Part shown: one piece after another, positions 1-64,000 of the stretch
Position numbering within the stretch: the stretch's first letter is position 1
How the letters are laid out: every line of letters begins with the position of its first letter
Source of the DNA: an uncultured virus (IMG/VR IMGVR_UViG_3300021599_000853)
Taxonomy: Duplodnaviria; Heunggongvirae; Uroviricota; Caudoviricetes
Length of the DNA: 64,000 bases
Virus record (IMG/VR): IMGVR_UViG_3300021599_000853
Span: 1-64,000 of that record
Strand: one strand, 5' to 3'
Made by a program: the position numbers and the translations under genes
The notes under the pieces: model-generated
What the model was told of the DNA's origin: nothing
The model's input: only the letters and a program-made list of their open reading frames with translations
Database searches by the model: none

Positions 1-4
1 ATTA

Positions 5-340
5 TTATGGTACTTCTACCCCAACACCCGGTGTTGTTAACCCAACAGCTTCCGCGTATTTTAGATATGTTTCAACACATGACGGTGTTGTAAAATCTTC
101 TATATTAAGTCCCTTAACTTTCACTATTAGATCTTCGCAGTGTTCTGAAACAAATCTCAAATAAAAATATTGTGTAAATGCACTTATTGACGTATCATAT
201 AATTCAAATGGATTTATATTAAATTGAAAATTAGTTGTTACACCAGACGCCACTAAAGTAGTTGTTGTTGCTGATGTTATACCATAATAAACATTAAATG
301 GAACGTTAGAAGGTACTAATTGTATATTTGTTATTATCAT
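5..340 (-). CDS. Hypothetical protein, probably virion-associated
   Basis: 111 aa ORF continuing the minus-strand structural run; Thr-rich, contains SGVT. Confidence 0.6.
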   Translation of the reverse strand: MIITNIQLVPSNVPFNVYYGITSATTTTLVASGVTTNFQFNINPFELYDTSISAFTQYFYLRFVSEHCEDLIVKVKGLNIEDFTTPSCVETYLKYAEAVGLTTPGVGVEVP

Positions 341-353
341 ATATTATTAATTT

Positions 354-1343
354 TTATAGTCCACCACATTGATTAAATCTTTTTATTAAATATGTATTCG
401 ATCCCACTGTTATTGTTTGTGGATTTGATATTATTGATATTGAGTTAACTTGTATTTGTGTTACTCTTAGAGTGGCGGTACCCGATGTTCTAGTTCCGAA
501 TGTAGTATTAGTACTAGTTGAACCAGAATTAAGTGTTAATGTACCAACTTGAGATAGTGTACCATTAGTTGTTGAACAAATTCCATCATTATATTGTGTT
601 ATTACGCCAGATGAAAATGTTAAATTATCTAATGTTGTACCAGATATTACATTTATAAGTAAATTAATTTGATTAGATATAACCGCATCTTCTTCAGGTA
701 TTAATTCAATTTCCGCTGTTGGTGTTGGTGCACTACAACTTTGACAAGCACCAATTACCGTTGCCACATTTGTACCATTTGTAACCACACTTACATATTG
801 ACCAGAATAAGTTAAAAATGTATTATAACCTGGAACATAAGTACTAAATGATGGGTGAGTGAATGTTGTTGATGTACAGAATGTTGAGTTATTTCCGACG
901 GAGTTCACCAATAAACTACCAATACCAAGACAAGCATTTAGAAATATTGATGAGGGGTTTTCAATTAATGTACCAATGAATAAAATTGTTGTGGTAGATG
1001 TAGGTGTTGGTGTTGTAGTTGTAGTTGGAGTTATTGTTGGAGTTATTGTTGGGGTTGTGGTTAATGTACTAGTAGGTGTAGATGTTATTGTTGGTGTATT
1101 AGTGGGTGTTGGAGTTGGGGTAATGGTAGGTGTGGATGTTGGTGAGACATATAAATTACATACAATATCTGAATTAGTTATTCCAGAAAATGTAATAATA
1201 TATTGACCATTAATATACTCTGCAATATATACATAAGGTATTACTTGTAACCCTAAATTAAATGTTCCACCGGTATCGGGATTATAAATTATTGATGCTG
1301 TATATCCTTCGAAATTTTGTGATGTTATCGTTATATTTGGCAT
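354..1343 (-). CDS. Thr/Pro-repeat putative virion surface protein; paralog of 1362..2339
   Basis: N-terminal domain (NPDTGGTFNLG) and FCxSTTFTxPSFS module shared with the neighbouring gene; long PTPT tract. Confidence 0.7.
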   Translation of the reverse strand: MPNITITSQNFEGYTASIIYNPDTGGTFNLGLQVIPYVYIAEYINGQYIITFSGITNSDIVCNLYVSPTSTPTITPTPTPTNTPTITSTPTSTLTTTPTITPTITPTTTTTPTPTSTTTILFIGTLIENPSSIFLNACLGIGSLLVNSVGNNSTFCTSTTFTHPSFSTYVPGYNTFLTYSGQYVSVVTNGTNVATVIGACQSCSAPTPTAEIELIPEEDAVISNQINLLINVISGTTLDNLTFSSGVITQYNDGICSTTNGTLSQVGTLTLNSGSTSTNTTFGTRTSGTATLRVTQIQVNSISIISNPQTITVGSNTYLIKRFNQCGGL

Positions 1344-1361
1344 ATTAAAATTTTAATTTTA

Positions 1362-2339
1362 TTAAACACAAGCACCGTCTTGTAAAATTATTTCAACAAT
1401 ATCAGTTGATGATATGGGGATAGGTGAAAATGTGTCAGTAGTGGTATTAGTATACGTGTTACAATCAATAACAAATGAGTTAACAACTAATGATATATTA
1501 ACTTGAGATGATGTTGTTACAGTATAATCTATTCCGAGTGTTGTGCCGGCATGTGTTCCTTCCGCTTGTGACCCATTACTTACCGGTAATGATCCAACAG
1601 TTATTAAATAAAACGCAGGGGTTATTGATCCAATAGAAGTTGCCGCTGTTGTGTTATTTATAACAAAGAAATTATTACCCGATGTTGGTGTACTAGTTGG
1701 TGTTGCGGTAGGTGTAATTGTTGGTGTTGGTGTAATAGTTAATGTTGGTGTAATAGTTGGTGTAGGTGTACTAGTTGACGTAGGTGTAAGTGTTGGTGTT
1801 GGACATGTTAAACATGGACCAAGTACTGATGCGGTATTTGTACCGTTAAATAATATACTAAAATATGTGGTCCCAAATCCAATAAATGTTTGAGATCCAT
1901 TAAGGAATGAACTAAATGATGGATTTGTAAATGTTGTTGATGAACAGAATGTTGTACTATTACCCGTTACATTATATGTTGTCCCACTCCCCGCACAGAT
2001 ACCCAATTCATAATCTCCAGTATTTTGAACCACATCACCAACAAAATTACTTAATGTAGGTGTGGGTGTGTTACTTAATGTAGGTGTGGGTGTGTTACTT
2101 AATGTAGGTGTGGGTGTACTAGTTGGTACAGGACTTAATGTATTATCAATTAATGTTGCAGAACATGTAACACCGACTCCAGAAAAATATAAAACATATG
2201 TCCCAAAAGTGTATTCAGAAGTGTATGTATAAGGTATTGTTTGTGACCCTAAATTAAATGTTCCACCGGTATCGGGATTAAATGTTATTACCGCCGTTTG
2301 TCCACTATAATTACTACTTGTTAATTCTACTGTTCTCAT
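1362..2339 (-). CDS. Thr/Pro-repeat putative virion surface protein; paralog of 354..1343
   Basis: Same N-terminal domain, two PT-rich linkers, distinct C-terminal beta-rich domain. Confidence 0.7.
   Translation of the reverse strand: MRTVELTSSNYSGQTAVITFNPDTGGTFNLGSQTIPYTYTSEYTFGTYVLYFSGVGVTCSATLIDNTLSPVPTSTPTPTLSNTPTPTLSNTPTPTLSNFVGDVVQNTGDYELGICAGSGTTYNVTGNSTTFCSSTTFTNPSFSSFLNGSQTFIGFGTTYFSILFNGTNTASVLGPCLTCPTPTLTPTSTSTPTPTITPTLTITPTPTITPTATPTSTPTSGNNFFVINNTTAATSIGSITPAFYLITVGSLPVSNGSQAEGTHAGTTLGIDYTVTTSSQVNISLVVNSFVIDCNTYTNTTTDTFSPIPISSTDIVEIILQDGACV
2047..2117. repeat. 24-bp tandem repeat (about 3 copies) encoding TPTPTLSN
   Basis: ttacttaatgtaggtgtgggtgtg at 2047 and 2071, partial copy at 2095. 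Confidence 0.9.
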
Positions 2340-2340
2340 T

Positions 2341-5300
2341 TTATGTTGTAAAGTTTAAACAAATTTCATAATATGACCCAACATGGAATAATGGATCATC
2401 TGTTGTGAAATCAATAAATAATGTATGTGTTGTTCCTGCCGGTAATAAATATGGTCCTGGTACAATTATATTTTCAATAACAGGTCCCATAGCACAACCT
2501 TGATTTAGTTCTTGTGATGTTGCACTTGCAATTAATGTACCATCTAAATAGAATGCTATATTTTCATAATCGGTATTTTGTAATTCCGCCAAACCACTAA
2601 AACTTAAATTTAAGAAAGTATCAACAGGTCCAACAGTAATTGTTGCCGTTGCGGTACCTGTTTGTGTTATATTACATGTACCACCACAGTTGAATGAATC
2701 TGCAATGTTAAATCTAACACATAAATTATCGGGTGATATAATCCATTCAGCGGTCTCACATCCTGTTACGCCAGATGTGTTCTTAGTTGTTGACCAAATT
2801 AAACCTGATACAGGTAATAAATAAGTTGGTGTTGGTGTTGCGGTAGGTGTAAGTGTTGGTGTAATAGTTGGTGTAGGTGTACTAGTTGATGTAGGTGTAA
2901 TAGTTGGTGTAGGTGTACTAGTTGACGTAGGTGTAGGCGTTGGTTCTAATTGTAAATTCACTGTGCAACACTCTGGTATTTGAGATGATCCATAAACTGT
3001 TAATGATGGAATTGTCTGTGTAAGTATTGGTGTGTAAGGATATGTTAAAGGTATATTATATATTTTACCGTCCGAATTCGCAACATATAATGAACCATTA
3101 TCTTGGAATATTCCATATGGTGATGTGGCAGTTGTATTTAAATTGGCACTTGTTTCAAATAATCCAGTGGTATAATCATATTGATTTAAAAATACCCCAC
3201 CTGATTTTGTCACCGTAAATAAAACTTTGTTATTTGTTGTGTATACAATATCACCAGCAATACTTTCAGTTGGTGCTAAAGAGAATACTGTATTTACCGT
3301 TGCGACCGAAGATGAAATGTCTATTTCTATCATCTCATCTAATCCTGATACGGAATTATAATATGTAGATAATAATTTCGTATCATTTATCGCACATAAC
3401 CCCGCACCGATGTTGTTTATTCCACTTGGTAGAGTTATTATCCTATTAAATGTTGTGGACCAAGGATTTAATGTAATATTCCATTCATATATTGAACTAT
3501 TATATAACCACATTTTATTTGATGTATGAGCGATATCAGGAGAAAATATAAATGTACCTAAATTAGTTTTAGTGTTTGAAGAATAATCATAATAATAAAC
3601 GTCATTAGAATTATCATTAATTAAAATACTGCATTGTGGTAAAAATATTGATGATGGTATGACACATTCACCTATTACAGAGGTTCCCGATAATGGTAAT
3701 GTTGAGCCGGTGTTACCTGACCATACATTTATATCATCTGATAAGGGATAATAATCATTGTTAATTAGATATCCATACATTTGATTACTTGGTGGTGTAC
3801 TAGGATTTAAATAATCATATGATTCCCACATTTCCCATCTAGTAGTTCCACTATTCCATAAAACATATATTGGTGTTGTTGTTAATGATGGATTATTAAT
3901 ATAATATACTAATTTACCGTCATAATGTGTGGTTGGGAATCCTGAATATATATAGTTACTAGTACCGCCAGATGTTAAATAAAAACATACTTCTGGTGGA
4001 CATTCATTTAATGATGAGTTAAGTAATCCAACTTGTAACGAAATTCTATTCCATTGATATTCTGTACTACTTATTGGTGTGTTTCCACTATAATTTAAAT
4101 ACCCTATTGACGTGCCAGGTGTTTTGTTTGTTACGTTATATGAATTAACATATTCCCATCTTGTAGTTCCACTATTCCATACAACGGCACCAAAAACACA
4201 AGTAGTTGTACCTGTACCTGAGTTTGTGTAATTTAAACTATAGTAATATTTACCATTGTGATAACCGGCAGGGTACCTTAATTCAGTTGAAAGTACACAA
4301 GTAATCTCACCTGGATCGAAACTAAAACAAACAGGATCTGGACAATTTTTTACTGTCGTTACGTATGCACCAAGTTCAGGATCATAATTATAAATCCATT
4401 GATATTCTGTACTACTTATCGGTGTGTTTCCGGTATAATTTAAATAAGAATATAAAGTACCTGATGTACCTAATGTTGTGTCAAAATTTTCCCAGTGTTC
4501 CCATCTATTTGTTCCGTTATTCCAAATGATATAATAATCATATGTACCATCAGTAGATTTATAATAATTTCTATTATTATAAACACCTACTATTTGATAT
4601 GTATATGATGTATATAATGTTGTTGATGAATATGTACCAATTAAACAAATGTCGGCACATAACAAATCACCACAATCATCTTCGACTTCATCTATTGTTG
4701 GTGTTATAGGACAATCTTCAACATCTGTATAATATTGTTGTACACAATTATCATCACCGAAGAAATCATTTACATGAGTTTGATATTTGTGTTGTAATAG
4801 AACTTGATGCGTGTCATTACCATTAAATACTATTAAATCGTTCCCGACAGGTATATTTCTACCAGATGTTTCAAAATTTAAATTATAGTATAAATTTGGT
4901 TCACAATAATTTAAATCTACCGCAATAACTTCAATTAAAAATCCATCTACATTAATTAGATAATCACCATTGTTATCCAAATAATCTTCAGGATAAGGGC
5001 AACATGGGTCTATGGGTTCTTCACCTCTCACTTGTAAATGTTCCGGTATTCTTTCATCAAAAAAGTAATTTGTTTTTGTTATAATTTTACCATCAATAAT
5101 TTTATTAGTATATACTTTTAATTTTGTTGTTGGTAATACTTCAATTACGGTTAATGATCCATTAGAGGTTAATCCACTAATAATACTTTTTTTAACTGAA
5201 CCTAAACACTCTATACTTTTTACTTTATTATAATCATACTCATAAGTGAAGGAATAACCATTAACATTAGCTATTTTAAAACTATTGTTTGAAAATCCTG

Positions 5301-8300
5301 AACATGGTAAATAATTAGCTGTTAATAAATTATCATCAATATTAATATCTTTTACGTCAATTATTTCAATAGCACCAACATTAATATATGACATTATTGC
5401 ATTATAATCTATAGTACCATTTTGTATTTGTATTAATGGAAATGAACTTATAATTCTAAGAGCCCTACTATTTGATAATAATCCGTAATTATATGACGGT
5501 CCATAACTTACTTTAGGTATTAAAACACAATTTTGGAAATTATCAACAAATGTCACCGCGGTTTGTGATGATATATGTGTTAAACCAGTACAAGGTGCGC
5601 ATCCCAACCAAACACTTGTGCCAGAAAAATACGTATCTATCACAAATTCTTGATAGTAACTACTATCCACATCATGTTCATATTTTTTCTGAAAACCGTT
5701 AACAATTAACTTTGTTTCACAGTTTGCAGCATCGAAGAAATTAATTTGTATTTTTTCACCTAATGAAACCGCGGAGAATTGAATTGAGCATGGATCTATT
5801 TGTGTGAATGATATTCCGTTACTAGTGGTGCCAGATGATCCACTAAGTAATTCACAACCAGTATACTTATAAAAAGAAGAACCATCCCCACCTTTTTGTA
5901 CTCCAACACCATTTGTTAAAGAAAAAACTAAATCAACTTGTGGACAATAATCTGTTGGGCAATCACCAGAACTTATTGTAACATCGGCAACAAGACAGGT
6001 TGGGTTTATTGGTTTATATTCGGCGTCAAATCTATATAAAAAATAATCTTCGACCGAACAATCATTGAAATCATATTTTATTGAGGTGAATCTAACTTTT
6101 TCTTTCCCGTCAATATCGGTAAAATATTCAAGTTTTAATTTTGGTTTATATTCCCAAGTATATGTTTGTCCTGTTGTATTTAAAAATGGTTGATAATTAA
6201 CATATCCGGCAGTATATCCTGTTACATATTTGTTTACCACATTTTCCACCAAACCAGATAGTGCAATTTTCCACAAATCTTCGGCCTTATCAATATCAGG
6301 ATCTAAATGATCTTTAAAATCACATATCAACGGTATTCCTGTTGTACCACTATCAGGTATAATTGTACAACCTGTCATTGGTGCTGGATTAAATAATTTA
6401 ACACTATTGTTTGTATTTGTCGCACCACTAAATAAAATACAATATGATGATCCCGAAAAAACCTGTCCATCAATTTCTATTATAGGACAATACGTTATAC
6501 CTGTTATATTAATTAATCCTCTGAAATTTTCTTCTTCACCTAATATTGTTTCTAAATCTTCTGATATTGCTTTTTCAAAATCAGGATATAAATTTTCTTC
6601 GAAAGTTTTTGCTTGACACCCTATATTATATTTGTATTTAGGTCTACCAAAAAAATTATTTGTTATCAAAACACCACCAGTCCATAATGTACTTGAAGGT
6701 ATTAATTGATCTAAAACTTGCATCCAATATGGACTCATTTTCTGAATAAATTCATGTGAGTCTATAAATTGGTATGGTGTAAATCCAATGGTATTAAAAT
6801 AAGATGTGTAAACATCTTCTAAAGCTATGTAATTTTTTTTGTATCTAATTACATGAGAATTTTTAAGTTGTGTGTGTATTGTTTTATCTAAAAATTCTGC
6901 GAATGTTACCCCTGTTTGTGGGTATAGTGTATTTGTTCCGAATGTTAATAATAAATCTCTAGATTTTCTCCAAATATCATAATCAATAGATCTACTTGGT
7001 GAAAGATACGCATCAATATTTTTTCTATTTAAAATATATTGTGAATTGTCATTATTAAATTCTGACTTAACATTATCAATTGCGGGATCTAATCCATAAC
7101 CAGTATCTAAACCAGGTAAAGTTCTAAAAACATCAAAATAATCTTCACCATACGTATATGATTTAGATTTTGTTTTTAATGTTTTTGTTCTACCTGTTAA
7201 TATTGAATTTTCCTCATCAAGTATATCTACACTACGATGATTTAATGTCATGTCATACCATCCCGCACCTTTTTGGAAAAAAATATCACTAGTTTCATCA
7301 AATGCCCTTCTTGGTAATAATGTTGTTTCGTCAACCGGATAACCATCTCTATTGAAAGTTGTTAACCCTGTTATACTTTCTTTAGTATAACTAAATGTTG
7401 TTGGTGAAAATATACCTGTTGTTAAAACTTTACTTCTTTGTAAAACATCATAAATATCACTTTCGAGATCGCTTGAATTTGGTAATGATACTACTTTATA
7501 AATGTATTCATTTACCACAATTAATGGATCAGGAGCACCAAGAAATCTCAAAAAGAAGTTAATTGACGCTCTAGTTCCTTTTGATTTATATATCCATGCT
7601 AAGTTTACTAATAATCTTCTGTAAAACTCATATTCCGCTTCTACTAAATTTTTACCACCATCTTGTCCTTGATAATTACTTTTAGGTCTATTATAAAATA
7701 TGTCATCTAATTTTTTCTCATCAAATAAATCTACTGTTGTTATGCCTAAATTTTCTGCTAAATTTTTTAATAATATGTCGGGAAGATTATTTATACCATC
7801 ATAACTTACATTTCTCATGTAAGCAATATTATCTATATATTTTTTAACTCTATCAAAGTTTTGTCCATATAACTGAAATACACTTTCGGCCTTTTTTTCG
7901 TCTGTATCAAATTCATATAATTGTGGTGATGTTAAAAATCTAATAAATAAATTAGATTTATAATCATCTATTTGATCTCCGATTTCTTTTAAATCTGCTA
8001 GATAAAAATCAAAATCAATGCCGTCAATTTTTATATTCCATCCATCAACATATGTTGGCCAAGTAACTTCAACTTTTACAATATCGGTTGATGACCCATC
8101 AATTGTATCTTTTAAAACATTGAAATATGCGGTATATTTAGGATTACTTTCTCTATTTAATAATTGTTGTTCAATCTCATCTAAATTATTATAAAATTCT
8201 TCAAAAATTGAATTACTTGGTCTAACTAAAATAGTTTGACTATACGCGGATAACCCTGAAAATGGATTACCTTTTATTTTGAATTTTATTTCATTTAAAT

Positions 8301-8940
8301 TATTTGATTCCTGATAATCATCAATTTGATATGTTTGATTATTAAATTCAATAACATATTTTTTAAAAGATGAATAGAAATTTTTTATACTTAACTCTTC
8401 TTCAGGTGATTTAGGTGTTATTGGTTTTTTTAGTTCAATGTCAAGAGGATTAAATATCCTTGAACTTTCTACAGAAAATGATGTTATTTCTCTGTCTTTA
8501 TCAAAAGTTATGTTATATAAAGTATAAGGAATAATATAATTAATTCTTTCTTTATCAATTAAAAAACCAGCAGGATATTTACTAATTATATTTTTTACAG
8601 ATACCTCTAACCTTTTAGATAATGATCCATATAATGATTTACCTGCGTCATTTTTTGCACTTCTAAATCTTATTTTTTTATCCGCTTCTTTTTCTTTAGA
8701 TAAATCAATACCAACATCGCTTAATTCTTTATTTTGATCAACTAATGTATCTAAAGTTAAAAATTCAGAAAAGGGACTTGTCCTAAAATTCTTACTATCT
8801 TTTTCAGGTATAATTCTATCTAAAGCAAAATTCGTATTAGTTAATTGACTAGATCCATCGGTAATTTGGACACCGACTAAACTATCACTAAATGTATCTT
8901 TTCCGCTTGACGCCTGACTTGGTACTTTATATTTTGCCAT
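2341..8940 (-). CDS. Large baseplate/tail structural protein (wedge gp7/tail protein I-like N-terminal part) with C-terminal repeats, propeller-like region and PT linker
   Basis: 2199 aa; YKSKGTRASINFFLRFLG resembles the tail-I/wedge motif; three WN(S/N)GTxRWE modules; lies downstream of gp6/gp25-like genes. Confidence 0.6.
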   Translation of the reverse strand: MAKYKVPSQASSGKDTFSDSLVGVQITDGSSQLTNTNFALDRIIPEKDSKNFRTSPFSEFLTLDTLVDQNKELSDVGIDLSKEKEADKKIRFRSAKNDAGKSLYGSLSKRLEVSVKNIISKYPAGFLIDKERINYIIPYTLYNITFDKDREITSFSVESSRIFNPLDIELKKPITPKSPEEELSIKNFYSSFKKYVIEFNNQTYQIDDYQESNNLNEIKFKIKGNPFSGLSAYSQTILVRPSNSIFEEFYNNLDEIEQQLLNRESNPKYTAYFNVLKDTIDGSSTDIVKVEVTWPTYVDGWNIKIDGIDFDFYLADLKEIGDQIDDYKSNLFIRFLTSPQLYEFDTDEKKAESVFQLYGQNFDRVKKYIDNIAYMRNVSYDGINNLPDILLKNLAENLGITTVDLFDEKKLDDIFYNRPKSNYQGQDGGKNLVEAEYEFYRRLLVNLAWIYKSKGTRASINFFLRFLGAPDPLIVVNEYIYKVVSLPNSSDLESDIYDVLQRSKVLTTGIFSPTTFSYTKESITGLTTFNRDGYPVDETTLLPRRAFDETSDIFFQKGAGWYDMTLNHRSVDILDEENSILTGRTKTLKTKSKSYTYGEDYFDVFRTLPGLDTGYGLDPAIDNVKSEFNNDNSQYILNRKNIDAYLSPSRSIDYDIWRKSRDLLLTFGTNTLYPQTGVTFAEFLDKTIHTQLKNSHVIRYKKNYIALEDVYTSYFNTIGFTPYQFIDSHEFIQKMSPYWMQVLDQLIPSSTLWTGGVLITNNFFGRPKYKYNIGCQAKTFEENLYPDFEKAISEDLETILGEEENFRGLINITGITYCPIIEIDGQVFSGSSYCILFSGATNTNNSVKLFNPAPMTGCTIIPDSGTTGIPLICDFKDHLDPDIDKAEDLWKIALSGLVENVVNKYVTGYTAGYVNYQPFLNTTGQTYTWEYKPKLKLEYFTDIDGKEKVRFTSIKYDFNDCSVEDYFLYRFDAEYKPINPTCLVADVTISSGDCPTDYCPQVDLVFSLTNGVGVQKGGDGSSFYKYTGCELLSGSSGTTSNGISFTQIDPCSIQFSAVSLGEKIQINFFDAANCETKLIVNGFQKKYEHDVDSSYYQEFVIDTYFSGTSVWLGCAPCTGLTHISSQTAVTFVDNFQNCVLIPKVSYGPSYNYGLLSNSRALRIISSFPLIQIQNGTIDYNAIMSYINVGAIEIIDVKDINIDDNLLTANYLPCSGFSNNSFKIANVNGYSFTYEYDYNKVKSIECLGSVKKSIISGLTSNGSLTVIEVLPTTKLKVYTNKIIDGKIITKTNYFFDERIPEHLQVRGEEPIDPCCPYPEDYLDNNGDYLINVDGFLIEVIAVDLNYCEPNLYYNLNFETSGRNIPVGNDLIVFNGNDTHQVLLQHKYQTHVNDFFGDDNCVQQYYTDVEDCPITPTIDEVEDDCGDLLCADICLIGTYSSTTLYTSYTYQIVGVYNNRNYYKSTDGTYDYYIIWNNGTNRWEHWENFDTTLGTSGTLYSYLNYTGNTPISSTEYQWIYNYDPELGAYVTTVKNCPDPVCFSFDPGEITCVLSTELRYPAGYHNGKYYYSLNYTNSGTGTTTCVFGAVVWNSGTTRWEYVNSYNVTNKTPGTSIGYLNYSGNTPISSTEYQWNRISLQVGLLNSSLNECPPEVCFYLTSGGTSNYIYSGFPTTHYDGKLVYYINNPSLTTTPIYVLWNSGTTRWEMWESYDYLNPSTPPSNQMYGYLINNDYYPLSDDINVWSGNTGSTLPLSGTSVIGECVIPSSIFLPQCSILINDNSNDVYYYDYSSNTKTNLGTFIFSPDIAHTSNKMWLYNSSIYEWNITLNPWSTTFNRIITLPSGINNIGAGLCAINDTKLLSTYYNSVSGLDEMIEIDISSSVATVNTVFSLAPTESIAGDIVYTTNNKVLFTVTKSGGVFLNQYDYTTGLFETSANLNTTATSPYGIFQDNGSLYVANSDGKIYNIPLTYPYTPILTQTIPSLTVYGSSQIPECCTVNLQLEPTPTPTSTSTPTPTITPTSTSTPTPTITPTLTPTATPTPTYLLPVSGLIWSTTKNTSGVTGCETAEWIISPDNLCVRFNIADSFNCGGTCNITQTGTATATITVGPVDTFLNLSFSGLAELQNTDYENIAFYLDGTLIASATSQELNQGCAMGPVIENIIVPGPYLLPAGTTHTLFIDFTTDDPLFHVGSYYEICLNFTT

Positions 8941-9860
8941 TATATATCTGTAATCGTATCAAAATCTAATGCAGTATCTATATTTGTTTTCCTTTCTCTA
9001 ACTTCGAATAATGTTTCATTAAATTCATCCTTAACTTCATAGAGATTGTATTGTCTATAGATATTGTTATTATTATCATAAATTGTGTAAATACCTGGGG
9101 CAATCGCCTTAGTTTGATTACCATACAAGGCATGTGCTAAAGTATTTGCATCATGTTCAACCATTTCTATTTCTATAGTGGTTGGATTCATAAAAGTGTT
9201 TGTTAATATTATTTTTTGTGACGGACTACCAATAAATGGAACCGTATTTGGTCTACTAGATGGTGCAGAGGATGGTGTTACAGTTAAAAACATTAAATTT
9301 GTTGCCTGATCTGTATATTGATATCTAATCGCCTTTTGTGTTGTATTAGTTAAATTTGACACAATTGGTGTACAATAAAATGATGAAGTTACCACCCTAT
9401 AAAAATTAGGAATTTTAGTGTTATCTGTTGTGTTTATGTATTCTATTCTATATCCAATTAATCCTTGAGGGGTGAATTTATTTCTATCTTCGGTTGGTAC
9501 ATTACTTAAATCTATAATTAATCCTCTAACAGACGGTAATGACACTAAAATTCCACAATCCGTTATTGTCGTTCTGATTTGTTTTGGTCTAATGTGTAAG
9601 GTATATATACCAAGTTCAGAAAAATCATTTGAATTTAATTTTAGGTTATATAACCCACCTAAAATTTCATTATTTGGTGCGGTTGTGTCAGATGTCGTAT
9701 TAACATTATGAAAAACCGGTGTTAAAATATCAGCCGAATTTAACTTTTTTAGTGTTACTTCAGATGTACTTAACCTATCCTCAACATAATGATAATAAAT
9801 TTCCACATCCTGTGGTGATATGTCCGACGGTCTAATTATACCATATGATCCTACTGCCAT
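8940..9860 (-). CDS. Hypothetical virion protein
   Basis: 306 aa ORF coupled to the 2199-aa gene; TATTTAT motif upstream. Confidence 0.6.
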   Translation of the reverse strand: MAVGSYGIIRPSDISPQDVEIYYHYVEDRLSTSEVTLKKLNSADILTPVFHNVNTTSDTTAPNNEILGGLYNLKLNSNDFSELGIYTLHIRPKQIRTTITDCGILVSLPSVRGLIIDLSNVPTEDRNKFTPQGLIGYRIEYINTTDNTKIPNFYRVVTSSFYCTPIVSNLTNTTQKAIRYQYTDQATNLMFLTVTPSSAPSSRPNTVPFIGSPSQKIILTNTFMNPTTIEIEMVEHDANTLAHALYGNQTKAIAPGIYTIYDNNNNIYRQYNLYEVKDEFNETLFEVRERKTNIDTALDFDTITDI

Positions 9861-9886
9861 ATATTTTTATTTAATAAATATATTTT

Positions 9887-10810
9887 TTATTGTTTTATTA
9901 CATTAAAAAATCCATTTCCATAAATTTCCAATTCTCCCGTATTGTCAATTTCTGTTAATCTAAGATTATTTTCCATAACACTAAGTTTACCACGTTCAAT
10001 AAAAATATCTGAATAAATTGTTGGTTCGTCTATAAAACCAAGAAAATGTTCGTTTCTTGTTAATATTTTATTAAAAACTTCTTCTTTTGTGTAACCGGTA
10101 GTATTACCCGTAATCATGGTATAACCATCAGAATAGTCTTTATATACCAAATTGTCAATAGTATATGCACTAAAAATACCGACAGTATCTGTTCCAACGG
10201 TAACTCCACTATATAAATTTGATCCATATAATTTTAATTCATCAATTCTACTACCACCAATTGCAACATATTTAAATATTGTATGTCCTGTATTATTAGT
10301 ATAATCTAAGTCATTTAAATAATCTTGTGAACCTAATGATGTTGTGTACGGTATCGTAAATCCACTAAATGTACCCAATGGATTGACCACTGTAAGATTT
10401 TGTGGTATTTTTACTATTTTTTTAAGTTCTTGTTTTGTCCATGGGCTATCCAATTTTATTGTTATAGTATATGAACTATATCCACTTAATGGGGTTGGGT
10501 ATGTTTTAGTTGCGGTTGTTAATAAATTATTTACATGTATTGGTAAATTATTACTTGTTCCGTCGCCCCAATTTATTGTGAACGTGGCTTCTTTTATATA
10601 TCTGAATTTTTCAACAAATACGGTATTATAAACTTGTACTGTTGATGCTGTTTGTGTATAACTAAAATTACAGAACTCTTCCACTTGTGTTATTTCACCA
10701 TCAAATCCAACCATAATACCCATTTCATCAACAGAATCATCTAAATATAATGGTATATTATAAGTTAATCCTGTATTGACTTTTAAAATACTATATTTTG
10801 TCTTTTTCAT
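9887..10810 (-). CDS. Putative virion protein (possible Ig/PKD-like segment)
   Basis: 307 aa; FTINWGDGT resembles the PKD WDFGDG motif; six [ST]GxT motifs. Confidence 0.55.
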   Translation of the reverse strand: MKKTKYSILKVNTGLTYNIPLYLDDSVDEMGIMVGFDGEITQVEEFCNFSYTQTASTVQVYNTVFVEKFRYIKEATFTINWGDGTSNNLPIHVNNLLTTATKTYPTPLSGYSSYTITIKLDSPWTKQELKKIVKIPQNLTVVNPLGTFSGFTIPYTTSLGSQDYLNDLDYTNNTGHTIFKYVAIGGSRIDELKLYGSNLYSGVTVGTDTVGIFSAYTIDNLVYKDYSDGYTMITGNTTGYTKEEVFNKILTRNEHFLGFIDEPTIYSDIFIERGKLSVMENNLRLTEIDNTGELEIYGNGFFNVIKQ

Positions 10811-11613
10811 TAACTTAGTGCTTGATAAAATTTTATTGGTTTATAACGTGTACCAACCTTACTTCCTGTCATTCCAGAATAACTATATACCTCATATGAA
10901 TAGTCTGATTTATCTATTTCTAATTGAAAATATAAATCTCTATATTCTAAAATCTCGGTAGTAGGACTTAATGGTGAATTTGTAAAATTTAATATTTCGC
11001 CATCTTTTGCATTATAAAATCTAGCGGTAAACCAAAATGTATTTCCAGTTAATGATGTTTCCTCAAATGGTGTTTCATCTTTAAACCAAAAAAGATACAT
11101 ATTTTCTTTATTTCTATAATTTGAACCCGAAAAAACAGGTACTGATATGAATTTTAATAACCCCGTATAAAAATATTTTTCACCTAATGGCAATGATAAA
11201 TTTTTTGAAAAAACTAATTTTCTATTTGATCTCTCAGGTCTTTCGTTGTTTGGTGTTTTATAAAATTCTAATCTAAAAAAACTTTCAGTAGATTGTTTTA
11301 AAAATTTTGCATTTTCTTGATGTGTTATACCCACTAAACTATAATCTAAACCATTATTATATGTTGTACCAGTGGTAAAATAAAAATAAAACCATATTTC
11401 ATTTTGTGTAAACGGAGTCGCACCTGTTATCGGATATTCTTTATGAATATATCTAACTGTTTCATAATTATCAATTGGATTAATGATCTTTAATAAACTT
11501 TCTCTTTCTAATTCTTGTGCATTCTCTTGCCATCCCAAATCAGTTTTGAAATCATTCTCGTTATTAATAACAATATTATTTGTCAAGTTGTTTCTTAATA
11601 TTTTCATCAACAA
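10810..11613 (-). CDS. Putative virion protein
   Basis: 267 aa ORF overlapping both neighbours in the structural operon. Confidence 0.55.
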   Translation of the reverse strand: MLMKILRNNLTNNIVINNENDFKTDLGWQENAQELERESLLKIINPIDNYETVRYIHKEYPITGATPFTQNEIWFYFYFTTGTTYNNGLDYSLVGITHQENAKFLKQSTESFFRLEFYKTPNNERPERSNRKLVFSKNLSLPLGEKYFYTGLLKFISVPVFSGSNYRNKENMYLFWFKDETPFEETSLTGNTFWFTARFYNAKDGEILNFTNSPLSPTTEILEYRDLYFQLEIDKSDYSYEVYSYSGMTGSKVGTRYKPIKFYQALS

Positions 11614-13361
11614 TCAATATTTAAATTTTTGGATTTTTTAATACCATCTTGTTTATTTGTCAAATCTTTTTCATTTAATAAATAAAAGTTAATGGTTTTT
11701 TGAATATAATGTGTGTTATTTAAAAAAGGAAAATTTGTTCCAAATCCATCAACGTCCACATATCCGTGATCATATAAATCTCTCCATTTCCATAGATTTT
11801 CGTTTTTATCGTAAATTAAATTTTCTGGTAAATTATATATATCATTTGTTTGAGATGTTTCTATATATGGTGATAATTCCCTAATTTTAACTCTATGATG
11901 TGGTTGGTATCCGATACCAACTAAATTATTATTAGATGCTAATTTTAATGTTGTGTTTAAATTTTGTCCGTGATTAAATATGTTTAAAGGACTTGTTATT
12001 TTGTGAAACGCTTCACTAATAATTCTTTCCTTTAATTCTGTTTTATTATATTCAACAAATGCACCAGTTAAAATGGTTCCAATTGGTAATGAATTACCTC
12101 TATTAAATGTTATACCAGAATTTATAAAAGGTGTACTGGTTAATGTTGTTTCATTTGATGTTGTACCGCTAAAATGATTATCTACCCATGTATCATGAAA
12201 ATGAAACCTATATCCAAGTTTGGGTGGATAATTAAAATACCCATTATCATTTCTAAAAATTATTGTCACATATAATTCTGTAGGAGTGTAATTAAAATTA
12301 TTTGTTATTCCACTTAATGTATATGGTTCCTTAAAATCAAAAAGAACCGCCTCCATTCTATTTTTCTCAACATAATAATCTATTATACCTTGTGAATTTT
12401 GAAATAATAATTTTCTTTCTTCTTCAAAAATTGGTGATTCAAATCCTGCTTTATCTAAAATATAGTTGTTTTGGTTAGTTAATGTTTTATGTTTATGTAC
12501 ATAATATTCAGATGTTGTTTCATCGATTTTATTTATATTAATACATCTTTTTCCTATTATAACTCTATCTAAAATTAAAGATGGGTTAAATTGACTTCTT
12601 AAAATGTTAATAACATATTTTTCAGAATTATACGTTTGATTACCGACAGTATTAACATAAAATGTTCTACCACTAGAAGGTACACCACTGTTTAGTGTAC
12701 TTTCTAAAATTGTTAAATATTCTCCCTGTTTGATACCATGTTCAACAGGTGATGTGAATGTATAGTATTTTCCATTTATTCTCGCCCTAAATGGAATACC
12801 ATCTTTTGCTTGAAATGAAAATGTACCACCATCAGACAAAGTATATTTCATTGGATATGAAGTATCGGCACTATAAACATATGACAGATAAAAATTCCAA
12901 TTTTTATAGGGGGCATTAATTTGAGTAGTTCCTAAATGATCGGTAACACCATCAGTTAATGTTATTAATGGACTAAAATCAGATGGTGTCAAACCTGATA
13001 ATGGTGTATTTTTTTCTCTTAATACATCATTTCTTAAAAACGCAAATTCATTATAATTTATAAATCCTGTCCAATCAGAATTAGATCCATCATCTGATAA
13101 TGATAAATTTCTTTGTAAAGGAGAATATGTGGTATCGCCTGAATATGTATTTCTAAAAACCATTCTAACTTTACCAAATATTTTATAATTTTTACATTCG
13201 TTTCTTTCTTTATTAAATTGTTCTGAAACATCCAATACAACATCTCTATCACCTTCCCTTAAAAGATTTTTAGATTCATCAAAATTTATCCTAAGAGATA
13301 AATTTTGATCTGGTGCTCTTTCATATAATTTATTTGGTAGTACTAATATTTTCTTTTCCAT
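11607..13361 (-). CDS. Putative virion/baseplate-associated protein
   Basis: 584 aa ORF in structural operon, many SGxT motifs. Confidence 0.55.
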   Translation of the reverse strand: MEKKILVLPNKLYERAPDQNLSLRINFDESKNLLREGDRDVVLDVSEQFNKERNECKNYKIFGKVRMVFRNTYSGDTTYSPLQRNLSLSDDGSNSDWTGFINYNEFAFLRNDVLREKNTPLSGLTPSDFSPLITLTDGVTDHLGTTQINAPYKNWNFYLSYVYSADTSYPMKYTLSDGGTFSFQAKDGIPFRARINGKYYTFTSPVEHGIKQGEYLTILESTLNSGVPSSGRTFYVNTVGNQTYNSEKYVINILRSQFNPSLILDRVIIGKRCININKIDETTSEYYVHKHKTLTNQNNYILDKAGFESPIFEEERKLLFQNSQGIIDYYVEKNRMEAVLFDFKEPYTLSGITNNFNYTPTELYVTIIFRNDNGYFNYPPKLGYRFHFHDTWVDNHFSGTTSNETTLTSTPFINSGITFNRGNSLPIGTILTGAFVEYNKTELKERIISEAFHKITSPLNIFNHGQNLNTTLKLASNNNLVGIGYQPHHRVKIRELSPYIETSQTNDIYNLPENLIYDKNENLWKWRDLYDHGYVDVDGFGTNFPFLNNTHYIQKTINFYLLNEKDLTNKQDGIKKSKNLNIDC

Positions 13362-14068
13362 TATTTTTGGATATTAAATAAATAATTTCTTATAGATTTT
13401 AATAATGTATATGGTTGTTTATCACTTCTACAAATACCTTCTTCAACTGTTATTTTATTATATTCATACGCAACACCACATGTATCCCAATTAATTTCTT
13501 CACCTTCGTCTCTTCTTATAATTTCTATAATTTGTTTTTCATCTCTAACAATACCGTTTTTACTTTTAGGTATCTTTGATATAATATTTTCACTATAACC
13601 CTTTTCTTTACATTTACATATTGTCATTTTACCGTTTAATGAATATGATTTTTCCATTGCAGCAATTTCCATACCATCCATATATTCAGACATTTCAACA
13701 ACTCTTCTATGTACAACACCACTAAAACAAGTTGTAAACATAAATTTTGTTTCATTATTTATTATTGGTTTTAGTGCATCCATTAATTTATAAACTTTTA
13801 ATTTATCATCCGTTGTCTGTACTAAAAATTTACCAGTACCAAAACTTGTTATATTAATTTGTTTTAATTTATCAGGATATTTTTTTATAAATTTTTTAAC
13901 ATCTTCAATACATTTGTCAATTGAGCTATATGGTCCAATACTATATGTTAATCTTGATAAAAGATTATATAAAAAAGATTCTTCATTATTATATAAAACA
14001 TATATTATAAGATGTGTCGGTTTCCTTTTTTTAAAAATATCTAGTATGTTCATATTAAAATGGTCCAA
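13361..14068 (-). CDS. Hypothetical protein (Lys-rich, non-virion-like; possible start at 14053)
   Basis: 235 aa ORF; composition differs from flanking structural genes. Confidence 0.55.
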   Translation of the reverse strand: MDHFNMNILDIFKKRKPTHLIIYVLYNNEESFLYNLLSRLTYSIGPYSSIDKCIEDVKKFIKKYPDKLKQINITSFGTGKFLVQTTDDKLKVYKLMDALKPIINNETKFMFTTCFSGVVHRRVVEMSEYMDGMEIAAMEKSYSLNGKMTICKCKEKGYSENIISKIPKSKNGIVRDEKQIIEIIRRDEGEEINWDTCGVAYEYNKITVEEGICRSDKQPYTLLKSIRNYLFNIQK

Positions 14069-17000
14069 AAAGTTCTATAAATTTATCAAAGGCGGTTTTT
14101 CCTTTTCTCAATCCAAAATAATAATGAAATGGTGTACCGATTTCCATTATATGTCTTCTTTGTCCTCCAACGGTATACTCTTTATAATTGTCATTATATT
14201 TTTTATTGCCTGATCCATAATCTAAACAATCTCTTATTGGTGGTATAACATATGGGTTAAAATAATCATCATCTGAATTAACAATAGGATTAGGGTCCGG
14301 ATTTAAATTTGACTTCATTAACTGTAGTCTTTGTGAATAGATATTTGAATTATAAAATTGTTGATTTTCACTATTACCAATTGTTAAAGCCTCACCAAAA
14401 CCATGTCCAAAAGTTTCCCACATGTAATATGGTACTTTTTGTGATGTGTCACCTAGTCTTGATGGTTCATTTAAACATCTTCTAATTAATCCACCGTATC
14501 TTTCAGTAATTACTGTATCAGGATCATCCTCACTAAAAACAAAATCTATACCTACAGCACCTCTACCATCAAAAATTGTACTATACTGTGCAGTGTAAGG
14601 TGAATCAAATTCTTCATATTCAAAAGGATATATACCTGTTTGTGTATTAAAATTCATCAATTGTGCTATATCTCCATCAATTAACCCATATCCTCTAGCA
14701 TCAAATAAGTCTTGTACATCTAATTTTCCCCTTTCTTTTATTTCTTTTGATTGGATAACATACTCAATTAAATCGTCTAACCCTTTATATGATGTTGAAC
14801 CGACACTTCTAGTTATAGAACAATTTACATCAAGTTCAGGATCTACACATATTTCATTTATCCATGTATTTCTTGGTCCTAAATCAACAACCGCGGTTGG
14901 AAAATTTATTTCTCTTTTTGTTTTTACTGACCCCTCATAATTATAAGTTCTTAATTGACCATAAAAACCTTTTGTTTTATTCATATAGTCAGAAGTTAAA
15001 CTAGGATTAGCCGCAAGTTGGGTACCAGTTGCCGGATCATAATCATATTGTGTTTCAGAAAAAGTATAATTTGGATTATATGGTGTTGATCTATAATATA
15101 AATGAAGACCAGAAGAGTCGGTAAACTTATAAATACATTGTTTACATAATCTATCATTTTTACCTCTTTTCATAAATTGAAAAAAGTATAAAGATCCTAT
15201 CAACCACGAATCGGTAAATAAATAAGAAACAACTCCACCACACATTAATTGACCAAATAGTTTTCTTCTCCTCCATGATTTTAACATACCAAAAGTCTTT
15301 CCCGCTAAAGGTACTATTGTATAAACACCATCCCTAAATTCTGAAAATCCTGAATTTGTTCCTTGTGTTGTTAATGAATTGTCAACATAATAGGGCCCCT
15401 TTTTCTTTACTTCACCATAATATGCACCATTTATAACACATTGTACTGAATTATTATCAAAACCACCAAATTTCATTGGCCATTTACAATGATAACTTAG
15501 AACGGCACCAACGTTATATGGTGTACCAGAAAAACAAGGATCAGGGTGTAAATTTAAAATACTTGTTGGGTAATTATTATCCCATGAATCACTTGGATAA
15601 TATCCTGTAGAGTTACTACGTTGATTATTTATCAACCATTGTCTCATGGTAGCATAATCAGGAAATCCTGCTAATGGAAAAACAAATCCCTTTAAATTCA
15701 TTTTTCCTTCTCCACCATCTTCTGTCCATTTTGTATCTATTATGAAATCATATTTATCACAACCTCTTTCAGGTGATCCCGCCGGTCTGGCATCAGGATC
15801 ATTTGCTTTATTATTACAATCACCAGGAACTTCCCACATTTTTGAAATTAAAACGCAACGATGTTTATTATGTATCGTACCATTTATTGGTTGATCCATT
15901 TGTGTAGAATATTCTTCTTTTATTTCATTAGCGATATCATCATAAAAACCACCACCTATTTTCCAATTATTTGTTGGTCCATATAATGATACATTTGGAT
16001 TAAGTGAACTAGCAGGTCCATCCCAAATTATTGGATATTTTGTTCCACATCCAATAGCAATTTGTTGAGTAGATCCATCATTAAAAATATCAATTTCAAC
16101 AATATAACTTCTATTTAATTGTACACCGTTAAATGTGACACCTGTCCATGGAGCTAATTCATATCCACCACAAAATGCAGTAGAACCAGGTGTTACAGTT
16201 ACACTTAAACCCGTTATTGATGGTGGTATAGTAAATACGGTACCTTTTTTCGCGTAAAGTGTAACAAAAGTTACACCGGTTGATGGATTAGGGGCCGTTA
16301 TGGTGATTGGTGGGGCTTGTTGATTGTCACAATTAGTATACCCAGTTATGTGATAATTTAACGATCCGATATGTGTAAATGTATATGTGTCACAAGGTAC
16401 ATTAAAATAAAGATCACCATCAAGATTGCCGTCTTGACATTTTGAAGAAGAACTTTCCGTATACGATAAACCAGTAAAGATTGGTGGTATCACCCATGAT
16501 TGACTCGGTTGCCCACAAAATCTTCTAATATAATTTGCTGGCATTTCTTCAGTAACAGAAACACCATCACAATCAGTATATGTAATTGAGTAACCGGTTA
16601 AACCAGTATTTGTAAATGTATATTCACTACAGGGTGTTGATGATTTTCTTTTGGGTAAATATTTCTCACCAAAATTAATATTTGTTGCAATTGGTGGTCC
16701 ACTAGTATAGTCTTGAGGATTTGGTGGAGTAGGTATTGTATTTGTATCTTTTAATTCATTATCTTCAGTACAATCATAACAATCGGGATATATAATTAAC
16801 GGTAATTTAAATATTTGTTTAAACTGATATTCTTTAGCCGCCTTATTTTGTTTGGCGGCGGCTTTGTTAACAACTTTGATTCCCGATAATGCATTTGCAA
16901 AACCAAATAACACTGCAGTAACAAATTCTTTAATAAAAAGATTAATAAACTTACCAATAAATTCTATATAATTTATTACTGTTATAATAAAAAATTGAAA

Positions 17001-18554
17001 TCTATGATTTCTAACTGCATCATTAACTGGAAAATAATTATTTACTCCCTCACAATCATCTTTTTCTTGTGGCCAATTTTCTTTAATGCCAATAAAAGAT
17101 TCTCTTCTATCTTTCTTAAAAAAAGATAAAACTCTTTCAAGAGCACTGGTTTTGTAATATTTGTTCATAAATTGACCAACAGTATAAATTCTACCATATC
17201 TAAATTGATAGAAATAATCTTGTGGTATACCCAATTTATTTTCAGAAATCGCATCCACACTAGTACCCGCAATTTCTTTTCTGGCATCTTGTGGGTAATC
17301 ATCTATATTATTACTAAATGAATATGATTTTGGGTCAATTGTTGAAATACCTCCAACAAATGATGTATCATTTATATGATATTCTCTTGCATTTGGTATT
17401 AAAAATTTACCTGTGAATCTATTTCTAGCTCCAGTGTCTTCATTTAACGATAATCTGAATCTGTAATTTCCGGCCGTAGCAACACCAACATTTGGATCGT
17501 TTGTTTCATATATTTCTCCAAATTCATTTGTTGCTATGTACTTCATGTTCATTGGAATTCTAAAAAAGAAAGCTCCGTTTTCATCAATAGTACTATCAAT
17601 ATCAAAAAACTCCATTATTGGTCTGTCCGGATTTGGGGTGCCTCCGGAAGTTTCTTCATATTCACCTGTAAATCTAATTGATTCAACATCCCCTTTAAAG
17701 GTTATCAATCTACACTTTTCCCCCATTTGATTATCCACATTACAGTTAACTCTTAACGCGTCTTTACCTGAATCAGTAAAACTACCACCAACCATAATTG
17801 CATATGGATTAATTTTAATTCCTTGTGAAGAAAGATCAAAATCTGTTCTAGTAATACCTATTTGACATAATTCCGGATTACCCCAAAAAGAATAAACTTC
17901 AATTGATTTATCAAAACTAACTATTTGTGGTAACGCATCTAAATCCGAAGAAGATGCATAAGTATACTTATTAACAAATTTTTCTTCAGATATCCCGTCA
18001 TATATTAAATCATATGGAACCAATGATTGACATCCCATATCTGAAAGATCTAAATCAATATGAAGTGTTTGTTTACCTAATGGTACTCCCCAAATCATAA
18101 AATCACCGGCATCATTTGTTTTCGCAGTATATTTGTAGAATTTTTCAAAAACTTCTAAATATTCTTCTCTATTTAAGATATCTTCTTGATCAGGAAATGT
18201 CCCTGTTGGTGTATGTCCTGTATGTTGTTTTCTTGATGGTAATAAATTATATCTATAGTTATTTTCGTTTTTTTCTTCGATAGATTTATATGGATATAGT
18301 GTAGAAATTACGGGATCATTTTCATCTACTTCAGATATTGGGACAAATATAGAGACTCTAGCATTAGGTACACCAAGTCCATTATTAACTATAATTCTAC
18401 CAACAACAACACCATAATCACCACAAAAAGATGAATATGCCTCTTGTTGTGAAAATTTTAAAGATAAAATTTCTAATAGGTCATAATCCTGTTTTAATTC
18501 TACTGTGACTTTTTGATCGACACCAATGTTGGTATAAATTCTATGTTTTTGCAT
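14055..18554 (-). CDS. Large putative virion/baseplate protein with Cys-rich central repeats
   Basis: 1499 aa; N-terminal GRIIVNNGLGVPNARVSIF resembles a carboxypeptidase-regulatory-like beta sandwich; repeated CxxYTFT...YTxCD modules. Confidence 0.55.
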   Translation of the reverse strand: MQKHRIYTNIGVDQKVTVELKQDYDLLEILSLKFSQQEAYSSFCGDYGVVVGRIIVNNGLGVPNARVSIFVPISEVDENDPVISTLYPYKSIEEKNENNYRYNLLPSRKQHTGHTPTGTFPDQEDILNREEYLEVFEKFYKYTAKTNDAGDFMIWGVPLGKQTLHIDLDLSDMGCQSLVPYDLIYDGISEEKFVNKYTYASSSDLDALPQIVSFDKSIEVYSFWGNPELCQIGITRTDFDLSSQGIKINPYAIMVGGSFTDSGKDALRVNCNVDNQMGEKCRLITFKGDVESIRFTGEYEETSGGTPNPDRPIMEFFDIDSTIDENGAFFFRIPMNMKYIATNEFGEIYETNDPNVGVATAGNYRFRLSLNEDTGARNRFTGKFLIPNAREYHINDTSFVGGISTIDPKSYSFSNNIDDYPQDARKEIAGTSVDAISENKLGIPQDYFYQFRYGRIYTVGQFMNKYYKTSALERVLSFFKKDRRESFIGIKENWPQEKDDCEGVNNYFPVNDAVRNHRFQFFIITVINYIEFIGKFINLFIKEFVTAVLFGFANALSGIKVVNKAAAKQNKAAKEYQFKQIFKLPLIIYPDCYDCTEDNELKDTNTIPTPPNPQDYTSGPPIATNINFGEKYLPKRKSSTPCSEYTFTNTGLTGYSITYTDCDGVSVTEEMPANYIRRFCGQPSQSWVIPPIFTGLSYTESSSSKCQDGNLDGDLYFNVPCDTYTFTHIGSLNYHITGYTNCDNQQAPPITITAPNPSTGVTFVTLYAKKGTVFTIPPSITGLSVTVTPGSTAFCGGYELAPWTGVTFNGVQLNRSYIVEIDIFNDGSTQQIAIGCGTKYPIIWDGPASSLNPNVSLYGPTNNWKIGGGFYDDIANEIKEEYSTQMDQPINGTIHNKHRCVLISKMWEVPGDCNNKANDPDARPAGSPERGCDKYDFIIDTKWTEDGGEGKMNLKGFVFPLAGFPDYATMRQWLINNQRSNSTGYYPSDSWDNNYPTSILNLHPDPCFSGTPYNVGAVLSYHCKWPMKFGGFDNNSVQCVINGAYYGEVKKKGPYYVDNSLTTQGTNSGFSEFRDGVYTIVPLAGKTFGMLKSWRRRKLFGQLMCGGVVSYLFTDSWLIGSLYFFQFMKRGKNDRLCKQCIYKFTDSSGLHLYYRSTPYNPNYTFSETQYDYDPATGTQLAANPSLTSDYMNKTKGFYGQLRTYNYEGSVKTKREINFPTAVVDLGPRNTWINEICVDPELDVNCSITRSVGSTSYKGLDDLIEYVIQSKEIKERGKLDVQDLFDARGYGLIDGDIAQLMNFNTQTGIYPFEYEEFDSPYTAQYSTIFDGRGAVGIDFVFSEDDPDTVITERYGGLIRRCLNEPSRLGDTSQKVPYYMWETFGHGFGEALTIGNSENQQFYNSNIYSQRLQLMKSNLNPDPNPIVNSDDDYFNPYVIPPIRDCLDYGSGNKKYNDNYKEYTVGGQRRHIMEIGTPFHYYFGLRKGKTAFDKFIELFGPF

Positions 18555-18611
18555 ATTTCTTTATATAAATAGAAAAGTTTTAATTTTCAAATAATATAAA
18601 GAAAAATGTTT

Positions 18612-20444
18612 TTAAAATGTAGTCGATCCTAATGTTTTAACCCTAACTTTTATATCTTTATTTGGGAATCTTATTTGAAATATTTGATTAGACTTCATAA
18701 AAATAGTCATATCAGATTGTAAAACTTCTTTTGTTATTGGGTCTTTATATTGTTGTGATACTTCAGATAATGAATATTCTCCACCTGTTTTTACAAAAAC
18801 TCTAATATCAACAACATTTATAACACCATTTTCATCACCAATTTCTTTAAATAAATTACCCAAAAATAAAGGATCTCCCATTTTTCTTTTATCTATTGAG
18901 AAATAGGATATTGTTTTAGTGATTGTATTTTTTATAACATCAGTGCTATTTACATTTTTATCCAAGATCAAATCAATTTCAAGAGAAAAATCAATTACTT
19001 GACCACTAACAATATCAATAAAATCATTTATCATCCTGAATTCCGATAAATAATTTATGATATTATTTTTTAATGTGTTAGAAACTGTTTCAGTTAAATT
19101 ACCTTTATCATCATATGATAATAATTTAATTCTAACTTTATTATCTTCTTCCATTACATTAACCTTTGCGGGTGCTCCGTATGTTGATGGCATAGTTTCT
19201 ATCAAAACTTTATAATCATTTAAAGTAACTGCTCTATTTTGTGCCGCGAAATTATATGCAACTAAATTTCTTATTTCTTCTATTGTCGGTTGATCGGCAC
19301 CTCCAATAGCGGGTGTTACATTATTAACACTCAATGAATTAACTACTTGTGTATTTATACTACTATTAGGACCATTAACATTAAATTCAATACTATCAAC
19401 ACTTGTTATAACATTAACACCTAAATTACTACTTTTACCACCACCAATTCTATATTTTATAAAAAGAGTACTATCTATTTTTGGTAATGCACCTAATGAT
19501 AAATTATTTAAATAAACACCAAGATTAACTTTCATGTTATTTGTCATGAAATTATCTAAATTATCTAAAGGATCGACATTGCCTGATCCAAATGTTATTG
19601 AAAAATAATTTTCTGGAGTATATTCTGTTACAAATTTATTTTTAACATCGATATATTTTCCAGATTTAAAATTTGGTCTATCTGATATTCCTGTCGGGTC
19701 TGGAACAAATACTTTATCTTGTATCATTGTTTTTACTTCATACCATCTATTTTCTGATGTATTAAATTCTGCAGAATTTGGATTTGCGGTAAAATTTGTT
19801 CCTTCTTTATGTATGATTGATGTCACACCTAAAACATTTTGTTCAGGTAAAAAAAGTTTTAAAAATGGTTTTTGATCTAATTGTGTAATAACTCTTCTAA
19901 AAATTCTAGTAACTCCATTAACTACAGGTTCTCTTTTCGTTATAGTATATGATACTAATTGATTATTACCATCAAAATTTGGAATTTTCAATCTATTTGG
20001 TTCTCCTCTATTATTAAATGGATTAGCAAAATCAATATCATCAGTAGTTTCAAAAATTTGTCCTCCTCCCGAAACTTGTGCTCCCGCTTTTAAAATTCCT
20101 TCATATCTATCATCATCTTTATCACCTTTAACAGGAACAACTATTGAAAAATCACACAATGCAACTGATGGTCTGTTTCCCGGTATTCTTATCCCATATG
20201 TTTTTGCGATGAAAAATAATGATTGTCTTTGTTGTGCAAAGTCTAACATTGTCTCCTGCCAAACTCTATCAATATGGTAATGTAAATTATCCGCAACCGC
20301 GGCATTTATATCTAATAAAACCGAAAAAATAGATGCGTCATTTGTGTTCTTAATTAAATCGGGATAATAATTTCTAGTTAAATTAACTAATTCCTGTCTT
20401 AATCCAACAAAATCCCTTGTTGCGTATGATATTTTTTTAGCCAT
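18612..20444 (-). CDS. Baseplate wedge subunit (T4 gp6/baseplate J-like)
   Basis: Motifs YATRDF, YRIGGG, GGADQPTIEEIR, QNRAVTLNDY; follows gp25-like gene. Confidence 0.85.
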   Translation of the reverse strand: MAKKISYATRDFVGLRQELVNLTRNYYPDLIKNTNDASIFSVLLDINAAVADNLHYHIDRVWQETMLDFAQQRQSLFFIAKTYGIRIPGNRPSVALCDFSIVVPVKGDKDDDRYEGILKAGAQVSGGGQIFETTDDIDFANPFNNRGEPNRLKIPNFDGNNQLVSYTITKREPVVNGVTRIFRRVITQLDQKPFLKLFLPEQNVLGVTSIIHKEGTNFTANPNSAEFNTSENRWYEVKTMIQDKVFVPDPTGISDRPNFKSGKYIDVKNKFVTEYTPENYFSITFGSGNVDPLDNLDNFMTNNMKVNLGVYLNNLSLGALPKIDSTLFIKYRIGGGKSSNLGVNVITSVDSIEFNVNGPNSSINTQVVNSLSVNNVTPAIGGADQPTIEEIRNLVAYNFAAQNRAVTLNDYKVLIETMPSTYGAPAKVNVMEEDNKVRIKLLSYDDKGNLTETVSNTLKNNIINYLSEFRMINDFIDIVSGQVIDFSLEIDLILDKNVNSTDVIKNTITKTISYFSIDKRKMGDPLFLGNLFKEIGDENGVINVVDIRVFVKTGGEYSLSEVSQQYKDPITKEVLQSDMTIFMKSNQIFQIRFPNKDIKVRVKTLGSTTF

Positions 20445-20445
20445 A

Positions 20446-20898
20446 TTATATATTAATAATTATAAAATCAGATGATGAAAATGTTCCATTATTTACAGTG
20501 TAATCTATTTTAACTTTTGCGGTATATGGTTTAGTTGAAAAATCTGAAACTCTAAAAAGTCTATTATCCTCATCTTCCATAGAACCAACTAATCTATCGG
20601 GATCATCTTCAGCCGATGTAATACTAATAGAATTAATATCTAAATTTGGTATATATTTTCTAACACTTTCTCTTATTTCATCTTCAATAAGATTATATGA
20701 TACGACATCATTTTGTTCAAAAATATACTCATATATTCTTGTTCCAAAATCAGGTAGATAATATCTACTACCTTTTCTTGTTAGTAAAAGATGTAATAAG
20801 TTTGCTCTAACTTCTCTTTCAGGAGTTTCAGTCATTCTTAAAAAGTCACCTTTTCTACTATCTCTAAATGGATAATCTATACCATATGTTACTGCCAT
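20446..20898 (-). CDS. Baseplate protein, GPW/gp25 family
   Basis: LLLTRKGSRYYLPDFGTRIYEYIFE signature. Confidence 0.9.
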   Translation of the reverse strand: MAVTYGIDYPFRDSRKGDFLRMTETPEREVRANLLHLLLTRKGSRYYLPDFGTRIYEYIFEQNDVVSYNLIEDEIRESVRKYIPNLDINSISITSAEDDPDRLVGSMEDEDNRLFRVSDFSTKPYTAKVKIDYTVNNGTFSSSDFIIINI

Positions 20899-20937
20899 GA
20901 TAATAAATATAATGATATTCGAAATCTTTTTAAATGA

Positions 20938-20963
20938 AAAATCCAGACATATGTCTGGATTTT
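20938..20963 (-). terminator. Intrinsic terminator-like palindrome
   Basis: Perfect 26-bp palindrome aaaatccagacat|atgtctggatttt with T-run on the minus strand, after the replication/RNR operon. Confidence 0.75.
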
Positions 20964-20984
20964 GTCCATGTTAATTATGGTGGT

Positions 20985-21068
20985 TTGGTTTTCACCCCCT
21001 GTATAACCAATCCTTAGATGCTCAAGGTACGCCTTGACGACAGACTAATCTTTGAGGGAGTCATCCAA
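20985..21068 (-). ncRNA. Candidate pseudoknotted structured RNA (family not recognised)
   Basis: GC-richer island with three stems plus complementarity between a hairpin loop and an upstream junction; G-U pairs favour the minus strand. Confidence 0.5.
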
Positions 21069-21242
21069 TCCTTTTTTTAAAGTGGTATTATTTTTTTCTC
21101 CTTTAGGTTCATATGGACAATGTCTACATCCATTACCTGATGATCCACAACAATACCCTCTTTCTATGTGATATCTTTCAGTGAAGATAACTTTATTACC
21201 ATCAAGATAATAATGTGTTCCTTCAATAAATTCATTACTCAT
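21045..21242 (-). CDS. Small Cys-rich protein, DUF5522-like
   Basis: YY...VIFTERYHIERGYCCG...GCRHCPY pattern. Confidence 0.75.
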   Translation of the reverse strand: MSNEFIEGTHYYLDGNKVIFTERYHIERGYCCGSSGNGCRHCPYEPKGEKNNTTLKKGLDDSLKD

Positions 21243-21251
21243 TTTATTGAT

Positions 21252-23525
21252 TTAGATACTGGTTATTTCACAAGATCCACCACTACAGGCCATACTAGCA
21301 TAATCACTAATATCTTTATATTGTGGTTTGTCTAATATTTGACCAAAATCAACTTCTTTAAATTGACGAGTAACTGTTTCCCATTTATGGAAAAGATGAA
21401 CATCTTTCAAACAATAAACCATCTTCTTAAGATCACCTTTGAAGTAATTCTTAGCAAATTTTTTGGCTCTTGTTATCCAATAATTTTTTAAAAGAACTTG
21501 TTCTCTTGTTCCAGTCACAGGAAGTGGTGAATCTGTTTGTGTACTAATTAAAGTATCACAAGCCATCCATAAATTATTTTCAAAATAGTGAAGACCGTCG
21601 ATAACCAAACCAGATGCTAAAATAGATCCTTTACCATATTCTTCGACTATTTCATTTAGGTTTAATACAGATGTAAATGGTGCTTGATTAAAATCTTTGT
21701 CACCATAATCTGACATGAAACTTACTGCAGTGAAATAATCTCTTTCATTCCAAATATATTCAACAATAGCATCTTTATCGTCAATGATAACAGTACAACT
21801 TGTATTATGATTAACGGGGCTATATGTACATAATTCAGGATTGGTCCCTTCATTAACCCAATTTTGTTGTACCAATTTGATTAATTCAAGATGTTTAATA
21901 CCTTTCATATCTTTCTTGAATAAACCTTGTTTTGGATTTTCTACAGGTACAAATACAACATAATCACTCTTAGTTGATGACCATACACTTTCTTCAAGTA
22001 AGAAAGACATATTATCTTGTAACCATTTAGCAGTATTACTTTCTTTGTTCAATTGCATAATTCTGAAATATTTCTCAGAATGTTCTGGATGAATACCGCT
22101 AGCCGTTCCTAATACAACTGAAGCGTTGCCCGATGGTTTAACACAAGTAGTTCTTGCCGCTTGATTAATTTCAATAATCTGAGCAACTTCTTTATTTGTT
22201 CTCTTAACCACCTCAGCACCTTCTTTAAGTAATTCAGCATTAAATAATTTAGGGTTGTTCATCCAACCTGTTATACTAACACCTAATAATGCCTCTCTTT
22301 CAAATATTTTTCTACTAGTTTCACCTAAATAAGGGAAATTAGTATAACCCGCTTGTAAAGTACCTAATGTTGAAGCATCTTTACATGCTTTAAAGAATTT
22401 TTCTTTTGTTGTACATTTTTCAGCATTAATTTCTGTTAAATTACAACCTTGAATTCCAAATTTATCATTATTAGTTTTAGTGAATTCCTCAATATCATCA
22501 TAATGAATTTTTGAAAAATCAACATTCATTAATACAGGTATCTTTAAAATCTCAAAACATGGGTTGAACATATCAAACCAACTATTAGCAAAAACGAATC
22601 CAATATCATTTGCACCATCGTTTAATTTAACCAAGTATTCAAATTGTTCTCTTTTAACTTCACTTCTCAATAATAACACTGAATTATTACTTCTACCTCT
22701 TTGTGGGTTTTCAACTCTCCAATTACCTGTTTTTGCGTGAATCATTTCATCGTCGTTTGGATCTACGATCATATTCAAAGCTGAACGACGAACACCTCCA
22801 GATAACACAGCGTCTGCCGAATGACAAATAATATCAAAAGCTAATATAGGTCTAATTTCATTACCTTCTTTTTCAATCCATCTTTCAATTAATTGTTCTA
22901 TTTTTTCCAAAGACTGTTTTAAACCTTCGGGACCAGGTGCTTTAAATCCACCACTAATAAAAGAACCTTTCTCTCTAATTTGAGAATAATCAAATTTAAC
23001 TTCATAACCTGCGAACTCAGGAAAAGGTTGTCTGTCCACAAAGTAAGAAGACATTAACACCCCTAAAGCATCTGACCATCCTTCGATACTATCGTTGATA
23101 ACGAATGTTTTAGTACCGTTTAATCTTTTCTGAATTCTACTCAAATTCTTAACAAATGGTTTTAATAATCCACCACCAAATCCACATCCGGATAAAGCTA
23201 AGTAAAAAATTTCTTGGAAGACTCTGTTTCTGGCAATGTGACCTGACGTACAATTAAACATTCTTGTGTTATGTTTCATTATTTGTTCGTGACGATACTG
23301 TAAGTTTCTTTGTGAAGCTAAAACCAATTGGTCTTTCATACTTTCAAGTGCCGAATTGAAATATGGTAATAACTCATCTGTATATTTTTTATACTTTTTT
23401 CTGTGCCCATCCATGATGTTATCACATGCGTCTTCCCATGTTTCGTACCTTCCTTTTTCTTCTAACCATTTAAAATAATCTGAATGTAACTTTAAGTCAC
23501 TCAGAAATTTTTTACCTTTCTGCAT
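21252..23525 (-). CDS. nrdJ: Class II (adenosylcobalamin-dependent) ribonucleotide reductase
   Basis: FNC, SGGVRRSA, NPCFEI, CNLTEIN, TTCVKPSGNAS and C-terminal CSGGSC redox pair; no adjacent beta subunit. Confidence 0.85.
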   Translation of the reverse strand: MQKGKKFLSDLKLHSDYFKWLEEKGRYETWEDACDNIMDGHRKKYKKYTDELLPYFNSALESMKDQLVLASQRNLQYRHEQIMKHNTRMFNCTSGHIARNRVFQEIFYLALSGCGFGGGLLKPFVKNLSRIQKRLNGTKTFVINDSIEGWSDALGVLMSSYFVDRQPFPEFAGYEVKFDYSQIREKGSFISGGFKAPGPEGLKQSLEKIEQLIERWIEKEGNEIRPILAFDIICHSADAVLSGGVRRSALNMIVDPNDDEMIHAKTGNWRVENPQRGRSNNSVLLLRSEVKREQFEYLVKLNDGANDIGFVFANSWFDMFNPCFEILKIPVLMNVDFSKIHYDDIEEFTKTNNDKFGIQGCNLTEINAEKCTTKEKFFKACKDASTLGTLQAGYTNFPYLGETSRKIFEREALLGVSITGWMNNPKLFNAELLKEGAEVVKRTNKEVAQIIEINQAARTTCVKPSGNASVVLGTASGIHPEHSEKYFRIMQLNKESNTAKWLQDNMSFLLEESVWSSTKSDYVVFVPVENPKQGLFKKDMKGIKHLELIKLVQQNWVNEGTNPELCTYSPVNHNTSCTVIIDDKDAIVEYIWNERDYFTAVSFMSDYGDKDFNQAPFTSVLNLNEIVEEYGKGSILASGLVIDGLHYFENNLWMACDTLISTQTDSPLPVTGTREQVLLKNYWITRAKKFAKNYFKGDLKKMVYCLKDVHLFHKWETVTRQFKEVDFGQILDKPQYKDISDYASMACSGGSCEITSI

Positions 23526-23551
23526 TTTTTTCTAATTTATGTTTATGTTTA

Positions 23552-24925
23552 TTATTTTTTTGACATCTCTTGTCTTCTTTGAAAAGCTTCTTTTGCTCTA
23601 TTTCTTTCCTTCTCAATTTTTTGTTCTTCATGACCAAGTAATGTATTTTGAGATTCGGTATCGATAATCAAATATTCATTATCAAATCTACAATTTTGGA
23701 AAATAACACCATCAGCCCCAATACGTGATTTTAATAAAGTTAATGTTGCCAATTTATGTTCTTTCTGTTCTATTGTTTTTCCGATCGATATAATTACATG
23801 ACCTATTTGGGCTTTTTTAATTGATCCACCCATTTGATCTGTTGTTACAACTTCAGAAGAAATAGAATTACGATTACCTTGTGTTGCGGTCCAAATGGCT
23901 ATATCAAATTCAGTTGTCATCGCCTCTAAACTTCTCATTATTGAACCCTCACCTTTCCATTCTTCACCATCAGTAGATCTTTCAGGTGATAAACAATCAA
24001 CATAGTCTATTATCAATAAATCTATGTTAAATCCTTCATTTTTGAATTTTCTAATTTTTGATTTTATTTCTGATATACTAACAGAATCACTTGGTAATTT
24101 TAAGATTTTAATTTCACCATTGGTATTTTTATTTACATCATTTACTTTTTCAATTACTTCAGATTCACGATCAGGTTGATCATCTGGTGCAATACCTGTC
24201 CATATAGTATAATGTTTTCTTTTTACACTATTAACATTATCTTCGAAAATTATTTGTAAAACATTAAAACCATATATAAATGAAGTGTTCGCAATTTTTG
24301 TTAAGATTGTTGTTTTACCTGTACCTGTAGGAGCCAATACAACCCCTAATTCACCTCTACCTAATCCACCTTTTAATAAATTATCAATTCCATTTATACC
24401 TGTCGGTAATGGATGTCTATAGTCTTTTTTAAGAGCATCTTCTATATTATCAAAAACATCCACAGCATCTTCGTTACTAATACCAACTTGTAAAGCTTTT
24501 TGGATAATTTGTTCAATTTTATTATATGATTCAAATTCTCCATTTTCAATTATTGTCGATACTTTCTTTAATTCTCTTTTTAAATTTTGTTGTTTACAGA
24601 ATCTTAAAGCGGTATCTTGAACATATGAAGTATCTTGATCACTTTCTTTTATATTGTTTAAAGTATCTAAATGTATTTTACCTGTTTCATTAGTAGTATT
24701 TTCGGCCATTATTTTTTGACCTAATGTATTATAATCGGGAATTTTATTGTATGTAACATATAATTCTTTTAAATTTTCCATGATATATTTAAAAGAATTA
24801 TTATCAAAATACTTACTATCGATTACATCTATAATTGTTTCTCCATATTTTTTATCCTCTATAATTGATTTAATCAGTGATTGTTGAAATGATGATCCTA
24901 AGTGCCCAAAGTTTTTTTCTTTCAT
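23552..24925 (-). CDS. Replicative DNA helicase (DnaB/T4 gp41-like)
   Basis: Walker A APTGTGKT, LLIIDYVD, WTATQGNR, KSR motifs. Confidence 0.9.
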   Translation of the reverse strand: MKEKNFGHLGSSFQQSLIKSIIEDKKYGETIIDVIDSKYFDNNSFKYIMENLKELYVTYNKIPDYNTLGQKIMAENTTNETGKIHLDTLNNIKESDQDTSYVQDTALRFCKQQNLKRELKKVSTIIENGEFESYNKIEQIIQKALQVGISNEDAVDVFDNIEDALKKDYRHPLPTGINGIDNLLKGGLGRGELGVVLAPTGTGKTTILTKIANTSFIYGFNVLQIIFEDNVNSVKRKHYTIWTGIAPDDQPDRESEVIEKVNDVNKNTNGEIKILKLPSDSVSISEIKSKIRKFKNEGFNIDLLIIDYVDCLSPERSTDGEEWKGEGSIMRSLEAMTTEFDIAIWTATQGNRNSISSEVVTTDQMGGSIKKAQIGHVIISIGKTIEQKEHKLATLTLLKSRIGADGVIFQNCRFDNEYLIIDTESQNTLLGHEEQKIEKERNRAKEAFQRRQEMSKK

Positions 24926-24936
24926 AATAATTTTTA

Positions 24937-25383
24937 TTAAAGTTCGTATTGTAAATAAGTTGTTTCTGGTTGTGACATTGACAAAATTTCAGTCAAATCT
25001 GACAAAATTTCTTTAAGTCTTGGTCTAATATCAACCGTGTACCTAACCTTTGGGTGATAATAGTGAGCCGGAAACGTTCTTTGAATAAATACATCGTCAC
25101 CCAACTTAATTTGTAGTAAAAAATATTCTTCCACCTTCTCATTTACATCTTCCACATTATCGGAATTCAAAAAATAATTTTGATTTTCACACAGATAATC
25201 GGAACTTTTTATTTTTAAATCTTCAGAAATTTTATCCGAAATTTCTTTTACATAGTAATGTAAATCCATTGATTGTCTTGTTTTAGGATTGTGATCCTTT
25301 ACATTAAAAAACCTTTGGCAGATAATGTTTTTTTCGAGTGTTAATAAAAACTCAAATTTTGTGATTTCTTGATTGTTAATCAT
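24937..25383 (-). CDS. Hypothetical protein in replication operon
   Basis: 148 aa ORF overlapping the end of the exonuclease gene. Confidence 0.65.
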   Translation of the reverse strand: MINNQEITKFEFLLTLEKNIICQRFFNVKDHNPKTRQSMDLHYYVKEISDKISEDLKIKSSDYLCENQNYFLNSDNVEDVNEKVEEYFLLQIKLGDDVFIQRTFPAHYYHPKVRYTVDIRPRLKEILSDLTEILSMSQPETTYLQYEL

Positions 25384-26395
25384 TGTTTTTAATTTTAATT
25401 ATTCTTTTATTTTTTTCTTTTCTGGTTAATCTTAGGAATGGATTAAAGAATACGGTCCAAGCGTCGTCTCTTTTTGGTAAAACCTGAAATAGACCATCTT
25501 CCATCATCATTTTTATTGTGTTTTTATATGATCTACCTTCAGGATCTAATGTCCCATTAATTAATGATTGTATGTCTTCGATTGATTCTTCGGTTAAGAA
25601 TGGTTGATCTAAACTAACTACCTTGGTAGTTAATTCATAAAATTCTTCTTCTAAGATACCTTTTTTAGTTACCCCACCCAATAGATTTAATATTACCTTG
25701 TTGGTCTTATCATTTTCAAATAGAGTGTTGGTTTTTTCTCTAATTTCTTCTATTGTCAATGGAGTGTGTTTGATCTCAGGAAATATAGATAATAATCTTT
25801 TAATTCCGAAATTTCTGATACCGAAAATATTATCAGACGAGTCACCACATAAAATTTTGGCAATCTTTACATTTTTAATGTGAATTTCTTCCTTTAGATA
25901 AAAAATTGTATCATTTTCTCTGTATAACTTACCGTGACTTGGATTAAAAATTATTGTATTATCGGAAACTAATTGTGTTAAATCACCATCTGATGAATAA
26001 ATAATTTTATTTTCTTTTGGGGAGTTTTGAACATAGTATGCAATACAATCATCTGTTTCACAATAATCATATTCACCTTGTCTAACATATACCTCTTCAA
26101 GATACTGTTTTATTCTATTCCTTTGATAGTTGTACGAACCTATTTCCTCTTCGGATTTTAGTCTAGATCTTCTATTGTCTTTGTATCCTTCATAAATTCG
26201 TTTACGTTGAATAGAACCTTCGTGTCCATCCCAAAAAACGACAATCTTGTCTAAATTATAGACCTCAAAAGATTTTCTAAGAGTATTAAGAAAATGGTAA
26301 ATACCTCCGATATGTTGACCCTTATAGAAGTAATTTTTAACACCGTAAAAACCAATCGTAAGTAAATTGTCCCCATCAACAATGAGTGTTGACAT
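25376..26395 (-). CDS. 5'-3' exonuclease / RNase H (FEN-like)
   Basis: LIVDGDNL, YKDNR, ETDDCIA, SSDGDLTQL, GDSSDNIFGI. Confidence 0.9.
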   Translation of the reverse strand: MSTLIVDGDNLLTIGFYGVKNYFYKGQHIGGIYHFLNTLRKSFEVYNLDKIVVFWDGHEGSIQRKRIYEGYKDNRRSRLKSEEEIGSYNYQRNRIKQYLEEVYVRQGEYDYCETDDCIAYYVQNSPKENKIIYSSDGDLTQLVSDNTIIFNPSHGKLYRENDTIFYLKEEIHIKNVKIAKILCGDSSDNIFGIRNFGIKRLLSIFPEIKHTPLTIEEIREKTNTLFENDKTNKVILNLLGGVTKKGILEEEFYELTTKVVSLDQPFLTEESIEDIQSLINGTLDPEGRSYKNTIKMMMEDGLFQVLPKRDDAWTVFFNPFLRLTRKEKNKRIIKIKNND

Positions 26396-26426
26396 TAAAA
26401 TTTGTATTATTGGTTAAAAAATATTG

Positions 26427-27434
26427 TTACCCCTCAATTTCTTCTTCATCACTATATGAAGTTGACTCTACTAAATCAAAATCACCACCTAATTTTTGTG
26501 ACCAAAATTCAGAATATTTTTTCTTATATTCTTCTTCAGCTTCTTTAGTATCAGGAATATATCCGTTATGTACTGCAATAATCTTACCATCCTTATACGT
26601 AAGACCGTTTACGTGATTTTTAATAATAGAAATTTTAGTTCTAATGGCATATGCGATTTTTCTTCCATCTTTTCTTGCTTCAATAGGATTGATACCTGCT
26701 TTCTTTTGATTACCAAATAAGAAAATTAATGAAGACGCCAACCATAATGCTTCACCACCTTTTGCCTTAATTTCTGGTTGTCCAAATGGGTTATCCGGTA
26801 AGTCGACCCATGGTTGATTAACAACAACCATCGTATTAATTAATGGGTTGTTTGCGGTTGGGTAATCTTCTTTTTTAGATTTAGAAATTCTTGAATGAAT
26901 ACCCATACCAATTTTATCAGATAATGCGGCTGCGTTATGCATTTTACCACCCTTCCCTTCAAAAGTCATTTTACATGGAATAGAACCAACAGAATCCCAT
27001 AAAAATAATATTGATCTATCAATTTCACCTTTTTCTTGTGCGTCTAATATTTCATTAATAAAATCAGTTGCTTGTTCAATATATTCAAAACTATCATTAA
27101 AAATGAAATCACCATCCCACTCACCATTACTATCTTTTTCGGCCTGTAACCCCAATTCAACAGCGTGATCCCAACTCCATTTTTTTTCTGTTATAATAAA
27201 AACAGGTAAATGACCTTTTTTCTGAGCATCAGCCGCAGCCAACACTAACGCAGTTGTTTTAGATGAATTTGAATGTCCTAAAAACATATTAATTCCTCCC
27301 ATTACAGGACCAGGCAATCCACATGCATTTAGAAACGCGTCACCACAATAGTAAAAATTTGTTTCTTTATATTTTGTTTTTGATGAAAATTTTTCTTTAT
27401 AATTGAATTCTTTTTTCTTAATTGACTTGGCCAT
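26427..27434 (-). CDS. RecA/UvsX-like recombinase
   Basis: P-loop-like GHSNSSKT, LFLWDSVG (Walker B), VVVNQ, KGGEA, KNH. Confidence 0.85.
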   Translation of the reverse strand: MAKSIKKKEFNYKEKFSSKTKYKETNFYYCGDAFLNACGLPGPVMGGINMFLGHSNSSKTTALVLAAADAQKKGHLPVFIITEKKWSWDHAVELGLQAEKDSNGEWDGDFIFNDSFEYIEQATDFINEILDAQEKGEIDRSILFLWDSVGSIPCKMTFEGKGGKMHNAAALSDKIGMGIHSRISKSKKEDYPTANNPLINTMVVVNQPWVDLPDNPFGQPEIKAKGGEALWLASSLIFLFGNQKKAGINPIEARKDGRKIAYAIRTKISIIKNHVNGLTYKDGKIIAVHNGYIPDTKEAEEEYKKKYSEFWSQKLGGDFDLVESTSYSDEEEIEG

Positions 27435-27464
27435 TATATGTATATTAAAATATTATTATTAAAA

Positions 27465-27505
27465 AAGAACATAGACACTATGTCTATGTTTGTGTCTATG
27501 TTCTT
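27465..27505 (-). terminator. Intrinsic terminator after SSB gene
   Basis: 14-bp stem aagaacatagacac/gtgtctatgttctt, U-tract on minus strand; loop holds a second copy of part of the stem. Confidence 0.75.
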
Positions 27506-27511
27506 ATTGGT

Positions 27512-28342
27512 TTAGAACGGTAAATCACTATCTACCTCATCATCTTGTGTATCTTGGGTTGTATGTGTGTTACCAATATTTGTTTCTTGTGTTGAATTGG
27601 AAACCCACTTTTTTGAATCTGAATCCCATTTTGGGACTTCTCCATTTGCAACCATTTCAAGATATTCAAATGGTTTTTTAGAATAAACATCTGTCCATAC
27701 CAAATCATCCTCTAACCATTCTTTTGATAATTCAGCATCTGTACTAAGTGGTCCCGAATCTTCAGGAATAATTGAACTTATTGATGTATATTCTTTACCA
27801 TTACCTGATTTTGTTAAAGATAAAGTAAGGATTAAATCACGACCCTTTTCAGAATCTGTAATATCACCTTTATTTCTCCAAATAGGGACGATTTTATCTA
27901 AAACCCCTTCTCCTTTTGTGTTATGTTTAAATCTCCAAAACTTAACTCCATCTTGTTCGTTTTCTCTATCGATTACTTTTACAATATAAAACTTTTTTGA
28001 TCTATATTGTCTAGCCAATTCTTTATCTGAAGGATCTCCGGACATAACTAACCCTTCGGCGACTTCATTCAAAGGTGATCTACCACCTTCTTGTGCTGGA
28101 TCGTATAATTTAACCCATTTTCCGTCAACTTGAATTTCGTGAAATTTAACCTCAATAAATGGTGAAGACCCATCCTTTGTTGGAAGAATTCGAATTCTTT
28201 TTTCTTGTGTTTTAACTCCTTTTGGTAAAATAGTAGTAAAATACTTTTTCATTCTCTCTTCTTGTGAGACTTTGTTTACGTTGCCACCTGTGGCTTGTTT
28301 GTTTTTTTCGTACTGTGCGAGTACTGAATCTAATGCTGACAT
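27512..28342 (-). CDS. Single-stranded DNA-binding protein (T4 gp32-like)
   Basis: RIRILP...PF...FH, VIDR, GRDL motifs; acidic tail DDEVDSDLPF. Confidence 0.8.
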   Translation of the reverse strand: MSALDSVLAQYEKNKQATGGNVNKVSQEERMKKYFTTILPKGVKTQEKRIRILPTKDGSSPFIEVKFHEIQVDGKWVKLYDPAQEGGRSPLNEVAEGLVMSGDPSDKELARQYRSKKFYIVKVIDRENEQDGVKFWRFKHNTKGEGVLDKIVPIWRNKGDITDSEKGRDLILTLSLTKSGNGKEYTSISSIIPEDSGPLSTDAELSKEWLEDDLVWTDVYSKKPFEYLEMVANGEVPKWDSDSKKWVSNSTQETNIGNTHTTQDTQDDEVDSDLPF

Positions 28343-28394
28343 GTTTAAAAATTTAAATGTTTATAAAATGATTATGATAAAATATAAATAAAAA

Positions 28395-28418
28395 AAACCA
28401 GATTAAAAAATCTGGTTT
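28395..28418 (-). terminator. Intrinsic terminator
   Basis: aaaccagatt-aaaa-aatctggttt stem-loop followed by T-run on minus strand. Confidence 0.7.
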
Positions 28419-28445
28419 AATTTTTTTTAAAAAATATCTTTTTAT

Positions 28446-28817
28446 TTATTCCTGTGTTAGTAAATATGACAATTTGTACATTTCCCCTAAAATTTCATCT
28501 CTAATATTTAACAAATTAGTATCTGTTTGGTCAAGTTCTTTTGTAAAATTAACCAATCCATTTGTTACCGCACTTATAAAGTTATTCACATCTAACTCAT
28601 TCAAATTTAATAACTCTATTTTTTTAGTTTCTTCATCTAAAATAAATCTACCATATTTACCCATTGCCTGCTCGACATACTCATCTATTAAATCATTTAT
28701 TTTATTATATGTGTCACCAAAAGCAGAATGTCTTGCATGGCCCTTAGTTTGCCAATGATTTATTTTTAATTGTAGTTGTAAACCTAAAAAAAAGTTTACA
28801 TTAGAAGCTATATTCAT
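28446..28817 (-). CDS. Ferritin/Dps-like four-helix protein (DUF5856-like)
   Basis: QLKINHWQT...HSAFGDTY...DEYVEQ...RDEILGE...YLL pattern. Confidence 0.7.
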   Translation of the reverse strand: MNIASNVNFFLGLQLQLKINHWQTKGHARHSAFGDTYNKINDLIDEYVEQAMGKYGRFILDEETKKIELLNLNELDVNNFISAVTNGLVNFTKELDQTDTNLLNIRDEILGEMYKLSYLLTQE

Positions 28818-29463
28818 CTTCTTCTTGATCTGGGTTAAAAGATTGTCTTATGGTGTCGTTTGAATAATTCTCAATTTCATCTTTTGTTAAAATGTATTCA
28901 TTTTTTCCTGATTTTCTCATTTCGTCCTGTTTTTTAACAAAAAATTGTTGGGGGTTTTGATTAAATGGATATGAATCTAAGGAACGCATTTCTAATTTTT
29001 CTTCTGGTCTTTTTTCTCTAATAGAATCAATTTTACCATCTAAAGAATTAATTCTATCCATTACTCTGTCCATTTGAGATAGCTTTTGTTCAAGATCATT
29101 TAATTTCGTGAATACATCTTCCATTTTTGTTAAAACGGCGGTGTGGTCTTGTTTATTATCTTCAATATCTTTTTTAACACTTTTAGTCATATTAACTAAA
29201 TCTGTAATATCGATTTCTTCTGAATCGGCAGTAGTGTCACCACCAGATGGAGGTGGAGTAGCAGCACCACCCGGAGGAGGTGGAGGAGCACCTAAATCAC
29301 CACCAGGAGGGGGAGGGGCAGCGGCATCACCCGGGGGAGGTGGAGGAGCACCTAAATCACCACCAGGAGGGGGAGGTGCGTCTTGTTCCATTATTAGTTT
29401 ATCTGCGTATTTATTAATACTTCTAAAACGCTCTAATTCTTCTTGTAATTTTTTCTGTGACAT
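28801..29463 (-). CDS. Hypothetical protein with polyproline repeats and coiled coil
   Basis: 220 aa; (APPPPGGDLG) repeats then heptad-like region. Confidence 0.7.
   Translation of the reverse strand: MSQKKLQEELERFRSINKYADKLIMEQDAPPPPGGDLGAPPPPPGDAAAPPPPGGDLGAPPPPPGGAATPPPSGGDTTADSEEIDITDLVNMTKSVKKDIEDNKQDHTAVLTKMEDVFTKLNDLEQKLSQMDRVMDRINSLDGKIDSIREKRPEEKLEMRSLDSYPFNQNPQQFFVKKQDEMRKSGKNEYILTKDEIENYSNDTIRQSFNPDQEEDEYSF
29271..29376. repeat. 60-bp-period GC-rich direct repeat encoding polyproline
   Basis: ggaggtggaggagcacctaaatcaccaccaggagggggagg present twice, 60 bp apart. Confidence 0.9.
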
Positions 29464-29467
29464 ATGA

Positions 29468-29671
29468 TTAATCTTGTAATAATTGTCTACCGTCTTCGGT
29501 AATATATTTTTTGTTTATTCTTTCAACAATACCATCTTTTGATCTAATTACATAACATTCACCAGTCTGTAAATCACATTCTTCTTTTTCCATACCATCT
29601 TGTGAAATGTTCTTTATAACCTTTTTATTTAAAAAGTTATCTACTGTTTTATTTAATCTATTATTATCCAT
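29468..29671 (-). CDS. Small hypothetical protein (start revised to MDNN at 29671)
   Basis: ATG at 29671 preceded by an A-run and two TATTTAT motifs; ECDLQTGECY...ITEDGRQLL. Confidence 0.6.
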   Translation of the reverse strand: MDNNRLNKTVDNFLNKKVIKNISQDGMEKEECDLQTGECYVIRSKDGIVERINKKYITEDGRQLLQD

Positions 29672-29709
29672 ACTTTTTTTATATAAATATCTTATAAATA
29701 CGAATATTC

Positions 29710-32700
29710 TCAATATAATTTAAAATAAACAACGTCACCATCTAATAAGGACAATTCTTTCATTAATTTAGATGATAATGCAACTGCATATTTATTACCT
29801 GTAACATTACTACGAGTAGATTTAAGTGATGGACCAACGTGAACTGGACCTTTAACAAACTTAGGATCTGAATTAAGATTGATGTCAGGTATTATTTCAA
29901 TAGATTTACTATTTCTAGGATTTAAAAATGTTACTTTTGATGTAAATATATAATCTGCGGTAGCAACATTAAGTAAGAATCTGGTACCATAAAAATATGA
30001 ATCTAATTTTGAAATATCACTCCATTTTAGTCTTTCATTAATATTTGTATCTTTAAAATTACTCACAATACCCATTGACATATTAGGTGATAATGGGTAA
30101 TTAAATCCACCCATTTCAACAGATTGTGCTCTAAACCATTTATTGGTGCCGTCAGGTGCGGTAAAATTGGAATTTTCAACAAGTAAAATATATTTCTCAT
30201 CTGAGAAACCGTTATATGGAACTCCAAATATGTTTACTCCCGATTCATTTACCACAACTTCATTTGGTACTTGTTGTGATCCTGGATCGATTTCAAGAGA
30301 AATATTATCTTGTACTTTTAACTTTCTTTCAGTTGATGAAGGATTTGTTTCAAGTTCATTTGTTTTAACGAGTGCTTTATTTAAAATGGCGTCAAATAAT
30401 GGTTTATATGATGCCATTGTTGATTCTTTGGGATCAGGTAATGAAGCGTATGGTATCCTCGTACCATTAAAAACAGTAGATATTGAATTTCCTTTAATTG
30501 AATGGGTTACATCTGTTATCCAATATGTACCTTTGAACATAGGGATATTTTTTAAATAAAAATACATTGTTGGTTGTATCATTACATTACCCATTGAAGA
30601 TACCTGGCACGCGTATGATGATTGTCTATATATATCAAATAAACCGATATCAACTTGATATGAGTTAGATCCTGACTCTGATCTACCCAAATTTTCCATC
30701 GCAACAAATGATTCTGTGGTATTTTTTAATGTACTTTGATCTAATTGAACAGATTTAAATATTCCTTGATTCTGGTCACCAAAACTAACCTCAAAGGCCA
30801 CAACCCTATTTGATTTGTATAAATCTGGATCATTAAAAACGGCAGGTGACGTTATAATTAATGGATTATTATTTGGATCTTGTATGTTAAATCCATCATC
30901 CATAAATTTATAATCTTTACTATATTTGTTTAAATCTAAATGTTTAGATGTGGGTCCCACATATTGTAATATTACTTTTGGTGAAGATTCCTGATAGTCA
31001 ACTTCTAAAAATGTTCCAAATAAATTTTTCGCCAAATTTTTAGATGGTATTGGTTTTGTTTTATTACTATAATTTGCACCATAGAAATTAACATATGACG
31101 GTAATGTTCTCATATCAAAACCAGTACCTTGAATCAACATTGAAATAACACCATATAAATTTTGTTTTTGATTTTTAGGATTATCTAATGGTGTTAGTTT
31201 TTGTATATTAATATATGCTTCAGAACCAATATCTTTATTTGCCTTATCTAAAAATAGAAACTCCTCAAGTAGTAATCTTTGTCCTATTGAATTTCCTCCA
31301 ACCCATTTATCATTAAAAGACTTAAAAACATTATATAAATCTAATTTTAATATTTCATCACCAAATCCACTCGTTGGTGTTAATTTTCTGGGTCCTTCGG
31401 CAGTTGTTTCTAATTTTGATAATTTTGTTATTAAATTATCTAAAAATTTAGTATGGTTATCAGTTAGAGTTGATGTTTTGTCTACTCTAAAAACATCAGT
31501 TTCAATATATTTTATAAAATCATTTTTTAAAGGTGTCGGTGTATTAATATATTGACCCGCAAATATTTGTACCAATGATCTAAATTGTAAAACATTTTCT
31601 TCACTTAATTCAATATCATTTGTGGCGAAAAACTGTAAATATTTATTATTAATATCTTCACCTAAATATAAATCAATATAACGTGAATTAGACGTTATTT
31701 GTGAAACATCAAAACTTCTATATGTAAATGTACTATTTGGATATAGTTGTGCGAACCCACCATAAACATATGGATCAATTTCTTTTGGATTTGATATCGT
31801 AAAACTAATTAAATTTTCTTTACTTAATATTTTAGTTGTGATATCTTCTAATTTAGTAGATTGTCTTGTTTTTATCTCATTAATGACTTGTTCGTTAATA
31901 TTAGTTTCATCAGAACTTTCTTTTTTTACTGTACAAATATCTCTTAATAAATCTTGAAAATTATAATATTCAACATTTTTAAATCTTTTATATGGAATTT
32001 CTTCTTCAATTTTTTCTTTTGAAAATTCTAAAAACATACTTTCCATATCTTCCAAAATTTTTGGACTGAATGTTCCAATCAAATCAAGTACTTTTCTAAA
32101 GTTATTATCTATTCCAAATATATTATCATAGGTTGAACCGGAAACAAATGTTCTACAATATTCTGAATGTTTCGGAAATGTTATACCACTAAAATTATAA
32201 TTTAATGTATCATCTTCCCATATTATTCTTGTATATCTTTGTTCTCTGGCGAAAAAATTATATGGTCTGGTATCTAAATTAAAACCGACCGATGGTAATA
32301 TTGTTAACCTTTGGTCGTCACTTTGGTATTTGGAATTATCAACAAATGTTGTCCAAAATCTCATCCCATCAATTTCAGATTTTTCTAAACCCCTGATACC
32401 ACCTGCGTTTGCATTTACATTAAATGAACTGGCGCCGGAGAAAACACTATAATGATTATATCCATTAAGGATTTGATGAAATATAGCATCATAATATGGG
32501 TGAATACCAATATCACTATTATTTGAATATGTTATATTTGTTGAATTTAATGTAAATGTAAGTCCTGAATTATTATCGAAAAAAACAGAACCATTAAATG
32601 GTTTTGTCACATTTGATGTTGTTAAAAAACCATCTAATATATCTACATTATCTAATATTTTTCTTTTATATCTATGATAGATAGATCCCCATTTTAATAA

Positions 32701-35484
32701 CAAATGATAAGGAATAAAATGTGTAGATCCAATTTCTCTAAATAGAGAAGATACTCTAATACCATCTGAAAACACATCTTCCAAATCCTTAAATGGTAAA
32801 GAATTTAATAGTAAATAAGATGACCCGACATATTTTTCTTGTCTATTACCTTTGTTGAAATCACTATATAATTGTTGGTGAAAATATGGTGTATTTAAAA
32901 TGTTAATATTGTTAACTAATGGGCCAGCCAAACCTGTAAGATTTCTTTTAATTATTGTGAATTTATTTGAAAATAAATTAGTCGTAAAACTATTTTTAAC
33001 CCATAATTCCGAATTTATTTCTGAAGTTATGAAACCATTTGATGTGTTAACTTTTAAAACGTTACCAAATTTTAATTCATCTGATGAAAAATTATTTTTG
33101 TTAATATATGATAAATAAGTTTTAGAATTAAAAGGATAGATTTTTAATCTATGATTTTCGGGTTTATATTTTAATAAATTTATCGCTAATTCAGGATAAG
33201 AATCATCATTATCTACTGGTTTTGGTGCACCGTTAGGTAAATTATCAATATCATAATATTGTTCAAATTTAAATGGTGTTTCTAAAATACCATCGAGATA
33301 TGTTACAGTTGGTAATCTGTCAACAAGATATGGAAATCTATCAAACGTAGATGTTGATTTCATTAATTTAAATAAATCATTTATACTTCTTACCTCATCT
33401 TTTAATATGTCAATTAATTCATAATCTTCTTTAATACTTTCTTGTAAATTTTCAAATTCGATATCAGATAATTCAAGTATGGTATTTGGATTACTTGTAC
33501 TGAAAGTATCAAATGTTGTGGCGTAAAAAGATCTTTCAAACATTTCATATAAAATAGATGATAATGTTTTTTCAGTATATGGTATGAAACCAAGTGATTT
33601 ACCAAACCCATTTATCAAACCATCAAATGAACTTATTTTTTTAATATTACTTTCTTCTAGATTACTTTCAAAAATATAATCAATTCTACCAACACCACCT
33701 TCTTTATCAGACAATGGATCATATTTATTTGTTGCAATTGCAATATATTCTTCAACAAAATCTACTTCTGGCCATAAATTTTTATCATTCGATTTTAATT
33801 TTTCAATTAAATCTTTATCACCGGGATATGCAATTACTTTATGTTTTGATCCTCCACCAACACTTTTTTTAACTTCCGGCCAAGGATATATTGCACCGCC
33901 GCCAGGTGTTTCATCTGAAAAAGATTGAAGTATTTTTTTCCTATTTTCAGAATCTTTAAAAGCTTTAGTGTGCACATCTTTTAATAATCTAATATATACT
34001 TCGGCATTTGCTAATATTACTGCAAATATATTTCTTATTGTTGGTTCGAATCCTATACCTAATTTAGGATCTTTTATTATTCTATTTATCTCTTCTTCTA
34101 TTTCAGTTTGTAATGTTTTCTTTTGTGAATTAAATTCATTCACCATTTTTTTGAAATCATCTTCTAATAAATCGACATTAATACCTACTAATTTACCACT
34201 TGTATAACCAACATAATCTTTTACATCTCTAATTCTATTACTTGACCTTAATGTACTAAAGTTTGATTTTGTTTTATTAATTAAGTTATTAGCAAATAAT
34301 TTACTATTAAGTAAAATTTCTTTATAATTTTTTAACCCAATTTCTAAAGTTTTTTTGTCTCCAAATATTTTACTGGTATCAGTTCTATCGTTACCTTTTA
34401 AATAATAAAATATGTCAACATTATTTGTGCCTCCACTAAAATTATCTATTGTTAAATTTTTTTTTATCCAAGTACTTAAAAAATCACCGAATTTAGATAA
34501 ATTTTTCTCATATTCAACAACACCTGAAAATAGTCTGAAATCAACTTTGTTAAATATTTCATTTTCTAATATTACATCTAAAGTTTCAGAAATTGAAATT
34601 AATTCTCTTAGTGTTCTTACTGGAAAATCTTGATCAATTAATCTCTTCTGTTTATATTCGTTATAAACAGAATTTAATATTGCATAACCTCTAGATGATT
34701 TTGAAATTTTCTTAACATACCTTCCTGTTCTTTCATTGAATTCAGCATCTTTTGTTGATTCAACTCTAAACATATATGGTGCATTTAACATACCATTTAA
34801 TGGTATATCTGTTAAATGTGCATATGTTGACCCGATAAAATTAGTCACAACTTCAAAATTACCATTACTTTCATTAAATCTTGATGAGAATTTAACCAAG
34901 TGTAATCTATATCTTACAGCTTTACCATAATATCCTTTAACTGTTAAATAAAATATTGGCCAAGGTAAATGAAAAAATGCTTTATATGGTGAATTTTCAG
35001 GTGAATCAAATAATGTTTTACCTCTAACATCAATAAAATTTATTGTTACTTGTGGTATCGCATTAAATCCTTTTGTTGTTATATTAATACTATCAATACC
35101 AAAACTTTGTGCGGTACCATCAGATTGATAATATTCACTCTCATTATTTAAATTTAAATCTTTTGTTTCTCTTGTTACTTCTATTTTATCAAAAAAAGCG
35201 TCGGTCCAAGTTGCATCATAATCTCCGCCTTTTTGATTTTTTAAAAAATTTAAAGTTCCTTTAGCAACAGAAAATAAAGTATTTTTATCATTTGATGAAA
35301 TCAATGTTGATCTTGGAACTAGATCGGCTTCCAAATTAACATACATCATTAAATTTTCTGGTCTAATATTTCTAGGTTCTATTTCACCATCAACAACAAT
35401 ACTATTAGGATCAACATAAATTAAATTATTTTGATCTACTTTAATTAATATTTCTTCATTATTTGATAAATCATTGTTTCCCAT
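29710..35484 (-). CDS. Baseplate hub protein (gp27/VgrG-like)
   Basis: 1924 aa; CQVSSMGNVMIQPTMYFYL...GTYWITDVTHSI is typical of hub/late-control-D C-termini; follows gp53-like gene. Confidence 0.65.
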   Translation of the reverse strand: MGNNDLSNNEEILIKVDQNNLIYVDPNSIVVDGEIEPRNIRPENLMMYVNLEADLVPRSTLISSNDKNTLFSVAKGTLNFLKNQKGGDYDATWTDAFFDKIEVTRETKDLNLNNESEYYQSDGTAQSFGIDSINITTKGFNAIPQVTINFIDVRGKTLFDSPENSPYKAFFHLPWPIFYLTVKGYYGKAVRYRLHLVKFSSRFNESNGNFEVVTNFIGSTYAHLTDIPLNGMLNAPYMFRVESTKDAEFNERTGRYVKKISKSSRGYAILNSVYNEYKQKRLIDQDFPVRTLRELISISETLDVILENEIFNKVDFRLFSGVVEYEKNLSKFGDFLSTWIKKNLTIDNFSGGTNNVDIFYYLKGNDRTDTSKIFGDKKTLEIGLKNYKEILLNSKLFANNLINKTKSNFSTLRSSNRIRDVKDYVGYTSGKLVGINVDLLEDDFKKMVNEFNSQKKTLQTEIEEEINRIIKDPKLGIGFEPTIRNIFAVILANAEVYIRLLKDVHTKAFKDSENRKKILQSFSDETPGGGAIYPWPEVKKSVGGGSKHKVIAYPGDKDLIEKLKSNDKNLWPEVDFVEEYIAIATNKYDPLSDKEGGVGRIDYIFESNLEESNIKKISSFDGLINGFGKSLGFIPYTEKTLSSILYEMFERSFYATTFDTFSTSNPNTILELSDIEFENLQESIKEDYELIDILKDEVRSINDLFKLMKSTSTFDRFPYLVDRLPTVTYLDGILETPFKFEQYYDIDNLPNGAPKPVDNDDSYPELAINLLKYKPENHRLKIYPFNSKTYLSYINKNNFSSDELKFGNVLKVNTSNGFITSEINSELWVKNSFTTNLFSNKFTIIKRNLTGLAGPLVNNINILNTPYFHQQLYSDFNKGNRQEKYVGSSYLLLNSLPFKDLEDVFSDGIRVSSLFREIGSTHFIPYHLLLKWGSIYHRYKRKILDNVDILDGFLTTSNVTKPFNGSVFFDNNSGLTFTLNSTNITYSNNSDIGIHPYYDAIFHQILNGYNHYSVFSGASSFNVNANAGGIRGLEKSEIDGMRFWTTFVDNSKYQSDDQRLTILPSVGFNLDTRPYNFFAREQRYTRIIWEDDTLNYNFSGITFPKHSEYCRTFVSGSTYDNIFGIDNNFRKVLDLIGTFSPKILEDMESMFLEFSKEKIEEEIPYKRFKNVEYYNFQDLLRDICTVKKESSDETNINEQVINEIKTRQSTKLEDITTKILSKENLISFTISNPKEIDPYVYGGFAQLYPNSTFTYRSFDVSQITSNSRYIDLYLGEDINNKYLQFFATNDIELSEENVLQFRSLVQIFAGQYINTPTPLKNDFIKYIETDVFRVDKTSTLTDNHTKFLDNLITKLSKLETTAEGPRKLTPTSGFGDEILKLDLYNVFKSFNDKWVGGNSIGQRLLLEEFLFLDKANKDIGSEAYINIQKLTPLDNPKNQKQNLYGVISMLIQGTGFDMRTLPSYVNFYGANYSNKTKPIPSKNLAKNLFGTFLEVDYQESSPKVILQYVGPTSKHLDLNKYSKDYKFMDDGFNIQDPNNNPLIITSPAVFNDPDLYKSNRVVAFEVSFGDQNQGIFKSVQLDQSTLKNTTESFVAMENLGRSESGSNSYQVDIGLFDIYRQSSYACQVSSMGNVMIQPTMYFYLKNIPMFKGTYWITDVTHSIKGNSISTVFNGTRIPYASLPDPKESTMASYKPLFDAILNKALVKTNELETNPSSTERKLKVQDNISLEIDPGSQQVPNEVVVNESGVNIFGVPYNGFSDEKYILLVENSNFTAPDGTNKWFRAQSVEMGGFNYPLSPNMSMGIVSNFKDTNINERLKWSDISKLDSYFYGTRFLLNVATADYIFTSKVTFLNPRNSKSIEIIPDINLNSDPKFVKGPVHVGPSLKSTRSNVTGNKYAVALSSKLMKELSLLDGDVVYFKLY

Positions 35485-35797
35485 AATATAACGTATACAA
35501 TTCTACATTTCTTTTATAATCTTGTAAAGAGGTAACTAAAGGAAATGGTATTCTTAGAACAAAATTATCGGGAATTTCAAATTCTACACTACCAGCCAAT
35601 GGATTAGCCATTAATATTAACCAACTAAATAACGGTGTTCCGTAATTTTCATCTGAAACCTTATCTAATCTTGTTTTATTTTTTTTATAAAAAATATATT
35701 TATCAGTTCTTTTTATCGGAATTTCAATACCAGGAACAATTCTAAATTCCCCATTTTCTGTAAATTCTTGATATCTATCATAATAACTTCTACTCAT
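35471..35797 (-). CDS. Baseplate wedge LysM-like protein (T4 gp53/tail X-like)
   Basis: RLDKVSDENYG...WLILMANP...LRIP. Confidence 0.75.
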   Translation of the reverse strand: MSRSYYDRYQEFTENGEFRIVPGIEIPIKRTDKYIFYKKNKTRLDKVSDENYGTPLFSWLILMANPLAGSVEFEIPDNFVLRIPFPLVTSLQDYKRNVELYTLYYGKQ

Positions 35798-38700
35798 TTC
35801 TATATAAATTTAATTTTTTACCAACTGGTACTTTTGGTGATTTTATTTTTCTAAGAGTTTCTTTTTCATTAGAATCGGTAATATCACTTTCTGATGATAT
35901 TTTAAATCTAGTTTTGATAGTATCTTTTCTTTTAGGATATTTTTTTATTTTAAATTTAACCTTATCAGGTTTTTCTAAAAATTTATCAAGTGCCCTTTCT
36001 ATTTTTTCCTTTTCTTTATTTGGTCTAAAAACTAAGGTATCTGTATATAAATTTAATATATCATTTTTACTATCTTTTAACAAAATAGAAATAATATATA
36101 TTGCTTGATTGTCTGTTATTGTAGTTGGATTTAAAAAATTTAAATTATTATTTATTTTACTTGTTAATTTAGAATGATTTTCGGATAAAAATTCAACACA
36201 ATTTGAATACTTATCATATAATTTATCATAAGTAAAACCAGATAAATCTGCCTTAGTAAACTTTTCATTACTAACTTTACCATCATGTATGTAGTAAATT
36301 AAATAATTTAAATTATCTAAACTTTTTATTAATTCATTTCTCTTTTTTTCTAAATCTTTTATCGGTGTAAATCCTGTTATATCGTCAACAATTGTTGATA
36401 TTTTATTAATAATATACGGTTTTAATATTTGATCTGAATTTGGTATTTTTGCATCTGGTAAATTTACATTTAACATATCTTTAGTTAAACTTGGTATTTT
36501 TTTATCTAATACCTCAATAAGTTTTTCTTTAAGAATACCTATTATAACATTTAATTCTTTACTTTTAGCATATTCACCTAACAATTCAATTGTTTCTACT
36601 TGTGTCCCATTAGGTGTTTTAAAAATATCATATGTGTTTATTGGTCGATAATTTTTAGAATAAAATATTGCAGCAATATCTTCACCATATTTTAAAACAC
36701 AATCGTTATATGAACTTTTATATTTTTCATAATAACCTTCCGTATTTGAAAACAGACTATCAATTAACTTGTCATAAAATAATTCTTTTCCAGATATTTC
36801 ACCAATATAACCTTCTGATGGGTTACCAGGATTTTTTTCTTTTGATTCTTCTTTAGGTTCTTTAGGGTTATTCTGTATTTGTTCTAAAAAACTTTTAGTG
36901 AATAATTCCGCGTCAATACCATCTATTTTAGTATTAGTTGTTATTGATCTTTCATCGTACATTTCTGTATTTGCAAAAAAGTTTGACGATAATGCATTCT
37001 GTAATTTTTCAACAGGTTTTTCTAAACCATGACCACCAATAAAACTAACTTGTAATTGAACAGTAGCCAACATTGGTTGTACACCAATTCCTTCAGGATT
37101 CAAATCCCATATACCTTCTTCAAAATTTATACTAAGATCTTTTATTGCCACTTTTGAATGATAAAAATCACCAATTCTAATTATACAAATTGGTGGTGGA
37201 CCAAAGGTAGTATTTCGTGCATTTAAATCAGTAACATCAGACAATCCTTTTATTGGTAAGGTGTCACCAGGTCTAACACACTGTTGTAAAAAAGTAAGTC
37301 TTGCATTTAATCCTTCAGGTGTCATAGAATGAAATGCTGGGTGGAAATATTTTAATTTTTCTTTTAATGATGAAAATTGTACAGGGGAATCTTCTTCTAA
37401 TTTTTTAAAATAAAAACACTCTGATAATGTTTTCATTATCAATCTTTTCATTATATCGATTGGTGGTTTTTTTATTTCTTTTTTTATTTTAACTTCCCCA
37501 TTCGGTTGTAATGATGTTTTAGGTAATTCTTTTGGTATTGTTTCTTCTTGTTTTGGTGGTGGATCTGATTTTGTAAATTTCATACTTATGATACTTGATC
37601 TACATTTTACAGATACAGGAGCATACTGATCTAAACTTTTTGCCGGATCTCCTTTTGGTACATTTTTATCATACGTAAATTTATTTTTTGAACACTCTGT
37701 TCCAGTACCATATGCAATACATTTAAATTTTAATCTTCCTGTTCTATCGTAACCTATTGATTCAAAAGGTAATGGTTCAGAAATAAATGTGACTGGTGTA
37801 CCGTTGTCAACAACATCTCCGTCACCATTAACATTAAATTCCCATTTTAATTTTTCTTTAGTAAATGCGTAGATATCAGAAATATTTGTTTTTGATATAT
37901 ACTCAATAATATCAATAATTATGGAGTGTGTTCTTCTTAATGCTAAATTTAAATTATAATTTGGATTTTCAGTATTTAAAATAGATGATTTTGATTCTAT
38001 TTGTACTAAAATTTCATTTATAGTTCCCGCGGATAATCCTTGTTTAATATTTTCTAAAAAAGAAACATATTCAGAAATATCATCATTAAAATCAGAATAT
38101 ATTTGTGTTAATTTACCTTTTTCTCTTTCAATTAAATCCACCTTATTGGTTGCATCTATATTTGGTTGATTAAAAATTCTTATTAAATCATTATCAATTG
38201 TATTTTTATATGTACCATATGTTGTTTGGTCCGCATAATCGTCTATCAATTGATTCAATGCCACCCCATATTCTGTTTTTGTATCTTCAAATGTATTTTT
38301 ATAATCATCATATAGATTTTGATACTTGGCACTAGTATTATATTTTGTTGCATTAGCTGCCGGAAAATCATTTTGAAATAATAATTCAATATTTGTTATT
38401 TGTTCACTGTTTTGATTTGTTTCATCTTTACTGGGATTTTCACCTGTATTAACATCTTCAGTTACTTGTTTATATTGTTGTATTATTTCTGTTGAAACTC
38501 CTGAATTAAGATATCTTTGAATTAATTTTATATCACTTTCATTTAGTGTTGTAAATTTTTTTACTAAATCATATAAATCAACATCTTGACAGCCAGCAAA
38601 GAACGCTTTTATATAATTATCCGCTTCTTCATCAGACATAGTTTTGAAAAAATCTCTAACAAGTAGATTTAGTATACTTGGGTGATCGACTATAATTTTA

Positions 38701-40589
38701 AAAGATATTGTACCTGTTCTAGTTGTATTAAGATATGTAAAAATAGGTTCAGGTCTACCTACAAAAGTATTTTCTTCCCATCTGGCATTACTCTGTTCAT
38801 TAACTTTTAAATCATACGGTGGAAACCACATAACTCTACCACCGTTAGGTCCTCTTTCACAATAAGGTAAATCTTGTACTGTAAATCCTTCTCTATTTGA
38901 AGTTTTCCACGCTAAATTTTCAATAGAAAACATATATTTTTTAGCGAAAAAACCACCACCAAATGGGTAATTTGGAAATATATTTGAAGAAGATTCAAAT
39001 CCTTTATTTCCGTCTGACATTGGTGCTATATTCAAATTATATGGTGTTGTTAAAACACTCCCATTAAATTTTCTAATATTTGTTGTTTTTTTCATTGTAT
39101 CAGACATCGTAAAATATGGTCTATCTTTTGTCCATACCCTACAATATTCAACACCACTTTCTTCGCCAGTAAATTTATTTGTATATTTTATAGCGGAACC
39201 TCTTGATATCCTAACATCACCTTCTCTAAAAACTCTACTAGTCTGATCTATTGCATTTGCAATGTGTGCTCTCGCCTCACCACCATTAGTTGGTAAGGTA
39301 TTTAAAATTTCTTGAGTAACACCTAAAATTGAATCTTCTCTAAAATCATAATTATTAGATAATGATTCTTCATATTTTGATCTTTGTTCATTAAAAAATT
39401 GGTTATTTTCCCCTAATTTGTTTCTTGAATTTTTACTTATCCAAGTTAGTTTACCTGTTATTTCACCTCCTTGTGAAATATTTTTACTTGTATGAAATAA
39501 TTCTGTAGATGTTTGATCAAACATTAACATCATATAATAGTTACTTCTAACAGGTCTACCATTAAAATCATTCATTGAATACTTGACATCATTTCCTCTA
39601 TCATCACCAATATACGCAATACCATTAGGTGCTTCGATACCTAAAATATTTTTTACACCTTCGGCCACGTTGTTAACAAAATTAAAAGTTTTTGAAGATT
39701 GTTGTGATCTCGCACTTGTAGTATAATCTGGTGCGTATTTAGAATATGATATATTATCATATAACCTTTGTTTTTGACCACTCCCCATATACTCTATAAA
39801 AAGATCAGATGGTTTTCTTGATAATTTTGGTCTTCTTTGAATTCCAATTAAAGAACCTAAGGCACCTGTAACATCTTGAAAAATTGCACCTAATTCTGTT
39901 TTTGCTTCAGGTCTATAATTTACGGGGTTTGCCGGATTACTTAAATAATCACCAGGTATTTCTGTAAATGGAAATTCAACTCCCGATACTGTTTGTAAAA
40001 AATCAATTGCCTTACCCGCTAAACTTTTTGCAACTGTAATTTTATAATTAGGGGTTATTAATGGTTCTCTACCTGTAATTATATTAATAGCCGCAGATGT
40101 ACTACCATTTAATGCAGCAATTAATCTAAGTCTACCCTCTGTTTCCGTTTTTAAATTTTGTTCTATTCTAGCATAAACAGGTCCTTTTTTGTTTTTATCT
40201 CTAATATATGATGCTGCAAATTTAAAAAGTTCAGATTCATTATCATAATTTGAATTAGACATTATTCCAACTAAATTATAATCACCAGTTCTAAAATATG
40301 GTGTACCATTATAGTATAACAATAAATTTGCCCTTCTTGGAATGGTGTCTATAGTATCTTTTACAAAAAATTCTAAAGGTTTGTAAGTATTAAATCTTTG
40401 TGGATATTGTAAATCAAAATCTCTATTAGTATCTACCTCACCTGGATCAATATTTGAATATTCATTTAATTCTTGGACAACATAATTATTTTGATTAAAT
40501 GTTTGTGGGCCAACAGGACTTGTTAATGTTCTCCTTATTAGATCATTTCTAAAATCTTTTGTACTATTAAAATCTAAATATGTTGGCAT
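35790..40589 (-). CDS. Tail-tube initiator/baseplate-tube junction protein with large insertions
   Basis: 1599 aa; tube-like motifs WEENTFVGRPEPIFTY...RTGTISF and PPICIIRIGDFY; lies between tape measure and gp53-like genes. Confidence 0.55.
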   Translation of the reverse strand: MPTYLDFNSTKDFRNDLIRRTLTSPVGPQTFNQNNYVVQELNEYSNIDPGEVDTNRDFDLQYPQRFNTYKPLEFFVKDTIDTIPRRANLLLYYNGTPYFRTGDYNLVGIMSNSNYDNESELFKFAASYIRDKNKKGPVYARIEQNLKTETEGRLRLIAALNGSTSAAINIITGREPLITPNYKITVAKSLAGKAIDFLQTVSGVEFPFTEIPGDYLSNPANPVNYRPEAKTELGAIFQDVTGALGSLIGIQRRPKLSRKPSDLFIEYMGSGQKQRLYDNISYSKYAPDYTTSARSQQSSKTFNFVNNVAEGVKNILGIEAPNGIAYIGDDRGNDVKYSMNDFNGRPVRSNYYMMLMFDQTSTELFHTSKNISQGGEITGKLTWISKNSRNKLGENNQFFNEQRSKYEESLSNNYDFREDSILGVTQEILNTLPTNGGEARAHIANAIDQTSRVFREGDVRISRGSAIKYTNKFTGEESGVEYCRVWTKDRPYFTMSDTMKKTTNIRKFNGSVLTTPYNLNIAPMSDGNKGFESSSNIFPNYPFGGGFFAKKYMFSIENLAWKTSNREGFTVQDLPYCERGPNGGRVMWFPPYDLKVNEQSNARWEENTFVGRPEPIFTYLNTTRTGTISFKIIVDHPSILNLLVRDFFKTMSDEEADNYIKAFFAGCQDVDLYDLVKKFTTLNESDIKLIQRYLNSGVSTEIIQQYKQVTEDVNTGENPSKDETNQNSEQITNIELLFQNDFPAANATKYNTSAKYQNLYDDYKNTFEDTKTEYGVALNQLIDDYADQTTYGTYKNTIDNDLIRIFNQPNIDATNKVDLIEREKGKLTQIYSDFNDDISEYVSFLENIKQGLSAGTINEILVQIESKSSILNTENPNYNLNLALRRTHSIIIDIIEYISKTNISDIYAFTKEKLKWEFNVNGDGDVVDNGTPVTFISEPLPFESIGYDRTGRLKFKCIAYGTGTECSKNKFTYDKNVPKGDPAKSLDQYAPVSVKCRSSIISMKFTKSDPPPKQEETIPKELPKTSLQPNGEVKIKKEIKKPPIDIMKRLIMKTLSECFYFKKLEEDSPVQFSSLKEKLKYFHPAFHSMTPEGLNARLTFLQQCVRPGDTLPIKGLSDVTDLNARNTTFGPPPICIIRIGDFYHSKVAIKDLSINFEEGIWDLNPEGIGVQPMLATVQLQVSFIGGHGLEKPVEKLQNALSSNFFANTEMYDERSITTNTKIDGIDAELFTKSFLEQIQNNPKEPKEESKEKNPGNPSEGYIGEISGKELFYDKLIDSLFSNTEGYYEKYKSSYNDCVLKYGEDIAAIFYSKNYRPINTYDIFKTPNGTQVETIELLGEYAKSKELNVIIGILKEKLIEVLDKKIPSLTKDMLNVNLPDAKIPNSDQILKPYIINKISTIVDDITGFTPIKDLEKKRNELIKSLDNLNYLIYYIHDGKVSNEKFTKADLSGFTYDKLYDKYSNCVEFLSENHSKLTSKINNNLNFLNPTTITDNQAIYIISILLKDSKNDILNLYTDTLVFRPNKEKEKIERALDKFLEKPDKVKFKIKKYPKRKDTIKTRFKISSESDITDSNEKETLRKIKSPKVPVGKKLNLYRNE

Positions 40590-40603
40590 TTAACTACTTT
40601 ATA

Positions 40604-42523
40604 TTAATTATCTTTTATTTCAAAATCTGAACCAAAAATGTAATCTCTTCTAATTAAGCTATTTGACATACTATTATTAGAAAAAGGTGAATTATTTGAT
40701 GTTGATGGTCTTCCATTAGATATAATTCTACTACCATTTACATATCCATTAGTAAAAGCGTCTGTTAATTCTTGTGCTGTAAGGGGATTATTTGGATTAT
40801 TTGCGTTATTAGTAGTTGTAACATTATTAATCGTTGTTTCTACTTTGTCTCTAATTTTTTTACCATATGCGTCAATCTGATCACCAGCCCCATCTGCAAA
40901 TTGATCTATTTGACCTGCACCTTGTTTTACAAATTTTCCAACGGTTTCTTGGTATACTGTTTCACCAAGTCTACCTGCTTGTATTCTAGCCAACCCCGCT
41001 AAAAATGAAACATCTCTATTAATATTTTCAATATCAGTCGCTTGACCTCTTATTATTTCTTCATCCGTTTTTGTTCTTAATTCGTCTTGATATGCTAAAA
41101 GTTGTTCTGCTTGTGTTTGTGTTAAATTTTCTAAGGCAATTTCTTTCGTGTCTTTATCTAAACCTAAAATTTCTCTCATTCTATCACTAACTTCAATCGT
41201 CATTTTTCCATCTTTCATCTGTGCTAAATTTGTTAAAAATTCAGTCTGTTCATCTTCTAAAGTTAGTCCGGCCGCCATCATATCAGCAGCGGCACTAGTT
41301 CTTTCAGCAGCAGCGATCGCTCCCTTTGCTAATTCATCATAACTAATACCAAGTTGATTAGCCATTTCTTTTGCCCTTCTTAAATTAACACCTGTTATCT
41401 CAAATCTACCTTGTTCTTCATTATATGTCGCCAATGATTGTGCCGCATCAATTAAAGAATCCTGTAATCCTTCAACATTATTTGTTGCCATATACATCAT
41501 TTTCAATGGATCATTAAAATCACCTATTGCACCACCTAAAACTTGTAAATTAGCGGCAAGTTCTAATGCCCCTTCAGGATTCATTACTTTATCTGCGATT
41601 TTAAAAACTTCACTCATTGACATTCTAAATTCAATTGATTTTTTTATCATTGTAGTTAATCCGTCAATTCCACTTTTAAAACCATATTCATTTAATTTTG
41701 ATATACTTGATCCGAGTTCTTTTGTTACATTTTTTGAATTGACACCTAATTTCATCACGTTTGAACCTGCTTCTTTTATACTTTCAATGGCGTCTCTAGC
41801 TCCAAGTCCTATGTCTTGAAATTCTGGTAACATATCTACCACGTCATCTAAATCTCCAACATATGCTTTAGCCGCTTTAGCCGCCTCCACCCATGTGTCT
41901 CTATTGTTCATTCTAAATAAACCTATTTCACTATTAAAATCTTCAGCGGCATCAACAAGATCATCAAAACTAATCCCCATTCTTAAAAGATATGGATTAG
42001 TTTCAGTTAGCTCGTCTCTAAAATCTTTAGAAAATTGACCGGTTAATTTCATTCCATTATTAACCCTGTCCAACAATACTGTTTGTTGTTCTAAATACGT
42101 TTCAACTTGTTCAAATGCCTTTTCAATAATAATCTTACCTATCTCATCAAGTTCTTTAAGTTTTCCTGTTGATTCATCAAAAAGTTGACCAGTAAGTTCA
42201 CTTACTTTAAATGTTTCATCTTCGTAAGTTGGCATTTGTGGATAAGATGATAGTTCTTGTGTTTTGGCTATTGCACTAATTCCACCAGTAACTGTTTGAA
42301 TAAATCCACCACTACCACTGCCACCACCACTTGTCTGAGTTTTATTATCGTAAGCGGTATTTATTTCATTAATTTCACTTGAAGTCGGTCTACATTCATT
42401 ATCGGTTGATGGTTTACCTTCACTATTACACCAATTCGCTAAATCTTCACTATACTTACTAATAGCGGTACCGGCATCACGATATCCTTTAGTGTATCTA
42501 TTTACATTTGGACGACTAGCCAT
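40604..42523 (-). CDS. Tape measure-like protein
   Basis: 639 aa, Ala/Gly/Glu-rich and helical-looking; directly after the tail chaperone locus. Confidence 0.65.
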   Translation of the reverse strand: MASRPNVNRYTKGYRDAGTAISKYSEDLANWCNSEGKPSTDNECRPTSSEINEINTAYDNKTQTSGGGSGSGGFIQTVTGGISAIAKTQELSSYPQMPTYEDETFKVSELTGQLFDESTGKLKELDEIGKIIIEKAFEQVETYLEQQTVLLDRVNNGMKLTGQFSKDFRDELTETNPYLLRMGISFDDLVDAAEDFNSEIGLFRMNNRDTWVEAAKAAKAYVGDLDDVVDMLPEFQDIGLGARDAIESIKEAGSNVMKLGVNSKNVTKELGSSISKLNEYGFKSGIDGLTTMIKKSIEFRMSMSEVFKIADKVMNPEGALELAANLQVLGGAIGDFNDPLKMMYMATNNVEGLQDSLIDAAQSLATYNEEQGRFEITGVNLRRAKEMANQLGISYDELAKGAIAAAERTSAAADMMAAGLTLEDEQTEFLTNLAQMKDGKMTIEVSDRMREILGLDKDTKEIALENLTQTQAEQLLAYQDELRTKTDEEIIRGQATDIENINRDVSFLAGLARIQAGRLGETVYQETVGKFVKQGAGQIDQFADGAGDQIDAYGKKIRDKVETTINNVTTTNNANNPNNPLTAQELTDAFTNGYVNGSRIISNGRPSTSNNSPFSNNSMSNSLIRRDYIFGSDFEIKDN

Positions 42524-42529
42524 AATATT

Positions 42530-42670
42530 TTATTTTTCTAATAAAAGATTCACATAAAATCTTCTTATATAAATAGGCATATTTAAAATATCAGAATAGC
42601 TAAATCCCTTTTTAACTAAAAAAAGAATCTCATATAGTATATTTTTACTATAATCCGTAGAAAGCGCGAA
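42530..42670 (-). CDS. Hidden gp51-like tail chaperone extension, probably frameshift-accessed (not in ORF track)
   Basis: Open +1 frame FALSTDYSKNILYEILFLVKKGFSYSDILNMPIYIRRFYVNLLLEK*; overlaps the T6 run at the end of the gp26-like gene. Confidence 0.75.
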   Translation of the reverse strand, partial: FALSTDYSKNILYEILFLVKKGFSYSDILNMPIYIRRFYVNLLLEK

Positions 42671-43397
42671 AAAATTCAACCCCAAATCCTATATTATATT
42701 GGATTTCTTCTCCTGATGGGGTTTTTGCTTTTTGTAATAATGTTAATGATGGTTTATTTTCATTAACAAATTTTCTAAAATCTTGTGAATCTTTAATTGG
42801 TAATTTTTCTATAAAATTTTTTATAAACATAGGATCTCTGTTATCATTAACAGATTTTATCATAAATTCAAGTCTTTTTGTCATTATTGGGGGAGGACCA
42901 ACACCATTCCAATTTTTTTGTATTTCTTCTATTTCGTTTTCTTGTTTTTTGTTTATAAATTTAAATGTAATGTTGGTATTTGATTTTTGCATATAATATT
43001 TATATTCCCCTCTTTCATCCGAATTTAAATTAAAATCTTTAATTTTAACAATACTTAAATCACATGTGGTTTTAAATTCATTACCTGTTTTTGGGTCTAT
43101 TAATGTAACAATATAATCTGAACCAAAAGATGTATTCCTTAAAAATATTAAAATAGCGTTAACATCATCGTCAACTAATTCATCAACACTAATATCTTTA
43201 TCGAGTACTTTTCTTTTTAATAATTCATAAACAATATCTTTTGTTTTTGTTAAGTTTGGAGATGATAATATATTTTCGTCTGCCGCTGTTAGGTATGCCA
43301 CTCTTACGGATTTTTTATTATTTTCATAATATATTCCTTTAGATGGTAATTCAACAACGTCATATGCAATTGTTGGATCGATTTTAAATTCACTCAT
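42648..43397 (-). CDS. Tail/baseplate hub assembly chaperone (T4 gp26-like)
   Basis: VELPSKG.YY, LTAADENIL, LRNTSFG, C-terminal GVEFF; between tube and tape measure genes. Confidence 0.75.
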   Translation of the reverse strand: MSEFKIDPTIAYDVVELPSKGIYYENNKKSVRVAYLTAADENILSSPNLTKTKDIVYELLKRKVLDKDISVDELVDDDVNAILIFLRNTSFGSDYIVTLIDPKTGNEFKTTCDLSIVKIKDFNLNSDERGEYKYYMQKSNTNITFKFINKKQENEIEEIQKNWNGVGPPPIMTKRLEFMIKSVNDNRDPMFIKNFIEKLPIKDSQDFRKFVNENKPSLTLLQKAKTPSGEEIQYNIGFGVEFFRAFYGL

Positions 43398-43432
43398 TTT
43401 TTTATATTTTGTTTTAATTATTATTAAATAAA

Positions 43433-43458
43433 AATTCCCATATAATTATATGGGAATT
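43433..43458 (-). terminator. Terminator-like palindrome after tail tube gene
   Basis: Perfect 26-bp palindrome aattcccatataa|ttatatgggaatt. Confidence 0.7.
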
Positions 43459-43488
43459 AGTAAAAAATGTAAATGATAAAATAAAATA

Positions 43489-43977
43489 TTAATATACTAA
43501 TATACAACGATCCATTCTTAATGATGTTGATATGTTTGCAATATCATCTCTAGAATAATCTAAATCACCAAAATTCAAATCAGTTAAAAAACAACCTTGT
43601 AATATCCATTTTTCAACAACAACACCTGTTGGATCTAACATCTCCAATTCAACATCTTTTTTATACCCAGCCGCATAACCCATACGTCCAGTAACTGATT
43701 CTGCATGTAAACGAAACCATTCCATTAATGCTTGAGCCGCGGATGGTCCAATTGGATCTTTAAATGTTACTTTAATTTCATTCCATTCAAATCTACCAGC
43801 AACATATGTTGATGTATTAATAAATGGAATTGCAACTGAATTTATTTTAGCACTTGGTCTTGATGATGAAACAACATACCATTCATTAATACCTAAAGAC
43901 GAATCAAATCTTAAGATAAATCGGTTTACTCTCTTCGGTTCAAATGGAACCGGCATTTTCATTAGTAAATCTGCCAT
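43489..43977 (-). CDS. Tail tube protein (T4 gp19-like)
   Basis: EPKRVNRF, YVAGRFEW, LDPTGVVVEKWIL.GCF, FGDLDY; follows sheath. Confidence 0.9.
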   Translation of the reverse strand: MADLLMKMPVPFEPKRVNRFILRFDSSLGINEWYVVSSSRPSAKINSVAIPFINTSTYVAGRFEWNEIKVTFKDPIGPSAAQALMEWFRLHAESVTGRMGYAAGYKKDVELEMLDPTGVVVEKWILQGCFLTDLNFGDLDYSRDDIANISTSLRMDRCILVY

Positions 43978-44214
43978 GTTTTTTTTATTTTTTTAGTTTT
44001 TTTATCTTTATTATAAATATATCGTTATTTAAAAATATTTTTTTTATTTAAAAATTGATAATATCAAAAATTTTTCGTAGTTTTTTACTCCAGTATTACT
44101 AGTTCCAGAATAACTACTTAAATAAATATCAAATAAAATAAAATATAAATAAAACTAGTATATAGCATCCAGTATACTGGGTAGGATATAAGTTTATAAA
44201 AATTATAATATTTT

Positions 44215-44230
44215 TGTTTCTCGTGAAACA
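44215..44230. promoter_or_regulatory. parS-like palindrome
   Basis: TGTTTCTCGTGAAACA, one mismatch to the canonical parS TGTTTCACGTGAAACA. Confidence 0.6.
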
Positions 44231-44241
44231 TTTTTTCCACA

Positions 44242-44271
44242 AAAAAAGTGGTCGATTTTGACCACTTTTTT
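44242..44271 (-). terminator. Intrinsic terminator after tail sheath gene
   Basis: aaaaaagtggtc...gaccactttttt stem-loop with T-runs on both strands. Confidence 0.8.
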
Positions 44272-44289
44272 ATTTCTTTTAATAATTGA

Positions 44290-47121
44290 TTATATGTTTT
44301 CAAATGAAGCACCTGTAGGTGTAATTATGAATTGTAAATCAATAAATTCAAGAGATCTAGTTGGTTTTATGTAAATTTTACCTCTTAAAGTATTTGAATC
44401 CAGATCTTCAGGATCGTTTGATACTGTTACACGGAATTCATATAAACCTCTTTCCTTCTTGATAGATTCAAGTATTGGATTCACTAATCTCAAGAATTCA
44501 TTTCTTACTTGTTCGTCATTTTGTTCAAATAACAATCTAATTGCAACAGCGGATATTAGTTTTCTTGCTCTTAATAATAATCTTCTAACATTAATTCTAT
44601 CCAATGCAGATTCTCTTACTTGTAAAGTTTTATTACCCCAAATTATGGTTCCGGTATCAGAAAATGTTGCAATTGGGTTAATTCTATTCTTATACAATAA
44701 ATCTCTTTCATCTAAAGTTAATTTTTTAAATGCTTTAATTGAATTAACTAAACCTCTAGAATAACCGGCAACCGCGAACCAAGGATATGAAACATTATCA
44801 GTTAATGCGATATTTCTAACCACTTCACCTGTTGGTGGGATGTAAATTTGGGTAGCATTATCCCCATCTCTAATTTGTATCCAAGGCCAGTATGTTGCAG
44901 AATAGTTACTATCATAACCTAAATCTTCTAACATACCCACAACTTCTTCCGCATCACCAACATTTGGTGTGTTAATGATATATAAAGAATCCGCTCTATC
45001 TTCTTCAACCATATCAATCGCTTGATTTGTTAAAGAATTATGGTCATAAAAGTTCAATCCAGGTGTTGCGAATACATTTATATTTACCGCTTCAGGATTT
45101 GAAAATGTATTAATACCATTTAAGTAAGCGTAATAGTCAGAATTACCCTCATTTGTGTTAAAAACACCACCATTTGTTGTCCAGTTAGAAACATAGGTAT
45201 TTTTACCAAAAATATACTGATCGGTATTTGTTTTTACATTTCTGTATATATCCCAACCATCAAATCCACCATATGCTGCGAATGTGAATTTACGGAATGT
45301 AATATTTTGAAATTTACCTTTATTTAATCCTTCTAAATCATATGGTGTTGTTTTATATGTGGTACCAGTTATTGATGCTGCGTTTACTGATAAATGGAAA
45401 CCATGAGTTGTTGTATCTTCAGAACTTGATCCTTTGTATTTAAATAAATCTTCATCATATTTAAACCCAACTTGTGAAGATAAACCTAAAGAAACTTTTC
45501 TAACTTTATCTCCATTTGTTGTTTGTGGTGCACCATTAGATTCATAATAAACAATGTCTCCAGCATCAAAATATTCAGTTTTATACATCACACTACCTAA
45601 TGTAGAATTTGTACCAAATGAAGTATTACTTGCAAACCCTTTAAATCCAGCAGGAACCGCATCAATAGGTGCGTTTTCCATCATTTCTAACATTATATAT
45701 TTTGATTTTAATTCATATTCCCCATCACTCGTACCTATTCTTTTGGCAATATAACCAGGTAAATCAGGATCCATTGAACATCTTGAAAATTTCTCAATTC
45801 CAACAACATTTTCATCGGTGTCGTAAAAATCACGTACAATTATATCAAATTCTTTAGTGTCTAAATTTATGTTTTGTATTGATATTTTTACTTGTTCGTT
45901 TGACGCTTCACCATCAGATATTGTTATAACTTTGAAAAGATCAGCAACTTTACCACCACGTACTTCAGATACTACTGTTGGTGATAATGCTGTCCCCCAT
46001 CTTTCTACGAAATCATCACCATCTATGTTATAAACATCTGTTGTACTTAAACCTCTAACAAGACCCTGTTGATACAAGTTTTTCAATAAATTAGGATATG
46101 ATTCATGTACATATACAGGGAAGTCAACATATGATTTATCAAAAACAGAATTACCTAAAACTTTTGTAATGAATTTAGATGATGTGGTATCTAAACTACA
46201 GTCAAATGATTTTAAACCACCAGTTAAACCATTAACAACAATTTTAAATTCACTTAAGGGATCAGTATCAATTGTGGATGAAACAATACTAAAATTAGTT
46301 GAATTTGTTACCTCTAAAGTTAATGTTTGACCAACATACCTACCTCTAGATCTAAGTGCCACAACAATTACGTTTGCATATTCTGTGTTTAAAGATGCGG
46401 GGTATTTAAATCTTGTTATATTAAATGTACTTGTTGATTGGTTATATACAAAAAGATATGAATAAACACCATCAATTGTTGCATCATTACCTGGAGTAGT
46501 TTCTGTATAATAAATGTTATACCAATTCTTTTCATTGTAAATACCAATAGGTGAAACTAAACTAGTACCTGTCAATGGTACTGTTGCAGATGTTGGTACA
46601 GGACCAATTGTAAAGTAATCACCATTAGTAAATGTTGTTCCACTCACATATGATGGTATTGTAATACCATCGGTATTTAATTTATCTGATAATTCAGTAT
46701 AATAAGAACTACTAGTAACCGCTGTTGTAGACATCGTACTAGATCCCGATGTTGGTGTTGCGGTGGTATCAACTGTAACACCACCTAATGTTCTAATACC
46801 AAATGTATTATATGGTTTATAACCAGTTAAACCTAAAACTCTTGTTACAAATAATTGATTTGATTCTTGTAAATATGCTTTTGCGACATATCCCAATTCA
46901 TATTTTGGATTACCATTACCATCTTTTTCTGGTGATGTTGTACCGAAATACGTTCTAAATTCATCAAAATTTGTTATTAAAACTGGTTCGAAAGCGGGTC
47001 CTTTTAAAGTTTCACCCACTAAACCTAAAGTAGTCACACCAACGCTCTGTGCGACAAATGTTAAATCTAATTCTGAGGTATATACACCTGGAGACACAAA
47101 TACTCTGTTTGAAGTAGCCAT
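44290..47121 (-). CDS. Contractile tail sheath protein
   Basis: VSPGVYTSE, KGPAFEP, YWPW, PWFAVAG, INPI, WGNKTL, RINVRRLL, FEQND, PTRSLEFI. Confidence 0.95.
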   Translation of the reverse strand: MATSNRVFVSPGVYTSELDLTFVAQSVGVTTLGLVGETLKGPAFEPVLITNFDEFRTYFGTTSPEKDGNGNPKYELGYVAKAYLQESNQLFVTRVLGLTGYKPYNTFGIRTLGGVTVDTTATPTSGSSTMSTTAVTSSSYYTELSDKLNTDGITIPSYVSGTTFTNGDYFTIGPVPTSATVPLTGTSLVSPIGIYNEKNWYNIYYTETTPGNDATIDGVYSYLFVYNQSTSTFNITRFKYPASLNTEYANVIVVALRSRGRYVGQTLTLEVTNSTNFSIVSSTIDTDPLSEFKIVVNGLTGGLKSFDCSLDTTSSKFITKVLGNSVFDKSYVDFPVYVHESYPNLLKNLYQQGLVRGLSTTDVYNIDGDDFVERWGTALSPTVVSEVRGGKVADLFKVITISDGEASNEQVKISIQNINLDTKEFDIIVRDFYDTDENVVGIEKFSRCSMDPDLPGYIAKRIGTSDGEYELKSKYIMLEMMENAPIDAVPAGFKGFASNTSFGTNSTLGSVMYKTEYFDAGDIVYYESNGAPQTTNGDKVRKVSLGLSSQVGFKYDEDLFKYKGSSSEDTTTHGFHLSVNAASITGTTYKTTPYDLEGLNKGKFQNITFRKFTFAAYGGFDGWDIYRNVKTNTDQYIFGKNTYVSNWTTNGGVFNTNEGNSDYYAYLNGINTFSNPEAVNINVFATPGLNFYDHNSLTNQAIDMVEEDRADSLYIINTPNVGDAEEVVGMLEDLGYDSNYSATYWPWIQIRDGDNATQIYIPPTGEVVRNIALTDNVSYPWFAVAGYSRGLVNSIKAFKKLTLDERDLLYKNRINPIATFSDTGTIIWGNKTLQVRESALDRINVRRLLLRARKLISAVAIRLLFEQNDEQVRNEFLRLVNPILESIKKERGLYEFRVTVSNDPEDLDSNTLRGKIYIKPTRSLEFIDLQFIITPTGASFENI

Positions 47122-47166
47122 TGATTTTTAATTTGATTAAATATTTTTATTACGTTTTATTATAAA

Positions 47167-47236
47167 TATCTTTATTTTTACCAAAGATTTTTGTATTTTA
47201 AAGATAAAAGATAATAAAATATCTTTTTTTATCTTT
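47167..47236. promoter_or_regulatory. AAAGATA/TATCTTT direct and inverted repeat array (candidate operator)
   Basis: TATCTTT 47167, AAAGAT 47183, AAAGATA 47200 and 47207, TATCTTT 47220 and 47230. Confidence 0.5.
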
Positions 47237-47237
47237 T

Positions 47238-47399
47238 ATGATAAATAAGAAATCAAAAAATATTAAGATAAGTGAATTACATCATGAAATGTTAAAAAAA
47301 CATTGTGAAAAATATGGTTTAAAAATTCATAAAATAGTTGAAAAAATGATTGATGAATTATGTAAACCAAAGAAAAAAGATATATACGGTGAATCTTAA
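47238..47399 (+). CDS. Small ribbon-helix-helix-like DNA-binding protein (53 aa, not in ORF track)
   Basis: MINKKSKNIKISELHHEMLKKHCEKYGLKIHKIVEKMIDELCKPKKKDIYGES; strand-helix-G-helix pattern. Confidence 0.7.
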   Translation: MINKKSKNIKISELHHEMLKKHCEKYGLKIHKIVEKMIDELCKPKKKDIYGES

Positions 47400-48640
47400 T
47401 AAACGTATGTAATACTTATTTTTGACCCAACAACTGGTGTGTAATTTAAAGTAACGTCATTTGTTCCTGTAACACTAAATCCAATATCATCACTTTCAAC
47501 TAAACCATTTATTGTAAATGTTATCACATCTGTAATAGGATTTGCGGTAGTGAATGTTAAAGAAGATCCATCATATATAAAATGTTCTGTTGTTACATTT
47601 AAAATTAATCCTTGTGAATTAACTAAATTTATACCCTGTGTTCCTCTATAATAAGTTATTGTTATAACACTCCCATTTGGTGGAGGACTCGCAAAAGTTA
47701 TTTTTGACGTACCTGCAATATGAAAATAATCAACACCTAACTGTTGTACTAAACCATTAATTGCAACATTAAATAAAATAGTCATAGATTCACCCACACC
47801 AAATACTGTTTTTATTCCATCTGCAATTGACGTTGAAATAATTATATCAATATTTTTTTGAACTACTTTTTTACTTACTGATTTTGTATCAACAAATTCT
47901 GTTAATATAACAGATCTATTAATTGCTGGTTTTACTTCAAATTCCTCAGAATCTATTAAAAATCCAAGTAATATAAATTGATAATTTTGTATATAGAACC
48001 TTCTACCATCTAAGGTATCCATTGGTGTGTTATCCTCTATTCTATCTAAAACCAATGGAACAAAATGACCCTTTATTGTTGTATAATCCTGTCTAGAACA
48101 AAAGTTCTGCATGACCATTTTATTAAATTTATTTAAATCTCTAAATTTGTGACAAACAATTGTAACATCGTAACTTATATCAACGGCGATTGGTTGTGGT
48201 ATTTTATATACATCCGCACCCATCATCCCATTTTCGTCGGCTTTTTTTACTGTTGAATAATGAAATCTTTGTCTATCTGGTATTGTTCTTTGTACTGATG
48301 GATTTGTACCAGGTTGTACATCAGGTTTTCTAATTACTGAAATAAATGGTATCTGTATATTACCTTCTTCATCAACGTATTCCCATGTATTTGTTAATTC
48401 ACCCCATCTTTGAATCGTTAAGATTCTCGGTATTATTGGTATTTTTTTACCATCTGACACAACTACAAAATTTTTTTCAACATAATCTAACATACCCCTA
48501 TCTAAATCATCATGTAAAATGCTATCAGGGAGATATGGATCTGATTTTGTTATAAAATCTAATAATTCTTGTCTTCTTGGTAATAATTCTTTACCAAGAT
48601 AAACATTAATATTATTTTTGAATTTTTTACGTACATTCAT
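47396..48640 (-). CDS. Tail terminator/sheath stabiliser-like protein with C-terminal beta-repeat domains
   Basis: Position between neck and sheath genes; IPQPIAVDISYDVTI; two INGLV-type C-terminal modules. Confidence 0.55.
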   Translation of the reverse strand: MNVRKKFKNNINVYLGKELLPRRQELLDFITKSDPYLPDSILHDDLDRGMLDYVEKNFVVVSDGKKIPIIPRILTIQRWGELTNTWEYVDEEGNIQIPFISVIRKPDVQPGTNPSVQRTIPDRQRFHYSTVKKADENGMMGADVYKIPQPIAVDISYDVTIVCHKFRDLNKFNKMVMQNFCSRQDYTTIKGHFVPLVLDRIEDNTPMDTLDGRRFYIQNYQFILLGFLIDSEEFEVKPAINRSVILTEFVDTKSVSKKVVQKNIDIIISTSIADGIKTVFGVGESMTILFNVAINGLVQQLGVDYFHIAGTSKITFASPPPNGSVITITYYRGTQGINLVNSQGLILNVTTEHFIYDGSSLTFTTANPITDVITFTINGLVESDDIGFSVTGTNDVTLNYTPVVGSKISITYVY

Positions 48641-48642
48641 TT

Positions 48643-49155
48643 TTATACTCCTCTAAATTGTCCTTCTTGTACATACGCACAAGTTATTGTTCTATAATGT
48701 GGTTTATAACCATACATTTTATGTTTACCGTCTGATGTTACTCTACCATCATTTGTTACCATATAGTATCTTATTTTGGTTTCTGATTCTGGATAACCAA
48801 TGTAATCACCATATTTTATATCAACTTTTAATTCTTCTAAATGTCTAATATAAACTGATATTGTAATATTTCCGTGTTCATTATAACGAACTAATCCACT
48901 CTTATATGATGTATTTTTTGGTTCATCTATTTTAACTAATGCGTTTATTTCAACAGGAGGTAAAAATTTTATTTCATCAGACCCAACTTCAGCATATACA
49001 TTATCAATATCAGTTTTTCCCCTATCCACACGATATACCACAAGTTTCATGTTTAAATCACCATGAAGATATTCTTGACCTAAATCTAAGTTAAAATCAT
49101 AGTCTTCTTGTGAAAAGAACTTATTAATTCTTGTAATTGGTAATTTATTATCCAT
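48643..49155 (-). CDS. Head closure/neck protein (gp14-like)
   Basis: DNVYAE, ISVYIRHLEELKVDIKYGDYI; position next to tail terminator. Confidence 0.55.
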   Translation of the reverse strand: MDNKLPITRINKFFSQEDYDFNLDLGQEYLHGDLNMKLVVYRVDRGKTDIDNVYAEVGSDEIKFLPPVEINALVKIDEPKNTSYKSGLVRYNEHGNITISVYIRHLEELKVDIKYGDYIGYPESETKIRYYMVTNDGRVTSDGKHKMYGYKPHYRTITCAYVQEGQFRGV

Positions 49156-49205
49156 AATATAATAAATAGTTTAAAAATATATTCTATTTAACTATATTAG
49201 TTTAT

Positions 49206-50957
49206 ATGCAAAAAAATATACCAGAAATTGAGGCTAAAGAAATATTATCCACTTACGAAGGGTATAATAATCAATTATTAGAATGGAAAGATAAATTTAT
49301 TAATTTAAAAAATTTTAAATTAACAAGACCACAATCCGATTATGTAATAAAATACCATATGATAAAACCTAAGGTCGCTAAAAAATATTTAAATTTAGTA
49401 CCAAGTTTTGGTGAAAAAATAAGAGAAGATAAATTATTACCTAAAGTACCTGAAAAAATTTGGTGTGAAAAATTATTATGCGAAACAGAAAAAGCTTATC
49501 ATATTTGGGGTAAAATTTTAGACACCGAACAAAATTACGCATTTTGGTTACCTAAAGGTGCGATACTACAAGAAGAAAAAAAATTAGATAGAGTTATTGA
49601 TTATTCTAAATACGAAAAAAGACCACCTATGGAACATCAGAAAGTGGCAATTGAAAAATTATTGGCGAATAATAAATTTATTTTAGCGGATGATATGGGG
49701 TTGGGTAAAACTACGTCTGCTGTGATCGCCTCATTAGAATCTGAAGCAAAAAAAATACTGATTGTTTGTCCCGCATCACTTAAAATAAATTGGGAAAGAG
49801 AAATTAAAAATTATAGTGATAGAAAAATATTAATTGTTGAAGGTCGTAAATGGGGATCAACATTTGATTATTATATCATAAATTATGATATTATTAAAAA
49901 TTATCACACAACAGAAAATGGTGAAAATAGTGACGATTATAAATTATTAGAAAACGCGGGTTTCGATTTAGCAATAGTTGATGAAGCACATTATATATCA
50001 AACAATACAGCACAAAGAACAAGATTATTAAACGATATTCTTGGAAAAATACCAAAAGTTTGGTTATTAACGGGTACTCCTATGACATCAAGACCAATAA
50101 ATTATTATAATCTTCTAAAACTTGTTGATTCACCATTAACATTAAATTGGCAACATTATGTTTACAGATATTGTAAAGGTTATCAATTTAGGGTGGGTAA
50201 TAGAAAAGTCTGGAATACAAGTGGAGCTAGTAATTTGGATGAATTACGTGAGAGAACAAAAAATATTGTTTTAAGAAGAATGAAAACAGATATTCTTGAT
50301 CTACCTGAAAAAATAATAACTCCTGTTTTCTTAGATCTAAAAAGTACTTTCTATAATGAAGAATTAGAAGAATTTATGAGGATCAGTAAAGAAAACAAAA
50401 AAGAAGAAAGTTTGAGTGTTACAATAAATCGTTTAATGAAAGTTAGACAAGTTATTGCTCAAGAAAAAGTACCATACACTTGTGAATTAATTGATAAGTT
50501 TTTAGAACAAGACAAGAAGGTAATTGTGTTTACAAATTTCACAAATACTTTAGAAATGATACAAGAAAAATACAAAAAAAATTCAGTTATTTTAGATGGT
50601 CGTATGTCTAAAATAAAAAGACAAGAAAGTGTTGATAGGTTTCAAAATGAAGATAAAATAAAGGTTTTTATTTCAAATATTGTCGCTGGCGGTGTGGGAA
50701 TTACATTGACTGCGGCGGAAGGTGTTATTATGAATGATTTATCATTTGTACCCGCTCATCATTCACAGGCGGAAGATAGGGCATATAGATATGGGCAAAA
50801 AAATAGTGTTCTCGTATATTATCCAATATTTGAAAATACTATAGAAATGATAGTATATAATATTCTAAATAAGAAAAAAGGTATTATAGATCAAGTTATG
50901 GGTGATGGTGAATATTCCGAAAACTTTACTACTGAACTTTTAAGCTCAATTCTTTAA
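49206..50957 (+). CDS. SNF2-family helicase (SMARCAL1/HARP-like)
   Basis: Plus strand reads ATG CAA AAA AAT at 49206, so the track's minus label is wrong; LADDMGLGKT, DEAH, LTGTP, QAEDRAYRYGQ. Confidence 0.92.
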   Translation: MQKNIPEIEAKEILSTYEGYNNQLLEWKDKFINLKNFKLTRPQSDYVIKYHMIKPKVAKKYLNLVPSFGEKIREDKLLPKVPEKIWCEKLLCETEKAYHIWGKILDTEQNYAFWLPKGAILQEEKKLDRVIDYSKYEKRPPMEHQKVAIEKLLANNKFILADDMGLGKTTSAVIASLESEAKKILIVCPASLKINWEREIKNYSDRKILIVEGRKWGSTFDYYIINYDIIKNYHTTENGENSDDYKLLENAGFDLAIVDEAHYISNNTAQRTRLLNDILGKIPKVWLLTGTPMTSRPINYYNLLKLVDSPLTLNWQHYVYRYCKGYQFRVGNRKVWNTSGASNLDELRERTKNIVLRRMKTDILDLPEKIITPVFLDLKSTFYNEELEEFMRISKENKKEESLSVTINRLMKVRQVIAQEKVPYTCELIDKFLEQDKKVIVFTNFTNTLEMIQEKYKKNSVILDGRMSKIKRQESVDRFQNEDKIKVFISNIVAGGVGITLTAAEGVIMNDLSFVPAHHSQAEDRAYRYGQKNSVLVYYPIFENTIEMIVYNILNKKKGIIDQVMGDGEYSENFTTELLSSIL

Positions 50958-51147
50958 ATTTTTCTTCTAACATATTTTTAAGATTTTTATCTGTATCATC
51001 ACATATATTAATCAAAACTTCATCATCTCTTAGATTAACATAATTTTTAGATCCTGAAGTCTGAAATGACAACCCAATTTTGTTTTTACCACAAAATTGT
51101 AAAAACTCCATTAAAATGTTAGTGACATTATTATTCATAATAAGCAA
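50929..51147 (-). CDS. Small hypothetical protein
   Basis: 72 aa ORF filling the gap between the helicase and neck genes. Confidence 0.45.
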   Translation of the reverse strand: MLIMNNNVTNILMEFLQFCGKNKIGLSFQTSGSKNYVNLRDDEVLINICDDTDKNLKNMLEEKFKELSLKVQ

Positions 51148-51179
51148 ATATAAGATATTTATTATAAAATAAGAAATCT

Positions 51180-52301
51180 ATGTCAGCAACTATAATATCA
51201 CCATCAGAAAAAGAAAAATTATTTACACAAGTTCTACATCTTTTAGGTATGCCAGTTAGAGGTGTGGAATTAACTGAAGAACAAATGAATAGTTTTTTAG
51301 AAATGGCCATATCTGAATATGAACAATATGTTAGTGATTGGTTAATAGAATCACAATGGTCATCTTTAGCTAATTTAGATGTCGATACAAATTCATTAAC
51401 CAGAGCTTTCACAAACAGAAGTTTAGATTATGAAACTCAATATACTTACGCGTACTCTAAAATAGTTGGATTACAAGCGGGTGGTCCTTGGGAGCTAAAA
51501 AAAGATTATTTTGATTTGGAAAGAAATCAACAAACATACGTTATCCCTGCTGGTCGTGAAATAAATGAATTATTATGGTACACAAGAGCAACATTAACAG
51601 ATTCAATTGTTGACCCATTTTTAGGTGGATTTGGTGGTCTTGGTGGTGTTGCGTTTGGTGGTGTTGGTGGTTTTGCACAAGTAGGTGCGGCCGGTTCATA
51701 TTTCTTATTACCTGCATTTGATTTATTACTAAGAATGGGTGACAGGAATATTAAAAACAGATTAATCGGTGGTGATTTAACATATAGAATAACAGCGGGT
51801 CCAAATGGAACTAAAATTGTACATTTATTAAATGTACCTGGAGGTAAGTTTGATTTCGGATCAATACAGAATAATCGTCAAAGAGTTTGGTATTGGTATT
51901 ATGATGCCGGTGACAATAGAGATGAATGTTTAGAAAAAAATAAAGATATTATTAGATTACCTTCAGATGTTATGACTGAACCATTAGTATGGGAAGATTT
52001 AAATAAACCATCACAAAACTGGGTTAGAAAATATTTTATTGGATATTGTAAAGAAGGATTGGCCAGAATTTGGGGTAAATTTTCTGGAGACCTTAAAGTA
52101 CCTGATAGTGAAGTTAAACTAGATTATAGTTCATTGTTAACTGAAGGTAAAGATGAAAGATTAAAATTAGTTGAAGAATTAATGGCACGTTTAGAAAGAA
52201 TGCGTCCCGATAAACTTTTGGAAAGAAAGAAAAACGAAGCGGAATTTCTTAACGGTTCATTGAAATATAGACCTATCCAATCTTTGATAAATGTGATCTA
52301 A
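51180..52301 (+). CDS. Neck/head-tail adaptor protein (T4 gp13-like)
   Basis: LGMPVRGVELTEEQ N-terminus; KEGLARIWGKFSG...EGKDE C-terminus; TATTTAT upstream. Confidence 0.7.
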   Translation: MSATIISPSEKEKLFTQVLHLLGMPVRGVELTEEQMNSFLEMAISEYEQYVSDWLIESQWSSLANLDVDTNSLTRAFTNRSLDYETQYTYAYSKIVGLQAGGPWELKKDYFDLERNQQTYVIPAGREINELLWYTRATLTDSIVDPFLGGFGGLGGVAFGGVGGFAQVGAAGSYFLLPAFDLLLRMGDRNIKNRLIGGDLTYRITAGPNGTKIVHLLNVPGGKFDFGSIQNNRQRVWYWYYDAGDNRDECLEKNKDIIRLPSDVMTEPLVWEDLNKPSQNWVRKYFIGYCKEGLARIWGKFSGDLKVPDSEVKLDYSSLLTEGKDERLKLVEELMARLERMRPDKLLERKKNEAEFLNGSLKYRPIQSLINVI

Positions 52302-55195
52302 CTTTCTACTGAATGAAATGAGTAATCGTTTCCATTAGTTTCTATAATTTCATCTTCATTAGACATAATACTATTTTCTTGGTGTTTAACCACTTTTCTA
52401 TTATGTTCTATCCAATGTTGGTCAACTAAGTTAAGACTATCTTCCACATACATAAAATATGGATCACGATTAACCCTATTCCAAAATAATACTTCACTAT
52501 CGGAAAGTGTCATTACTTCATTGAAATTATCCTGTCCACCTTCTTTTAATGGATGTCCACTAATCAATTCACATTGTGATTTAGTGAAGTATTGACGATC
52601 TTTCGGATCTTCTATTAATATATCTTCTCTTATTTCAGGTTTAAATACAACTAATAATGGTTCTATTCTTTTATTGAAATTATTAAGATAACGAGGTACA
52701 TTATAATCACCAGTCATGTTAGGGTTATTCTGAATATCTTTTTCTGAAACCATGTAACAATTAACTTCTATAAAATCATTAGGCATTTCCACACCATATT
52801 TTTTAAGATATTCTTCTTGTTGTTTTTTAGTTGGTTTAGTTATTTTTTGTACATCACCAGATGATTTTTTAATACCATTATTGATATAGTATATTGTTTC
52901 ACCCAAACCGGCAGGGTAGTTATTTTGAATAACTAATTCCATATGCGCCTGTCTTGACATTAATGATCCCGCTTTAGTTGTTTTCTTTATGTGTTTTTTA
53001 TAATCTTCCACACTTTGTTTTACACGTGATTTGTTCGCTATTTTAGATAATGGAATTTCTTTATTATGTATCTTTTCAACATACGAATAATATAATTCAA
53101 CAAATGAATGTCCATCACCATTTAACAAATATTTTAAACCTTCATCTAAAAACTCAACAATATATTGTTGTAATTTTTTTGATTTAATTGTATTGCCTGT
53201 TAACTTTATTTTTTCTTTACCTTTCTTAATTAATTTAATGATATAGTTTTTCCTCGATACATTTATACAGGACGGAGCAACATAATCAATATCTAACCCC
53301 ATCTCATTCCTCATAAAAATATCGTTAAACTCCGCAGTATCCGCTTCAATACCTTTATATTCTTTTCCTTCTGTAACTAATTCATTTAATCCTTTACCAA
53401 TATAAACGTGATCGTTAATGTCTTCTGGTGTTTCAAAGTTAACACCATCAGTATCCATAACAAGAGGTTTATATCCTTTCTTCATAAAAAACATAATCAT
53501 CATACGAAGACATTGTCTACCTACACATGTAATAGTTTCACCCATATTCATATCACCCCATGGAAATACCTGTGGCGCCGACAGTGAACCAAAATATGCG
53601 TTGATGAATATTTTAATTGGTAATTGTTTTCTATCGTACATTTCTGATTCAACAGGATTTGTTTTAGCAAGTTCACCGGCAAGTCTTTTATATTTGATAC
53701 GAATGTTACGGAAATATTTTAACATTGATTTTTGTACACCCATAACATCACAATCAGGAAATACATCATATACAAGTTGAATTGATGGATAAAGAGATGC
53801 GTAGTCAAACTTAACAATATTCTTTGCATAGCCCACATTTAACAATCTTGACAATCCACCCGTGATTGCTCTTTTTTCATCTTTTTCGGGTATTGCCAAA
53901 TTATTTTCATAAGACCATGCCAACATTATTATTTTCCATAATGTTGCAGTGCCCATTGTTGCAACTCTTTCATAAGTTGTCGGTACTAATTTAGATAGTA
54001 AAAATGTCGATTGACTAAAAGAATCATCAACAATCATTGTTTCATAAAGATCATCATCCAAATATTGTTCCACAATTCTTTTACCTGGCCATATTTCGTA
54101 TTTACCAGGATATTTCTCTAATAAACCCTCAGTACCTTTTTCACCAATTTTTTTGTAATTACCCGTTTTTGGATTTAGATAATATAATTCATTGTCTAAA
54201 TAAATTTTAGAAATGTATGCACCATCAACGTATACACGATTTTCTTTTTCTTTTTCAAGATATTTCGTAATATATTTCAAACCCCAAGATTTAATCTCAG
54301 AATTTATTGCTTGTGCTCTTCTTACAGAATGAGCAATATCGATTATATTAAATCCCCAAATAACGTGTTGAGTATACGGTTCGATCTCATTGGCGAGTTT
54401 TAGTATTCCCTCTTTTTCTTTCATTCCCTGTGACGTTAAAATACTTGTCAATTCATCAACATTAACACCAAGTATTTCCGCTCTTTTCAGTATAAAAGGG
54501 AAGTCAAATGATGCAGAATTATAACCACCGATTATTGTTGGTTTTAATTCTCTTATTGTTTTAAAAAATTCCTCAATACATCTTTTTTCACCATCATCAC
54601 CAAAAGCGTCGATTGTTTTAACCAAACCACGATTATCTTTCATACCGATTAAGATTATCTTATTGGTTTCAGGTTCAAGACCCGTTGTCTCAATATCGAA
54701 TACAAGTCTATGTACACCACTATAATCATCAATACCCTTGAACAATCTTTTTTTCTTTTGAATTAGATATTGTTCAACAGGTGATAATATTGTAAAATAT
54801 TTTTTAGTTTCATCACCCCAAGGATTTAACCCACCGAATCTAAAGAAATTAATTAATTCGGTATAACCTTTAATACTTTTAACGAGAAACTTCATCCCGT
54901 TTTCTAATCGTTCGTTACCATGGGTTTCTAACTTCTCAATGATAATACCAAACTCACCCATTTTTTTCTTTTGGGTCATTTTACTATTATTGTAGAAATT
55001 TAAACCATTTAGATCGGAAACCCATAAAAATGGAGTAAAAGTGTCGGGTACAACAATTTTACCCTTTTGAGGGTCTTGTATAATTTTATAAATCTTATTT
55101 GTGGGATAATCGTATTCTACACCAACGATAAACTCTTCGGGATCTGCACCGTTTAGGAAGTTCTCGATAACTTCCTGAGAAATAACTTCTTTCAT
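52298..55195 (-). CDS. Family B DNA polymerase with 3'-5' exonuclease
   Basis: FDIETTG, YNSASFD, DYASLYPS, KIFINAYFG, MDTDG. Confidence 0.95.
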   Translation of the reverse strand: MKEVISQEVIENFLNGADPEEFIVGVEYDYPTNKIYKIIQDPQKGKIVVPDTFTPFLWVSDLNGLNFYNNSKMTQKKKMGEFGIIIEKLETHGNERLENGMKFLVKSIKGYTELINFFRFGGLNPWGDETKKYFTILSPVEQYLIQKKKRLFKGIDDYSGVHRLVFDIETTGLEPETNKIILIGMKDNRGLVKTIDAFGDDGEKRCIEEFFKTIRELKPTIIGGYNSASFDFPFILKRAEILGVNVDELTSILTSQGMKEKEGILKLANEIEPYTQHVIWGFNIIDIAHSVRRAQAINSEIKSWGLKYITKYLEKEKENRVYVDGAYISKIYLDNELYYLNPKTGNYKKIGEKGTEGLLEKYPGKYEIWPGKRIVEQYLDDDLYETMIVDDSFSQSTFLLSKLVPTTYERVATMGTATLWKIIMLAWSYENNLAIPEKDEKRAITGGLSRLLNVGYAKNIVKFDYASLYPSIQLVYDVFPDCDVMGVQKSMLKYFRNIRIKYKRLAGELAKTNPVESEMYDRKQLPIKIFINAYFGSLSAPQVFPWGDMNMGETITCVGRQCLRMMIMFFMKKGYKPLVMDTDGVNFETPEDINDHVYIGKGLNELVTEGKEYKGIEADTAEFNDIFMRNEMGLDIDYVAPSCINVSRKNYIIKLIKKGKEKIKLTGNTIKSKKLQQYIVEFLDEGLKYLLNGDGHSFVELYYSYVEKIHNKEIPLSKIANKSRVKQSVEDYKKHIKKTTKAGSLMSRQAHMELVIQNNYPAGLGETIYYINNGIKKSSGDVQKITKPTKKQQEEYLKKYGVEMPNDFIEVNCYMVSEKDIQNNPNMTGDYNVPRYLNNFNKRIEPLLVVFKPEIREDILIEDPKDRQYFTKSQCELISGHPLKEGGQDNFNEVMTLSDSEVLFWNRVNRDPYFMYVEDSLNLVDQHWIEHNRKVVKHQENSIMSNEDEIIETNGNDYSFHSVES

Positions 55196-55212
55196 TATTA
55201 TATTTTTAAATG

Positions 55213-55248
55213 TGACACATTAGCTTACCGAAAATCGGTAGTTTGCCT
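55213..55248 (-). promoter_or_regulatory. Hairpin element in the polymerase 5' leader
   Basis: GGCAAAC-UACCGA-UUU-UCGGUA-AGCUAAUGUGUC, about 20-50 nt upstream of the ATG. Confidence 0.45.
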
Positions 55249-55257
55249 TAACATCAA

Positions 55258-55289
55258 TAAATATAATTAAAAAATAAGGTTAAATCAAA
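55258..55289 (-). promoter_or_regulatory. Bacteroidota-type housekeeping-sigma promoter candidate for the polymerase gene
   Basis: TTTG-N20-TATATTTA versus consensus TTTG-N19-21-TAnnTTTG (one mismatch). Confidence 0.45.
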
Positions 55290-55653
55290 AAATGTTAATA
55301 AAAAGTTTTTCTTTTAGAGGTACGATTAATTTTGTTGTGGGATTTGAATTTGTGTCTAAAAACTGAATGGTGATAACACCTTCGAATTTACCCTTTACTG
55401 AAGTACCTTCTTCCGTGAATCTATAAGTAATATAATATTCATCAGTTGTTTGATCGTATTTTTTTGTTCTTGTTGTTAATAAACATTGACCATTTAAAAT
55501 TTGTGGTTCCTCCGTTTTTACATCAAACATGTCAAATGTTATGTCACAACTTTCCAACATATCATTGAAAGATGACTTATCATTTTTTCCGTCATCAATC
55601 AATCTTAACTTTAAAATAGGTTCTGTGGCTCCCTGTCTGATATTAAACTCCAT
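55285..55653 (-). CDS. Putative virion protein (BppU N-terminal-like beta domain)
   Basis: MEFNIRQGATEPILKLRL...LIVP..EKLFINI; TATTTAT upstream. Confidence 0.5.
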   Translation of the reverse strand: MEFNIRQGATEPILKLRLIDDGKNDKSSFNDMLESCDITFDMFDVKTEEPQILNGQCLLTTRTKKYDQTTDEYYITYRFTEEGTSVKGKFEGVITIQFLDTNSNPTTKLIVPLKEKLFINIF

Positions 55654-55679
55654 TTATTCTTTTACAATAAATATTCAAA

Positions 55680-57935
55680 CTAGGATTCTTTTCTTAATTT
55701 ACCATCATAAAAATCAAATCTATTGTGTTCTGTTGGGGTTAATAACAATAATGTATTACCTGTTTTACTAACAATTTGTGGCCAATTACAATAATATACT
55801 TCACCAGTTACATATGAAAGATTTTCTGATGTGAAAATATTTTTAAAATTAGTTCTGGGGGCATTGGGATCTAACCCTATTTTAGGTAAATTTCTCTTGT
55901 TTGGCCAGAACTTTTCTCTTATATTTTGTGGTACATTGTACCATGACCATTGAGTACCGTTATCTCCAAAAAATTCACTATAGTTTAATTTTAAAAAATC
56001 AAAATTATTTTTATGTGTAATTTTAAGTGACTTTTTAAATAAATCTTTTACGTATCTATTGAATCCATTTCTACAAACCTCACCTTCTTTAGGATAAAAA
56101 AACATATCGTCTTCAAAAAATAACATGTAATCACTATCACTTTCATCGAAATGTTCTGCAATCCATTGTCTTCCACCACAAATTCCTAAATTATCTTTTT
56201 TTATGTGTTCAAATCCATACTTTTCACATAATTCGATATATTTTGGTGTTGTTGATGAATCGGTAGAATTATCTAACAAATATTTTTTTGTCTTTTTAAT
56301 ATAGTTTATATCATATTCTTCCATTGATTTTAGAAGTGTCTCAAATTGATTTGGACTATTGAATGTTATTACATATAGTGAAACTTTATTAATATCCAAA
56401 TCATTTTCTATTACTGTTTCATCATCTGCAATGTGTGTTATTTTTTCAGATTTAATAACTAAATTATCATTTTTTAAATCCTCAAAAAATTTAGAAACTA
56501 ATCCATTACCATTTATTTCTGAATATGTTATTGATTGAGGGTATTTGTAAGTCATAATTGTGAAAATACTCTCTTCTGTCCCCATTAAATTATTATTTAA
56601 TGTTTCTTGTAATAATCCATAATAAATCGAGTTTATTTCACTTATACTTTCTTTTAATCCACCAAAAAACCCACCTCTAGCCACTTTATTAACTTTTGAT
56701 CCTGAATAATTATTCATTTCAGAAATTTCAAATCCATGTATTTCTGTTGTTGTTTCATATGGGAAACAAATAAAATGAAAATTATTAACATATTTTGGTA
56801 GTTTTTCTAAAACATTATCGTGTGTAAAATAACCCATATGAACAGTATTCGCTAAACCCGCATCAATCCAAAACAAATATTCAGAATTAAATTTATCTAA
56901 AATTTTTGCATCGTGTAATAAAAAAACTTTAGACATCACTAATGGATTATACAACTCTAATTTTGCCTGTGTTGAATCTTTCAACCAACCTACTTGGTTA
57001 AACCAATTTGGATTATTTCTTATTTTTTGAATCTTATCGAAAAATTCGTTATTCTTGAACCAAGATAAATCTCTTAAAATAAATTGAGTGTTTTTACCAC
57101 TTCTTTTTGAAAAAACAAATTTTTGTAATTCTTCATCACCAAAAACAATTAAATTTTCTTTTATTTCTAATAATTTAGAAAATTTATCTAAGTAGTGATC
57201 ATAAGATCTTGACCATCCTTCAGTTAAATTAGATCGTCCTAAATCCCACAAACCTGTTACTAATGTAACACCACCATTTTTAACAAAGTAGTTTTCATCC
57301 ATTTTTCTATTTTTTCTATACACACCAACATGTTCAACTATTTCTTTTGTTGTATTGTCAACATTTTTACTTTTAAGAAAATCATCTATTGCCAATTTTA
57401 CACCAGGTAAGTCATGTCTGTTATAATCATGAAAACATATATAACCACCATCCGAAACCCTATCCCAAATTTTTTCCAAACTATCGTATATTGAAGTATA
57501 AAAATCACCATCTAAAAATGCGAAAGAAATTTTTTCAGGTAGATTATCTTCAGGTATATCTTTAAACCAATTTTTATTTATTATTGGGACTGGAAGATTA
57601 TTTTTTTGAAAATTTTGAATTAACACTTGTTGTGTTGTTTTTAATGTCCCTGCTCTCCATCCCGTATTTTTTTCTATTTCTGACAACTCCGGTAACCCCT
57701 CAAAAGAATCATATACATATAAATTTTTATTTGATGAGGTCTCTATTAATGTTTTCATCAAGTATTTACTTGATTCACCAACGTAACATCCTAATTCAAC
57801 GACATCACCATCAACATTATCTTCTATTGTGTGTAATAATAAATCAACCAATAATTCTATCTGTGAAAAAGAAATTATAGATGCGTCTACACGAACGTTA
57901 TCAAAATTTAATATTTTTTCTCTAACTAAACTCAT
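55680..57935 (-). CDS. TylF/MycF-like O-methyltransferase fused to HtrL/YibB-like and GT-A glycosyltransferase domains
   Basis: GDVVELGCYVG, DSFEGLP, FLDGDFYTS, HDY (TylF); TLVTGLWDLGR, FWIDAG (HtrL); FFEDDM (DxD-like). Confidence 0.8.
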   Translation of the reverse strand: MSLVREKILNFDNVRVDASIISFSQIELLVDLLLHTIEDNVDGDVVELGCYVGESSKYLMKTLIETSSNKNLYVYDSFEGLPELSEIEKNTGWRAGTLKTTQQVLIQNFQKNNLPVPIINKNWFKDIPEDNLPEKISFAFLDGDFYTSIYDSLEKIWDRVSDGGYICFHDYNRHDLPGVKLAIDDFLKSKNVDNTTKEIVEHVGVYRKNRKMDENYFVKNGGVTLVTGLWDLGRSNLTEGWSRSYDHYLDKFSKLLEIKENLIVFGDEELQKFVFSKRSGKNTQFILRDLSWFKNNEFFDKIQKIRNNPNWFNQVGWLKDSTQAKLELYNPLVMSKVFLLHDAKILDKFNSEYLFWIDAGLANTVHMGYFTHDNVLEKLPKYVNNFHFICFPYETTTEIHGFEISEMNNYSGSKVNKVARGGFFGGLKESISEINSIYYGLLQETLNNNLMGTEESIFTIMTYKYPQSITYSEINGNGLVSKFFEDLKNDNLVIKSEKITHIADDETVIENDLDINKVSLYVITFNSPNQFETLLKSMEEYDINYIKKTKKYLLDNSTDSSTTPKYIELCEKYGFEHIKKDNLGICGGRQWIAEHFDESDSDYMLFFEDDMFFYPKEGEVCRNGFNRYVKDLFKKSLKITHKNNFDFLKLNYSEFFGDNGTQWSWYNVPQNIREKFWPNKRNLPKIGLDPNAPRTNFKNIFTSENLSYVTGEVYYCNWPQIVSKTGNTLLLLTPTEHNRFDFYDGKLRKES

Positions 57936-57945
57936 AATATTTTTT

Positions 57946-59475
57946 TTAATTGAAATACCCTAATTTATAAAAATAATTTTTATTATCATCAATGTTTTCT
58001 GATCTAAAAAGATTACAACCACCTTTTTCGTTTGGTACTGCACTTATAATTGGAAACGATTCAACAACAGGATTAAATTTCCTGTCATTTATATAATTCA
58101 TCACTATTCTTTTTATTTTGTTTTTACCTAAATGTGCGGAAATTACAATATCATCACTCCATGATTTACCAACAAAATCAGTAAAAAAATCTTCGGTAAA
58201 AAATCTTCTTTCTACTGATACTGTTTTATATCCCTCAAGAATTCTAACACTCGTATCTTTATTTAATGTTGTACATAAATGACACGTATTGTCATATGAA
58301 CTTATTCCCGCAAAACCTAAAGCAGTATCTGGATATATTTCTTTTTTCATTAAATGATATTCAATAAAATAATCCATATAATTTATATCATCATCTACAA
58401 TTATTATTATCTGATTTGGATCTAAAATTCTTTTAAGTGTCGGAACAATCTTTGTTATTGAACCATAATCATCACATCTAAAAATTTTTAGTTTTTCTAC
58501 AGTTCTTTCCATTTCTAATAACCACTCAGGTATAATATATTCTTCACCTGTCTTAACATTTATATATGGAATATTAAAATGTATTTCATAATTCTCATAA
58601 GATAGAGTGGTTAATCTCTCTATAACCGATTTAACCCCCCAATCCTGTCTTGTTTCATTTAATCTAGATGGTATAGTAGATAATGTTAAAATAACTTTAG
58701 GTTTATTTTTTAATTCAATCTTTGTGATATCTAAGTTTTCTAAAATGATTTCTTTATTTTCTATAAAATTAAAATCGGACTCTAATGTTTTAACATTTGT
58801 TGTGTTTATTAAAATTGTTTGTCTACCATTTACAAGAGGTATATAACCATTCTCTATTAGATGCGGTGTTAATAGTTTGTCTTTACCTCCATCTTCTGTA
58901 ATGAAATCAGTATCATCAATAATAATTAAATGAACATTAGATAATTTATCTTTTGCCGCTAAAAATGCTTCTAAATGTTTTTCTGCATATTGTGGAGTAC
59001 CCTTATCCCAACCATCTAAAAAAAGAATATCTATTTTTTTATCGAAATTTTTTAAGAATGATATTCCGTCATTTGGGATGTGTACATTTAAGTTATCTGG
59101 CTGTTGTTCCCCAATATTTGAATATGACCAAGATATTGATGTTTTACAATTTTCATCAATATCTACAGTGTGAACATCAAAACCATATTTTGACCAAAAA
59201 AAAGTTGAATGTCCGTCACTACAACATGGTGGAGATACCAAAGGATTTGGTTCTAAATTGAAATAATCAATACATTTTTGTGTGACAGAATATCTTGAGC
59301 TACCAATCTCAACCACTGTTTTTAAATCTAGTTTTTTTCCTAATAATATACCTAATTTTAGATATGGTGCGGATTTAGATCTAAAATTTACGTGATCATC
59401 ACCTGTTAAATTATCAAAGTCCCAAAATTTTTTATCTATCTTAAAATTATTAATTAACTTATAAATTTCTCTCAT
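57946..59475 (-). CDS. SAM-dependent methyltransferase fused to glycosyltransferase
   Basis: VVEIGS, DILFLDG, IIIDD (MTase); LSTIPSR, DYGSITK, IIVDDD, DDIVIS (GT-A). Confidence 0.75.
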   Translation of the reverse strand: MREIYKLINNFKIDKKFWDFDNLTGDDHVNFRSKSAPYLKLGILLGKKLDLKTVVEIGSSRYSVTQKCIDYFNLEPNPLVSPPCCSDGHSTFFWSKYGFDVHTVDIDENCKTSISWSYSNIGEQQPDNLNVHIPNDGISFLKNFDKKIDILFLDGWDKGTPQYAEKHLEAFLAAKDKLSNVHLIIIDDTDFITEDGGKDKLLTPHLIENGYIPLVNGRQTILINTTNVKTLESDFNFIENKEIILENLDITKIELKNKPKVILTLSTIPSRLNETRQDWGVKSVIERLTTLSYENYEIHFNIPYINVKTGEEYIIPEWLLEMERTVEKLKIFRCDDYGSITKIVPTLKRILDPNQIIIIVDDDINYMDYFIEYHLMKKEIYPDTALGFAGISSYDNTCHLCTTLNKDTSVRILEGYKTVSVERRFFTEDFFTDFVGKSWSDDIVISAHLGKNKIKRIVMNYINDRKFNPVVESFPIISAVPNEKGGCNLFRSENIDDNKNYFYKLGYFN

Positions 59476-59476
59476 T

Positions 59477-60343
59477 TTACAAAAGTTCTTTTATTTTATT
59501 TTCATTTAATATTTCATTTAATATATTGACATTAGATTCTACCGTTCCATTTTCTTTAAACCATTTATACCCATTTTCAGATATAAAAGTTAACAATTCA
59601 ATATCGTCTTTAATTGAATTAAATTTATCTAAAATTATTTCTGTTTGTATTTTTGGATTTGAATTATATTCAAAAGAAATATAATGATAATCTGGCACTA
59701 AATCATTATGAAATTTTTGGGATAATAAAGGACGTAATAATACTGATCTTGAACTTAAGATCTCCATGTCGCGATTACAAATTTCGGCGGCACCATTTAA
59801 AGATAAATTAATCCTATTGTTTGTTAATTCGTTGAAATAATTCTCTATTGGAAAATTTTTTTTATCTGTAATATTTAAAATACCATGATTTTTTAGATTT
59901 AATCTATCACCATACAAATATCCTCTAAACATCAAATCATTATTTTCTTTTTCTGACATATGTTTTGCCGTGTTATGTATTTCATCAAATATTAAATCAT
60001 AACACAAATAAGAAGAAGGTATATTATCTATATTGTATTTATTACCACAAGAAGATATTATCCCTTTACATAAATCAAATTTCCAACCATGTACTGAATA
60101 CGTTAAATCTATCATATGGTCCCAATATGATATGACAAAATATTTTTCAGTATCTTTATTTTTTATTGTCATTAAATGTGGTGAATATATACCACCGGGT
60201 TCACCATTATATTTAGAACCAAATTCAATATAATCAAATTCAAAATAATTAAATTTTTCTTTTATTTTTTCATGTAACTTTTTAAAAACATGAAAAACAG
60301 ACCACCTTGTGTGAGGATGTTGATATCCTATTTCTACTTTCAT
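59477..60343 (-). CDS. Putative glycosyltransferase (GT-B C-terminal-like)
   Basis: LSLNGAAEICNRDMEIL, LVPDYHYI, ISENGYKW. Confidence 0.65.
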   Translation of the reverse strand: MKVEIGYQHPHTRWSVFHVFKKLHEKIKEKFNYFEFDYIEFGSKYNGEPGGIYSPHLMTIKNKDTEKYFVISYWDHMIDLTYSVHGWKFDLCKGIISSCGNKYNIDNIPSSYLCYDLIFDEIHNTAKHMSEKENNDLMFRGYLYGDRLNLKNHGILNITDKKNFPIENYFNELTNNRINLSLNGAAEICNRDMEILSSRSVLLRPLLSQKFHNDLVPDYHYISFEYNSNPKIQTEIILDKFNSIKDDIELLTFISENGYKWFKENGTVESNVNILNEILNENKIKELL

Positions 60344-60344
60344 T

Positions 60345-61151
60345 TTATCTTTCTGTTGCGTGTTGTACTAATGCTCTTGGACCTACTTTATAACCATTCG
60401 CGGTAAAAACTTTACCCCAAACAAAATGATGCCAACCAATATCAAATGGTTTAAATCCAGCAACTAATGCGGAAACACCAATTTCAAACCCTTCCGCCCA
60501 TGTACCATAAGAAAAATCTTTATTTACTAAATAATCATGAAACCATTTCCATTGATCTACCATTTTTCTTAATTTTTTGTCTCTATTTACAAAAATTAAT
60601 AAATATTCTGCCGGCAATGATGCATCGTCCCATTCTGATTTTTGATTTTTATCTAAATCATAGTTATATATTTTGTGCCAAAAAATACCATGATCTCTTT
60701 TATTTTTTTCATTATAATCCTTTATGAAGTCCCCCCAACGATAATCGGTTCTCGGACCAAAAAAGTCATATCCTTGATCTAACTTTTCTTTAGTAAAATC
60801 TAATACCATATTTTCATCCCACCAATCAAAAGAATTATCACAATCTGTAAAAATTACTATTGTGTCGTCTAAATCCATAACAGGAATTAGAGATAGGTAT
60901 CTCATATTAAAATTAAAATCATTACTCAATTTATTTTCACCAATAGGTATTCTGATTTTAACATCATCCCTATTCATTTTATTTATCTTAATTCTTTCAT
61001 TGTCACCAAATTTTTCTTTAATTATATCTTCACAGTCTGTTGTGATATAAAAGTCTATATTACTAAGTCTCAATACATCTTCTATCATCCTACATGTATA
61101 GTCTTTTGTATAATTTTTACCAAAACTTAAAGTTGTTAATGCAATTTTCAT
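60345..61151 (-). CDS. Putative GT-A glycosyltransferase
   Basis: FYITTD, FNFNMRY, IFTDCD (DxD), EGFEIG. Confidence 0.55.
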   Translation of the reverse strand: MKIALTTLSFGKNYTKDYTCRMIEDVLRLSNIDFYITTDCEDIIKEKFGDNERIKINKMNRDDVKIRIPIGENKLSNDFNFNMRYLSLIPVMDLDDTIVIFTDCDNSFDWWDENMVLDFTKEKLDQGYDFFGPRTDYRWGDFIKDYNEKNKRDHGIFWHKIYNYDLDKNQKSEWDDASLPAEYLLIFVNRDKKLRKMVDQWKWFHDYLVNKDFSYGTWAEGFEIGVSALVAGFKPFDIGWHHFVWGKVFTANGYKVGPRALVQHATER

Positions 61152-61699
61152 AATTGTTTTTTCTTTTTAAATGCACAATAATAATATGTTTTATCACCCA
61201 CGTCAATTCTTTTTTTGTAGTTAAAATTTTTATATTCAATTAATTCTAACATTGGATAAAATGTTGACATAATTTCATCATCTAAATCTGGTTGTAAGTG
61301 TATTTCGTATTTGTTTCCAAATACTTCATTTTGGGGTAAATAATAAGGAACTACGACTATTAATTCATTACATTTATCTTTTAATTTATGTAATAACTTT
61401 ATTCCGTCCTCTCTAGATAAATGTTCTAATATATCTCCCATGATTATTATATCATAATGATCAAAATTAAAATCTAATATATTAATATTGAATACATTAT
61501 CATACATTTTTTCTAAATCATATTCTTTTATGTATGGTTCCCATATTTCAACCGCATCAAACTTTTTAAAATGATGATTTAATAATTTATAATAAAAACC
61601 ATGACCACAACCAATATCTAATATTGAACAAGAGTCATCATAGTTTTCACATAAGTATTCTTTAATTTCTGTGGATAAGTATCCCCAATTTCCTGGCAT
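61148..61699 (-). CDS. Class I SAM-dependent methyltransferase
   Basis: ILDIGCGHG, YDIIIMGDILEHL. Confidence 0.85.
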   Translation of the reverse strand: MPGNWGYLSTEIKEYLCENYDDSCSILDIGCGHGFYYKLLNHHFKKFDAVEIWEPYIKEYDLEKMYDNVFNINILDFNFDHYDIIIMGDILEHLSREDGIKLLHKLKDKCNELIVVVPYYLPQNEVFGNKYEIHLQPDLDDEIMSTFYPMLELIEYKNFNYKKRIDVGDKTYYYCAFKKKKQL

Positions 61700-61706
61700 A
61701 TAATTA

Positions 61707-62960
61707 TTAATTTAATTGTCCTGTTATCCTTTCACACCAACCTTTTGATTCACTATGTGGCCAAACAACCCAATATTTTGGTTTATGTGAAGTCTGAAAT
61801 TCCCTCCAAATTTTACAATATTTATCAGGATCATTTAACATTCTATTTATTTCAGATTTATCGGCATCTTTTCTAAATATTGTTTCGTCTTTGTCATTGT
61901 GAAATGCCACTACCCAAAAATCGTAATCTTTTTCAGGAACCTGATTGTAATTTATATCTATACAATGTTTAAATATTTTTGCAAAACTTTTCTTCCAATC
62001 TTCTTCATTATCAAATTCGTATGGGTTTGGTGGATATTTTTTATCTAATGTGTGTTGTTGTACTGATCTTTCACTAAATAATAATCCGGTATACTTTTCA
62101 TAATCTCTTAATGTTCTTTCATTACCAAACCCATATATTCCAAATTCTTCCGAATTAAAAATTTCACCATCCATACCAAACAATCTTCTGTTTTTTAGAT
62201 GGGACCTTTTATTTTTATCTACCCAAGACCTATCATCATCCCATTGTTTTGTTCTACCCTTTCTTGTATATTCGTGCCAAATAACAACTCTATGTGGGTG
62301 AAATAAATCATATCCATGTGTATATGCCCTTGCGGCAATTGATATTTCCTCACCGTGAAAATAAAATTCAGGATCATGTTGAACTTCTTTAGAAAACGAA
62401 CCCAAAGTAAAACAAAAATGTGCAGAATAAAATCTAGCAGGTATCGGTTCATTTAAATCTCTCCAACCAGGAATTGTTTCAGGTAAAAAAAACACCGCTC
62501 CCTCTGGTATAAACCTATCAAAAACCATTCTCCAAGGATCTTTAACTCTACCATTTGGGTCATTATCTGGATCAAATGATGATACATATCCTGTTAATAG
62601 TGGTTTTTTATGTCCTTTATCCTGTAATTGTTTAATCATTCCGATTAACATCTCATCCCAGTCTTTTTCAAAACGCATATGGGAATCTATTTGTAATGTA
62701 TACTCTTCCCCATCATATTGTTGTTGTGTTAAATTTCTAGCCCAACAAACACCTTTTGATTCTGTATACGGAATATCAATTACTTTAAATCTTTCATCTG
62801 TTTTAAATTCAGATAGATCGTCAAAATTATCGTCTACATGGTATTGTCTCGCAATACTTAAACGTAAATTTTCAGGAAATTTTGAATTTTCCAACATGTT
62901 TTTTATTGTTGGAATTAATTGAGGGTCTCTGTAGGATGCAATTTGCACAAAAATTCTCAT
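61707..62960 (-). CDS. GlcNAc-transferase, GT60/Skp1 Gnt1-like
   Basis: IFVQIASYRDP, KGVCWARN, LQIDSHMRF, FHGEEI, YTHGYDLF, WHEY. Confidence 0.85.
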   Translation of the reverse strand: MRIFVQIASYRDPQLIPTIKNMLENSKFPENLRLSIARQYHVDDNFDDLSEFKTDERFKVIDIPYTESKGVCWARNLTQQQYDGEEYTLQIDSHMRFEKDWDEMLIGMIKQLQDKGHKKPLLTGYVSSFDPDNDPNGRVKDPWRMVFDRFIPEGAVFFLPETIPGWRDLNEPIPARFYSAHFCFTLGSFSKEVQHDPEFYFHGEEISIAARAYTHGYDLFHPHRVVIWHEYTRKGRTKQWDDDRSWVDKNKRSHLKNRRLFGMDGEIFNSEEFGIYGFGNERTLRDYEKYTGLLFSERSVQQHTLDKKYPPNPYEFDNEEDWKKSFAKIFKHCIDINYNQVPEKDYDFWVVAFHNDKDETIFRKDADKSEINRMLNDPDKYCKIWREFQTSHKPKYWVVWPHSESKGWCERITGQLN

Positions 62961-63015
62961 ATCTTTTTTTCAAAAAATACGAGAATTTAAATAATTGTGA
63001 ATATTAAATTATAAT

Positions 63016-63618
63016 TTATATTGCCAATTTTTTGATAAATAACCTTGTTGGTGAATCATTGGTTGACGATGGGAATGGTGTGTTTGTTGAAGGATTTATA
63101 GATACGGTATAAAATGTTGGTGTCGTTACTTGAATAATTATATTTCCATATATTATTTGATCCGCAGTTGTTTCAGCACTTTTAAAGTCTGAAATCATCG
63201 TACCTACTGTCATTGAACCATTTGATGTGGTTGAACTGTTTAATCTAACTGTCACATCAATATTGTTGAATAAATCGAAAATATGTACACTTGAGATTAT
63301 TTCATAATACCCCGGTTCTTTAAAGTGTATTCTAGCTCCGGTATTACCCGTTTGACCCGAGTTTACCAATTCAAAAATACCAGTATTACTATTAAAAATG
63401 GTTGTATTCCATCTTGGATAATTTTCGGTTGCGTTTGTTAAGTTTGCGTAGCCAGACCCAGCAATATTCTCCCAAGAAAATGCGGCGGCCCCACTATCTA
63501 AGAAAACAGATTTAGTAACTTTGAAAGTTTCAGTTTCTCCACTATTATTCATTATTACATAAGAACCTGTTGTGTCTCCTGTAAATAAAGGTAATTGACT
63601 TATTTTAGTATTAGCCAT
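63016..63618 (-). CDS. Putative virion fibre/decoration protein (C1q/TNF-like C-terminus possible)
   Basis: MANTKISQLP N-terminus typical of phage fibre proteins; beta-rich; TATTTAT upstream. Confidence 0.5.
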   Translation of the reverse strand: MANTKISQLPLFTGDTTGSYVIMNNSGETETFKVTKSVFLDSGAAAFSWENIAGSGYANLTNATENYPRWNTTIFNSNTGIFELVNSGQTGNTGARIHFKEPGYYEIISSVHIFDLFNNIDVTVRLNSSTTSNGSMTVGTMISDFKSAETTADQIIYGNIIIQVTTPTFYTVSINPSTNTPFPSSTNDSPTRLFIKKLAI

Positions 63619-63697
63619 GATCTTTTTTATTTATAAATATGTCGTTATTATGTTTTTTATTAAATATATATTATTTTGATTTAAAAATAAACAAATT

Positions 63698-64000
63698 TTA
63701 ATCTATAGTTCCCACCTGCCAAAAAGTTTTCCCCGATAAAATAATTTTTTCATCAGAACTTTTACCCAAAACAATATGTGTTTCAGTTACACCCGTATTT
63801 GAATAGTTTACGGTTTGACCTGTCCACGGTGATATATTTATGGAATCTGCAACATCATCTATTCTATTTGCGTAACCATAATACGTTACACCACTAAGTA
63901 ATCCTCCCGCAAAAACTAAACCGACAATTTTTCTTGTTCCCGAGAAATCTGCAACAAGAGCAGATCCAGAATCTCCACCATTTATTGGGAATGCACATAT
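63698..64000 (-). CDS. C-terminal part of a trypsin-like (S1) serine protease; runs off the window (not in ORF track)
   Basis: Frame reads ICAFPINGGDSGSALVADFSGTRKIVGLVFAGG...QVGTID*; GDSGS catalytic-serine motif. Confidence 0.8.
   Translation of the reverse strand: MCAFPINGGDSGSALVADFSGTRKIVGLVFAGGLLSGVTYYGYANRIDDVADSINISPWTGQTVNYSNTGVTETHIVLGKSSDEKIILSGKTFWQVGTID

Follow-up and report, generated by a model that had tools for sequence, protein, structure and literature searches.

Here we report a small structured RNA, encoded by a 73-kb phage contig, that folds as a conserved, covarying, nested double pseudoknot (P1, a 7-bp PK1, P2 and P3) and that apparently represents a real, undescribed family of phage RNAs. 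At least 120 distinct homologous cores were parsed from phage and metagenome contigs with GC contents of about 25-69%, and we show that the module is a movable unit, carried in sense orientation by mRNA tails and by stable RNAs. We tentatively read it, with a probability of roughly 0.4, as a self-contained binding module (a putative aptamer or decoy) riding on abundant RNAs. What is new is the fold and its placement: a covariation-supported structure, with a helix order unlike those of the ribozymes and riboswitches compared here, is spread across very different phages.

In the window, by which we mean the whole 64,000-nucleotide stretch analyzed, the module comprises 82 nt with a conserved core at 21066-20991 (Table 1). 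A sequence-only reading had transcribed it correctly from the minus strand (21066-20985), and the elements listed there, a 5-bp P1, a UCAAGG/CCUUGA hairpin, UUGGUU/AACCAA and a CUCCCU/AGGGGG pseudoknot, can all form. The element is also the GC-richer island described at that stage, with 46% GC versus 29% for the window, 32% for the ribonucleotide reductase (RNR) gene and 27% for gp25. A 106-nt region around it has a folding z of -3.23, with none of 200 shuffles equally stable; in the minimum free energy fold of the window copy an unconserved alternative helix replaces P1/P4. Our covariance model (R1) scores this copy, the only one in its record (G000), at 90.9 bits. The last 22 nt of the DUF5522 reading frame overlap P1, PK1 and P2, an overlap previously missed. 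The strong terminator that had been placed just downstream is present as a terminator-like hairpin followed by U's, but "strong" is unproven because a consensus terminator scan called 0 sites at 20963-20938.

Table 1. Coordinates of the RNA module and neighboring features in the window.
Feature	Position	Strand	Evidence
Whole RNA module	20985..21066	-	sequence, parse, covariation, covariance model score
P1 5' strand, GGAUG	21062..21066	-	4/5 P1 pairs change on both sides
PK1 5' strand, ACUCCCU, immediately 3' of P1 strand	21055..21061	-	R-Y first pair covaries
CAA junction, unpaired, near-invariant	21052..21054	-	base fixed in most search patterns; CAG in L070 class
P2 hairpin	21042..21051	-	3/3 pairs covary; length 7-87 nt across members, none in L624
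GUCG junction; CG 21039-21038 is PK2 5' strand	21038..21041	-	PK2 pair variants
P3 hairpin, UCAAGG-CGUA-CCUUGA; loop CG 21031-21030 is PK2 3' strand	21022..21037	-	5/6 pairs change on both sides
One-nt junction G and P1 3' strand, CAUCU	21016..21021	-	structural parse, covariation
P4 5' strand, UUGGUU; "PX"-type closing helix	21005..21010	-	structural parse of cores
AUAC strand ahead of PK1 3' strand	21001..21004	-	last base C, A or U
PK1 3' strand, AGGGGGU	20994..21000	-	parse, covariation
GAA 3' of PK1	20991..20993	-	present in 117/120 cores
P4 3' strand, AACCAA	20985..20990	-	parse, window sequence
Terminator-like hairpin, outside module	20938..20963	-	11 bp, -15.1 kcal/mol, then U's
DUF5522 ORF, 65 aa, stop at 21045	21045..21242	-	PF17653
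Class II-like ribonucleotide reductase, 757 aa	21252..23525	-	TIGR02505 E 1.4e-36, below its cut-off; PDB 1l1l E 1.3e-10
Baseplate wedge gp25 gene, downstream	20446..20898	-	PF04965

The strands follow one another in the order P1a, PK1a, CAA, (P2), GU, PK2a, P3a, PK2b, UA, P3b, G, P1b, (linker or P4), AUAH, PK1b, GAA. P1 is stacked on PK1, a 2-bp PK2 inside locks P3, and P2 and P4 are optional, giving an autonomous RNA domain of about 55-75 nt. PK1 has seven pairs because the A that the sequence-only reading left unpaired pairs with U. Across 55 of the 120 cores, picked by the analyst for diversity and short inserts, changes on both sides occur at 14 of 21 pairs (117 cells), a level reached by 0 of 500 shuffles and far above that of slid controls; relatedness among cores can inflate such counts, and the changes recur in low- and high-GC phages. 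Conservation and covariation among homologs, the test named when the element was first noted, came out in favor of the fold. By helix, such changes affect 4/5 pairs of P1, 2/7 of PK1, 3/3 of P2 and 5/6 of P3. The first PK1 pair is G-C in 39 of the 55 cores, A-U in 12 and G-U in 3, and the third, among 118, is U-G in 107, G-U in 4, A-U in 3, C-G in 3 and U-A in 1. The paired percentages are partly built in, since the core parse demanded pairing of P1, P3 and PK1; every scan fixed some bases, with PK1 left free in three scans and GUCG and CGUA in one.

A double pseudoknot had been anticipated, and two pseudoknots exist, but the second joins the CG of the junction to the CG of the P3 loop, and the P2 hairpin had been overlooked. 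This 2-bp PK2 is intact in 108 of 108 members and occurs in three variant pair types. Those members come from the pattern scan in which GUCG and CGUA were left free, where 108 of the 119 listed matches were members and 11 arose by chance. At the junction G29:loop C36 pair, 105 members have G-C, two have A-U (two distinct sequences) and one has G-U; at C28:G37, 105 have C-G and three, all of one distinct sequence, have G-C; neither is ever broken. Two of 500 shuffles of a 31-row alignment did as well. PK2 is less secure than the other helices because four distinct variant sequences underlie it, but judging from these pair variants it is likely real, and with P3 it would form a compact H-type pseudoknot. 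In a small class (L070/L085) that has neither P2 nor GUCG, PK2 can be read in a U-A/A-U form; the class was left uncounted because its members group within the normal copies, seem to have lost 9 nt by deletion and fold poorly (z +0.87). The originally proposed CUGU/ACAG pairing, in contrast to the CUCCCU one, which survives as PK1, shows no compensatory change, and 19 of 55 cores cannot form its U:A pair; its C and U lie in the covarying P2, and its A and G are already taken by PK1. The GU/AC half of that pairing could form, indistinguishably from a loop GUA/UAC alternative, and neither covaries.

About 15 junction bases are near-invariant, and invariant bases also lie within helices. The last base of AUAH is C in 98 of 118 cores, A in 10 and U in 10 but never G, a tally in which a few rows are register shifts and to which one scan pattern that barred G contributed. 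GAA, fixed by several search patterns and left free in two scans, is present in 117 of 120 cores. The peripheral parts vary: the linker before AUAH measures 2-69 nt, and P2 measures 7-87 nt or is missing (L624). By loose scoring, the strand 3' of GAA pairs with the linker in 84 of 120 cores (the "PX" closure, as in the window), with the 5' flank in 26 (the "P0" closure, which joins both ends) and with neither in 10.

The 382 locus records that yielded the cores include many repeats of the same contig and were drawn from 43 DUF5522 loci, the best 80 of 472 gp25 loci, and pattern scans of viral contigs, metagenomes and GTDB; five further variants and the L070/L085 class fell outside the 120-core parse. 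A gp25 homolog lies beside 61 cores; of the other 59, at least two (L349 and L514) are truncated members of the gp25-linked family. No shared neighboring protein family was found among 106 of 145 ORFs scanned at 21 loci, and recurrent neighbors were limited to genes for DUF7455 and HNH proteins, shared by a few GC-rich phages that are related to one another. Eleven of 14 virus records searched with the covariance model carry the module, ten as a single copy and one (G154) as two. A pattern scan of 185,579 GTDB genomes returned six matches, one of them true (L294, amid small phage-like ORFs); this pattern misses about a quarter of known variants because it requires a U before GUCG. Covariance model searches, with 31 candidates scored per genome, found no copy in 150 further genomes of the L294 phylum or in 151 genomes of the G171 phylum; two weak matches (22-26 bits), in genomes that had been chosen via chance pattern matches, were discarded. 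No cellular aptamer that the module might mimic appeared in the GTDB scan or in the two phylum samples, and blastn against isolated phages and plasmids gave short chance matches or none.

Two of these loci hold further features. About 1.2 kb downstream of the L294 copy, within phage-like sequence in a Saprospiraceae MAG, lies an Acb2/Tad1 hairpin-domain gene (1520-1828, minus strand), which was seen near one of the 21 loci examined, so that there is no enrichment. GC-rich, hairpin-rich non-coding stretches surround the module at L493 (~720-1260) and L576, with no Rfam match at E 0.05.

At the RNR-gp25 site the module is present in 37 of 80 relatives, these being the best 80 of 472 gp25 loci. 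When RNR kinds are assigned by C-terminal motif, with one representative of each checked, it occurs in 14 of 31 loci of NrdA type, 13 of 22 of NrdE-prime type, 8 of 19 nrdJ-like loci, 2 of 7 others and 0 of 1 too short to assign. It thus follows three kinds of RNR, two of them class I, and elsewhere occupies unrelated settings, which removes the link to nrdJ, DUF5522, cobalamin and nucleotides that had been drawn from the window alone. A gp25 tree of 37 rows implies at least 10 gains or losses, five of them forced by well-supported branches; presence is not clustered on the tree (58 of 500 shuffles as low), and empty sites resemble deletions or replacements without target duplication. The module is dispensable within this phage family. 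By a loose ORF test without a chance control, all 61 of the family cores tested, and 19 of 52 others, start within 15 nt of a stop codon or overlap one. A terminator-like hairpin with U's lies 3' of 58 of the 61 family cores (loose test), varying in sequence and not overlapped by the module.

Two loci carry a second form, type B, at the same site (L054 ~2820-2915 and L093 ~2810-2905, both plus strand). P1, P4, AUAU and GAA are as in type A and PK1 covaries, and the inner module is different, a 7-bp hairpin with a 9-nt loop followed by a variable part; neither example matches Rfam. It is as if the inner part were swappable. The RNR slot before gp25 is itself variable within this one phage family, at least three kinds having been exchanged across L044-L123 (class II-like with DUF5522, NrdA and NrdE-prime). 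Many DUF5522 homologs (L013-L042) contain a conserved GGGAGAAU...AUUCUCCC inverted repeat inside their 5' part.

Outside the gp25-linked family, 14 of 59 cores have tRNAs in their flanks, and 72 of 72 such tRNAs lie on the module's strand. The distances are scattered from 1 to more than 1000 nt, the nearest upstream tRNA, where present, being 7-370 nt away; a tRNA lies 1-39 nt from the module in L470, L483, L522, L567 and L600, and the L624 copy sits 9 nt before one. Seven distinct cores lie inside tmRNA genes, 3' of the tag frame; four of these match RF00023 (E 3e-16 to 2e-11), L262 alone above the cut-off. The complete 434-kb genome G153 has its sole copy in tmRNA and no gp25 match, and two relatives of the window phage have tmRNAs of 393-402 nt without the module, their copy lying behind the RNR gene. 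Three distinct cores (L249, L276 and L543) form a clean insertion of about 73 nt in P3 of RNase P RNA, recognized by RF00010 below its gathering score in L276 (E 3e-22) and L543 (E 5e-17) and by alignment in L249; in L522, P3 is bare and the module lies immediately upstream instead.

The window module has no match in Rfam 15 at the gathering cut-off or up to E 10, in agreement with the earlier impression that it belongs to no known family. Among homologs, Rfam matched tRNA, tmRNA, RNase P RNA and one HDV-like neighbor and no module-specific family, the tmRNA and RNase P matches spanning the module merely as an insertion. HDV ribozymes have the outer order P1a-P2a...P1b-P4-J4/2-P2b, which the module's P1a-PK1a...P1b-P4-AUAH-PK1b matches. 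The module further resembles HDV-like and theta ribozymes in being small, phage-borne and often near tRNAs, but it lacks the 3-bp P3 with its 7-nt L3 as well as P1.1, and its inner pseudoknot closes before P1b. HDV-like ribozymes require a catalytic C in J4/2, and theta ribozymes cleave no more than 5 nt from the 3' end of a tRNA (PMC10879173); the J4/2 equivalent here is AUAC, AUAU, AUAA or UUAC, with no opening catalytic C, an L3-like motif occurs in 4 of 120 cores, and there is no fixed adjacency to tRNA 3' ends. The hammerhead block CUGAnGA, which adjoins stems I and II (PMC10085705), was found in 1 of 120 cores with flanks when all six permutations were considered. The R-Y pair, GAA and further helix do resemble block G of hammerheads, including the non-circular permutations described in that source, but block C (CUGAnGA) and stem I are lacking, and the one supplement file of PMC10085705 that was searched holds no match to the module. 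For the GAAA that joins hammerhead stems II and III, Y-GAA occurs in 117 of 120 cores; the fourth base, tallied in 70, is U 46 times and A 20 times.

Twister, hairpin and glmS ribozymes were rejected on their core motifs (0, 0 and 4 of 120 cores) and for want of an Rfam match, as was the pistol ribozyme, which has no Rfam match and whose motif, in 22 of 120 cores, is too short to inform. The suggested likeness to the ZTP riboswitch fared no better: Rfam gives no match, the conserved junction motif occurs in 2 of 120 cores, and the module does not lie 5' of purine or folate genes. With ZTP and other pseudoknotted riboswitch aptamers it shares a junction and a downstream strand that form a pseudoknot, and invariant bases within helices; unlike them it has no shared motif and no expression platform, lies 3' of genes or outside mRNA and is almost absent from the cellular genomes scanned. 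Some copies sit where tmRNA has its pk2-pk4, with CUCCCU in register with the consensus pk2 strand of RF00023, but the rest of the module is unaligned, related phage tmRNAs do without it and most copies are elsewhere. GOLLD and ROOL RNAs are several hundred nt long and both are in Rfam, whereas the module is about 70 nt and grafted into other RNAs. They resemble it as structured non-coding RNAs near tRNAs, sometimes in phages, with a function likewise obscure (PMC5737381). No description of the module was found in the literature covered, which leaves out most subscription journals; a literal sequence search gave one irrelevant match. The searchable supplement files of PMC10690425, which do not include the alignments, hold no match to the motif; the module may belong to the unnamed candidates of that survey or of PMC5737381.

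Since neither neighbor nor position is conserved, we infer that function resides in the fold and is independent of the carrier. Invariance across phages of very different GC content, and hence probably of different hosts, would call for a universal target or an intrinsic activity. In our preferred reading the module would work in trans, recognizing a single conserved target with a pocket that the invariant CAA, GU, UA, AUA and GAA and the invariant PK1 pairs would build, while 3' UTRs, tRNA arrays, tmRNA and P3 of RNase P RNA would make it abundant and stable; placement in tmRNA, RNase P RNA and tRNA arrays fits such a need, rather like the expression of aptamers on tRNA scaffolds. Most plausibly the target would be either a small molecule or a host protein that is widely conserved and takes part in defense or stress signaling, in which case the module would be an RNA decoy acting as an accessory gene. 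We count in favor of binding the wide GC range without a common neighboring protein family, the RNase P and tmRNA insertions, the same-strand tRNAs, the mostly single copies, the patchy gain and loss without target duplication, the invariant helix bases and the inner swap of type B, all of which also fit self-cleavage or nuclease resistance to some degree. Against it stand the proximity to stop codons, which suits a role in cis, the window's DUF5522 frame reading into P1 and PK1, the lack of Acb2/Tad1 enrichment, and the failure of the cellular genome searches to turn up an aptamer that it might mimic. A more specific version strikes us as improbable: a natural RNA sponge that, in the manner of the Acb2/Tad1 proteins, would soak up an immune or alarm nucleotide of bacteria, mass-produced by grafting into tmRNA, RNase P RNA, tRNA precursors and mRNA tails, whose specificity would be retuned by the inner swap seen in L054 and L093.

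A new class of small self-cleaving ribozyme is unlikely but a serious competitor. It would cut polycistronic phage transcripts in tRNA arrays and at mRNA 3' ends and nick tmRNA and RNase P RNA harmlessly, and a putative cut site lies between the variable H of AUAH and PK1, where a single non-G base varies amid invariant ones. The size, the nested double pseudoknot and the near-invariant junction bases speak for it, helices linked by conserved unpaired bases being typical of such ribozymes (PMC6765202), as do the tRNAs 1-39 nt away in five loci and 9 nt away in L624 and the HDV-like match near the L567 copy. The fold contains no known catalytic core, though, and its distances to tRNAs are scattered, unlike the 5-nt limit of theta ribozymes (PMC10879173). 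P0-closed circular permutations had 0 matches in the viral collection, and cutting P3 of RNase P RNA brings no clear benefit.

We consider it rather more doubtful that the module is a nuclease barrier or stability element, comparable to an xrRNA, that shields the ends of messages or gives rise to a stable RNA from their 3' part. The compact, knotted fold and the start at or near a stop codon in all family cores and 19 of 52 others suit such a role; but a terminator-like hairpin already lies 3' of nearly all family copies, the copies in tmRNA and RNase P RNA sit in internal loops, out of exonuclease reach, and the helix order of flaviviral xrRNAs differs from that of the module. As a ribozyme or an xrRNA, the module would add a new class to a functional kind that is already known.

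A very unlikely explanation is a miniature mobile DNA element whose insertions fall at neutral positions beside or inside RNA genes. Patchy presence, scattered sites and the two copies in G154 are what such an element would produce, but comparison of filled with empty sites reveals no target duplication or terminal repeats, 10 of 11 carriers have a single copy, P2 and P4 hold inserts of up to 87 and 69 nt, and strict sense orientation, G-U pairs and pseudoknot covariation likewise count against it. Hardly credible, finally, is the original lead of a riboswitch or cis regulator of RNR or gp25 genes sensing a nucleotide or cobalamin, for which one can cite the aptamer-like conservation and a place after RNR that does not change within one phage family (61 of 120 cores adjoin gp25), but which has against it the location 3' of three kinds of RNR, two of them class I, the variable terminator that the module does not overlap, the unrelated contexts elsewhere, the single true hit among six in 185,579 genomes and the two empty phylum samples.

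Whether binding or another activity is at work, the copies lodged within tmRNA and RNase P RNA point to cargo domains borne by the housekeeping RNAs of phages, for which we found no precedent in the literature covered, most subscription journals lying outside it. The inserts coincide with Rfam scores below cut-off, which would change how "divergent" phage RNA genes are read. Phage RNase P RNAs lie inside tRNA arrays at L522 (1181-1458, minus strand), L276 (2471-2804), L543 (1476-1814) and L249 (~1440-1836), and are easily missed because their scores fall below the Rfam gathering cut-off. The phage tmRNAs at L243 (1594-2059, minus strand), L262, L337, L357 and L743-L745 have long tag frames, and ARAGORN missed the insert-bearing ones. 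At L567, a candidate HDV-like (theta-type) ribozyme lies directly 3' of a tRNA (1698-1761, plus strand; RF02682, E 0.01). A tRNA-like gene called with a four-base anticodon (8-nt loop) lies just before the long-insert module copy of L483 (114-188, plus strand), and a gene for an RF-1 domain protein lies within the phage tRNA array of L249 (728-1120, plus strand), beside the RNase P RNA.
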